This document shows positions 1 to 64,000 of a stretch of 64,000 nucleotides of DNA, piece by piece (the stretch's first letter is position 1; every line of letters begins with the position of its first letter). Where the stretch lies: NCBI RefSeq assembly GCF_018977255.1, contig NW_024704742.1, forward strand, positions 5,892,001-5,956,000, given 5' to 3'. Source of the stretch: Callorhinchus milii (Eukaryota). The notes below the pieces were generated by a model. It was not told where the DNA came from, did no database searches, and saw only the letters and a list, made by a program, of their open reading frames with translations. The position numbers were made by a program, and so were the translations under genes.

Positions 1-2059
1 AGGTGTTTTTAACCTTCAATCAATTAAATTATTAGAATGACAATTTTACGCATTCAATTGTCAATGAAATAAATTACAATAACATTTATTTTATTTAAAT
101 ATCAAATAAAAATAAATTACAGGCATAAAGAGGGATTTTATCTTCAACTTTCACATGTTGCAGACAGTATCAGACAGAAAGAGTGTCTGTAGGGGTGGGC
201 GGCCGGATTTATTAATGGTTAAATGAATGTCCTGCACCGATGCCAAAAGTTCAGCAACACTTTTATTGTCAGTTTAGTGTTGATAATGAATCCACTTGAA
301 ACAGCGCGTGCTTATATTCACTGTAACCTAATGGCAAACCGTGTGCAGCTGGCGTTTCAAAGCTTAGGATTTAATCCGGGTGTACTTTTTGATCGTTAGC
401 AATGTCACCTGGTGAACTGCGTTCCCGGCATATGTTTGAGCACACAAGCAGAGAGGTCCTGCCCTGGTTAACAACAACCCGAGTCAGCAGTAGCGCAATT
501 TTCCTTTCTAATAATCTCTCGAGCGAACAATGTATTCTACGTGCAGACTCTACTTCATTCAGCTACTTTCTTGTACAATAGAAAATACGGGGGGCTCGCT
601 AACCTGAGATAAAATGACAACGCGGCCTATTTAGATGTCAGCCCGTCTCAGTTGACAGCACTCTCGCCTCAGAGTCAGAAGGTTGTGGGTTCAAGCCTCA
701 AGTCCTTGGGAATTTCAACTCAAGTAGTCTTGGCTCAAGCTCCGATGCAGTATTGGATTTATTAATGGTTAAATTAATGTCCTGCACCAATGCCAAAAGT
801 TCAGCAACGACTTTTGCCTCTGCATACCGCTCAGCTCCCACCCCCAGCTTGACAAGTGCTTTGAGATGTCCTTCTAGTGTAAGAGGCGTGATATCAACGT
901 AAATTCGATTGTACTTGAACATCAAACAACGATAGCAATGGATTGTGCAAAATAATTCCTCAATTAAGTGACATTCGTGAGATACAATCCAAAACTTAAC
1001 CGGTTAATGTGCTTCCTGATATAGAATACGCGGATCGAATATTTGAGTGATCTAACGCACAGTGTGGCTGGTATGTTGCCAAATTAAAAAGAGATAGAAA
1101 GAGTAAATTAATGATGCGTCCATTATAATAAGCACAGACTTCAGCGCAGAAGGGATCCATTTGACCCATTGTGTCTGGACAACATCACTGCCAATGCTTC
1201 CAATTGCAATGTATAAGTAAGATCATAACATTGGCTCTTGCTGCTGCATTCTGCAGCACATTCCATTGTGATTCACCAGTACAGGGTGCGGACACGGCAA
1301 ATATATTGCCTGCAGTGCCGTCAAAACATTCACAAGGAAGTATTGGGTGGAACACAACCGCTGCAAACAATTAATAAGCAGAACGCTCCGTCTCTGAAGA
1401 AAACACATCGCATCACACTCCCAACAGAGTCCAGTGCCTTGAGGAGAGTGAATTTCCGAGCTTTAATCATAATCATCCTTTCATTTGACGTAACATTCTT
1501 CACACTGGATGGCCCAAAGTGCTTCACAGTGGATGCACTGTAAAGTGGAGTGACTGTTTTGTAGGTGAACCTCCTCCCTCCCACCCAACGCCCTCCACCC
1601 CCAACCCACCCCCCACCAGCTCAGCCACTGTTAAGCACTTTGAGACGCTGCCCCACGTAAAAGTGCAGGGCGCTACATAAATTCAAGTTGTCGATGAACG
1701 TGGCAGTCATTCACGCACAGCAAGGTCCAGCAAAACGCCTCCATGTGTTTGAATAGCCAGCTGTTGGTCCAGTTAGACATATCTTTAGGAAAGGAGATGC
1801 AGGGCTTCTGTTGCCCCCTGTGGATGGAGGTACTCGCAGCAAAAACACACAGGAGGGGGAACCAAAGTGCGGGAATCACAGCAGAGAGAGAGCGCTCGTC
1901 AAAGTACCAAGTGACGTCCTCTCTCTCTCTGTGACCAGGGCTCCCTCTGCCTCCTCGTCCTCCTGGATCTCTCCGCTACATTCAACACAGTCGATTACAC
2001 CATCCTCCTCCACCGCCTCTCCTCCCTCATCCACCTTAGTGGAACCCACTTGCATGGTT

Positions 2060-2712
2060 CGGGTCCTGCTTAACCAACCGCCAGCATTTCAACTCAGCAA
2101 ATGGTTTCTCCTCTGGCCCACGCCCGGTCACCTGCGGTGTATCCCAGGGCTCCATCCTTGGCCCTCTTCTTTTCCTTATCTATGTGCTCCCTCTCAGCGA
2201 TGTACTCCTCAGACACGGGGTAAACTTCCACATGTATGCGGTTGACACACAAATCTACTTCGCCTCCTCCAGCCGCGATTCCCAAATCAAAATGAGCTGC
2301 GCTGAAACCCTCGTCCATGCCTTAGTCACTTCCCGGCTGCACCTTTCCAAAGCCAAGCTCCACTGGCTCCCAATTACTGAACGGATCGATTTCAAGACCC
2401 TCTCACTCGTTTTCAAATCCTTTCATGCCCTCGCACCTCGCTACCTAACCCTAACTCTCCCCTCACCTGGCTCCGGCCTCCTGTCTGTACCCATCCCCTC
2501 CACTCCACCATCAGTGTCCATGCCTTCAACCACTATGCCCTGAAACTTTCTTCCTCTCTCCCCACTCTCAAATCCCGCCTGAAGACCTTCCCTTTCGATC
2601 GTGCTGGCGGTCACCTACCCCCTCCCCCCCCCACCCCCCACCTCCCCGACTTTGGATAAGACTCCGCCACAGTCAAGCACAAAGGTACTATATAAATGCA
2701 AGTTGTTGTTGT
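2060..2712 (+). mobile_element. L2-type LINE fragment with internal deletions
   Basis: GVSQGSILGP-like, FHMYAVDTQIY and LHWLPITERIDFK motifs; tail TATAAATGCAAG(TTG)n. Confidence 0.82.
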
Positions 2713-3133
2713 TTTGCTCCTCCAATGAAGCTATCCATCCTAATTATATTTGTTGCTCTTTCCTTATATATCGTCACTCTCCTCTACGTAGAAGTTTCTG
2801 TGGGATGGGACTCAGGTGATAGAATACATCATAGGAAACATTGCTCTAGATGAGGTGAAAATTAAAATAAAAAGCACCGGTCAGACACCAGTATCTATTT
2901 CCAAACAAAGAAATACATTTTCAGTCATGGGGTGAAAAATGTGACACATAATAATTATCATGTATTTTTCACCCCATTTGTAAAATATCAATGACCAATT
3001 CTTCTTTCTCTACAAATAACTCCAATTCAATGTTGAGAACGTTTTGTACTGGAATGAAAAATTATGGGGAAACAATGGGCTAAATGCCTAATCTTTGAAA
3101 GTTAAAATAAAATGTGAAATAGGTTTTAGTTTA

Positions 3134-3295
3134 TTATTCAGTGTATGAAAATAATTTCCCCCAACAGGGAATTTTCTGTCCGTGTTGCTGTTGCCATCTG
3201 TAGCGCATTCTGCACATTGGGGTATCTTCTGGGTCCTCGAACTCAGAGAATCCCAACTTGTCCAAAATTTCAAACACACCTGCTGGGGCAGCTAC
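3134..3295 (-). CDS. paladin-like last coding exon ([19 protein letters not shown]...RMRYRWQQQ...YTE*)
   Basis: 162 nt, tacag acceptor, TAA stop at 3136-3134. Confidence 0.9.
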   Translation of the reverse strand, partial: VAAPAGVFEILDKLGFSEFEDPEDTPMCRMRYRWQQQHGQKIPCWGKLFSYTE

Positions 3296-6200
3296 CTGTA
3301 GAAAATGTAATGAGGAAATGAAAGGTTAAAGAGGCACTATGCCAAGAAAGTAACCGTAACATCACAGGCTAATAGTCAAAATGTCTTTCTAGGAATTTAT
3401 AGAGTCTAATTTGTGGTATTTCTTGACCAGATTAAGAAATAATCTGCTCACAGCAATATCCCGGAAACAGCCAAGACGTGAATGAACAATTTTATCTGGA
3501 GGATTGTTGGCCAGGACACTGGGAGAAACTTCCTTCCCTTTTGGAATAGTGCCATGGGATCTTTTATGTCCACCTCATCAGGCAGACGCCTGAGTGGTCT
3601 TGGTTTAACGTCTCATCCAAACGACGCACCTCCAGTAATGCAATGTTAGTTTAAACTGCTATCTGGAAGTGCCAATGTGGAGCTTGAACTTTAAACCTTC
3701 CAATTCAGAGGTGAGAGTACTACCAACTGAGCCCGGCTGACACACTATCTTGTGTACATGAAGGTAAGCGCCATTGTATCACGGATAAACCACCACGACA
3801 GTACAAAGAATGGGAATCTGGTTTTGACATTAACAGTAGCCGAACAGCCAATAATAATAGAAATAATAATAATAATAACTTACATTTATGTAGCACCATT
3901 CATCTACAATATATAAAACTGACTCAAAATAAAGTAAGCGTTACAGATCTACAGTGACTATCGTACACAGGAGAATATCCTGTGAAACGCATTCAACAAT
4001 GTGACGTCACTTACCTTCAATGCTATGTCAAATGTAAGTATTATTATTGTACGGGCAAACACAGCAGCTAATGGGTGCCAGCAATAACCAATAACAGCCA
4101 ATTGATTTGAAATGGTCCGTACAAAACGAAGGTCAGGCCACAGTTGGAATACTGTGTGCAGTTTTGGGCTCCACATTGCAGAAAAGATGTAAAACGCTGA
4201 AGCTGGTAACAGAGGAGGTTGTTGCCTGGAATGAGGAATTGCAGTTGTAGGGAAAGGCTTGGTGAACGGAGATTAGGATGAATGTTTTCACACAGTTAGT
4301 GGGAGTGTGGAAATGTGTAGCCAGCTGTTGGAGTGGTAATCGTGTGCACATACAAAACAGACTGGACACATGGAGAGGAAATGAAGTTGAGAGATATGGG
4401 GACAGAGCTAGAATATGGGACACTGGCATGCCGCCAAATTAACTAAGGATAGGAGTATAAGCACCGGCCAGCTGGAACGAAAGGCCTGTTTTAAGGCTGT
4501 ACCATCTGTGTATCTATGACATTTGGGAGGACAGGTTCAATTAGGAGAACAGAACCAAGGTAATTGTGAAAATGGGACTCCACATATTTTTGAGCACAGC
4601 GGCTCCATCTGAATCACAAGGCAGAAAGAGCTCAAAATTCGCAACTCAATTACAAGGCACTGGGACAGTCGAGAGTTTACAACCGAGCCGGCGTTGGATT
4701 CGAAAGGGGTGGGGGCCAGAGGGGTGCGAGTGGGAAGATGACCGAAGGCCTGGTCAGAGACAAAGACCTTGAGATGGAAGGAGGCAATGGAAGGGATAAA
4801 GCAAAGGGACACTATGCATTTGGCTGTATTCCCTTTCCATATGTCCTGACTGTAGCCACAAGTTTCTCTAACTATAATTTCCTCATCAACAATATTGGTA
4901 ATGGAGTCTGATTATAGATTCCATTACTTTTCCCTCCACAGATGTCAGACTAACTCTCCTACAATTACCTGGATTAACCATCTCCCCTTCCTTGAAGATG
5001 GGTGCATAATTTCCCTCCAATGACCCATGAAACACAATCTCTAAGGTTTAGTAACTACAGCTGTAGTAACCAAGTTTGCTACGAACTTTGAGATGCTTCA
5101 AAGCTAAAAGGTACAATGGGATAATAATTCCAGCTGTGTCTACATTTGTTCTATTTTCATAACATTTGGAGCATATGGAATTTGACAAGTTGTTAATTTA
5201 GAAGCTGGTTTTCAAAAGAACTTCTAGAAAACTAACTTCAATATTTAGGACCAAATTAAACTATTTACCATAATCTGGAATTCTGAAAAGCTAAGAATAT
5301 AGAATAAACCTCAACCCAGGTGAATTCGTCTCTATATAGGACGCAATAAGCAGTGTATCAGATGGAAGCCTCCTTGAAACTTAACCCACCCAAAAAGGAA
5401 AATAATTATAAGTTGCTTACCTTCCTCGAGGAGGATCATTACTAAGATTTGTTAAGAAACAGTCAAAATGAGAAATCCGAAATATCAGTCAAAGACTAAG
5501 AGGATCCAGTAAAGAAAAATGTGTGAATCCTGTGGTTTCAAAAGTTGGACAGCCTTTGGGCAAAATATGTAAAAAAAAAAGGAAATTGAAAATCACAAAA
5601 CAGATGAAAATCAAAGACAAACTGCCAAAGAAAAGTTGCTTGAGAAATGTTATGTGCAAGTAGAAGTGCAAGTCAAAGATAAAGAGAACGTTTGGGTGTT
5701 GACGACGCTTTTAAATTAAATGCAGGAGCACAAGTATATGTCATTTCAAAGCGAGATTACACAAAATTGTAGCAAAGACCAAAATTCCATGGCATCAAAA
5801 TAAAAATGGCCAGGTATTGTGTAGCCTGTAGCTCAGTGGTTAGAGCACTCGCTTTGCAAGCGAGAGACCTGAGTTGAATTCCAGGCAGAGGGCGAAATCT
5901 TGGGCAAGTTTCCTTACTCCACACACCTAATAATAATCCCTCCAAAAAACAAAAACAATAATAAATTGGTCATTTTCAATCCATGACTGTTTGTGGGACA
6001 TTGCTGTGCGCAATTGGCTGCCGCGTTTGCCCACAAATATACAGTCAATTCACTTTACAGTATATTCTGTGAAGCGCTTTGGGACGTCCTCCCGATGTGA
6101 AAAGCGCTATATCAAATGCAAGGATTATTATCATTATTATTAGCAGACAGATATCGAACATCTTAAAACAAGAAACCAAATTGTCATTTCTAGTTGTCGT

Positions 6201-9200
6201 ACAAAAAAGACCAATCACTTTTAGGTCTAAGTATTTGCAATAAACAAGAACTGGATGGTGAAAAGGACAATTAAAGCAGTGTAATAATGTGATGAGCAGG
6301 AATACACGGATCTGTTTCACGGATTCCAACCTAGGAGGTCATTTGGCTGATTTTATTCGCGTATAAAACCTCCCCCTCTGGAGCTAAATCCCCTGTATTT
6401 AAAAAGGGAATACAGAAACAAACAAAGGAATGTACAATGCTAGAAAAGATCATTTGTCTGGCAAGGTTCATTTGCTAATTACCTTTGGTTGCTCTGAATA
6501 ATGCTCCCAAACCCCACTGTGAGTATTAGACTTAGTGGAGTCCTGTAGCTCAGTGGTTAGAGCACTCTCCTCGCAAGCGAGAGACCTGGGTTCGGTTCCC
6601 AGCAGGATTCCCAAGGATTATTATTATTATTAGGACCAGACCTAACACTGTGAAGCCATAACAGCAAAATACTAGTCCTGTTTGTAAGTGGAATCCAAGA
6701 AGAAAAGGGGACAAATGTAAAGCTGCATCATCAATTTTGTCCTGTTCTTCCCAATATTTGCCCAACATTTTGCCCTGCCCGGGAATCGAACCCAGGTCTC
6801 TTGCTTACGAGGCGAGTGCTCTATCTGCTCTGACCAAATGCATAAAGAGGAATTAGCTTTCTGTCCAATTCACAAATCAAACTTTCCAAAGTACCACCAC
6901 CAACAAAATCCATCATCTTGGTACTTCCAGTAGCTGTAGTAGCTTTGGAAACAGTAAAACATGGCTATCATTGGACTTTCATTCTGATGCTTACCTGTAA
7001 AGTCCTGCTAGGTATGACATTAATTGTGCTGTGATGACATAATGTCACATTTTGTTCCCCAAAACACTCCCACTTGAAATAGGGGTTCAAACGTTCAATA
7101 CTTTCTTTTTTTAAAAAAGTGCTATTTCTGCGTCTGAGTGAAATACAAAAACTTGCGCGTGTAGCAAACATCTTCAGCATGTCGGAGTGCTGAAATAGTT
7201 TCAGTCTCGTACCTCAGTGATCCAAACTTTGAAGGATCTTTGCCATCCTCCTTGCTTCTCCAGGTGCAAATAGGCGTTGAAGAGAATTAGGTAAAAATAT
7301 CGTTCAAGATACTGCAGACTGCGTAGGTGTAAGCGTGCACCATCATCTTGGTTCTTCGCTGATTTTGACTAAAATAAAAATTAGAAAAAGGCCTACATGT
7401 ACAAATATATGTCGCAGAATCAACCATCTTTGTTCTATTCAAACAGGGTAACCAGCCAAAGGACGCAGAAAGATTTCGATGCGAAATCTCACAACGAATG
7501 GAGCGCAGTCTCGAAATCAAAATCAAAACCAGAATACGAAAAGTACAATATTTCAACTCAGACATCGTGTCCCCAAAAGTCACCCTTACAGTTTTTAATC
7601 AGTTGGACAAACAAGACTGCTTGAGAAGGAAGAATTGATCTAGGATAATTTGCAGTCATCTGAATGATCCACAATCTGACCAATACTTGGCATAGAATCT
7701 TTGACAGGATACTGTGGGAAGCCATCCTATCCACTTTGCCTGTGCTGGAGCTCGCTTCCCCCTCTTGTGCAACCTACTTAAATACTCTTCCCTTGGTTTT
7801 CCGCCATATCCTTGATGTTATGACTGATCACATATTTGACTCCCACTCACATGTGTAGTCTGTTGACCCGACATTCTGGAGTCTGCTGTGAACGTTTTGT
7901 GAAGTGACTAACCAATGTGGAAATTCCAGTTTCTCTGCAGTTCGCTTTTCCTGGCTTCTTTCAACAGCACAATCCTGGTGCCGAGTAAGCCTGGTACCCG
8001 GCATTGGGCTTGGACCTCGACAACATCAAGATGGTTGATGTGTTACAAGCTATTCTGTAAATGTCCGCCTATCACACTGAAAGGCAAATGCCCGGCAGAT
8101 AGCTGATGAGAAAAACTCTGAGTCTTGGGGCGACAGCTGCTGGAAGGAGTTTGTACATCCAGCACCTTGATTTCATCTTGATTGGTTTGCAGAGAGGTAA
8201 ACAGGTGCTGCTCGAGCTCCACTGGTGGAATCATCGCTCAATCGGAAGGGATGTGTATCTGCGTTGTGGGCAGAAAGATGGTGGCAATGTTTTCGTGCAC
8301 TTCGTGATGAGCTATGCTCCCCTCCAAGAAGCTCACACAGACTTCCAAGTACTCGCCATCCACCTAGTGAGGGTTCAAACCCGCCCTTGTCAGATGTGGC
8401 ATAAACAACTGGTTACTATTCTCCTTGCAGGGGAGGGAATATGTCACCTTACAGCTGAACTGGCTCTACGGGTGACATGTTTGGCAACGGATTGTCAGAA
8501 GTGAGCCAACCCTCTGTGTTGGTCTTGATTGTCTGGTTCCTGAGCCAAATGGGTCTGCAATGCTGACGACAGTCCGGGTAGCCTGGCTCATTGGAAGGAC
8601 TTGGAAGGGCAAACCAGTCACTGGGAGGAAGGATTCTTCCCACCCAGCTCCTGTTAACCTCGCAAGCCAAAGCCTAGCGGTGGTCCTAGCTCGAAATGTA
8701 GTGGGAAAACTTGCCAGGAAGTGTTTTGAATGGCAAACAATTTATTTTTGTCTGGTTAGATTCCAGCAGTACCCCAACACAGATTCTGGGATCCCCAAAG
8801 CTTGGCCCTTGCCAACTGTGCCTAATGCTCTCTGGAATTAAATAAGGAGGATGTGTCTCTCCAGGGCATAGGTGGGATGCATGAAATTCTCAGTTTGGTT
8901 TGGATACTGTTAAGCATGGTGATAGGTTGTCGCATTTGTCAGGAACCTAGGTGACCAAAAAAAACGAGACCATAATAGATTACAAACCTCTGGTAAATGA
9001 GAACTTTCCTCCCCCCACCCTCCATTGATAAAGAAACCATCCAACTCGCACCTACATTTTTTGTTCTTATTACAAATCCACAGCCTCTGGATTTCCAGTT
9101 GACTAACGTAATATTATTATTCCCCAATAATTGTTTGTGGTGCATTTCTAACATTTTTCCAACACTTCTATCTTGATGACCCTGATTCCGCTAATCCATT

Positions 9201-12200
9201 AGGTCTGTTCCATTGTTAAATCTAAATCACGGCCGGTAATTTGATTCATGTAATGCTTTGTGTGAGAAACTTTGAGAGAAATCCTTTCAAGATCAAGTTC
9301 AGAGATTCCCACCAAAGGGAATGTGTGTGAGCCAGATGATCATTGTAGTATGAGCAGTTTGCATGCAAAGGCAACAATGAAATCACAACAACAGCACCAC
9401 AAAATTACATTTGTGGAGCGCCTTTCACTTCGGGAGGATGTCTCAAAGAGCTCCAGCACCTGGCCGTTTCCAGGAAGCATCTCTGAATCTCAAAAGGTGA
9501 GATTAACAAACGTTTGTTTTAGTATTCATCAGCCTCAATGACAGATAAAGTGCGATAAATTCAAAGTGAAAGAAATAGGGCAGAAAATCTGTGCATTCCA
9601 CGGCTTGGCTCAGCGGTAGCTCTCTCGCCTCTTGAGTCGGAAGGTTGTGTTGAGTTCAAATCCCACATCGTGACTTGAACTCACAGACTGAGGTGACACT
9701 CCAATGCAATGCTGGGGGGGGTGGCTTGTTGCACTGCTGGAGGTGCCATCCTTCGGATGAGACATTAAACCGACTTCCCGTCTGCCTGTTAATTGTTTTT
9801 TGGTGGTGGGGGTGGGGGGGGGTCGTCTGACACGTGCGGAAACTCATCACCATGCTTAAGAGTCCCGGACGAGGTAAGATTAGGGATTCTGGGATTTGGG
9901 ACATTAACATCTAGGGATTCCGAAACAGCACCAGCATGGTGAGCCCTGGTGAGCACGGTTTCTGAAAGTAACAACTGATGCTCGGACTCCAGTTACTGGC
10001 TGATTGAATAACTCCATCTCGGGCGTTTGGTAGCTGCTCACGTAGGTCAGGGCTTTGGGATGTCCTCCCGGCGTGAAAGACGCTCTTTTAATGTAATTTT
10101 GTCGTTGTTTTTGTAGGTCATTGGTAGTAGACAGGATCTTGTTAATCTCACTAACTGGCCAGTCAGAACTCTCCTCGCATGTGATTGGCATTTGAGCAGT
10201 TGTTTCCTGCATTCCCAAGTTTCCAGCCTGTCTGGAATATTTGAGCGTTGTTCAGCTGGCACCAAAAACCTCATAAACTGACACTAACTCTTTCAACGTT
10301 TGGCTCCTTGAAATTTTTTGACAGTAGACGCCCCCACTCTCTGGAACTCCATCCCAGACTCCCTTCCCCCCTTCAAAGTCCTTCTCAAGACCTTCCTTTT
10401 TGACTGTGTCTTTGGTCATCTTCCCAACCCCCTCCCTGGGGCTCCACCCCTCTCAAATCCAACCCCCAGCTTGGGTGCAACCCTTGGACTGTCCAGCACC
10501 TGATTACATCTTCCCGATGTGAAAGTCACTGTAGAAATGCAATTTGTTGTAAATGCGACATATGCATTAAAGGACCCACGGCACTATTCAAAATAGGGAG
10601 TTCTTCCTTCTTGGCATTAATCTCCCAGGTAAAATTGTCGTTAGCTTCACGGCTGTTCGTGTGACATTGCTGTGCACAAATTGGCTGCCGCGTTTGCTTA
10701 CAAACACACAACACGCTTTGCAGTGAAATCCTATGAAGCGCCTTTGACGTAAGGTGCTATATCAACATTGTGAGTTACTATTACTGGCTTTGTGAGAGAG
10801 AATTGAATTGTACCTTTCTGTAAATATTGATGATGAGCTCTCTGAGATGGTGCATCATGGGTGTCATTGAGTCGCTCACAGCATCTAGGGCTCTGTCCAC
10901 TTCTTTCTTCATCTCATTCCCATTGGGAAGAATACGGACCAGCTGAAGAATGGCCTGAGCAAAATGACAGTAGAACCTTGGCAATGGATAATGTGGAAGA
11001 GCCGTCCTCAACCACATTAGGCTCCACAAGCCCGTCACCACTACCTTTGTTGGCTCAGCTCCAAGGAGCTGTCTCCCATCCCACAGTGGATTGAAGTCGA
11101 GATTCTTGCTCTCATTTCCAAATGCCTCACTCCATCCATCCTACTTCTGTAACCGACTGTAACCCTACTCTCTACACTCAGCAACCAATTAACTGTTCAG
11201 GCACCCAACTCACTCTGGCCCCACCACTGACGGGCGAAACTATAGAAGGGCTTGTAGCTTTTTTTTTGTTGAGTATTTGTTTTCCTGGGTTGATCTGATG
11301 TGGAGGGAACAACTTACAGAAGTGACGTTTTAATAAATGTCGTGCCATCTATTCAAGATTTATACCTTTCAACATTTTAATAATGGTTGCAGTATCTGCC
11401 CAGAATTTGAATGCTATTCCACTCACTGGGTGTGTTAAATCTTTGACAAAAGTATTTACAATAGTGACATTTTAAAGTCTTTTTCCCCCATGACAACTGA
11501 TTTTCAAACACCATATTTATTGCCAACATTTTCCAACAGTTTCTTACCTCAAACTCTCCCTTTGTGTACTTGGCATCGGGAACACTAATCAACTCCTCCT
11601 CCAGTGCTTCTGGAAAGCCCTACAGACACCAATTGGAGATTTAATCATCTACACATACGCAGATCATCAACGAGGCATTGAGTATGATCAGAATTTTTGT
11701 TGTCTGACAATATTAACTTAAAACCTTCTTCTGAAATGAATAACAAGGTTGTCTTGCAAAGATAAAACCATGTTTAGTCAAATACAATAATTAATAATAA
11801 TCCTTGCATTTGATGTAGCGTTTTTCACGTCTTTGAAAATCTCAAAGCGCTTCACAGAATATCCTGTAAAGTTAATTGACTGTATATTTGTGGGCGAAAC
11901 GCAGCCAATTGCGCAAAGCAGCGTCCCACAAACAGTCGTGGATTGAAGTGACCAAATTATTCTTGTTTTTTTATTTGAACGATTATTATCCGCGGAAAAG
12001 CGATATGCCAATTGACTAGCAACCGCGTTCCTACTTACTGCTGGGTAAACAGAGCCGTGTGGAGTTAGGAGACATCCCCAACATTTTGTCCTCCCGGGAA
12101 TCGAATCCAAGTCTCTCACTTGTGAGGTGAGTGCTCTTACCACTGAGCTACAGGACTCTATATACAACAATTTGCTTTTTACATGGGAGAATGTCTCGAA

Positions 12201-15200
12201 GCACTTTATAAATATCTTGGTATTAAATCTTAAATTAGGTATTAATATATGATAGAGCTCTATAAAATATGAGTTCTTGCTTTTGTAAGGAAGAAAAACA
12301 ACTTGCATTTATACAGCGTCCTTCATGTAGGATAACATCTCTGAGTGCTGCCTCAGAATTTGTCTCACACTCTCCTTCACAGAAAGATTACTCAACTCCA
12401 TTCAGGGAAATCTAATTACCGTCTTCCCAGGAAAGATAATTATAAACTGCTCCTCAAGAAGTAGCAAGTTCTTGGTAACACATAGCCTGCATAAGCACTC
12501 TCTTGATCAACACAACAGTGCCAGACTACAGCCAGGAATTGACTCATCAAACCAGTGGGAAAGGGTGAAACTAGCTCTAATTAATAATAATAATAATCCT
12601 AACACTTGATGCAGTGCCTCATCATGTCTTTGAGATGTCTCAAAGCACTTCACAGAATATGCTGTTAAGTGAATTGACTGTATATTTTGTGTTCGTTACA
12701 CTGAATAGTAACTAGTTGCTTAGCACTTTGAATAGTACTCAGTGTAACCAACAAACATCCAAATATAAGAGTTTGTGCTCGTGAACTCGGAGGCTTGCCA
12801 ATGGATCCCAGAAGCTGTCACCTTAAGCTTTCTTCATTTTTCAACAAACATCCATTCAACAATTATTGATCCACTCAGATCTGGCAAGGATGGTGCGATG
12901 GGCAAACAGAGCGGGAGAGAATACAGCTTGTGGAATTCTGGATGAGTTGAAGCTTGTGGAGGGTTCTTGTTCTGAGCGTTCCCTGCGCTCAGCCGGCTCT
13001 GGCCTGCTCCACGTCCCCCGACCCACCCGCCCCACCATTGGCGGGAGAGCCTTCAGCCACTCTACCCCCAACCTTTGGAATTCCATCCCCCAATCACTCT
13101 GCCTCACCCCCTCCTTAACCTCCTTCAAGTCCCGCCTCAAGACCCTCCTCTTCGACCATGCCATCGGCCACCCCCCTTCCCCTCCCCTCCCTTCTCCCCC
13201 CTGACCCCAGCTCGGGTCTGAAATGCTGTATACTGTCCAGCGCCTTGGGACGTCCTCCCGACGTGAAAGGCGCTATACAAATGTAATCTTGTTGTTGTAA
13301 ACTATAATTTAAAGCCAACAAACCATAAAAGATACAGCAAAGCAAGACACAAATTGCAAAAAGAATTATAAGTTACCTTTATATGCCAAGTTATCAGCAC
13401 ACAGATGACCATGGCAACCGTGGTTCTTTCTTTGCCATCATGACAGTTTAGGACAATAGCTGAATTGCTATCTGTGGTTAAAGTTGAACTCACTAGCTTC
13501 AGAAAGGAGTCAAAGTCCTATGAATACAAAACACCATAATAATAATATATACTGCAGAATTCACCGCATATAAATCAGCAAGATTCCCCAGCAGTTCTCA
13601 GGCTCGCTAGAAAGTACCATATTGTGGATAGAAACCACAATTGTACTTTAAAATACTGAGAGTATAGGGGCCTCATACAGCGTCCTATTGACCATTCTGA
13701 GAAGAGTAGCTGCAAGACTAGTTGACAGTTCCTGGCATTCATCTGTGAGTTGACCTCAACCACCTTTCCTGGCAATCTTGTTCCAGTTGTTGATTACCCT
13801 TTGTGTAAAGAATAAAAACTTCCTGGTGTCTGTCCTGAAATTGCCCTTTACAACTCTAAACTGATGTCCTCTTGTTCTACTGTCTTGAAACATCCTAAAG
13901 TATTGATCTGGGTTTACTTTTTCGATCCCATTTAAAATGTTATACACCTCTATGAGATCCCCTTCTGAGGAGTTTCCTCTCAAGACTGAAGAACGCTAAC
14001 TATTCCTCTTGTTGCTCAATAATATGGTTTCTACCTATGCTACCATTCTAGGTATAGGATTCCTCGAAACCCAACAGCAACAACTTGCATTTATATGTAG
14101 GGTAGTGCCCCAGAGGGCTTGACAGAGGCTGACTGTCTGTGAAAAAATCCTCCCAATTTCTAACTTGGCTCATTTGGGAATGACTTTAAATTTATACAGT
14201 CTAGTTTCTGATTCATTGACCAATGGAAATCATTTTCCCTTTACAAATTCTAAACCCCTCATAAATTAAGAACCTCTGTCAGGTCTCCCCTCTCAATCCT
14301 CTCTGCTCTTGGGACACTGCTGTGCCTAATTGACTGCCGCATTTTGCCCACAAAATATACGGTCAAATCACTTCACAGTATATACCGTGAAGTGCTGTGG
14401 GATGCCTTGAAGATGTGATAAGGCGCTACACCAAATGTGAGGATTATTATTATTATATTATAAATAAAAGGAATTAAGCTTGTTTGCCGTTACCTCTAAA
14501 ACAAAAAAAACTATTCAGTTAGCATTCACAAATGATCTTCAAGTACTCCGGAGAAGGGATAAAGGCAGTTGGGATTGGCACAGGGTGAGGAACTAGAACC
14601 ACACTAAAAAAAAAATCAGCTCATCTAAATATCATGTGCAGGCAAGAGTCAAACTTACCTCTTCCGTGGGAGCTGCACAGTCTGTAACGGGAATGCGCTG
14701 GTAATAAAGCTGGGAATATCGCAGAGCCATTTGATTATAGACATCATTGAGTGTTAGGCATGAGCTGAATACCTTCATCTCTTTTTTGTCCTCTTGCCAC
14801 ACCTCAATTGTGGTCTTACAGGTCAGGATATCCATTTTTGCAGCATTCTCAATTTTCTGTATCACACACAAAAAATCCCAATGTATTTCTAGGCAAATGT
14901 GGGTGCAATTTCCATGCAACGATATCCCACAAACAACCATGAAGTGAGTAACCAGTTTGTCTGGAATAATGTTGGCCAGGACAATGGGACAAACTCCCTT
15001 TTTTATTAAAAAATATTCATTAACATCCTCCTGAACAGATAAACATTGGTTTAAAATCTCATACAAAAAAAAAACATGTCATACCAGGCTGTGACTTTTC
15101 ATAATTCCATGTATTCTCTTTTCCATGTTCCAGATGTTATTCTCAATACCTCTGCAAGGCCTCAAACCTATCGTTGTTGGATGTCAAATGACTTGCTAGT

Positions 15201-18200
15201 GACTATCCTCCTGGAAGGCCAGGGCAGGAAAATGGAGCTTTGGAGCTGAACTGGCTTCATGATGATGTGTTTGGCAATGGAATGTCAGAGTCAAGTTGTA
15301 CCTCTGTGGTGGTCTCGGTGACACCGTTCCTGAGCCAAACAGGTCTGCAGTATTCCAGGGCACTGTTGATGACAGATCAATACTTGGAGGGGCAGACCAG
15401 TCCCATTCACCTGTTAACCCTGCGAGCTAAAGCCCTAAAGGATAGAGCTACAACCTGTCCTACACGTTCCTCATGGAAAGAGAAGCCAGCCTGCTCCTTC
15501 TTGATCAAATGTGATCAAAAGCAAGCCTCCAATGCGTGTGATACATGTACAGTGTCTACCAGAAACACCACTTTAAGAGCCACTGAAATCAGCGAGATCC
15601 ATCTGTAGTTATCGGTCTCTCTAGGGTCACTATTCTTGTGCATAGACACCACAATTGCATCCTGGAACACTGATGGGATCCGTGCCTCAGAGAGAGTCCT
15701 GTTGACCAGCACAAGGAGGGTGGCTCTAAGGCGAGTTGGGGGTTCCTGGCTTGGACCTGTAACATCCTCACCATTCTCCATCTCCTTCCTCAGAGCAGTT
15801 TTTAGGAACTAATCATTGATACCGTCCGCACCAGCTGCCTTGCCATTGGTGCCGGAGTCTGGAATCCACCTCCTACCATCGGACCTGGAAAGGAGGAAAG
15901 CACTTACCTGAGGGATAGTTTGTGCTGGCGTTGATCAAAGAATTTTGTGCCTGGAAATAAAATTGCATTACCTCCAGCTGTTCCACAGTTGCCGCAGGAA
16001 TGATCGTCTCCTGCTGGAGGTTGGCAACATCCCTGAGTGAGTACATTTGTTCATCTGCTGCCAGCACAGCTTCCTCTCGCAGGTTCACACACAACACACT
16101 GGTAAACTTTCTCTTATCATCCGTCAGGTAGGACAGTAACTGCGCCAGTCCCTGTAATCAGACCATCCTGGAGTTTTCCAAATCATACTTTATCCTGATA
16201 GTTGATTATATAATAATAATAATCCTTGAATTTGATACAGCGCTTTATCGCGTATTCGAGACTTCTCAAAGTGCTTCACAGAACATACTGTGAAGTGAAT
16301 TGACTGTATATTTTGTGGGGCGAAACGCAGCAGTCAATTGCGCACAGCAGCGTCCCACAAACAGTTGTGGACTGAAGTGACCAATTTTTTTTTGAAGGAA
16401 TTATTGCCCCCGGAAAAGGGATCCGCCAATCGACTAACAACTGGGTTCCTACTTCCTGCTAGATTAACGGAGGCATGTGGAGTAAGGAAACTTGCCCAAT
16501 GCTTTGCCCTGCCAGGGAATCGATCCCTTGGTCTCAGTTGCGAGCAGTGCTCTAACCACTGAGCTACAGGACTCCACTGTTTATGTTGTTACAGCTCCTT
16601 CGATTAATCTGCACACATTCCAGATACACAAACATCTAGAATATGTACCTGTGCAGCACACTGCACATGGCAAGACAACCAGCATCAATGCGTTCAAGTT
16701 GTCTCCATCTTAAAGCAAACCAAGTGAGACCCATAGTACTTTGAGTGCTGGGATCAACAACAACTTCCATTTATATAGTGCCCCTCATGCAGGGTAGCGT
16801 CCCAGAGTGTCATAATCTGACTGCTGACCTCTGTGCTGGGCTGGGCTATTCCACACACTGGCATTTTGGAAACTTTTCTGAAGTTTGACACTTTCATCTG
16901 TCTCTGGGAGCTCATTTCATCAAGATCCAGGTAATCATCAGCAACCTGTAGGTTGCAAGCAAAGGTATAATTTATAACAATAATAATCCTTGCATTTGAC
17001 ATAGCGCTTTTCACGTCTTCGAGAGTCTCAAAGCGCTTCACAGAATATACTGTAAAGTGAATATATTTGTGGGCGAAATGCAGCAGCCAATTGCACACAG
17101 CAGCGTCCCACAAACAGTCGTGGATTGAAGTGACCAAATTATTATTGTTTTTTTTTCTTGAGGGATTATTATCAGGCGTGTGGAGTAAGGAAACTTGCCC
17201 AAGGTTTCACCCTGCCGGGAATTGAATCCGGGTATCTCGCTTGCGAGGCGAGTGCTCTAACCACTGAGCTACAGAACTCATAAACTGTAGTAGCACAGAA
17301 ACAGCCCATTCAGTTCATCATGAAAATCCTGGTGTTTTTCTCCAAATTAGCCACCTGGTCTAATACCACTTTTCCACTCATTTCTCTTTTTCTTTTCAAG
17401 CACTTAATTCCTTTTCAAAAGAATAGGAATAGGAACATTGGAACAAGAGTAGGCCATTCAGCCCCTCGAGCCTGTTCCCGTCATTCTCTAAGATCATGTC
17501 TGATCTGTACCTCAACCCACCCTTTCCCCATATCCCTTGACATCTGTGAATTCAACTGTGGTTCACAGCAGAAAATTCCGAGTCCAACCACTCGGTTTGT
17601 TAAAAATATTTTCTTCCCTCTCCCTTAAGTCTTCCAGTAATTACTTAAATTTGTTTCCTTGTTACTGGCTCACTGACCAGTGGAAATACCCTCTCGTTAC
17701 TGGCAAAGAGAAATCTACTGGCAATCTAAACTGCTGCTATCAAATGGAGTTCCACTACAAGACTGCAGATTTCAATGAAAAGATGGAATAGCGGTCTTTT
17801 TTACAGACTATCTCGATGTTATTATGTCTTCATTCTTATTATTATGTTCAGAGAATTAAGCATTCTCAATTTTTAAAAAAAGTACAGCAAGAGGCAGGTA
17901 TCCCCACGAGTTGTGAATACATATGTGCAGACAAGCACCAGATTAACAGCTATGCAGAGAAACAGAACGTAAACACAAAGTGAAGGACACCCTGCACTGT
18001 ATTTAAACAGAACCCATGTAGGTCCACGTAAGTGGGCAGTTTGTAGGTATACAGACCATTTGTGTTGAAAATATCTCAGGCTTACTTACTGAATTAGGTG
18101 GACATAAAAACCTACCAGAACACAGAGTTGTTTGCTGATAAGTTTAATGGGTAGTTTCATCTCACTGATGGGAATTTCACACACTTGTCTGTAGAAGAAG

Positions 18201-21200
18201 GGGTTTCGCCTCATCCAAGTGCTGAACATAACTGTGAAAGCCAGTGGATACTGAAAATAGATTTAAATAAAGTTTCATTAACAATGTGCATTCTTAAGAG
18301 TACACTGCCCTTTTGTACAAGAAACGCAACTGTCACATTAAGCTGCCTATGAAAAGTAAGACAAGTGAGAAAGTAAGGAATAAGCAAGATACTGATAAAA
18401 CAGGATAGTTTGCCAACCCTTTGACTACTGGCAAACAGACTCCAGTCTGGTAGACTGAAGACTAGTCTATGAGCATGAACAGCACTGTATAAATGTACGT
18501 TTTTGTTATGGTTGAAAGGTTTGACCTCTTCAAAACAGGCTTTAGAAACAGAGCAGTATCCAAGTTGCCACAGGGTTGTGTTTGCCCAATTTGACCAAAT
18601 TATTTGAGGAAATGACCAGATGTGTGAACTTGGTCAGCCAGGTTTCTGATTCACACAGAAACTCATCACTGTGCTTAACAATCTTCAATATAAACTGAAG
18701 TATGCTTTGCTACGTAGAGACTCACTGTCTGATATGGAGTCTATAAATCTCTTTAACAACTGATGATATGGATGTTCAACATTGTACTAATGTAAAGCCC
18801 ATTGCAATGGCTCAACACACATTGAGATACATTAAAAAAAAACACCTACTGACCTGTTCATAAAGGTAGCTATTGAATGCAATAAGGTAAAAATAACGCT
18901 CCAGGATCCGAAAGGCATTTTTGATCCATTGTTTTCGAGGATGCAGTCCCTAAAATAATGTAAAATAAATTATACAATAACTGCTAAATGATTATTTAGT
19001 CAAAATGTGCATTCTTTCAAACGTGAAACCCCTGAATAATCAAGCAGGATTCAATAGAAATCCATAGTTTCATTTTTTTCCCTTAGAATCAGATATTCGT
19101 TGACAATACTGTACAAAAAGAACAATTCACAAACTTAATTATCAGTTTAAAGTGTGATTCTTCAGAATGGGAGTGTCTGAGACCCTATTAGTGATTCTGC
19201 CAGTAACCAGAAGTGAAGTCAGATATTGATAGTTTAAGATAATACTTTAATACTTAATAATTATTATTATTATATAATACAGCGCTGAGAAAATAATTAC
19301 AATCCTTGATTTGATCCAGCGCCTTATCACGCCGTTGAGATGAGTCAAACGTTTCACAGAATATATTGTAAAGTGAATTGACTGTGTATTTTGTGGGCGA
19401 AACGCGGCAGCCAATTGCACACAGCGGTGTCCTGCAAACGGTCGTGGATTGAGTGAACAATTTCTTTTTTGCTGCATTGTCAAAGGCACCGTCCTTCAGC
19501 TGAAACCTTAAAACCAAGCTACGGAGGGAGAGCATAAGAGGGGATGGTAAAAGAGCAAGAATTGGGATTAGGATGGATGGTTTCATAGAGGAGCAAACAC
19601 CGGCATGGAAAAAAATTGCTGAATAGCCTCTGACTGTATTAAATAATGAAGAAATAGATTGTGTCTGAGATTTCCTACAGGTCAGCATCACACACTTTCA
19701 ACACTTGTGTCTCCGGTTGTGTCACTCTGATTCTTTACTGAGGAAATATTTCAAATTAGATCCCAAAATCGATGAGACGATGGCTGTTGCTTCAGTGGAA
19801 ACTATGTAATTTGTATGACAATCTGCAGCCTGTAAGCAGTGACAATTTTTACTTAAGTTGTCCAGTTATATTGTACAGTAATTAATGTCTAGATGACATA
19901 ATTCAAGCCTTCTGCAGCTTTAAATATTCAATTCATTCAAAAATGGTTTCTAAATTCACCCTCAAATCATGTTTGCGCCCACAATGAAAATGTCATCTGA
20001 AGTGTTGCTGAAGCAGGATTTTGTACCTGGTTTCTCTGCATCTCTCCGAGGCCTTCAAGTTTATTTTTGTAAAAGGAAATAGATTCCTTTAAGTCATGCA
20101 TTTGCGAACACATGCTGATGATGCTATTAACCTGAAATTGTAAAGCAAAACATCTTAAATGTTATGCACCAAAAATATTATTAGTATTGTAATTTTTAAC
20201 TGAGCAATTTATTTCAGAGTAAGTATATATCAGAGGCGCTGAGCCACAAACTGCACCCACTTGACATAGAATCATACAATTTTACAGCACAGAAGGAGGC
20301 CATTCAGCCCATCGTGCCTGTGCCAGCCCTTTGAAAGAGCTGCCAACTCGTCCCACTCACCGGCTCTTAGCACATAGCCCTGCAAATGTTTCCTTTTTAA
20401 GTACCGATCTAATTCCCTTTTGAAAACTATGATCGAATCTGCTTCCCCCAGCCTTTCCGGCAGTGTATTCCAGATCGTAAAGACTCTCTGGGTAAAAAAA
20501 ATAACAAATTTGTCTCCCCTCTAGTTCTTTTACCAATTATCTTAAATCTGTGCCCTCTGGTTACAGACACACTCGCCAAAGGAAACAGTTTCTCCCTATC
20601 TGCTCTATCAAAATCCCTCATAATTTTGAACACATCTATTAAATCTCCCCTCAACCTTCTCTGCTCTAAGGAGAACAACCACAGCCTCTCAAGTCTCTCC
20701 ACATAATTGTAGTCCCTCAACCCTGGTATCATTCTTGTAAATCTCCTCTGTACCTTCTCCAAGGCCCTGACATTCAGTGTGGTGTCCAGAATTGGACACG
20801 GTATTTCAGCTGAGGCCTAACCAGCGATTTGAAAGGTTCAACATAACCTCCTTGATCTTATACTTTTATAAATCTGTTGAAATGATTGCATGTATGGTCC
20901 TTTCAAACAGCAAACTTGCCCAAATAGTCAGAAATGGTTCGAACCTAGTTCCTAGAGGTGTTAACCTTAGAGGAAAGTATACTGGAAAAGGTCCTATCAT
21001 AAAGCATCAAAGACCCACAAAGTTGATGGAAATAGGCAATTTCCTAATACCATACGCATCGTAGGATCTCAATTCTCTCATCCAGTTTCACCACTACATC
21101 ACTTTATGAATCTGCAATTAAAACCTTTCTCTTGGACAATGCTTTACACTGTTGGTGATAGTGATACTGCAAAGCTTGGAAAGTTCACTGCCACTTTAGA

Positions 21201-24200
21201 ATAAATTGATAATAAAATGAAAACAGATTTTTCACAGGAACATTTACCTTCCCATAAAAAGGACCAACATAAGATTAATGTTTGGCATTATTTCAAAGGA
21301 AACCACAAAAAATATCATACCTGCGTAACGATTCTGCTGCCATTTGGAAAAGCATTGATGTAGTTTTGAACAATCTGAAAAGGACCTTTATTCTTCTCAC
21401 ACCTAATTTCATGAGAATTGATGAAGCAGATTATAAGTCAAGTACGAAGTTTCATAACAGATTCTATGTGAATGTGCCTCCTTCAAGGTGCATCTCAAGT
21501 CCTTCCACTTTGACTGTCCCTTCGGTCACTTTCCCACCCCCATCCCCCTGGCTCCCCACCCCTCTTAAATTCAACTCCCCTCTTGAAGCCACCTCTCGAC
21601 TGTCCCTCACCTTCTGGATGTCCTCCCGTGAAAGGCACTATTTAAATGCAATTTGTTGTTGTTGTTGTGATAGTTATGAATCCATTATGAAATGTCATCT
21701 CGTTAAGATGTATGTTTCTATTAATGTTTCCATTCAGAGTAAATTCATTTTGAATACCTTACTTTTCTGAGTGAGGAAATGCTGTTCTATGAGCCATTAT
21801 CAGTGCACCAAGTGTCATTCCTAAATTGGTGCGTCCAACTCCACTTTGACAGTTAAACACCAAGGCCGGAGGTGGTTTAACACTGTCCCTGAAGGTGAGA
21901 CTGGGGCTCTCCTAGAACATCAAGATGAACATATCAAAGAGAACAAGACAAACAACAAAGAATTACAATCCATCTGAATTTTCAGAAATAAGGTTAGCGC
22001 TCGTAAAGGAGATGCACGGACACTTCATAATCATAGAATCATAGAATATTACTGCACAGAAGGAGGCCATTCGGCCCAGTGTGCCTGTACCAGCTTTATG
22101 AAGGAGCTACCAACTAGTCCCACTCTCTCGCTCTTACCCCACAGCCAGCCCTGCAAATATCCGTTTTAAGAACCTATCTGATTCCCTTTTGAAAGTTATC
22201 ATCTTTTTCAAGCACTTTCAAAAGAATAGGAACATAGGAACAGGAGTAGGCCATTCAGCCCCTCGAGCCTGTTCCACTATTCTATAAGATCATGGCTGAT
22301 TTGGACCTCAATTCCGCCCTTGCCCCATATCTCTTGATCCCTGTGAACTCAACTAATGTTCACAGCAGAAAATTCAGATTCCAACCACTCTGTGTGTTAA
22401 AAATATTTTCTTTCAGTAATTACCTAAACTTGCAGGGTTTCTTTTTAAACCATTTGTCTGCCATCTCAGTTAAGGGGGCCTGAGAGAAAACTACATCTTC
22501 TCAACATACAGTCAATAATATCTGAACTACTTTTACTGGACATCAAATTAATACAAATCAGTATATTTGAAGTTGCTGATATTATTCAACACTTACCCTA
22601 ACCGTGCTAATGAAGGTGTCAAAATCTGCTTCTTCTGGAGAGCCATCAATTGGTAGGGCTAATCGCTTGTATCTAAGAAACCAAACACATCGTACAGCAG
22701 TCCTTTCTAACCATTACGGATACTTTCCCATTCTAGTTTGTTCATGTGAAGGTGCACAAGTTTCCGTCAGTGCAAGAATTAGTTTTCGCATAGAAATCTT
22801 AAAATGTTTGTACAGAAGGGGGCAGTTGTTCCTTCTCTTTAAAAGTTCAGCCATTCAGCTTATCAAGTCTGCTTAAGTCTATTGCAGCTCTTTCATTCCA
22901 TTTCCCTGCATTTTCTACATATAATAATAATAATCCTTGCATTTGATCTAGCGTCTTGTCACGTCGTTGAGACACTTCGAAGCTCTTCACAGAATATACT
23001 GTTAAGTGAATTGACTGTATATTTTGTGGGCAAATGCGGCAGCCAATTCCGCACAGCAGAGTCCCACAAACAGTCGTGGATTGAGTGGCCAAATATTATT
23101 ATTGTAATTATTTTTTAAAGGGATTATTACTGATCCGCCAGTCAACTGACAACTAGGTGTCTATTTCCTGCTAGGTAAATGTCGTGTGGAGTAAGGAAAC
23201 TTGCCTAAGGTTTCCTCAGGAATCAAACCCGAGTCCTCTCACTTGCGACAGGACTCCACTGATGGGGTGTGAAAGGTTCGAGTTCTTTTATCTGCTCAGG
23301 TTGAGCTTTGCACTATAAAGCTTCCTTGTGTACCTGTCACCTTGACTAGCATTGGAGGGGAGTGAGTGAGCTGAAGAATCAGATTGCTTAATGTTGGTTA
23401 TTGCTAACGTCCTCCCGACGTGAAAGGCGCTTTATAAATGCAATCTTGTTGTTGTTGTTGTTGCTATGTGTCTCCTTGCCAGCCTTTTGTGTTGAATAGC
23501 GCTATTAAGAGTGAGCGAGGTTCTCAGAGTTAGCGTTAGTTATTGCTGTGTGGAGTAGTGTTGCATCAAAATGGGAGAATTGGGGGAGGGGGGAGCTAAA
23601 TGGTGTCTTCTGTACCGTAAATTTCTACGGTTCTATCACTGATCTAAAGGAGAGAGCGCTACAGATTGAACTAGATTGATGATGGCTCCCAGTGTCACTT
23701 GTTTTAATATTTTAGTCTGTTACAGAATGACCATCGAGCACAGATGCTCACAGCGAAGTGACAGGTTAATCGCAGGAGATATTCATATCTCCAGCAACCG
23801 CAATGGAAATACTAAAACAGCAATGCACATTGCTTCCAAATACCAGGTATCAATCTGAAATGTAAAGTACCTGAAGGATGTCTGTGTAAAGGCGTGGGGT
23901 CTATAGACTTCCTCCGACACATGCACATCTTCTTCATGCTGAATCTTGTACACGTGTGGCTCATCAACAAATTGTTCAATATCTTGATAGACAAAGCAGG
24001 TTTTGTTTTGCAGAATGGCAAAATCCATTAACTAAATATAACACAACATAGTAAGGTTGATTTTTTTGTTTTGGACCACCTTCGCGACACCCAGGCCAGT
24101 ATCTCAGTCAAATGTCACCCAAACCCTCATTCGCACCCGTGTTACTTTTTGACTGGACCTTCTCAACGGACTTCTCGCTGTTTTCCCTTGTTCCACCATT

Positions 24201-27200
24201 CTTCAGCTTCAAAATTCCACCACCCATGTCAAACTCCACCCACCCACCCATCACCCTCTGGAGATTGCCAGGTACATAGGATCGTTCTCGTTCTCGTTCA
24301 ACCAATGTATTCTGGAGTGCTGTAGCTCAGTGGTTAGAGCACTCGCCTCGCAAGCGAGAGACCCGCGCTTTATTCCCGGGCAGGGCGAAACCTTGGGCAA
24401 GTTTCCTTACTCCACACACCTCTGTTTGCCAGCAGTAAGTAGAAACCCGATTATTATTCGATTGGCAGATTGCATTTCCAGAGGTAATAATCCCTTTAAA
24501 AAAAATTCCCCTCTCCCTCCCCCACTTCTTCCCCCTCTCTCTCCCTCCCCTTTCTCTCCCTCTCTCTTTTCCTTCTCTTTCTCTCTCTCCCTCATCTCTC
24601 TCTTCCACTTCCCCCTCTGTCTTCCCCCCTTTCCCTTCCCCCCATCCCCTTCTCTCCTTTCTCCCTTTCCCCCGTCTCTCCTCCCTCCCCTGCCCCCTCT
24701 CCTCTCTCCCCCCCTGTCTCTCCCCCCTCTCTTTCCCCCATTCCCCTGCTCTGTCCACCTCAGCTATCTGCAGCGGCAGGAGCCGGCGGTTGGTAAGGAC
24801 ATAGTAGATAAGGAGACATGTTTGCTTTCCCTCAGCTCGGGTACAGACACGAACAACAACAACAGCAATTTGCATTTATATAGCGCCTTTCACACGGGAT
24901 AGTGTCCGGCATTATTTCCACTCTCAGAGCTGTGTCCCCCCCAACTGCTGGCTCCTGCCTTTGCCCTGAGAGGACATTCACCAGAGAGGGAGGGAGGGAG
25001 GGAGGGGTAGTTGGAAATGTTGCAAATGGTCTTGGGCTGGATGCAGCCCGCGAGCTGTCTGTTGGAGCACCCTGGTCAAGACTGTATGAATTCCAAGTGC
25101 TGACGTGGGGCTTGAACCCCCAACCTTCTCCCAATTTTGCCAGCCTAGCACACCAACATTAAAACAGTTGGAAAGGCCAGGAGACAAGACGTGACAAATT
25201 AAGAAGCAGTGGTTAGATCAAATCAAACTCAGTTAATAAAAGGCAGAAGAACGTTAGAGATAGGGACGACTGAGGCAGGTAAGAAGTCATATGCTCTCAA
25301 GTTCCTGGGAAAATTAGATAAATCAGATGTGATCAGTTCGATTTCAAAGTCGTGAAAAGGAACAGCATCAAAGACAGCGACTTTGGAGCTTAGCATGAAT
25401 GAAACGAAGTTGAGAAGAGCCATGATCAAGTTATATACTTAAAATAGAAATATAATATAGCAGGTTTATCTTAAAAGTGGCAATCAACTTTGAGATAATG
25501 GCAAGAATTAAGCCGTTTGAGTAAATAAAGGCGGACAATATGAATTATTTACCTCCCTTTTAATTGTTAATTCCAATTTTTCCACTTGATTTCTTGGACA
25601 CAGATAGTAGAGATTTTCCTGCAAATGATTTCGATCACGTGGAGTATAAGGAATAAAATCATCCTCTTGAGGAAGAAAAAGTACAGGATCCTCTCGCACA
25701 TTGAAGCAAATGATTTCCTTTGTAGATTTTTAAAAAAAAAAGAAACATAATTTTAGATATTTCTTTGCGCAAATAACAATAACTTATAACGTTTACGTTT
25801 ATATAGCCACTTATCTATAGTTCGTCGGTGGAGTCCTGTATTCAGTGGTTAGAGCACTCGCCTCGCAAGCGAGAGCACCTGGGTTCGATTCCCGGGCAGG
25901 ACGAAAGGTTGGTCAAACGTCCTTACTCCGCACGCCTCTGTTTACGAACCCGGTTCTTGCTTTGCAAGCGAGAGACCTGAGTTCAATTCCAGGCAGAGGG
26001 CGAAACCTTGGGCAAGTTTCCTTACTTCACACGCCTAATAATAATCCCTCCAAAAAAAAACAAAAAGTATAATAAATTGGTCATTTTCAAACTATGACTG
26101 TTTGTGGGACATTGTTGTGCGCAATTGGCTGCCGCGTTCGCCCACAAATATACAGTCAATTCACTTTACAGTGTGTTCTGTGAAGCGCTTTGGGACGTCC
26201 TCCTGACGTGAAAAGCGCTATATCAAATGCAAGGATTATTATTATTATTATTATTATTGATTTCTTGGACACAGATAGTAGAGATTTTCCTGCAAATGAT
26301 TCCGATCACGTGGAGTATAAGGAATAAAATCATCCTCTTGAGGAAGAAAAAGTACAGGATCCTCTCGCACATTGAAGCAAATGATTTCCTTTGTAGATTT
26401 TTTAAAAAAAAGAAACATAATTTTAGACATTTCTTTGTGCAAATAACAATAACTTATAACGTTTACGTTTATATAGTCACTTATCTATAGTTCGTCGGTG
26501 GAGTCCTGTATTCAGTGGTTAGAGCACTCGCCTCGCAAGCGAGAGCACCTGGGTTCGATTCCCGGGCAGGACGAAAGGTTGGTCAAACGTCCTTACTCCG
26601 CACGCCTCTGTTTACGAACCCGGTTCTTGCTTTGCAAGTGAGAGACCTGAGTTCAATTCCAGGCAGAGGGCGAAACCTTGGGCAAGTTTCCTTACTTCAC
26701 ACAGAGCCTAATAATAATCCCTCCAAAAAAAAACCAAAACTATAATAAATTGGTCATTTTCAAACTATGACTGTTTGTGGGACATTGCTGTGCGCAATTG
26801 GCTGCCGCGTTCGCCACAAATATACAGTCAATTCACTTTACAGTGTTCTGTGAAGCGCTTTGGGACGTCCTCCCGACGTGAAAAGCGCTATATCAAATGC
26901 AAGGATTATTATTATTATTAGTCGACAGGCAGATCGCCTGTCTGTCTTATCTGACTCTTTTGATCCCCAATAGGACAGGTGGATCTTGCTTCGGGAACCT
27001 AGAGCTCCAGGAATGGTTTTAGCTGTAACCGCCAGAACACTTGTCACCATATTTTAATGAATTTCCCATTTAAGATCTAACGTTTCGAGTATATTTTCTA
27101 CCTGGTATCCTGCCTCCTTCAGCGTGTGTAAAACTTGGCAGAAGCCATTCACAGTTGGTTGTCCCATTCCGTACACTGGATAATCACCCTGAGACTGTCG

Positions 27201-29732
27201 AAAGTTTGGTGCCCCACAATTACTGAGAGTAAGGAGGACATCAGCTGTGTTATTCAGATCTTTCACCATGAAGTACTTCCCCTGAAAGGATATAATTCAT
27301 CGCTTAAAAAAAAAGTAACAGCAAAACATTTCACCGGATAAACGTCACAATTAGTTTTTTTTGTGACATTGTTTTTCCTTTTTAAAGTAATTTGCACTCT
27401 TCAGTGTGAGCGAAGTTAATCAACAGCAAACAACAACAACTTATATTTATATAGAGGCTTTCCTGTCGCAAGGATGTCCCAAGGTGCTGGACAGCCTGTA
27501 TTTGCATCTGATGGATTCAGGAGGGGTGGGGGCCAAGGAGGGTGGGGATGGGAAGATGAGTGAGGATGCCGTAAAAGACAGACCTTGAAGGAAGCAAGGG
27601 AAGGGGTGAGGCAAATGGACTCCAGGATGGAGCTCCATCCCTACTGCTACACCCCTATGCCATTATCTGTTTATTCCAATTTCTGTTGAATATATTTGCT
27701 AATTAACTGTGTACCCGTTTCTCTTAAATATCTTCTAAAAGTACTTTGTGGATATTTTATAGTGAAAACCATAATAATAATAATCCTTGCATTTGTTATA
27801 GCGCTTTTCACGTCTTCTAGACGTCCCAAAGCCCTTCACAGAACACACTGTAAAGTGAATTGACTGTATATTTGTGGGCGAACGCGGCAGCCAATTGCGC
27901 ACAGCAATGTCCCACAAACAGTCGTGGATTGAAAATGACCAATTTATTATTGTTTTGTGTTTTGGAGGGATTATTATTAGGGCTGTGGGCCCAGTAAAAC
28001 GAAAGCTATATAGAAATGCTTATAAACCTATTGGTGTAGAGTCCTATTTGCGGAGTCCTGTACCTCAGTGGTTAGAGCACTTGCCTTGCAAGCGAGATAC
28101 CTGGGTTCAATTCCAGGCAGAGGGCGAAACCTTGGGCAAATTTCCTTACTCCACACAGAGCCTAATAATAATCCCTCCAAAACAATAATAAATTGGTCAT
28201 TTTCAATCCACGACTGTTTGTGGGACACTGCTGTGCGCAATTGGCTGCCGCGTTTCGCCCACAAATATACGGTCAATTCACTTTACAGTCTATTCTGTGA
28301 AGTGCTTTGAGATGTCGAGAAGACGTGAGAAGTGCTATATCAAATGCAAGGATTATTATTATTATTGTCCTCAGAGGGCACGTCTATCTGCCAGGAGCTC
28401 AGATCCATGAAGAAGGACTGTTTGCACACAGGTCTTATATGCCACAAGCTTGACCTGCACTGGGTCCTCGGTCTCTTTGAAGGAAGACAAGCACAACCAG
28501 AGTCTCCTTTGCCTTCAGGACAGTGTCCAAGCAAAAGTTGGTGTCGGCCACAGCCCTCAGGTACTGATAAGAATCAACAATTGGGACTAGCCTCCCTCGT
28601 ATCTTCCAATCAATTCCCTCAAGACTATAACTTGTCTTGAGCCGAGCAGAACCGCGATTCCCTACTTGTCTCCACACTCAACCGGCTCCGGCCTTTATCA
28701 CGTCTCTTGACCCTTCCGCTCCACCATCGGCGACTGTGCTTTTAGCTGCTACGATCAGAGACTCTGGAACTCTCTGCCTCAATGCCTCTGCCTTGTTCAT
28801 CCTTCCCCATCTTCAGATTGCATCTGAAGACCTTCTTCTTTGCCTGTGCTTACAGTCACCTCCCCTCTCTTCGGCTCAGTGTCAAGCTCTGCCACTAATT
28901 AAGCACTCTGACATAACCCTATGTGAAGGGTGCTGTATAAATGCAATTTGTTCTTGTACTTACCTGCACAAGGAAGTGCTCAGGCAACTTGTCATTTATC
29001 CTGCCAGTAATGTAATGGGCCTTAAGAAAATCATCATGAATTTGAAATTCTTCCTTCAAATTGTACCTAATAATAGGCAGAACATGTGAGATTAATATAA
29101 TTTATTAACTAAACATGAATACTATGATATGCAAATTGGTCGTAGTTTTGTTTCATATTTATCCTAACAGATACAAGTTTGTCATCTCATGCTTCCAAAG
29201 ACAACCCCCACCATATTTCCGTTGTAGCAACCGAGTTTTTGTAAAGTGACTCCAATACCTTGGCCTCTACTGCCCTGCATGGGTTGAGGCAAACGTGTGC
29301 GGTTAACTTGTTGCTCGCCATGTCAAACAGTTTGATGGAGCAATAAAAAAGGCAAACAGAATATTGGGCTATTTTGCCAAACCGGCAGAAATCAGCTCTT
29401 TACGCTCAAACTGTAAAGTTCCAATACCATGAGTTTCACAGATGTTGCCATGGAGAATTGGCACTGGGGAGTCTGCTCCCAACACATCCAGTTTGATAGA
29501 TATCAAACATATTGCTCAATTGAATATTCTTTCCTTATTAATTGAAGACATCAGCAGTTACTCACGTGATCACAACAGGTGATACGTTGTTGGTGATGAT
29601 GGATTTTGCTTTGCCCGCAGTAGTACTGATATCCTCAGACTGGTTGGCAGCTGCAGACGGTTTGTGAATGGTAGAGTTTGGCTGGGCAGCGGTTGGCACA
29701 CGTTGCTGGCTGGCACTGGCAGTTGTACCCAT
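3134..29732 (-). CDS. Paladin (PALD1)-like phosphatase-domain protein, complete 19-exon CDS, 861 aa; possibly a paralogue rather than the PALD1 orthologue
   Basis: Manual join of 29566-29732, 28964-29066, 27102-27281, 25553-25717, 23871-24031, 22597-22672, 21763-21911, 21321-21402, 20027-20131, 18854-18949, 18116-18250, 16829-16945, 15972-16151, 14659-14856, 13377-13517, 11548-11619, 10814-10954, 7213-7368, 3134-3295. All introns are GT-AG with matching phases, total 2586 nt, no internal stop. Starts MGTTAS and contains the paladin motifs [20 protein letters not shown] and twice LERYFYLI. Confidence 0.92.
5820..6141 (+). mobile_element. full-length tRNA(Ala)-derived SINE with Deu-like core and L2-type tail (dominant young family)
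   Basis: A box TAGCTCAGTGG, TGC anticodon loop, core GCTGTGCGCAATTGGCTGCCGCGTT, tail AAGCGCTATATCAAATGCAAGG(ATT)n; more than 20 copies or fragments in the window. Confidence 0.9.
6537..6631 (+). mobile_element. internally deleted SINE (tRNA head fused to the (ATT)n tail)
   Basis: The head runs directly into CCAAGGATTATTATT. Confidence 0.75.
7213..7368 (-). CDS. paladin-like coding exon 18 (SKSAK...[23 protein letters not shown]...WITE)
   Basis: 156 nt, tttag/gtacga. Confidence 0.92.
8490..8960. repeat. ~450-bp interspersed repeat; other copies at 15284-15490, 31590-32045 and 55185-56100 (interrupted)
   Basis: Shared blocks TTCCTGAGCCA..TCTGCA, CTTGGAAGG..CAGTCACTGG, CCTGTTAACC..CAAGCCAAA and CATGTGTCAG. 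Confidence 0.75.
10814..10954 (-). CDS. paladin-like coding exon 17 ([12 protein letters not shown]...[18 protein letters not shown])
   Basis: 141 nt, ctcag/gtacaa. Confidence 0.92.
11548..11619 (-). CDS. paladin-like coding exon 16 ([24 protein letters not shown])
   Basis: 72 nt, tgtag/gtaaga. Confidence 0.92.
11790..12158 (-). mobile_element. tRNA-derived SINE, full length
   Basis: Reverse complement of the family consensus. Confidence 0.88.
12970..13298 (+). mobile_element. L2-type LINE 3' end
   Basis: [12 protein letters not shown]...GGRAFS...LWNSIP...[10 protein letters not shown] plus (TTG)n tail. Confidence 0.85.
13377..13517 (-). CDS. paladin-like coding exon 15, carrying the second CX5R motif ([15 protein letters not shown])
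   Basis: 141 nt, catag/gtaact. Confidence 0.9.
13755..13995 (-). mobile_element. CR1-type LINE fragment
   Basis: [10 protein letters not shown]...SRTRGHQF...[11 protein letters not shown]. Confidence 0.8.
14659..14856 (-). CDS. paladin-like coding exon 14 (KIENAAK...[15 protein letters not shown])
   Basis: 198 nt, tacag/gtaagt. Confidence 0.88.
15490..15830 (-). mobile_element. RTE-like LINE ORF fragment
   Basis: [37 protein letters not shown] resembles the pre-RT NYRGISL motif. Confidence 0.65.
15972..16151 (-). CDS. paladin-like coding exon 13 ([15 protein letters not shown]...VNLREEAVL...EQLE)
   Basis: 180 nt, tacag/gtaatg. Confidence 0.9.
16205..16576 (-). mobile_element. tRNA-derived SINE, full length
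   Basis: Ends ...ctgagctacaggactcc. Confidence 0.88.
16829..16945 (-). CDS. paladin-like coding exon 12 (VADDYL...[20 protein letters not shown])
   Basis: 117 nt, tacag/gtcagc. Confidence 0.9.
16972..17279 (-). mobile_element. tRNA-derived SINE, full length
   Basis: Family consensus, minus strand. Confidence 0.88.
18116..18250 (-). CDS. paladin-like coding exon 11 ([13 protein letters not shown]...QLCVL)
   Basis: 135 nt, ttcag/gtaggt. Confidence 0.88.
18854..18949 (-). CDS. paladin-like coding exon 10 (GLHPRKQW...[17 protein letters not shown])
   Basis: 96 nt, tttag/gtcagt. Confidence 0.9.
20027..20131 (-). CDS. paladin-like coding exon 9 ([16 protein letters not shown]...RNQ)
   Basis: 105 nt, ttcag/gtacaa. 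Confidence 0.88.
20268..20860 (-). mobile_element. CR1-type LINE 3' fragment
   Basis: [50 protein letters not shown], then the 3' UTR and an (ATTCTATG)-type tail. Confidence 0.88.
21321..21402 (-). CDS. paladin-like coding exon 8 ([27 protein letters not shown])
   Basis: 82 nt, attag/gtatga, phase 2 to 0. Confidence 0.85.
21763..21911 (-). CDS. paladin-like coding exon 7, carrying the first CX5R motif ([15 protein letters not shown])
   Basis: 149 nt, tctag/gtaagg. Confidence 0.9.
22597..22672 (-). CDS. paladin-like coding exon 6 ([25 protein letters not shown])
   Basis: 76 nt, cttag/gtaagt. Confidence 0.9.
22921..23257 (-). mobile_element. tRNA-derived SINE
   Basis: Family consensus with a partly deleted head. 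Confidence 0.85.
23871..24031 (-). CDS. paladin-like coding exon 5 (LMDFAIL...[15 protein letters not shown])
   Basis: 161 nt, tttag/gtactt. Confidence 0.9.
24314..24505 (+). mobile_element. SINE 5' half, followed by a polypyrimidine tract
   Basis: tRNA head plus the start of the body. Confidence 0.85.
24506..24760 (+). repeat. ~250-bp C/T low-complexity tract
   Basis: Almost purely pyrimidine. Confidence 0.9.
25553..25717 (-). CDS. paladin-like coding exon 4, intact copy ([15 protein letters not shown]...ELTIKRE)
   Basis: 165 nt, aag/gtaaat. Confidence 0.9.
25830..26256 (+). mobile_element. composite SINE (CGC-loop head fused to a 5'-clipped TGC-loop SINE); duplicated at 26500-26920
   Basis: Two successive anticodon-arm/B-box segments. 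Confidence 0.85.
26257..26388 (-). pseudogene. truncated duplicate of paladin-like exon 4 (132 of 165 nt, no splice donor)
   Basis: Near-identical to 25586-25717 at an offset of 671 bp; the frame runs into TAA in the adjoining SINE tail. Confidence 0.85.
27102..27281 (-). CDS. paladin-like coding exon 3 (GKYFMVKD...CGAPNFRQ...GYQ)
   Basis: 180 nt, ttcag/gtagaa; overlaps ORF 27054..27269. Confidence 0.92.
27771..27986 (-). mobile_element. SINE 3' portion
   Basis: Family consensus, minus strand. Confidence 0.88.
28052..28366 (+). mobile_element. tRNA-derived SINE, full length
   Basis: Family consensus. Confidence 0.9.
28964..29066 (-). CDS. paladin-like coding exon 2 ([18 protein letters not shown]...PEHFLVQ)
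   Basis: 103 nt, ttag/gtaagt, phase 2 to 0. Confidence 0.92.
29566..29732 (-). CDS. paladin-like coding exon 1 ([10 protein letters not shown]...[16 protein letters not shown])
   Basis: tttag acceptor just before ATG, gtgagt donor; N-myristoylation-type MGxxxS start typical of paladin. Confidence 0.9.
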
Positions 29733-29871
29733 ACTAAACTTACAGCTCAACAAAGCAAAGCAAAGAAATTTATTTATCACCGAGAAAGAATCGGATATTC
29801 TGAATAACAAAAACTGAAGGCAAGTATTCTTCTTGTTAAATTATTATTATATGAATAATGCTTGCGTTTGA

Positions 29872-30135
29872 TATAATAATAATAATCCTTGAATTTGATA
29901 TAGGGCCTTATCACGTCTTCGAGACGTCTCAAAGCGCTTCACAGATTATACTGTAAAGTGAATTGACTGTATATTTTGTGGCGAAACACGTCATCCAGTT
30001 GCGCACAGCAGCGTCCACACAAACAGTCGTGGATCGAAGTGACCAATTTATTATTTTTTTTAAAAAAAGGAATTATTACCCCCAGAAAAGTGATCTGCCA
30101 ATTAACTAATAACCGTGTTCCTACTGACTGCGAGG
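29872..30135 (-). mobile_element. SINE 3' portion
   Basis: Family consensus. Confidence 0.85.
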
Positions 30136-32284
30136 TAAAGGGTCGAGACAAATATTTCTTGAGGAGGGGAGCAAGGGAGTAATAATAGTTAGTCAGGCCA
30201 GAAAGAGGACAAGAGAGAGGAAAATGTTTTCATTCAGAAGACATTTATATTAGCAATAACATTTTATGTTGGTATTTATTTTTAGCGTTTGAGTCCAAGT
30301 ACCTGATATCAGAGTGTTTGAATCACGGTATCTAACATGCGAGTGTTTGAATCCGAGTATCCTTGCATACGTTTGGTATAGCACGTTTCAAATCAGGTTG
30401 TTATCTCAAACCCTTCGCAAGATTTACTGCGAAGTAGCGTGACTGTATTTGTAGGCAAAGGTGGCAGCACAGTTGTGCACAGCAATGTCCCACGCACCGC
30501 CAATTTTGTCAACAGCCAATAAAGGAATGGCTAATTTTATTTGGGGGATTGTTGCCCCAGATACTGGGAGAAACTCGTTTCTCTTTTCGAGTAGTGATTT
30601 GGGAAGTTTAACATCCACCTGAAGAGGCTGACAGGACATATAGGATCAAAGGAACAGGAGTAGGCCATTCAGCCCATCAAGCCTGTTTTGCCATTCTATA
30701 AGATCATGGCTGATCTGTACCTCAAGTGCAATTACCGAATCCCTTGATAACTTGACTTAATAAATATCTATTCACCTCAGTCTTGAAGATGTGAATGGAT
30801 CCAGCACCTTGGCTTAACGTCTCATCTTAAAGGACAGTACCTCTGATGCTGCCACACATCCCATCACTGCACTGGAGTTTTAGCCGAAGACTACGTGATG
30901 TGGGGCTCGAGCCCACAATCTTCAGACTCAGAGGTGGGAGTGCTACATTGCGCAGTAGAGAGTAGTATCTGCACTAATTGGGATCCTTTGTGGATAAGCA
31001 AACAATGGGGAGAATTGGACATCTTGCAAAATGCAAATTGCCTACAGAGATAACTGAAAAGTTGTTCTGTCGGGAGTTATATGGTCCCTACAGTACCATG
31101 CCGTGCCAGTTCCTCTCACTAATATAATAATAGTCCTTGCATTTGATATGATGCCTTATCACATCGTCAAGATATTCGATAGTGAGATTTACGAGATGCA
31201 ATGTTATGTGTTGTAACTGTATTTGTAGGCTATATATGTTAGCAAATTAATTTTGAAAATATGCCTCATACCTGCTCCCTCGACCCCATCCCTGCACTTA
31301 GACACCCATACACCCAGAGAGAGATACACACAACAACTTGCACTTATATAGCGCCCTCCACGCATGATAGCGTCTCAGAGCACTTAACAGTGGGTTTCCT
31401 TGTATCTTGCCCCGTAAGCACTAAATGCTTCTTTACATTTCTTAATATTTTGATTCATCCATGGAATCCCAGAGTATGAGCTACTCGATTCCAGTTTAAA
31501 CATTTCCCTTTCTATTTGCTGATCAGTGTAGTCACAGTTGCATTGATTGCACTCCTACAGATAAGTGCTCTTGTACATGTTACCAATTAGCAGGTTGTGA
31601 TACTGTATGATGCATCCGACAGAACAGCCCACCCTGGCTCATCAGCAGGACCTGGAAGGACAGACCAGTCACTGGAGACAGGGAGTCATCCCATTCAGCT
31701 CCTGTTAACCCTGCAAGCCAAAACCTTAACAGGTTGGTGGTCCTAGCTGGACAATCGGCAGGAAAACGTGCCAGCAATATCAATGGCAAGCTGGTTAGAC
31801 TCCAGCAATTACCCCAACGCACACACTGGGGTCCCCAATCCTCGGCACTTGCCAACCTGTGTCTAATACTTTCTGGGACTAGGTAAGCAGGATGTGTCCC
31901 TCCAGAGAGAGAGTGTACATCCATTCCAACAATCTATCACTGGGATTTCCATGTGGCGGTGGGCTGCATGGAATTCTCAGCTTGGCTTGGATATTCTTTA
32001 GCACGGTGATGCGTTTCCCCATGTGTCAGACACCAGGCTGACCATCAGAACAAAAATTGCATCCTACAAGACAGTACATTCATACCATCTAAAAGCAGAT
32101 ACAAGCATCTGTCTCCCAGAGTTCTCACATGGGTGTTCCATCTAACCTTATACTAAAGATGTACACCATGTTTACAGCATTGATATAAACTATTGCACCT
32201 ATACAAAATGTAGTACAACATCATTTCATTCTTCACCAGGATAAAACCATGAGCTCCTCTGCTATTTTAGGATATGCAACTTAC

Positions 32285-32365
32285 CCAATTCACAGTAAGC
32301 ACAAACAGAAGCTGACACTGGCGGCAGCAGAATGGATTGTCAGCTTTCACCCTCCGACTCTTATA
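32285..32365 (-). promoter_or_regulatory. candidate non-coding first exon and TATA-like promoter of the paladin-like gene
   Basis: Strong donor TGG|gtaagt at 32285/32284; TATAAG at ~32359-32365; coding exon 1 has an acceptor immediately before its ATG, so an upstream exon is needed. Confidence 0.35.
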
Positions 32366-34763
32366 GCTCTCACGTCCGGCCTATGATGCGCCAACTCAGC
32401 AAAGTTTCTGAATTCAAAAAAATCATTCAAGAATTAACTGGATAAAGATTCAAAATCTGCCTGGTGGGGAAAACACACCATTGTTGTTTGTTCTTCCAGT
32501 ATGGCACTGGGGTTTCTGAATCACATGCCCATGTGTATTACAAAGCCTCAGAGATATATGTTTTTGAGCATTAGACACTAACAAGCCTCAACTTGCAAAT
32601 CATCACACCTTGTGTATATGTCAGCCACAATATATTTACTGGCAACAGTGATGTGAATGACTTTTTTTTGCTGTACTTTCAAAACACATCCATAGTTAAA
32701 CCCTTCGAGAACTGAATTTTACACTTTGCAGATTAAGTGTTTTACAATAGACTAATATCTAGAGGAAATATATTTTGCAAAGAACTGGAGGGTTTTAAAA
32801 AAATATTTCATAGTCTGCTACACATTAGATTTTTCTAACCTTGCTTTAATTCATGTATTTCAGGGACAGGTGGGACCCAAAGACCATCTACCCTCGGCTT
32901 CCCCACGCTGGTCCTCTGCTCAATATGATCTCATCACATCTATTAAGCTACTAAAAAAAATCCTTCACCTCCTTAACATTGCATAAGTCTCCCTGGTGCA
33001 ACACACTTTCTGATATCGAACCCTCCTGTGTCAAGACAGCTCAAAATCTGGCGTCATTCTGGACCACACAAAAATACGAGCTGCAGAGTTCTGAAGAATC
33101 GGTAGTTTTTGAAGGGAAAAGTTGGTAAGTCAGGCGAGCGGGAGTTAGCAAAGTCAAGGCTGGAGGTTATAAAAGCAAGGACAGTGATGGTCTTTCAGGT
33201 ATAATTGTTAAGTATAGTTACTGACTCGTCATTCAGGTTGAAACGGGTGGTGTCTGGTATCTGCTGGAACATGAGCTTTGTCCCTACTCTTATCTATCTT
33301 ATCCACTTCACTCATATCCATCCTTTAGTTACCTTAAAGAGACTCTTGTCAGGATAATAATAATAATACTTGCATTTGATATAGCGCTTTTCACGTCGGG
33401 AGGACGTCCCAAAGCGCTTCACAGAACACACTGTAAAGTGAATTGACTTTAAAGTGAATTGATCCCTTAGCTCCACTCATTTCATTTCAACCTCCTTGTT
33501 GATTCCATACATCTGTTTCCCCAATACTTTCAAAGATACTTTTAAGATCCTGGTCTTAAATCCTTCCAGCCTGCTTCTTCCCCCCCTGCCCCAATTGCTA
33601 GCTCTGCAATCTTCTCCAACCTTTTAAGACTATTCTCTTCTGACTCTTGGCCCAATAAGCTTTTCCCATTGGTACGATTTTATCCAGTCTGCATGTCCCC
33701 TCTGGAACTCCCAACACTTATTTTGGCTCGCTGCTTCTCTTGCCTCCAAAAACTGCCTTTGGTCAACTTTTTGAATTATTTCTCTGTTTCATACCACCAT
33801 GTTTGAGCTCAAATATATTTTGTGAAAGGACATTTAATTAATCTTGCAAATCAATAATCTGTGGTCAAAAGTGCAATTCCCTCAAATCTGAGCATAAAAT
33901 GGTCTTTTTTTATATGAAACGTCACTTGTTTTACAACAGACAAGGTATAGTTTCCTGACTAACTTAAACGTCCAAACAGCTCTAACTTTGGATATTAACC
34001 CACGTGTTAATAAGACAAACTTATAACTTATGTGATGAGCCACATGGTAACCAACTGTAAATATCTATGGTTCTATAATGTTTAACTTTATTTGCTATAT
34101 TTCCATATGATAAAACCTGGAGGGAACTGCATTGACCATGACTTTAAATCAAGCGCTCCAAAACCCTCAACACCAAACCGGGTAACTCTCAAAATTCTCA
34201 CCAATTTTTACCATATTCCAAAGTGAAAGTCTCAGGGTGATGTGATAATACTCAAAACAACTCCATTGGGAATCTCCTCCCTTCAGCATCGAATGGCAAC
34301 ACTGACCCCTACCGGTGAACAAAATGATGCATCAAATGTAACAGGGTGTTGGAAAACACTATAAGACATTGGACTCTTGTTTGCTAGAGATGTGCAGCAT
34401 ACGTGGAGAAAGCGAAATGCTGAATGAGAGGGTGGTGTGCAATGCATGTTGAGCTATACTGGAGAATCGTGTGAGAAGCTAAGGGTCTCAGCAGTGATCA
34501 TTCCCCTCATTACTTGGCATGTTGCTGCCGCTCCTTGTTGCAGTGCTGGTCTCCATGAAGTGAAAGGCATTAAAAAGGTTTGTAGGATTGCTTTTAGCTG
34601 AACATTGTGTGTTCATCCACAAGTGGCCGTGCTCAAAGTAACAGCTCCATTTTTTTGCCCGTTATTCTCTTGAAGTTTTAGCTAAAGCTGCACTTGCTCG
34701 ATTTCCAAACCATTAACACAAAGCTAATGGGACCTCTCCGCTCATCAAGCTGTGCTGCAGATA

Positions 34764-35098
34764 GCAATCCTTGCATTTGGTATAACACCTTATTACGTCT
34801 TCGAGACGTCTCAAAGAGCTTCATAGAATATACTGTAAAGTGAATTGACTGTATATTTTGAGGGCGAATCGCAGCAGCCAATTGCGCACAGCAGTGTCCC
34901 ACAAACAGTCGTGGATTGAAGTGAACAATTTTTTTTGAAGGAATTATTACCCCCGGAAAAGCGATCCACCAATCGACTAACAAACTGGTTCCTACTTACT
35001 GCTAGGTAAACAGAGGCGTGTGGAGTAAGGAAACTTGCCCAACATTTCGTCCTCTTGTTTGCGAGGCAAGTGCTCTAACCACTGAGCTACAGGACACC
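34764..35098 (-). mobile_element. tRNA-derived SINE
   Basis: Family consensus. Confidence 0.88.
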
Positions 35099-35670
35099 AC
35101 GGATCTGCTTGTTTAAGGCATTTTACTCAACATTGTAAATGGAACTTTGTGCACGTTCTTCTAGACTTCAAACCAAAAGCTGGAATTTATTTTCCTATGC
35201 CCTTTTTCTCTTTCCTTCCCCCCACATCGCCCCCTCCTAAGTTCTCTGGATGAGCGTTGTGAAGCAGAACACATTAAAGGGCTTATGGCTGACATTCAGC
35301 GGCATCTAATATAAATCTGACCTCTATCTGATGCATGTTTGAGATCAACCAGCACTGCTTCTTCCAACATGTTCAACGAGAAGAATAACAATAATATTTG
35401 TACAGGGTCTTTCACGTTGGGAGGACGTCCCAACGCCCTGTACAGTCAAGGATATCGACCTGAGCTGGGGTTTGGGATCGGGAGGAAGGGATGGATGGCA
35501 GGGAGGGTAGAGGTTGGAGGTAAATATCCAGTTGATCACAGGACCCGCTCCTTACTGAACTGATATTTGTAGTTAATTTATGAAGGTGGAAATGGTTTCC
35601 ATTCAAGAAAAGTAATGAATACTTAATAATGTTGGTTAAATGGTGGTTAAAACCTACAAGGCAATTACAA

Positions 35671-35671
<1 letters not shown>

Positions 35672-35741
<70 letters not shown>
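35672..35741 (+). repeat. poly-G homopolymer (70 nt)
   Basis: Direct reading. Confidence 0.95.
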
Positions 35742-35743
<2 letters not shown>

Positions 35744-36249
35744 CACTATTGGGAAACAGCTCCCAATTTGAAGCAGTGAATTTGCCCAAAGACTTCAACT
35801 ACAATGAGACAAACCTCTTAAGCTTTAGCAAGGTGAGTGATCAGCAAAACGTTAAGAGGAAACCGTGGCACATAACCTCTATAAAAATGAATAAGTTGAC
35901 TTTGAATCTGACATGATGCAGGCTGCAGCAATCCCCAATGATCCCAAGTCCGGAATTGTTACAGGTTCATAGAAACAAGTGGCGGAGGGTGAGGAGTGAC
36001 CATAGGCCACAGCTAGAGAACTCCTGCCAAAAACTACCAGTTACCATCTTCCAATAAAACATCAGCACCATTCCCCAATAAACAGCAAAATAACAACAAA
36101 TCAGATAAAGTTTTGCAGTGTTAAAAGAATTGATAAACATTAAGATAGTAATTTCTACCCACCCCTCTTTTTTAAAAAAAACTGCCCACGTATCTGAGGA
36201 CTGATAATCATTCCCAGGATGGCAGCAGGTACAAGGCACAAGTGGTTCT

Positions 36250-36613
36250 AACAATAATAAAACTTGAATTTGATATAGCACCTTATCACGTCCTCGAGAG
36301 GTCTCAAAGCGCTTCGCAGAATATACTGTAAGGTGAATTGACTATATTTTGTGGGCAAAACATGGCAGCCAATTGCACACAGCAGCGTCCCGCAAATATT
36401 CCTGAATTGAAGTGGCCAATTTTTTTAAAAAAGGAATTATTACCCCCAGAAAAGCGATCCGCCAATTGATTAACAACCGGGTTTCCTGCTTACTGCTAGG
36501 TAAACAGGCGTGTGGAGTGAGGAAACTTTCACCAACGTTTCGCCCTGCTGGGAATCGAATCCAGGTCTCTCGCTTGCGAGGCGAGTGCTCGAACCACTGA
36601 GCTACAAGACTCC
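36250..36613 (-). mobile_element. tRNA-derived SINE, full length
   Basis: Family consensus. Confidence 0.88.
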
Positions 36614-36787
36614 AGTTCTAAGATTTATCTTTTGTGGACAACTTTAACGGTTGAATTCATTCACAACTATTAAAATAAGAAACAAACCCAGATAATGCGT
36701 TGTTAATAGAAAAAAACTGTTTTGGAGAAAAACACTGAACACCAACTAGTCTGGAACAAAAGACACACGTAATTCAGCATACAAAAC

Positions 36788-39700
36788 TTTAATCCAGCAA
36801 AACGTTTTAGCTAAATACTCTTATGATTTTCAAACATTACATGAAGAGATTAGTATTTTGTACTTCAATTAACAAAAAGGCAAATATTGTGAATATACAT
36901 TTTTTAAAACAGTTCTCGTACTAAACCATGACAATGTTACCCAATTTCTCACTTCCAAAGGCAATTATGAAAAGCCATTTTTTTGATTCTTAAAACCAAA
37001 TTCAAGCGGGTAAATATTAAAATAGAAACAAGTACAGTAGTGGATTTTTACTTTGGCATTTTAGAAAAACAGGATAAGTATATTGCACAGATATATACTG
37101 TGAATAAGAATTCAGAACAACAAGCATTTGAAAACCAGCACCAGTTATAGCATTTTAGATAATTTGACATACTTTTTAAACTAAACACTTACAAGTAGAC
37201 AAGGCCTCTTGGTGTGTTGTACAAAGTTTTTTTTATTATTACACCTATAACGTTCACTTTGGCAGATATCCATTTTACAGCAGTTTGTAGCAACTGCAGC
37301 AACTTTCCTGTGGGGTTCCAGTTTGCTGTCACAAGACGTCTTATCAATAACAATAGGATCATATATTCTTCATTACTAACCATTTTACTCTGCATGCTAA
37401 ATGCAAACCAGCTGTATTAACAGACAGGGCTATTTTTGTGACTGATAATTCCATCTATTCCTGAAATTCTTTAAGCTATCGTAAGTTCCTGAAATGTTTC
37501 TTCAGCATTTTGTTGAATAATTTGTTTGTGTTGCACACAACGCTGCAGCTGTCAAATTCGCCAAGACTAAAGACTAAGGCAAAAGTAAACAACAATAGAG
37601 CTGGATATACTAAAATGATGGATTACTCCATTTCTCTCAATTTTGCACATTTATTATTCATTACAATGATATTACAGACCTGGCAAACAAAATAAAATTG
37701 AAACAACAGCACAAGAAGATGCATGCTATTTCCCCATTAATCTGTTGACAGACACTGCACTGATATGTATTTGGTAGTGCCTGACACAAGGTGTTTATAG
37801 AATAACAGTATCAGTTACTATAATTACTCTTATAGCTGTGCTCTTCTTCCTGATGCAGTTGCACAATTCATTAAAGTTCAGATTAGTCACTGAATCCAAC
37901 ACATTCTTTCTTGTAAATAAAACCAATCTTCTAACCACCAGAACAAATAGCAATGCAGTAACTATACCGATCTACACCACTTGCATTCTCTCACAATAAG
38001 CAAATTCATTAAGTGCCTGAACAGCACACTCTACAACAAATAAAATCTTATACTAAGAGCAAATATTTCATATTAAGCTTTAGAGGTTCACGGAGTACTA
38101 TACTTGACTTATGCGATTGTGATTTAGGATGTCACCTAAAGCTCTGGGTGGAAGAAGTGCTGTGTAGAGTAAATTTATACTAAGTTCAATCGTAAAGGAG
38201 AATGGCGGACTAAGCAACAACAACTTGCATTTATATAGCGGCCTTCATGTGGGGCAGAGTCTCGGAACGCTTATATTGGAGAGCTCTATGTGGTAGCTAA
38301 ACTTACAGAAATTTACTTTTTTTAAAAAAAAAAATCCAGTTAAAAAATGTAAATGTTTGCATGCTATGATAATTTTAATAATTTGTTTTTTAAAAAAAAA
38401 CATTCAAAACAACTATTTAGCCTGCAGGTCTTGAATCTTTTGATAAAGATAAAGTTCTGCAAATTTGCTGTGGTGATATATAGAGAATGTTCAGCCGAAC
38501 AAGGGCTATGTTTAAAATATAAACTGAAATATGAAGTATGATGGAAAGATACTTTTGGTTAATCAACAATATTTTACATAGAATATGGGAAGTTAGTTTT
38601 TAAACACACGGCCACATAGCATGATTTAAAACAGGTTTAGAAGTTTAGCGGTATTTTGTGTTACCAATTTCATTCAATGCTGTTTTCATATGTTGTCATG
38701 ACTTTGATTTTGTTGCCAGTTTATGGTGCTGGTAAGTGTGACAACACCATAAATGAAAAGTTACAGCACAATTGCTGGGTTATTTTAGACTGGTTCTCAT
38801 CACTAGACAGCAGGTCAAAAACAAATTGAACAAAAAATTCAATGCTAACTGGTGACAGCAACAATTCCATCCTTGTTTCACGAAAAGGTGTATTGCTGTC
38901 GTCGCACCAAACAGAAGTTTGCAATAAAATGCAAAGTCATGTATAAACTGAGAAACCTAACTTATTTCCCACAGAGGTTTTAAGCCTCATTTTTAGAAAA
39001 TGGTGAAACGCTGAAATATAGAACGCATGCCACTTCCTAAAATAAAATCAAAATTTTGTTTTTAAAATTCACTCGATAATTGTGCGGTATCTAATCTATG
39101 AAAATGCAGTACTGCTGGTGTAGCCATTTAAAAAATTTAGTAGCGAAAGCTTATATAAATGCTGCGTATTCATTCATACTTAAGAACTGAAAAAAAAAAG
39201 CACAAGCCTGCTTCACGAAGCAATGATTTCCGGATCGTTTACGGTGTTTAACTAAAGTGTATTGTCAAGAGATTTTAACTGTAATGCAACAGTGTAATAT
39301 AATTTACTGCAGAAATATTCAGACTAATAAAAGGGCACCAGAATCTATAGTTGAGAAAATTAGTTAAAAATCCACATCCACGTAAACATGAGTTTTAATT
39401 TCATCATAAATGTACATTGAGTTTCCCAACATGATTGTCAAAGCATACTGAACACGAGTCAAAAAGGCAAAACAAAGTCAAAGGGAAAAATAAAACTAAA
39501 AATCACAGTAATTTACGTTCTTTGGCCATACCAACTCCCTAGCTAAAGCTTTAAGATGTGAGCAAATCTTTCAAAGCCTTGCATTCAAATCATTTGTTAG
39601 CAAGTATCCAGGATGCATTTTAGTAGCATCCACTACTGTAGAATCTTACATGAAAATCTTAACATGAAAAAATGGCCAAAACGCCGATTAGAGACAAATT

Positions 39701-40996
39701 AAGGATACAAATTGTGTCCAAACAGTTCGATACACAAGTCTATATGACTGCTGGGAAATCCTGGATCACTAGAGGATATACACATTAGTGCACAGTAGTA
39801 CTCGCCTGACGTACGAGCACCTACTCTAGATCACCCTTAAACTAAAGTGGATAAAGACAAGGATCGTTGCACCTCGGCTTATTTGGAGGTGTAAAAACTG
39901 TCACGGTTTAGAACAGATGGTATAACATTTATTTTTTCTGTACATAGAGAAACTCCTGAATTAGTTACATTTTGCTGCACAGTGGTTCAGTTAAGTGTCA
40001 AATCCTAATCTGCTGGTGAACACAATAATATAAAATACAGAAAAAAAAACAAATCTACAGCTACAGTAATTACTAAATTGCATAGTTGATCACCTATAAA
40101 TCGTGCAATCTTATAAGCTCTTTAAGCACCATCATACTGAACAGTTTCTTCTTGAAACAGAAGTGTGGCTACCAGGAAATATTTGCTATATATTCTCCTA
40201 AATAGGTATCATGGGATTGTAACAGTAGTTACTGGAGGTGTGATGAATAGGTATTTTGCAAAGTGCTCACTTCTGTGATTCGAAGCAAAAGCAGGATATA
40301 TCAACCTTTACAAAAGTCGTCTAAAAATCTTGAAGCAGTTTTGCAGAAAATGCTGTCCGTATAAGATTAAAAAATAAAATCGCTAATTTTCAATGAAGTA
40401 CTGTCTAAAACATAAATAGATGAAAGTGGGCTAAAATCTCATGCACTGCGCATCAAGATAACACACAACTTGAGCACAAGAGGATCAAATGCCCGTTAAA
40501 GAAAGCTCATCAACTCAAAATGGATTTTCTGCCTCTCAGTTTTGCTGAAGCAAAACATTCCAAATCATGCGTTTGATTTCTTTCATAGGATGACTGGTTA
40601 GCTTAGGGTTTTAGGGGTGAAAAAGTTTAATTAGCGTAGGTCAGCTTAAACCCTGGATCATTTACAAAGAAAAAAAAAAGTCTGTGTTCCAGTGTAACAA
40701 AATATTTACAGTTAAGATGAAACAGAAATGGAACTGCTGTAGTAGACAAATATTCTCTTCAATAATAGTGCAATGAAAATTCAAAACCAGTGGTTGGTTA
40801 AACCGCTACCAAGCCTCACGTGTGATAAACAACCTCGCGATAGAAATAAGAAACTGAAGTCAGTGAAGAATACAAGCAGTTAGCAACAAATAGCTCTGAG
40901 AAACAAAGGCAGAATCAATGGAAGCTCCATGTCACATCACATTTGTGTGATTGGTGTCACTTGTAACAGATACCATTACATTTGATGAGATTTTAC
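36788..40996 (-). other. REST: probable REST 3' UTR (~4.2 kb) ending near an ATTAAA poly(A) signal at 36788-36793
   Basis: AT-rich and almost free of SINEs in an otherwise SINE-dense window; ATTAAA followed by GT-rich downstream sequence. Confidence 0.55.
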
Positions 40997-42756
40997 TCAC
41001 TCCTGGCTTTTTGCTGCTTCCTCAAGATAGTATACGTTCACTAAATGGCGATTAAGGTGCTTGGTATAGTCTCCTTTCTCACTGAATACCCGATCACAGA
41101 ATATACAGACAAAACTCTCTGGAGCATTAATCACACCTTCATCAAGTGTTCTTTTCCTGATCTTGTCACCTGCAGTGGATTTTGCTCCATTCAAACCAGA
41201 GTCATCACTTCCTTCTGAAACATCATCACTAATATCACTACCATCATGGCTGTGAATGCCTTCATCTTCATCTATTTCCATTGTGTCTTCCTTGCCTTGG
41301 TCCTTGTCATTCTTGGCTTGGTCCTTTTCCTGTTTTTTGTTATCTTCATCCTTGCCTTTATCATCCTGGAAGTTATTTGGACTTTTTGATCGAGAGGGCT
41401 CCGAAATCAGTTCAGTATCACTCACCTGAGAAGATCTTGCTTGTTCAACAACAGATGCGACGCCAATTTCGCCATCCACCTCCACTGCATCTGAATATTT
41501 TAGGTCTTCACAGATCGCCAGTGAAATCGGACACTCTGCTTTCTCTAAGCTACCATCCGGTACCTCAGTTTGTTGTTCTATGCATGTTTTAGCAGTTTTT
41601 CCTACACAAGGCAACTTCTCAAGTTTGTTTGCAACCTTGTGAGTTGTTTGTTCCTCAGATTCAGAACTCATTACCTGGTCGGAAGATCTCTGGGTCTCGC
41701 CCATTCCGATTGGCACTATTGGCACCGCAAAGGATGTTTCTGGAGACCTCAACACCAGAGGATTTTCATTTTGTTCAACAGCTTCAACCTGACTTTCACC
41801 GATCACAGCATTTGTGAAGGCTTCTGAAGTCAGGTTTTGACTTCTGCCCACATCCTCAGAAGGCACACGACGTGAAGATTTTCTGGAACACTCCTCCTTT
41901 CTCTGCAAATCCACAGTTGGTTGTTCCTCTGCGTGGTTACATTTCGTATCCTCATTCGAACTACAACCAGCAGAAAGTACAATCGTGTCCTTAATTTTTT
42001 TGTTTTTCTTGTCTTTCTTCTTCTTTTGTTTGGTTTTAAGGTACTTATTGTTTGAGGGTTTCAACTCAATTTTCCCCCGCTGTTTTTCTGGGTCAGCTAA
42101 TTCTTTCGCTTTCTGAATTTTCTTCCTTTTTATTTTTGTACGAGTCTCATTTGCTGGTTCCAGCAGTGAGCTCGACGCCATCACTGTTGAGCATCTCCTT
42201 CTTTTGCCACTTTTGAATTTTACTAATTTTTCCACGTCATTTTCCCTTTTTCTTTTTAAAACTTTGCCATTTAAAACATAATTTCGGGTTTTCATCCTCC
42301 AACTCTTCAAGCTTTTCTCTTTTGAAGCGGGCGTATTTTTTTCAACCTTGGTAGTAATTTTGTCAGCTAGAGTTTCACTTACTTTCAGTGGCTGCTTTTC
42401 TGACATTTTCTTGCTCACTTTGGCACAAGGGATGTCATTTTCAAGTCGTTTGGTGCGTAGTTTAACCTTGGACACATCCATGGTAATATCACTGCTATGA
42501 GGGTGCTTGGACTTTATATGATACTGCAAGTTGCATTTTTTGGAAGCTGCGTATTTACAGACAGGACACAAAAATTGACGTGGATTGACGTGGAGCTCAA
42601 CATGCTTTTTGAAGTTGCTTCGGTCAGCTGTTCTGTATTCACAGTGAGGGCAAGTTAACGGTTTGGGTCCATTGTGAACTTGTCTGGCATGCCGAGTCAC
42701 TTCATGCTGGTTTGACGCAACATAGTTGCATTGATCACATTTAAATGGTTTCTCAC
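40997..42756 (-). CDS. REST: REST last coding exon (ZF6-8, Lys-rich region, degron, ZF9)
   Basis: aatag acceptor, reading [20 protein letters not shown] into ORF 40997..42700. Confidence 0.96.
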
Positions 42757-45700
42757 CTATTAAAAATATATGAATAGAAAATGCTTAATTACTGTACAAT
42801 ATGCCACATAAAATGTCCATTGATCTACCAGACAGTTACACAAATGGCCTAGTGCTCCTAATTCACTCTCTAAAAAAATAAATTCAAGTGTATTACTGCA
42901 TTTTCCTTGCTTTAGTTTACTATACATTGCAGCTTAAGTATGTACCATAAGAACCTTCATTGTAGTCGATATGCTGGTGTGGAATCTGGTTACACCACAT
43001 GAGGCTCTGAAGTTGGAAATTGTTTTTTTTTAAAAAGTTGTGTACATGCATGCATGCAAGGTCCAGGACTGTAATTTAAATGGAGAACTTACCAACAGCA
43101 TGAAAAACAGATCCCACCCAGCAGAAAAGTGGAGGACACAGGAGACAGACAACAACAACTTGCATTTATACAGTGCCCTTCACATGGGGCAGTGTCTCGG
43201 AGCGCTTGTCAGACAGACACACACACACACACAGATACAGTTAGAGAAGCAGAGAGAGACAAACACATACGCACAAATATAGAAACAAACAGAGACCCAT
43301 GAAATACCTCACAGGTGTGTGATTTTACTTTTACTACAGGTTTTCTGTTCTAGAAATTGACCCCATTTTTATGCCCATACTAAGATATTACAGAATTTCA
43401 AGATAAAATGGGAGAATAATGTGAAACTACATAAGAGAATAAAACTTACAAGACTCCGCTGGTAACAGGAATAAAAAGCTGTCTACACATGTTGTCCAAC
43501 TCACACTGAAACACACATACTATTTCACTGGCAATACACATAATATATATCGATTGATCATCATTACATCACGATGCACGGAGGGAAGAAAATTAAATAT
43601 CAGTCAGTGTCTCTCACAGCAATACAATGGGGTCACTGAAGTTAAAGTTTATAAAAATATTACACTTTTTTTAAATGTATGTCTGCACAATTAAAATTTG
43701 TCTGCCAGACCCCTGTTAAAAATACATCGAAAAGGATTTATTTTAAATGAAAAGAACGATAGATGGAGCTCAATTTTTTCACGTGCTATTTGCTGTCCAG
43801 TTACTACTGGTCCTTAATTTTTAAGTGGTTGCAAAATATTTTAGCATGTTACTGCTCTAAAGTATCTCTTAAGTTTAGATTCAGTGGTGGGGGGGGTGGG
43901 GGGGAGGGGGAAGACCAACACATGTATTTTTTTTAAATCACCACTGCCTCCAGGCACCAAAGTGGTCACTTTTCACAGTAAGTGTCAGCACCTGGTATAC
44001 GACCATGAAGGAACATCTTACTCCAGCCTGACATCCCACACAGACCTCCTAAAGGAAGTCACTCAATGACAATCAAGTAAACCTTGGATGATTTTGCCCA
44101 CTTCCAAACCCAGGGAGTTGTGAGTTATTCCAGCTCCCCTGAAGGTATCCCGATTCAATCATCTAATGCAGCTCAAAGGCATGAATGAATGTGGGATTTT
44201 GCAGGATTGGTTAGTTCACTTACACATTGGGCATTCTGGACTGAGACATATTATCGGAGCTGCTCCTATAATTCTTCCACTCCCTTCCCCCTCCTCGCCT
44301 CAGGGTATTCATATGTCAGTTGGACCCACCAGATTCAAACCAACCAGGTCGCTTGGAATATTTGAATCACTTATTAATTGTGTGCATGTGCCTTTTTCTT
44401 TACAAAAAAAGTTTTTGTACTCTTTAGCATTACTATCTCATATTCAAACTGCCATCCATACTTAAAATATAACAAATTTTACATTAGTGTAATACACTTG
44501 CTGTTAAATTGATCTTTGTATGTTGGATATTCTGATATCTGGTTGCATATGAAAATCTGACAGTTTAAAAAACATACCATGCCAGATAATCATTATTATA
44601 AACTAAATACTGATACCTACCGATACTGACCAGAAAACACTTGCCATAACAGTATGGAATCATAAGACATCTGGTCCAATGAAGGCATTGTAGAAAAATG
44701 GAAATCAATATTTTATGAATAGTAGCCTTAAGCACTCGAGTCAGACAAACATCAAATACACATAATACAAAAAAGGTCTACCTTTTCTCTTCATTATGAC
44801 ATTGCTACAAATTTAACCATAATGGGCACGAGGCCAATAATCTTACACAGAAACATTAACTCAAATATTTATGTAAAGGTCACCCAAATCAGAGATATTA
44901 GTGCAAATCAGACAATTATTAACTAAGAGAAAGTAACTCATGAAGGTTTCAGCTGGATGAACCTTGGTGCTTTGATACAGCTTCACACCATAACGGATGA
45001 CATACTCACCAGTCCGGTACCAATCAGAACATATTTTGCTCTGAGCTGTAGGACATAGACAGGCTGGTGAAGTGGGCAGACACATGGCAGATGGAATTTA
45101 ATGTAGAGAAGTGGGAACTGACGCATTTTGGGAGGAGGAATGAGGAGAGGCAATATAAATGGTACAATTTTAAAGGGTGTGCAGGAACAGAGAGATCTGG
45201 GGGTTCACATACACAAATCTTTGAAGGTGGCAGGACAAGTTGACAAAGCTGTTAAAAAAAAGCATATGGGATCCTTGGCTTTATAAATAGAGGCATGGTG
45301 TATAAGAGCAAGGAGGTTATGTTTAACCTTTACAGATCGCTGGTTCGGCCTCAGCTGGAATATTGCGTCAAATTCTGGGCACTGCACTTCAAGAAGGATG
45401 TCAGGACCTTGGAGAGGGTGCAGAGGAGATTTGCAAGAATGATACCAGAGATGAGGGACTACAATTACGTGGAGAGACTTGAGAGACTGGCATTATTCCT
45501 CTTAGAGTAGAGAAGGTTGAGGGGAGATATAATAGGGGTTTCCAAAATTATGAGGGGTTTTGATAGAATAGATAGAAGAAACTGTTCCCTCTGGCAGGTG
45601 GGTGGGTAAACAGAGGACACAGATTTAAGATAATTGGCAAAAGAACCAGAGGGGAGACAAGGAAACTTTGTTTTTTAACCCATAGTTGTTATGGTCTGGA

Positions 45701-48700
45701 ATGCACTGCCTGAAAGGCTGGTGAAAGCAGATTTGATAATAACTTTCAAAAGGGTACTGGATGGGCACTTACAAAAGAAAAAGGGTTATGGAGTAAGAAC
45801 GGGGGAGTGGTACTAGTTGATAGCTCTTTCAAAGATGATTAAATAAAGGCCCAGTGCTGGTTCACTACTGTGGAGGGAACGAGGGACAAACAGGAGGCTA
45901 GAGCCAGCCAAGAGCAGGCAGTGGGTGGTGGGGGGGGTCGGAGAGGAAAGTGAAGGTAAGTTGAGGTGGATAATGAAAAAAGTATGAGGTGTTGGGTGGT
46001 GAGCTCAGTGAGGGGGAAGGTGTATTCAAACGTAAGACAGTTTCAATGACACAGAGAATGTCGATGTTTTAATCTAGGATGAGGTTGTGGATGGTGAGAC
46101 AGCTTTTATTAGAAAGAGTGGACATGTTGGAGAGCGATGTGGAAGAGACTTAAGAGTGTCCTGGAGAGTTGATAGCAGGGTGGGGATGTGAATGAGCAAA
46201 GAGATGTTCACTTCTGAGGGATGGGACCAGTGGGTCTGGCTGAAAAGCTATACCTTCAACTGTAGGCTCATTGTAAATTATCAACTTTAAATTATGATCT
46301 GAAATGCCAACAATGCAGCCAAGTGAAAGACAGAAAATATCAATATTAATTCAATATAATTCAATCACAATCACGGTGAGGCAGAGGGAGGATCGTCCAT
46401 GCCACCGCATCCCCATCCATCTGTGCTTCACAAATCACTCTGAGGCTAAAAGGGGAATTTTGAAAATACGTCTGTAAAAAAGGCTTTAAAATGCTCTATT
46501 CGGGCAAATAATAATTTTCTACTAATAAGAAGAATTCTTGCATTGGGAATAGTGCCTTTCGCGTGGGGAAAGAACGTCCCAAATTGAGTGACTGTGCATT
46601 TGTGGGTGAAAGCGACAGACAATTTTGTGCACCACATTTTCCATAAACAGGTATAAAATAAATGAACAATTTTATTTGGGGGATTGTTGGCCAGGAGACC
46701 AGGAGACACCCCATTCTCTTTTTGAATAGTGCCATGGGATCTTTAATGTCCAGCTGAACAGGAAAACGGGACATCGGTTTAACGTCTCATCCAAAGAACA
46801 GATGTGTTTATAACATTGCCCTACGCTATTTATGGCAGGAAGGATTTCATTCGTCCCTGCACAAAGCAGGGACACTGCTGTGCGTAATTGGCAGCTGCGC
46901 TTTGCCCACAAATATACAGTCAATTCACTTTACAGAATATTCTGTGAAGCGCTTTGAAACGTCTCGAAAATGTAATAAGGCGCTATATCAAATGCAAGGA
47001 TTATTATTATTTTCCATTCTAGGTCTACTTTCAAGTGTTGCATTACATGAGTCAAAATCACTGAAAAAGTAACTTTTCTCATGGAAATTTAACACAACTA
47101 GCAACATTATTGAAGCATATTATTGTATCGGAAAATAAGCATTGTGAGGTTCTACTGTAAAGCAACTTCTATAACATTAACATGACTCTTTCACCTCCCT
47201 TAATACTGATAATACCAACCTGAATGTGTGCGCATATGCCTTGTCAGATGAGTTTTCTGTGAACTTGAGTAAGGGCACTGAGGGCATTGGTAAGGCCGTT
47301 CACCTGTGAAGTACAATTACAATATTGAAAAGTATTACATTTAAGAAGGTGGAAAGTTCAATTATTCTACATCAAACTGAATATTTTGAAGCACATTTTG
47401 GCAGTTGTACCACTATAAGTTTGGACTAATAGTGGCACCATGAGTTCTTCAAGCAATCCTTCAAGTGGAGTCCTGTAGCTTAGTGGTTAGAGCACAAGTC
47501 TCGCAAGCGAGAGGACCTGGGTTCGATTCCCACCCAGGGTGAAACGTTGGCCAAATTTCCTTACTCCATATGCCTCTGTTCACCTAGCAGTAAGTAGGAA
47601 CCTGGTTGTTAGTTGATTGGTGGATTGCTTTTCCGGGGTTAATAATCCTTTCAGAAAAATAAAAATAATGATAATAATTTGGTCACTCAACTCATGACTG
47701 CGGGACACTGCTGTACACAATTGGCTGCTGCATTTCGCCCACAAAATATACAGTTAATTCACTGTTCAGTATATTCTATGAAGCGCTTTGAGACGTCTCG
47801 AAGACATGATGTGCTATACCAAATGCAAAGATTATTATTATTATAGTTCTGCTCATTCTCTTCCGTTAGCTGTGCTAAATTCTTATCAAATAGCGGTTAT
47901 TGAATTGCATTTGAAAAAGTACCTATCACATCAAAACGTCACAAAGTACTTCACAGTTTTCTGTAAAGTCCAGTGAGATATGTGTAGGCAAACACAGCAG
48001 CCAATTTTCACATAGAATTGCACCAGTCACCAGGAGGCGAATGACGAATTTAACTGGAGGACATCAGCAGAAACGCCCCTCTCTTTTTGAACAGTATCAG
48101 GTATTCTTTAACGTCCACACAAGCAGGCACATGGAACTAACAACTCATCCGATAGACGACACCTCTGGCAATGCAATAGTCGTCAGGAACGGGATTGGAG
48201 TTTGGATCAATGATCTGGAGACAGGAGTACAACCAACTGAGCCAGCCTGACACCTAGATTTGGATCCACAAGCGGCCAGAGTGGGGTGGGGGGGGCACAG
48301 GGCTGGCGGGTTGGTCTGGGAGGGAGAGTCGTGGCTCGCAAGACAAGGGAGGTGGGGGCGGTAGCCCGTAAGATAGCCAGGGCACGGATCCCCTGGGGCG
48401 GGGGCACAGATGTGAGTTTTAAGGACCGTGAGATTTAAACAAGATACCGAGGTTCCGCAGAGGCTGTGCGAGGTGAAGTGACGCCCATGCAGCTTGATGC
48501 TGTCAGCGCCCGAGGTGAGAAAGTCCTGACCGGAGCCAAGCGGGAGAGCCTTTGTCTCGTCAATATTCAACAGGAGAAAGTTATCCAGAAGATTAAAATA
48601 TTGCGTCAAGTGAGATATTGGAGGAGAAGAATTGGTAGGCAAGGTTATCAAAGGATTTGGTGAAAAGGAGCAGGGAAATCCTTGCATTTGACATAGCATT

Positions 48701-51700
48701 TTAATCACAATATTAAGATATGTCAAAAAGCACTTCAAAGGATTTTACTATGGAATGTGGGGACTGAGGATTTTATAGGCAAAGCGGCAGTCAATTTATG
48801 CACAGCAATGTCCCACAAACAGCTATGACGTTAATCATAATTTCATCTGGAGGATTTTCGAACAGGACACCAGAGGAAACTCTGAATAGCGCATTTTTTC
48901 CTCAGTATTTGTTCCTCCGAGCCATCCATCCATCCATCCAAGTGCCAATGCCCTGTACTTTCCCAGTTTCCTCCAATACTCTTCTCTGCATGTGCTTGTC
49001 CCAATTCTCTATTAAATGCCCCTAATCAATTCTCCGGCCAATTCATTCCTTACCCTGTCAATGCTCAAGAGAGAGTGTTTGTTCGAACCTCTCATTTTAC
49101 TCCTCTAGTCTCAATGTTGAATTAATTCTCTCTTGTTCTCAAATCCCCTGCTGCAGGAAAGAGTTTTTTTGTGATTCATTTTTTCAAACATTTTCAAGTA
49201 TCGTAACGCCTCTAAAATATCTATGTTCCACCAAAAGGAATCCTAATCTCTCTCGCCTCTCCTAATTGTATGCTTTCAGTTCCAGTATTTTACTTGTGAT
49301 CCTACATTCCACCCTCTCAATAACTCCAATATCATTTCTATACACGTGGCGTCCAAAATGCACACAATATTCCAGCTGTGGCCTCACCAATGTTTTGATA
49401 CAGATTCATCATTTTCTTTACTTTTGGATCCAATGTATCTGTGTGAAAATAAGCCCAGAATCGCGCTTACCTCCCCTGATCCCTCTGTGCCTCCACTATA
49501 ATTCTGCTTCCCTATTCTTTCTCTCAAAATGCAACATTTCACATATTTAAATTTTAACTCCAATTTCCACAAATCTGCCCAATCCATTAATCTCTTAATA
49601 ATTAATCTCCAATAGCGTCCTTCCTGCATTCTTCATCGTTTGACAATACCTCCTGTTGTAATCTGGAAATTACAAGTCTCTCGACCTGCCATCCAGATCA
49701 TTAATAGGGGCAACCCTAGTACATCACCCCCATATAATATTCATGGCTTTGCTTACAGTGCTGGTGTCCTGTGGACTCATGTTAACCAAAACCTGGCTTC
49801 TAAAAAAATGGCCTGTATCTAAGTCACTAACATAATTTTCCTACATGTTGCACACATATGCACTACGCACAGCGAGCGTCACTGATCTCATGTGCTGCAT
49901 GCGACACTCAGGAATTGGTGACAACAATGATCTTCTGTAGGTCAGCAATTTTTTTTTTACAGTTCTGCCTCCAAAATACTGGACTTAGAGAGCCATATTA
50001 TATGAAGTTACCCTGTGCACAGAGGATACAGAGAGGTCATAACCCCAATCTCTGAGGAACCAACACTAACTACTCTCTTTCAACCGGAAAAATATCCCTC
50101 AATTCCCACTCTGCCATTCAACTACTCCTCTATTCACTTTGCTGTCTTTTTATCGGTTCTGCGAGTCTTCATTTTGGTCAAAAGCTTCTTCTGTTGTATC
50201 GTATTGCCCACATTCCTAAAATCCAAATCTGCTGCATCTCCCTTATCCATATTTCTTCTTCAAAGAATCAATTCAAATTAGTCAGCCATGATCCTCCCGT
50301 TATCAGTTCCATCTTTTCCGAATATTCTCAAGTAGCCTACCTACAATTGACATGTACAACTAACTGGCTCTTATTTTTCTAAAATTATGGAGTCAATTCA
50401 CTTTACAGTATATTTTGTGAAGAGCTTTGAGACATCTCAATGACGTGATAAGACGCTACATCAAATGCAAGGATTATTATGAAACTTTTTTTTAAATAAA
50501 ACTCCCCTCGAACAATTGCTTGAAGAGTAACTTTTTTGCCCTTCTTCTGCTGTGGACTTTCATACAACATAGTCTAAAATCAGGACATTTGTATAATAAA
50601 TAATAATAATAATAATCTTTGCATTTGATATAGCGCCTTATGTCTTTGAAACATCTGGAAGCGCTTCACAGAATATACTGTCAAGTGAATTGACTGTTCA
50701 TTTTGTGGAAACAAAAAGTTTTTACATTGCATGCATGCACAGGAGTCCCAGGATCATAATTTAAATGCACCAGGATGTGGCAGTGCTAAGAGCAGCACCC
50801 ATTCAGCAGATAATGCAAGATGTTGGAGGCAAAGAAAGAAAAAGAGATACACGCCCAACAAATGAATTTTCCACTTTATTACTATCTGTAATAGGCCAAT
50901 CAATTAGTAGAGATATTGATTGGGCTGTTTACTGTACTATTGAGTTCAAATTGTGTAACCTGAGTAAGGATCATTAAAAGTTATAAACGGCAGATTAGAA
51001 ATCCAAAATACTTCACATGGGGCCAAAAATAATTTTGTTTTGCTCAAAGTAAATTGCTCATACAAATTTTCCTGAATAAAATTCATTTATAAAAAAAAGC
51101 AAATGGAAATAATTTATTTTCAGAGGATGCCCTGCCCAGTGGTTTTCACGATGGAGCGCCTATCCCATTTTAAATCCAGTTGTGCACATCGCAAAGTTCC
51201 ATGCTCCAAGTGAAACAAATTAAGCTGCCCTGGCACCCTCACGCACATGCACCCAACAATCTTTCGATAAAATGCCTCAACTCATCCCCTTAAATTTCTC
51301 AGACCCTTTATTTGTAAGAAATCTGATTACAGATGTGCACTGCTCGGAGAGTATACAAGGTGCCTAGATAGTTTTAACATACATGTCTTACCACTTGCTT
51401 ATCAATCCGCTCGCAAGTATTTGAAACTTAAAAATAGGTTGCAATACAGTAAACCTCGCATGAGTCTTATCTTTATAAATTGTATAATCACCTTATTGGT
51501 ACATTCACCTGAGTCCCATTCAGTTTCCTATCAAAATCGCTTACAGATTTCTTTGCACTACTCCTATTAATCACTTCCTAACTTGTAACACTGCTCCCCT
51601 ACCCTCCATTACTCCCGCATCCACTGGCTCCAGGATTAATGGGAAATGTATCCATGACCTGTCGCTGCATGCGCACTTAATGCAACTTGGATTTATATAG

Positions 51701-52629
51701 CGCCCTCCACGCCGGACGGCATCTCAGAGCGCTTCAAATTGCCTTCATCCGAATCAACCAAACAATCTCATACCTGTATGTGTTCTCATGTGTTGCACGT
51801 AATTGTTTTTCCGATCAGAGAAATAGGAGCACTGCGAACATGTGTAAACCTTCCGAGGAAAATGGTTCCGCAGATGTTTTTTCCAGTGGTATTCACTGAC
51901 TGTAGTGTATGTGCAGATGGTGCATTTATAAACTCTCTCATTATCTCCAACTTTTTCATGGTGCTTTAGATGTGCCAGATAATGATCGTATCGGTTGGTG
52001 TTATATCCACACCTATCGCAGCGAATAGGCCCTTTAGAAATGTCAATCTCTTCAGAATCAACAGTTACAACTTTGGATTTGTTTTTCTTTTCTGCATTTT
52101 CTTCCACAATGAATTTTTTGGCACTATGTACTTTGATGTGATGCACAAACTGCTCTTCAGACTCTGCTTCGTACTGACAGGGCCGGCAACGAAACGGTTT
52201 GGACTTTTTTCCTTTATCAACCGAGCACTCTGGTGTCACGACTTCTGATGAATTAATATTTGAGTCACAAATGTTCTGAGAAACAGTCAAAGATTCATCT
52301 TTATTTTCATTTCTTGGCATGGCTTGGTTTTCCGTGTTTCGCCTCTCAGATTGTAAAACATCAGGCAGATCAGCTCCCAATTCTTCTCCGTTGTCTGATA
52401 AAGTATCATCTACAGTTTTCAGTTCAGCCATCAGACGGTCCTCCTGACAATCGTAGCACCCAATGTCACCAGTTAAAGCAACGTTTGCTAACATAACTAG
52501 CTGTGGCGCTGCTGACAGGTCACCCTTGGAGAGGTAATTGAGGCCACAAATCTCGTTTGATGATACTCCAATGTTTGAGGCAGAAAACATACTGGTTCCA
52601 CTGGACTGTTCCAGGACTTGTGCAGCCAT
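40997..52629 (-). CDS. REST: RE1-silencing transcription factor (REST/NRSF), 3 coding exons, 899 aa
   Basis: join(51774-52629, 47220-47303, 40997-42756) = 2700 nt; Sin3-binding motif [12 protein letters not shown], 8 clustered C2H2 fingers, Lys-rich region, EGIHS/DSG degron and C-terminal CIFC...HLNRH finger. Confidence 0.97.
44621..44670 (-). other. REST: candidate alternative neural exon N of REST (50 nt, introduces a premature stop; REST4-like)
   Basis: Pyrimidine tract, TGC at -17..-15, ggaccag acceptor, TCG|gtaggt donor; in frame it reads D-V-L-stop. Confidence 0.6.
45065..45835 (+). mobile_element. CR1-type LINE 3' fragment in REST intron 3
   Basis: [10 protein letters not shown]...[17 protein letters not shown]...LERVQRRF. 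Confidence 0.88.
47220..47303 (-). CDS. REST: REST 84-nt exon encoding ZF5 ([28 protein letters not shown])
   Basis: cacag/gttggt, phase 1-1. Confidence 0.96.
47467..47843 (+). mobile_element. tRNA-derived SINE, full length, in REST intron
   Basis: Family consensus. Confidence 0.88.
49020..49625 (-). mobile_element. degenerate CR1-type LINE fragment
   Basis: [11 protein letters not shown] and [15 protein letters not shown] remnants. Confidence 0.65.
51774..52629 (-). CDS. REST: REST first coding exon (N-terminal repressor domain, ZF1-4)
   Basis: Acceptor cttcag at 52640/52641, exon begins 10 nt before the ATG; donor G|gtatga. Confidence 0.96.
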
Positions 52630-52689
52630 CTTTAACGATCTGAAGAGAACGATGGTGCCTATGAAAAAAAAACAATTTACTTAACCGCA

Positions 52690-53079
52690 AATATTCATGG
52701 ACGCCATCCGCGACAAAATAATGAAATCGTCTCGGCGTTAGCAATATTTACCAGGATTTGACACCCCGGTTAAGCCGAGCGCAGCGTCTGTGAAAGCTCT
52801 GGATCTCAAACTTCCAGCTCAACGTTTGCGTCAGTCAGTGTCTGCCGTCACCGCCGTTTCCGCATGGCACCGAGACTGACAAGAAGGAAGGGAGCGCTTT
52901 GAAATTCACCTGAAAAATAAAAGACAACGGCGCAATCACATTTTTTTGCTTTGAGAAAGCGGATTAACGCCCGGGGACATATTATAAATTGCGCGTAAAC
53001 GGGACGGGGGGGGGGAAGGGAGGGGGTGGTGGCTTGAACCTCGCCACCTCGGGCGGGGTTTTTTTTTCTTTTTGGGTGT

Positions 53080-53116
<37 letters not shown>

Positions 53117-54060
53117 GAGGGTGTGGGGTGTGTGGGGAGGAAGATATTCCTGGTGAAAAGTTCCAAACATTTACAGGAGTTCCCAAGAAGAAATGTGCTT
53201 GCAGCCATTTTACTGAAATACCGAAGTGCTGCCCTTTGCTGCAGGATCTGCGTTGAGAGCGCAGAAGAGGGGGAAGAGAGGGGGAGAGGAGGGGGGAGAG
53301 GAGGGGGAGAAAGTTACCCGTTCTCACCCGAAGCGAACACCCAAAACTTTTTTTTTAAAACTTCTTTAAAACGGTTTGGTCCTGGAGAGGGGGAGAGGGG
53401 GAGGGAGAGGGGGGGAGGGAGGGCGCAGGGCTCTGGCACTGACTGATGTGGTTTGGTCACTGTTTGTTGTTGACTTCCCCCCTTCTCTGTCGCTTCGAAC
53501 TCCTTCACTTCCCGCTGTGGGGGAATTTGCAGTGAAAAACCATTTTGTGGCTCGGGCCCGAGGGGGACCCACGGCCGAGGCTCGCGGGCCGGGCCGGGCC
53601 GAGCCGCACGACTCTCCCACACCCCCCGCCCCTACCCCACCAACCCACCCCACCCCACCCCACGCCCCGTGTCCCCAGCCGCAAGGTCAGAGCCCGGGGT
53701 CCCCGGCCCAGCCCGGGCCCGGCCCACAGCCCCGGCACAGAGCGGCGGCCTCGCCTCGGCTCGGCTCTCCTCACCCGCTGAAGCTGCCCGAGGCCGCCGC
53801 GCCGCCGCCGCCCCGCTCAGGCCTCGATGAGAGCGCGAGCTCAGGGCTCACATTCCAGCACAGACTGACTGACACTCCGCCGCCGCCGCTGTGCTGTACT
53901 GTACCGCCCTCACAACATGTCTGTCTGTCTGTCTGTCTGTCTCTCACGCACTCACACTGACTGGGCCGTCCGCCCAGGGCCCTGCCGTTAGCTCCTCCCT
54001 CTCCCCCCCCGAGCCCCACACGGGGCAGAGACAGTCGAGCTATGTAGCCTCAGGTACATA
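52690..54060. promoter_or_regulatory. CpG island / REST promoter and 5' UTR exons
   Basis: High GC and CpG density directly upstream of the REST ATG exon. Confidence 0.8.
53775..53895 (-). other. REST: candidate REST non-coding first exon
   Basis: GGC repeats followed by CTGTGCTGGAATGTG...GAGCTCGCG; donor CGG|gtgagg at 53775/53774, inside the CpG island. Confidence 0.55.
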
Positions 54061-54159
54061 CAACGCAGAATGCAGTGCTCCACCCCATCCCCATCGTGAC
54101 TGCTCCACCTCCTCCAACTGGGCAGCCATCGCTCAATGGGAAGGGATGTGTGTCTGAGC

Positions 54160-54482
54160 TAATAATAATACTCATAATAATCCTTGCGTTTGACGTAGCG
54201 CTTTTCGCGTCGGGAGGACGTCCCAAAGCGCCTTCACGGAACCCACTGTAAAGACTGTATGTTTGTGGGCGAACGCGGCAGCCGATTGCGCACAGCAGTG
54301 TCCCACAAACAGTCGTGGATTGAAAATGACCAATTTATTATTGTTTTTGGTTTTGGAGGGATTATTATTAGGGCTGTGTGTGGAGTAAGGAAACTTGCCC
54401 AAGGTTTCGCCCTCTGCCCGGAATTGAACTCAGGTCTCTCGGTTGCAAAGCGAGTGCTCTAACCACTGAGCTACAGGACTCC
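54160..54482 (-). mobile_element. tRNA-derived SINE, full length
   Basis: Family consensus. Confidence 0.9.
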
Positions 54483-54679
54483 ACGCTGTGGGCAAGGAAG
54501 GCTTGGATTTTGGCAATGCTCTCACACTCACACACTTTGTGCTTCATTAGCAGGAAGCTCGCAGGGCGTACCTGGTACCTGCCGAGCGAGAGGCCTCAAA
54601 CCTGCGCTTGTGGGATGACAAACGAGCCAACTCCTGACTATTCCTGGGGTGGGGTAAGGTAAGGCAGGGTCTCCTTGGC

Positions 54680-55182
54680 CGCAAGGTACATAGGGGACGT
54701 GCAACTCGCCTTGGAGGGGGTACAGCGTAGATTCACTAGGTTGGTACCAGGGATGAGGGGGATGAGTTATGAGGATAGGTTGAGACATTTAGGCCTATAT
54801 TCTCTAGAATATAGAAGAATGAGGTGTGATCTTATAGAAACCTATAAGATTATTAAGGGGCACGTCAGAATTTTTCCCCTGGTTGGAAACTGTAACCAGG
54901 GGCCACAGTCTTAAAATTAAGGGTAAGCCCTTTCGCACTGAGTTGACGAAAAACTTCTTTACTCAGAGGGTAGTGAATTTATGGAATTCTCTACCCCAAA
55001 GGGCTGTAGATGCTCAGTCCTTGAACATATTCAAGACTGAGATGGATAGATTTCTTGTGGATTAAGGGATTTAGGGATATGGGGATAAGGCGGGTAGGTG
55101 GAGTGAGATCAGCCATGATCTTATTGAATGACGGGGCAGGCTGGAGGGGCCGAATGGCCTACTCCTGCTCCTAATTCTTATG
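54680..55182 (+). mobile_element. CR1-type LINE 3' end
   Basis: LEGVQRRFTRLVPG...TRGHSLKI...FFTQRVVNLWNSLP plus 3' UTR. Confidence 0.88.
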
Positions 55183-55689
55183 CTCTCAGATGTTTGACAA
55201 CCTTCTGTGGTCACAGCAGTCCGGTTCCTGAGCCAGGCGGTTCTGCAATACTCCAGGGCACTGCTATTGACAGATCTGCCAGCTTGGCTCACCGGCAGGA
55301 CTTGGAAGGGTAGAGTAGTGACTGGTGGCAGGGAATCCTCCCACTCAACTCCTGTTAACTCTGTAAGCCAAAGCCCTAACAAAAAAAAGTGGAACTAGCT
55401 GGACAAGCAGCGGGAAAGCTTGTAATAATAATCTTTGCATTTGGTATAGCGCCTTAACTTGTTGGAAGAACATCTCAAAACTGTGCTTTCAGTGGCAAGC
55501 TAATTGAACTCCAGCATTACCCCAATGCACACACTGGGGTCCCTGTAATAATGAGGTCCCCAAGCCTTGGCTCTTGACAGCCTTCGCCTCGTACTCTCTG
55601 GAATTAGATTAGCAGGTTCAATCCTTCCAGGGAGAAAGTGCACATTGCAATAAATATCTTGAGAATTTCCATGTGTAGGTGGGATACAT

Positions 55690-56062
55690 GGAGTCCTGTA
55701 GGCTCAGTGGTTGGAGCAACAACAACAACAACAAGATTCCATTTATAAAGCGCCTTTCACGTCAGGAGCACTCGCTTTGCAAGTGAGAGACCGGAGTTCA
55801 ATTCCAGGCAGAGGGCGAAACCTCGGGCAAGTTTCCTTACTCCACACAGAGCCTAATAATAGTCCCTCCAAAAAAACAAAACAATAATAAATTGGTCATT
55901 TTCAATCCATGACTGTTTGTGGGACATTGCTGTGCGCAATTGGCTGCCGCGTTTGCCCACAAATATACAGTCAATTCACTTTACAGTATATTCTGTGAAG
56001 CGCTTTGGGACGTCTAGAAGACGTGAAAAGCGCTATATCAAATGCAAGGATTATTATTATTA
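55690..56062 (+). mobile_element. tRNA-derived SINE with a nested antisense L2-tail insertion
   Basis: Family consensus interrupted at 55719-55764. Confidence 0.88.
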
Positions 56063-56664
56063 ACTCGATTGATTTCTGCATGTGTCAAGACACCTGGCTG
56101 AAATCACAACCAACAAGTGGCAGTTATTTCCAAGTGTTTAAGTGAACGCACAAAAGGCCATAATAACTTCTATTGATTCCACGAGTTCCTATTCTCTAGT
56201 TTCTATCCTAGAACAACAAAGAAAGCTTGGTCAAGTTGAATTGAGGCTGGAAGATTCTTTGTTTGAATTCACTCTTTCCACATCAATCAGTATGATGCCT
56301 AAAAATATCCCAGGGCCGGTTTGGGTCAGGACTGTGGAGGACAATAAGCAGGATCTCCTCGGCGCTTTGCTTAAACATGCTTCAAAAAGCAATTCTTCAA
56401 GGCAGATTTGAAGGTCAAGAAATATACTGACATCAAGGTTTTTTTATTATTAATAATAATCCTTATAATTGATACAGCACCTTTTAAGGCAGGGAGGACA
56501 CCTCAAAGCGCTTCATGGTATATACTGTAAAGTGCAAATGTTTGAATTTGTGAATTTGGTGGGCAGCTCAACAGTCAATATGCACACAGCACTGTCTCGC
56601 AATCATTTATGAAGTCAACTTTAATAGGACAGTTATGGGCCAGGATACTAAGAAAAACTGGCTA

Positions 56665-56880
56665 TGTCAGCCTGGCTCAGTTGGTAGGACTCTCGCCTCG
56701 AGTCAGAAGGTTGTGGATGTAAGTCCCACATCAGGACTTGGAATTCATAGTCTAGGTTGACACTCCAATGCAGTGCTGAGGGTGTGCTACATCGTTGGAG
56801 GTGCCATCCTTTGGATAAGATGTGAAACCCTGTCTGCCTGTCTCGGTTGACTTTAAAGGTCCAATGGCACAAATTGAAAA
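56665..56880 (+). mobile_element. older DeuSINE-like element (SacSINE1-type); related copies at ~636-720, 3480-3740(-), 9600-9790 and 30800-30945(-)
   Basis: GTCAGCC..GGCTCAGTTGGTAG..CTCTCGCCTC.GAGTCAGAAGGTTGTGG head followed by GGAGGTGCCATCCTTTGGAT; family assignment from memory. Confidence 0.7.
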
Positions 56881-57427
56881 ACGAATTGAGTTTCTTCTGG
56901 TACCTTGCTACCAATCCCCGAAATAAAATTGGTCACTCGCGCCATGGCTTTTTGCTATAATCCTTCATCAGTATGTTTTAACTCGGAAAGCAGTGCTTTC
57001 CTTCACCTCGGCTACTGACCATACCGTACCCCAAACGCAGCCGAAACACTCATGCACGCGTTCGTCCTGTCATCAGCAGTGCCTCAATGACATGCAAATA
57101 TAGGCCAACCTCCTCGCAGCAGCAGGAATGGAATCCACCATGGCCACCGAGGCATGAAAAATTCCCTGTGCATGGGATGGGATGGGATGTGCAATTTTGT
57201 TCCTGAAAGGACACACCCGGCTTCACTTACTAACATCTCCGAACCACGCCTCCAGAGGTGTTTGTTGTTCGGCAACTATTGTTGGGAAAACTCCTTGCAA
57301 AACGTTAAAACATTTCCCTAGCTCCCTCGATCCTTTTCTAATAGATTTTAGGAATGAATACTGAGACAAGTACCAAAGGCAAAGGTAGCTTTGGCCAACG
57401 TTAAATTGTTTCTTCTGCATTGTATGC

Positions 57428-57636
57428 AATAATAATAATAATCCTTGCATTTGATATAGCGCTTTTCACGTCGGGAGGACGTCCCAAAGCGCTTCACAGA
57501 ACACACTGTAAAGTGAATTGACTGTATATTTGTGGGCGAACGCGGCGGCCAATTGCGCACAGCAATGTCCCACAAACAGTCGTGGATTGAAAAAAAGACC
57601 AATTTATTATTGCTTTGGGTTTTGGAGGGATTATCA
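57428..57636 (-). mobile_element. SINE 3' portion
   Basis: Family consensus. Confidence 0.88.
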
Positions 57637-57969
57637 TTTTAGTACGTAGTACCTCCCTCACAGCTACATTTAGCAATCATACACCAAGTGGATGCAAAAG
57701 AGATGAATTATAATAAACAACTAAAAAAAAAACTAACGTTAGTTAGTTAATCAACGTTAGCCGGTGGAGGCTTAATAGGTCCAACGTCCTCCTCCTGCAC
57801 TGCAGCTTTCCAATATACAACCAACCATCACAGCAAAGAGTTGATTTTTGCTGTAGGTCAATAGAAAATCTACGGAAACGAGAGCATAACAATTTTGAGC
57901 AATCACAGTGTAAAATCTCTCCAGCTTCTCAATATCCCCCTGATAGCACAACACCAACTTGTGTTTTAT

Positions 57970-59480
57970 CTAACGTCCTTCGCGCCCGGACGGCGTCTCG
58001 GAGCCCGGCGATGGCCTCCAGTCGGGCTCCTCGGAGCCAGCCGGGTCCGCAAGCCTTGGCTCTGGCCAACCTGCGGCCAGTCCCCGTCCATAGTCCTTAT
58101 GGAAGCTGCTCATGTGGCTCGAGGGAGATGTCCGCCTCCCCTTCCCTGAGCTAACGCGAGGCCTGGTGCGCATGCCCCCTCTCCCCCGTCACCATGGGCA
58201 ACGGGTACGTCACCAACCGCCCCACCCGGCACGCGGAGGTTTGAATTTTTTTTTGGGGGGGGGGGGGGGGGTTGGCAGCGCGTGCGTGGCCGCGGCCCCT
58301 TGTGTCGCCCTGAGCAACAGCTGCCGCGTGCGTGCGTCAGAGCGTGCGTGCCGCGTGCGCGCGTGCGTGCGAGCGACCACCCCGCATTCGCGCTCTCCAC
58401 CCGCCCCCTTTCAGTTAAGTGACGTGCGAGCTGGAGAGTCGGCGGGTGCGGCTTCGGCCATTGCGCACGCCCAGCGTTCAGTCACGTGACAGGCAACGTC
58501 TCCTTGCCGCCCGCCCGCCCGCCCCGCCAACGCCGCTGTCCGCGTCTGTCACTCCGCGCGGCCCCAACTGACTCGACCGGTTTGACCCGCGGCTGTCAGG
58601 CAGACAGACAATTTTCGGAAGCTGCTTTCAGCCGCCATCTATCTCGTTGTGAAGGTACCTCTTTACTCCACTTACACCGCGTTTGCGTGTGTGTTGTGTG
58701 GAGGTGCGTGACGAGGGTTGATTTGGATTTGGTGAGGAAAGTTCCCCCCCCCCCCCCTCCACCCCCCACACACACACACACGGGCCACACGGCGTCCGCC
58801 GGACCATTGCCGCCTGTTAAATCGGTGTTTTCGCAGCTTTGCCTAAAAAGAAATGGCCTCCACCCACACCCACCCAGACGCTGTCGGGTGATATCCTTCT
58901 CGGGGTGTGGGAGGGAGGAGGCAGTCGTGTCGGTTTTATTGTGTGAAGCGAAGCTGTTGTTTGCTTTATTTTTTAAGAAAACGCAAGCGTGCGGCTTGCG
59001 GAGGCCAGGCCGGGTGTGAGTGCGGGAGGGGGTAGGGGTCGGTGTTTGTTTTGTTTTGCTGTGTGTGTGTGTATGGGGAGAGGGGGTGTATGTGTGCATA
59101 TGATGTGATGACATGTTTTTCAGGCGGTGGGTGATTCGCAGAAAGGTTTTTTTTAGCGACGGGAGGGAGTGGGGGGAGGTGTCAGTGTTTGCGCAGCGCC
59201 CGCTTATGACGTCACTGCGGCGGTTGGGTGGCTGGTCACAAACAGGAGGCGGCGGCGGCGGCGCGAGGGTCTCGCGGTCGGTCGGTCGGCACGAGCGCGA
59301 AGCAAGAAGGGGAACAGAAGGCGGCGGCGGCGGCGCCACCACAGGGTGAGAGGCGTCGGCGTCACAATGGGTGCGCGCCGCGTCACAATCAATGCGTGCG
59401 CGCCGGCCTGGTCGTCGCCCCGCTTGCTCTCCTCCTCTCCCCCTCTCCCCCCCCCCCTCCTTCCCGCGCGTGCGCACTTG
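57970..59480. promoter_or_regulatory. CpG island / SKP1-like promoter with housekeeping motifs
   Basis: CpG-rich; TGCGCATGC (NRF1-like) 58167, GTCACGTGAC palindromic E-box 58481-58490, GCCGCCATCT (YY1-like) ~58631, TGACGTCA CRE 59207-59214; candidate donors at ~58652, ~58730 and 59345. Confidence 0.8.
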
Positions 59481-59519
59481 CCCAAAGGAAAAGGTGGTGG
59501 GGAACATGGGACCAGGAGT

Positions 59520-59930
59520 TGACCTTTCACCCCATCGAGCCAGTTCTGCCATCCTGTAAGGTCATGGCTGATCTGTACCTCAACTCCCAGATGGCTGCCC
59601 TTTTGCCCCCGTATCCCCTCGACACCCCGACCTCACAAATATCTGTCCGCCTCAGCCTTGATGTGACTGGATCCAGCGTCCACAGCCCTTTGGGGGGGAC
59701 AGGGAGGTCCAGATGTACCACTGAGCCTTTGGGTGGTACAACTGCCTCCTGATTTCACTTCTAAATGGCCTGGAAATAGTTTGTCTGAACCTAACCTATC
59801 AAATCCCTTTATTATTTTAAAAACACCTCTGAACCTTCTGAACTCAAGGGAATAGAGACCAAGTTTATGCAATGTGTCCTCATGATTTAACCCTTGAAGC
59901 CCTGGTATCATTCTGGTAATTGCCCTGTGC
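59520..59930 (-). mobile_element. CR1-type LINE 3' fragment in SKP1 intron 1
   Basis: MIPGLQGLNHEDTLHKLGLYSLEFRRFRG. Confidence 0.78.
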
Positions 59931-60599
59931 CCCCTCCTGGGCCAATATATCTTTCCTGCCTTTCACTGCCAGGGGAATCCTGGGTGACAAAATTGCCCTT
60001 AGGGACGAGGGCTGCCGGTAGGAAAATGCTCTTTGTGATTTATTTCTAAGTGCTGCAGTAGGCAAGTGTTGAAGGTGGTGGGGGAGTTGCAGAGCTGGAT
60101 ATTGATTTTTGTTGCTTTATCGTTTTTTTTGCTGTTGATTCCTTGAGCCGCTGGAACTCCCACGAGGGTTTCTGGTGACCTAGGAAAGTTCATTTAAAAG
60201 ATTGCCGAAGCTTCATTTTGTGATTTCTGTCATTTCAGAATGCATAAAAACTCTTCGCAATCTTCAAAATTGCCCTTAATGCACCACGCCCCTTCCCTAC
60301 ATGCTCAACAACGATTTGTTGGGAGGAGATGCAGTTGAGCTGAGCTGGATCATGGTCAAATGTTTTTCTCCCAATAAATTTTATATTTTTCCCTATCCAT
60401 GCCCCTATCCATGCATAAGCTAAGTGGCATGACTTCCAATGAGGTTATGTTCACATTTCTACTGTTGCACCAGAGCCAATTTGTAAACAAAATAAGATAC
60501 TTTAGACAATTGAATTCTTGTGAGGGTGTATATTCCAAATAAGTTGTAGTATGAATGTTTTAGTCTACTCACATTTAATTTTTTTTTACAAAATTTTAG

Positions 60600-62862
<2,263 letters not shown>

Positions 62863-64000
62863 TAAGGTTGCATGACCTTCAGTAGATCTTTTGTTTTTTG
62901 GCTAATTTGAGTTATTGACATTTATCATTTTGAAAGCTGGCCCTGACAATTTTTGATTGACGGTTAAATTATGGCGTCATCATTGAAGACTTTTACCAAC
63001 AAATTACATTTTTGCTGTTTGTTGATATCATCTACATGGTGACCGAAAAGTAATGATGCCATTACAATGTCTAATATTACGGTCTTAAAGAAATGATCAT
63101 ATGTATTTTTTGGATAATAGGGTAGTTGAAAAATAAAACTTTTTGGCCATCCTGTATAATTGTTATAATTGGTCCTGGTGCCCTATCTGAATAGAGTTCC
63201 TGCTCCTGGCTTCGATCTAGAAATCATTGCAAGACAATTGCATGCTCGTTGGTGGTGTTAGGTGAGAACAGAATGTCTGTCAATGTCAAATAGTTTACTA
63301 ATTCCCTCTGTTGAGACTTTAATGCATTCATAAGCCTGTAAGAAAATTGCAGGCCTTGATTTTTATTGTGGAAACCTCAACCTTTTATAGTTACCCAACT
63401 TTTAATAACTTCAGTGAATATGCGCTCATATTGAACCATTCACCTGTACATCAACCTATCCTACACTCTCATTGGACTACCTGCTTGTCAGTAGAGTTTG
63501 CAAGTTGGACCATTTATCTGTGCTAAGAGCTTCCTGGGTATAGCTATAAAACAAGATAAATTATTGTTTCTTCTCCTTTTTCTCTCTCTCCCCCCTACCC
63601 CACCCCCCCCCCCATTCAAAAAGTGAATTAACCACATGTATCTGAATGTTGTGGTAATTTAGACCTCAAAACAAACTGTGCCTTAAAAAGTCCTAGGTGA
63701 TGCAACGCTGGAATTCTAACGTTGTGTCTACCACGGTTTAGTATGCTATTGTAGTTTATCACCACAATATAGATTGGAATCAGAGGTGCTGAGGGAAAGA
63801 CGTATGTTCTTACTGTTGTGTGGAACTTGAACTGGATAATATTTGAGCTTGTTTTCAAGTTGTACACATTTTATTGGAGAACCAAAAAAGTTTTTATATT
63901 TTAGTTAATCGTTCACGCTATTTAATTTTGCATATAAAATCTACAGTCAATTCACTTCACATTATATCCTGTGAAGCGCTTTGAAATGTCTCAAAGACAC

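What the first reader, a model, noticed from the sequence alone, without database searches (positions are those of the whole stretch)
44578..44700. Candidate REST4-generating neural poison exon (exon N) in a probable cartilaginous fish
Seen: between the ZF5 exon and the last exon the minus strand reads tttttctacaaTGCcttcattggaccAG|ATGTCTTATGATTCCATACTGTTATGGCAAGTGTTTTCTGGTCAGTATCG|gtaggt. This is a 50-nt cassette (44670-44621), with further possible donors 4 nt (gtatca) and 43 nt (gtatgt, 44577) downstream. Spliced after the ZF5 exon it reads HS-D-V-L-stop, giving a ~316-aa protein with ZF1-5 only. Known: mammalian REST has a neural exon at this position whose inclusion depends on SRRM4/nSR100 binding a UGC just upstream of the 3' splice site, producing truncated REST4; 50- and 62-nt human forms are described. 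From memory (unverified), the human exon contains TATGGATACCAT, which resembles TATGATTCCAT here. Inference: the SRRM3/4-REST switch may date from the jawed-vertebrate ancestor.
Basis: partly seen in the sequence, partly recalled or inferred. Interest (0 to 1): 0.8.

Follow-up and report, generated by a model that had tools for sequence, protein, structure and literature searches.

The report
REST4-type truncating exon in elephant shark
The elephant shark's REST gene has a small optional exon, seen spliced in real RNA, that cuts the neuron-gene repressor short as the mammalian REST4 exon does, so this switch may be as old as jawed vertebrates.

Summary
The window holds REST of Callorhinchus milii on the minus strand (100% identity to its UniRef protein). 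The 50-nt cassette lies at 44670-44621 with the stated splice sites. Read after the ZF5 exon it gives HS-D-V-L-stop, a 316-aa product with 5 zinc fingers.

Sequence alone is not beyond chance: about one such cassette is expected per intron of this size. RNA decides the matter. In 1 of 4 runs laid (X1), a contig joins 47220 to 44670, exactly the predicted junction. Its depth is 33.5, against 24 for the ZF5-to-last-exon junction.

The second junction (44621>42756) was not among the 15 of 68 joints shown. Two contig ends in X1 (44648 and 42757) occur in a k=31 graph simulation only if that 50-nt junction exists. Part of the RNA also keeps the downstream intron.

Tissue, SRRM3/4 dependence and sequence orthology with the mammalian exon N could not be tested. 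The upstream branch point, pyrimidine tract, UGC and AG fit SRRM3/4 targets. The stop lies 39 nt before the last junction, so a truncated protein is more likely than decay.

Verdict: a real, regulated, REST4-like exon; its ancestry remains open.

The parts
51774..52629 (-). REST first coding exon (ZF1-4), from the ATG at 52629 to the donor ACAG|gtatga
   Evidence: ORF and donor. Best protein matches are REST. Identical to the public C. milii model from residue 36 on.
47220..47303 (-). ZF5 exon, 84 nt, with a weak donor CAG|gttggt
   Evidence: Sequence. RNA contigs of X1, X2 and X3 cover 47220/47218-47307 and join it to the last exon. Donor score 2.75.
44685..44708 (-). Acceptor-side control region: candidate branch site TTGAT (44708-44704, A at 44705), pyrimidine tract with UCU (44704-44692), UGC (44687-44685). 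The AG-free zone is 54 nt.
   Evidence: Sequence; AG-exclusion zone and UGC position. The layout matches the published layout of SRRM3/4 targets. The branch site is inferred, not tested.
44621..44670 (-). 50-nt alternative exon ('exon N'-like) with an in-frame TGA at 44662-44660
   Evidence: Joint 44670->47220 in X1 (depth 33.5, 1 contig, side 30, both 3). Cover in bin 44571-44737 in 3 of 4 runs, with flanking bins empty or near zero (0-1.3) in X2 and X3. Product. No other copy in the window.
44576..44630 (-). Cluster of alternative donors: GT at 44630 (40-nt form), 44620 (50-nt), 44616 (54-nt), 44577 (93-nt)
   Evidence: Only the 50-nt donor reproduces the X1 contig start at 44648. Use of the others was not seen.
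42757..44620 (-). Intron between the new exon and the last exon, kept in part of the X1 RNA
   Evidence: X1 record 3 (1480 nt, depth 20.4) runs 44648-43160 without a break. X1 record 2 runs on to 42729. The intron upstream of the exon has depth 0-6.6 outside repeats.
40997..42756 (-). Last coding exon (ZF6-9, C-terminal repression region); stop at 40997-40999
   Evidence: 100% identity to C. milii REST. Joint 42754->47218 in X1, X2 and X3.

Best explanation
The stretch 44670-44621 is a genuine alternative exon of Callorhinchus milii REST that works like the mammalian exon N.

In some samples the ZF5 exon is spliced to it instead of to the last exon. Its fourth codon is TGA, so translation ends after ...RTHS-D-V-L. 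The result is a 316-aa REST4-like protein. It keeps the N-terminal region and ZF1-5 and lacks ZF6-9 and the C-terminal repression region.

The exon is then either spliced on to the last exon from the 50-nt donor, or the 1.9-kb intron behind it stays in the RNA. Both forms encode the same short protein. Because the stop lies 39 nt before the last junction (or in an unspliced tail), the mRNA should escape nonsense-mediated decay.

The weak acceptor has a distal branch site, a pyrimidine tract with UCU, a UGC at -17 and then AG. This suggests that inclusion is switched on by SRRM3/SRRM4 in neurons and sensory cells, as in mammals.

Shown: the exon 3-to-N junction in RNA, the sample-dependent use, and the truncated frame.
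Inferred from contig ends: the N-to-exon 4 junction.
Inferred by analogy only: the SRRM3/4 dependence, the neural specificity, the protein's function, and common descent with the mammalian exon.
For: -, the junction: the joint 44670->47220 has canonical ends, in X1 at depth 33.5. The exon 3>exon 4 joint in the same run has depth 24, so about 58% of junction depth. The exon 3 contig of X1 stops exactly at 47220, as expected for a branch there.
-, sample dependence: in X2 and X3 (same study, other samples) the contigs run straight from exon 3 into exon 4.
-, cover: the bin 44571-44737 has cover in X1, X2 and X3 (23.4, 18.4, 5.25). In X2 and X3 the flanking bins are 0 and 1.3/0.
-, graph simulation (k=31): the X1 contig start at 44648 and the X1 exon-4 contig end at 42757 (42758 in X2) arise only when an exon 3-N50-exon 4 path is present. 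The 40-, 54- and 93-nt donors would give starts at 44658, 44644 and 44605. The simulated junction contigs of 57 and 56 nt fit the reported side/both values (30/3 and 26/4).
-, product: 316 aa with 5 C2H2 fingers; the stop ends 39 nt before the junction.
-, cis-elements: UGC at -17, 13 of 15 pyrimidines in the best 15-nt stretch upstream of the acceptor, and an AG-free zone of 54 nt. This is the architecture described for Srrm4 targets (passages read).
-, mammals: the exon lies between exons 3 and 4, REST4 keeps 5 fingers, and human forms of 50 and 62 bp exist.
- the stretch is unique in the window, so it is not an obvious repeat.
Against: - The direct junction comes from one contig, in one run, of one study.
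- The runs are only guessed to be RNA. The spliced exon 3>exon 4 joints show that X1-X3 hold spliced RNA.
- The N>exon 4 joint was not among the 15 of 68 joints displayed. A heterozygous difference at 44618, plus another exon ending in a non-A base before its last G, could mimic the two contig ends.
- Contig depth is a poor measure of level.
- About 20.4 of the 33.5 depth units run on unspliced into the intron, so the main X1 form may not be a cassette.
- By sequence alone the cassette is what chance gives.
- There is no similarity to the mammalian exon-N tail at the peptide level.
- The tissue of X1 is unknown.
- No short REST isoform of any cartilaginous fish was found in the protein collection (72 hits; one search found 2443 proteins and listed the best 120, and only those were seen).
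Confidence: 0.6

Rival explanations
1. A lineage-specific exon: the same intron gained a truncating exon independently in the chimaera line. It may be regulated by other factors or in other tissues than the mammalian exon N. The likeness is then convergent or coincidental.
For: There is no peptide-level similarity between the cassette and the mammalian exon-N tails (rank 15 and 21 of 4425 windows). Mammalian tails themselves differ between orders. Almost any short exon here would truncate REST, and chance gives about one such cassette per intron. Six literature searches found no report of the exon outside mammals.
Against: It has the same intron, the same phase and the same 5-finger product. 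It has the same BP-Py-UGC-AG layout, a cluster of alternative donors, and a 50-nt length equal to one human form. Its use in X1 is high and differs between samples. Lack of similarity after about 450 million years in a non-coding-like exon says little.
Confidence: 0.25
2. Not a cassette but an upstream alternative acceptor with a kept (detained) intron, or a long alternative end. Exon 3 is spliced to 44670 and the RNA mostly runs on unspliced to the last exon. The 50-nt form is then minor or absent.
For: X1 record 3 (depth 20.4 of the 33.5 at the joint) runs unbroken from 44648 to 43160, and record 2 runs on to 42729. The intron upstream of the exon is nearly empty. The N>exon 4 joint was not displayed.
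Against: The contig break at 44648 and the exon-4 contig end at 42757 need a second path that leaves at the 50-nt donor and enters exon 4. The depth left over (33.5 - 20.4) fits such a path. X2 and X3 have cover on the exon but none in the next bin of the intron. The encoded protein is the same either way.
Confidence: 0.1
3. Splicing noise or an assembly artefact: a rare cryptic splice or a chimeric contig with no role.
For: There is only one contig in one run. Contigs of short k-mers can mis-join.
Against: The joint falls exactly at the last base of exon 3 and at an AG with canonical GT..AG ends. Its depth is higher than that of the constitutive joint in the same run. The neighbouring contig ends fit a branching graph. 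The stretch is not repeated in the window.
Confidence: 0.05

Closest known systems
Mammalian REST exon N (also called N3c, or exon 4), which gives REST4
   Same: It lies between the ZF5 exon and the last exon. It brings a premature stop, and the product keeps 5 zinc fingers and loses the C-terminal repression domain. It has several alternative donors and lengths. One human form is 50 bp, as here. A UGC-bearing weak acceptor is typical of SRRM4 targets (passages).
   Different: No sequence similarity was shown: the peptide test was negative and the DNA could not be tested. The stop here is inside the exon at its fourth codon. The tissue is unknown. Part of the RNA keeps the downstream intron. 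In the papers found it has been described only in human, mouse and rat (title of Palm 1999, seen in the reference lists).
SRRM3/SRRM4 (eMIC)-dependent neural microexons
   Same: A distal branch site and pyrimidine tract with UCU, followed by UGC, a poor stretch next to the AG, and a long AG-free zone.
   Different: At 50 nt it is above the 3-27 nt definition. It destroys the frame rather than adding a few residues. The response to SRRM3/4 is untested.
Poison exons coupled to nonsense-mediated decay
   Same: A cassette with an in-frame stop that lowers the output of the full protein.
   Different: The stop ends 39 nt before the last exon junction for the 50-nt form (29 and 43 nt for the 40- and 54-nt forms, 82 nt for the 93-nt form). 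By the recalled 50-55 nt rule, decay is not expected except for the 93-nt form.
Other short REST forms in databases (e.g. Xenopus laevis REST-B isoform 2, P0018)
   Same: Truncated REST proteins of about 300 aa.
   Different: Those end after ZF4 by reading through the donor of the first coding exon (...RTHTGK...). They do not arise from an exon behind ZF5.

Membership tests
REST exon N / REST4-generating exon | Lies in the intron between the ZF5 exon and the last coding exon | tested here: met
   Exon borders. The cassette is 2549 nt behind exon 3 and 1864 nt before exon 4. The mammalian position is given.
REST exon N / REST4-generating exon | Spliced to the ZF5 exon in RNA | tested here: met
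   Joint 44670->47220 in 1 of 4 runs laid (X1, depth 33.5).
REST exon N / REST4-generating exon | Spliced on to the last exon (true cassette) | tested here: inconclusive
   The joint was not among the 15 of 68 shown. Contig ends at 44648 and 42757 fit only the 50-nt junction in the simulation. Part of the RNA keeps the intron.
REST exon N / REST4-generating exon | Premature stop giving a protein with ZF1-5 and no C-terminal repression domain | tested here: met
   316 aa ending RTHSDVL, with 5 C2H2 matches. REST4 has 5 fingers.
REST exon N / REST4-generating exon | Inclusion restricted to neurons, hair cells or neuroendocrine cells | not testable with these tools
   The runs are coded and their tissue is unknown. 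Only sample-dependent use was seen: X1 against X2 and X3.
REST exon N / REST4-generating exon | Sequence orthology with the mammalian exon | tested here: inconclusive
   Mammalian tails against the 3-frame translation of the intron: the cassette ranks 15 and 21 of 4425 windows. The best hit, at 45860, lies in a repeated stretch and is matched by 7 and 5 of 200 simulations. No vertebrate DNA was available for alignment.
SRRM3/4-dependent exon | UGC between pyrimidine tract and AG; distal branch site | tested here: met
   UGC at -17..-15, Py tract at -34..-22, TTGAT at -38..-34, AG-free zone of 54 nt. Published layout.
SRRM3/4-dependent exon | Inclusion rises with SRRM3/4 and falls when the UGC is mutated | not testable with these tools
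   This needs a minigene or knock-down experiment.
Neural microexon | Length 3-27 nt | tested here: not met
   The exon is 50 nt; other possible forms are 40, 54 and 93 nt.
NMD-coupled poison exon | Stop more than about 50-55 nt upstream of the last exon junction | tested here: not met
   39 nt for the 50-nt form. The rule itself is recalled knowledge.

The most novel reading that the evidence does not exclude
The REST4 switch is not a mammalian feature but dates from the jawed-vertebrate ancestor. On this reading, a UGC-guided, SRRM3/4-activated truncating exon behind ZF5 has been kept in place for about 450 million years while its sequence drifted. In the elephant shark it can be the major REST form in some tissue. 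The SRRM4-REST mutual antagonism would then be part of the original vertebrate neural programme.
Probability: 0.4. Interest if true: 0.7.

Novelty: new member of a known kind. Interest (0 to 1): 0.55.

Why it matters
REST silences neuronal genes outside neurons. In mammals, neurons and hair cells disarm it by splicing in exon N under SRRM3/4, and failure of this step causes deafness. In the papers I could search, the exon is described only in human, mouse and rat.

A working counterpart in a chimaera would show that this way of switching off REST is old, or that it arose twice. Either way it would give a second, very distant example for finding which features of the acceptor matter. It would also show that REST gene models in cartilaginous fishes miss an isoform: no short REST form of these fishes was found.

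Tried and rejected
- **Sequence statistics.** The cassette is not beyond chance: 2 of 229 AG sites pass, and simulations give 1.0 +/- 1.35. The other passing site (45117-45010) lies in a stretch with very high depth in all four runs.
- **Peptide comparison.** I compared the mammalian exon-N tails (P0006, P0023) with the intron in three frames. The top hit, at 45860, sits in a repeated stretch and is reached by 7 and 5 of 200 simulations. I rejected it as a homologue.
- **Run search.** No listed holder is on record as RNA. 14 runs were listed and I laid 4 of them (X1, X2, X3, X6), chosen for share of words and for two studies.
- **X6.** It covers only part of the last exon and shows no joint across the intron, so it says nothing.
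- **Depth bookkeeping.** I tried to account for the depth of bin 44571-44737 and dropped it, because overlapping contigs are counted twice.
- **Protein searches.** They found no short REST isoform of a cartilaginous fish (72 hits; one search found 2443 proteins and listed the best 120, and only those were seen).
- **Earlier findings of this scan.** Nothing was found.
- **Papers.** PMC6370011 and PMC6556397 are not held, so I could not see what Nakano 2018 and 2019 say about conservation of the exon.
- **Literature searches.** Searches found no report outside mammals. This does not cover subscription papers or splicing databases.
- **Rfam and tRNA scans.** No RNA family lies in the REST intron.

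Full report
**What is in the window.** The minus strand carries REST.
- The first coding exon runs from the ATG at 52629 to 51774.
- The 84-nt ZF5 exon is 47303-47220, with the donor CAG|gttggt.
- The last exon starts at 42756 and ends with the stop at 40997-40999.

The translation of the last exon is 100% identical to the UniRef REST protein of Callorhinchus milii (P0073). The next best hits are sharks and rays at 44-56%. My joined model (899 aa) is identical to P0073 over 864 residues and differs only in the first 35 against 23 residues.

**The observation.** The sequence is as described.
- The acceptor is ...ttgatttccatttttctacaatgccttcattggaccAG|ATGTC, with the first exon base at 44670.
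- The donor is TATCG|gtaggt, after 44621.
- Further donors lie 4 and 43 nt downstream.

With a splice-donor matrix that I recalled from memory (used for ranking only), the donors of the 40-, 93- and 50-nt forms rank 7th, 8th and 9th of 283 GT sites in the intron. After the ZF5 exon the frame reads D-V-L-TGA. The product is 316 aa with 5 C2H2 matches, against 9 in the full protein.

**Chance.** Sequence alone does not carry the claim. I used criteria fitted to the candidate: at least 13 of 15 pyrimidines, a pyrimidine at -3, a UGC within 35 nt, and a donor at least as good within 10-150 nt. Under these, 2 of 229 AG sites in the 4463-nt intron pass. Three hundred first-order random sequences give 1.0 +/- 1.35. 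Almost any short exon here would truncate the protein.

**RNA evidence.** The run search listed 14 runs of one coded organism, and none is on record as RNA. I laid 4 of the 14 (X1, X2, X3 of study P1; X6 of study P2) on 42400-47400. All are contigs.

The exon 3>exon 4 joint (42754->47218, skips 4463, CT..AC) stands in X1, X2 and X3 at depths 24, 51.1 and 23.7. These three therefore hold spliced RNA. X6 shows no joint.

In X1 a contig joins 44670 to 47220 (skips 2549, CT..AC on the + strand, side 30, both 3, depth 33.5). It is deeper than the constitutive joint in the same run, at about 58% of the two. The caveat is that contig depth is a poor measure.

The X1 exon 3 contig ends exactly at 47220, as a branch there requires. 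In X2 and X3 the contigs pass from exon 3 into exon 4 without a break, so use differs between samples of one study. The bin 44571-44737 has depth 23.4, 18.4, 5.25 and 0 in X1, X2, X3 and X6. In X2 and X3 the neighbouring bins are 0 on one side and 1.3 and 0 on the other, so there is an island of cover on the cassette.

**The second junction.** The joint 44621>42756 is not among the 15 joints shown; 53 more were not shown. I therefore simulated the k=31 graph for sets of isoforms.
- With exon 3-N read-through but no N>exon 4 splice, the contig through the cassette has no break, and the exon 4 contig reaches 42758.
- When an exon 3-N50-exon 4 path is added, the read-through contig starts at 44648 and the exon 4 contig ends at 42757.
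- Both are what X1 shows: record 3 runs 44648-43160 and record 1 ends at 42757.
- X2, which lacks the N joint, ends at 42758.
- The 40-, 54- and 93-nt donors would give starts at 44658, 44644 and 44605.
- The simulated junction contigs (57 and 56 nt) fit the reported side/both values.

I take this as good indirect support for the 50-nt cassette. A heterozygous difference at 44618, together with another exon entering exon 4, could imitate it.

**Kept intron.** X1 record 3 (depth 20.4) runs unspliced from the cassette for 1.5 kb, and record 2 reaches exon 4. The intron upstream of the cassette has depth 0-6.6 outside repeats. After exon 3 is joined to the cassette, a large share of the X1 RNA therefore still holds the downstream intron. 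The encoded protein is the same in both forms.

**How it likely works.**
- *Acceptor layout.* A candidate branch site TTGAT lies at -38..-34. A pyrimidine tract with UCU lies at -34..-22. UGC is at -17..-15, followed by a purine-rich stretch and the AG. The AG-free zone is 54 nt.
- *Published layout.* This is the layout published for SRRM3/4 targets: a Py tract and branch site far from the AG, and a bipartite UCU...UGC enhancer. Nakano 2012 describes a polypyrimidine-UGC-AG logo, and an extended branch-to-AG distance is noted in the abstract read.
- *Inference.* Inclusion is switched on by SRRM3/4. Nothing here tests that.
- *Fate of the mRNA.* The stop ends 39 nt before the last junction. By the 50-55 nt rule (recalled), the mRNA should escape decay and give a REST4-like protein, so 'poison exon' is probably the wrong label.

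**Comparison with the known exon.** In mammals a short exon between exons 3 and 4 is included under SRRM4 and gives REST4. Human forms of 50 and 62 bp are in print, and REST4 keeps 5 of 8 DNA-binding fingers. Its loss causes deafness in mouse and man. Position, consequence, acceptor layout, multiple donors and even the 50-nt length agree.

Sequence orthology is not shown. The mammalian tails after RTHS (VGYGYHLVIFTRV in P0006, VGCGYHLLIFTRA in P0023) score best at 45860. That is a stretch with another copy in the window, and the score is reached by 7 and 5 of 200 simulations. The cassette ranks 15th and 21st of 4425 windows.

**Novelty.** Six full-text searches and passages of the papers read gave no report of this exon outside mammals. 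[quoted passage not shown] Two key papers were not held, and splicing databases could not be consulted. No short REST form of a cartilaginous fish is in the protein collection. I rate it a new member of a known kind.

**Verdict.**

| Claim | Probability |
|---|---|
| The acceptor at 44670 is used in vivo | about 0.9 |
| The 50-nt cassette form exists | about 0.7 |
| It is a neural, SRRM3/4-driven counterpart of exon N by descent | about 0.4-0.5 |

Noticed in passing
window 46557-47156: A high-copy repeat just behind the ZF5 exon. Two of its three 200-nt tiles have 24 and 22 other copies in the window (the first has 5). RNA-contig depth reaches about 5x10^5 in X1 and X2. It is probably a SINE, and it caused many false joints in the read-laying table.
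   Followed up: partly
window 45157-45956 (+ strand ORF 45256-45510); similar ORFs at 54663-54914 and 59633-59962: ORFs that by eye look like the C-terminal part of a LINE reverse transcriptase, with one other copy in the window. I did not check them against a family library.
   Followed up: no
window 47211-47222: The ZF5 exon donor CAG|gttggt has T at +3 and scores low (2.75, against 4.49 for the first coding exon). Read-through would give [12 protein letters not shown]. A kiwi database protein (P0026) continues HS-GWYG..., which hints that the same unusual donor context occurs in birds.
   Followed up: partly
window 42757-44648: The X1 contigs differ from the window in this intron by 7 single letters and a 9-nt deletion at 43886. 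There is also a 3-nt AAA insertion at 43031 in X1 and X2. These are polymorphisms between animals.
   Followed up: no
whole window: Eleven tRNA-like Rfam matches (for example 6539-6610, 17207-17278, 36540-36611, 54414-54476). In this genome many may be heads of tRNA-derived SINEs. None lies in the REST intron studied.
   Followed up: no
window 52629 upstream; 52850-54050 and 58100-59600: The public C. milii REST model (P0073) starts with 23 residues that are not in the ORF at 52629, so it uses another first coding exon. G+C-rich stretches with long Pro/Gly/Arg ORFs on both strands lie upstream. They are probably promoter and 5' exons.
   Followed up: no
P0018 and other database proteins: Several amphibian and unnamed short REST proteins end ...RTHTGK plus a few residues. 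That is read-through of the donor after ZF4, a different route to a truncated REST.
   Followed up: no
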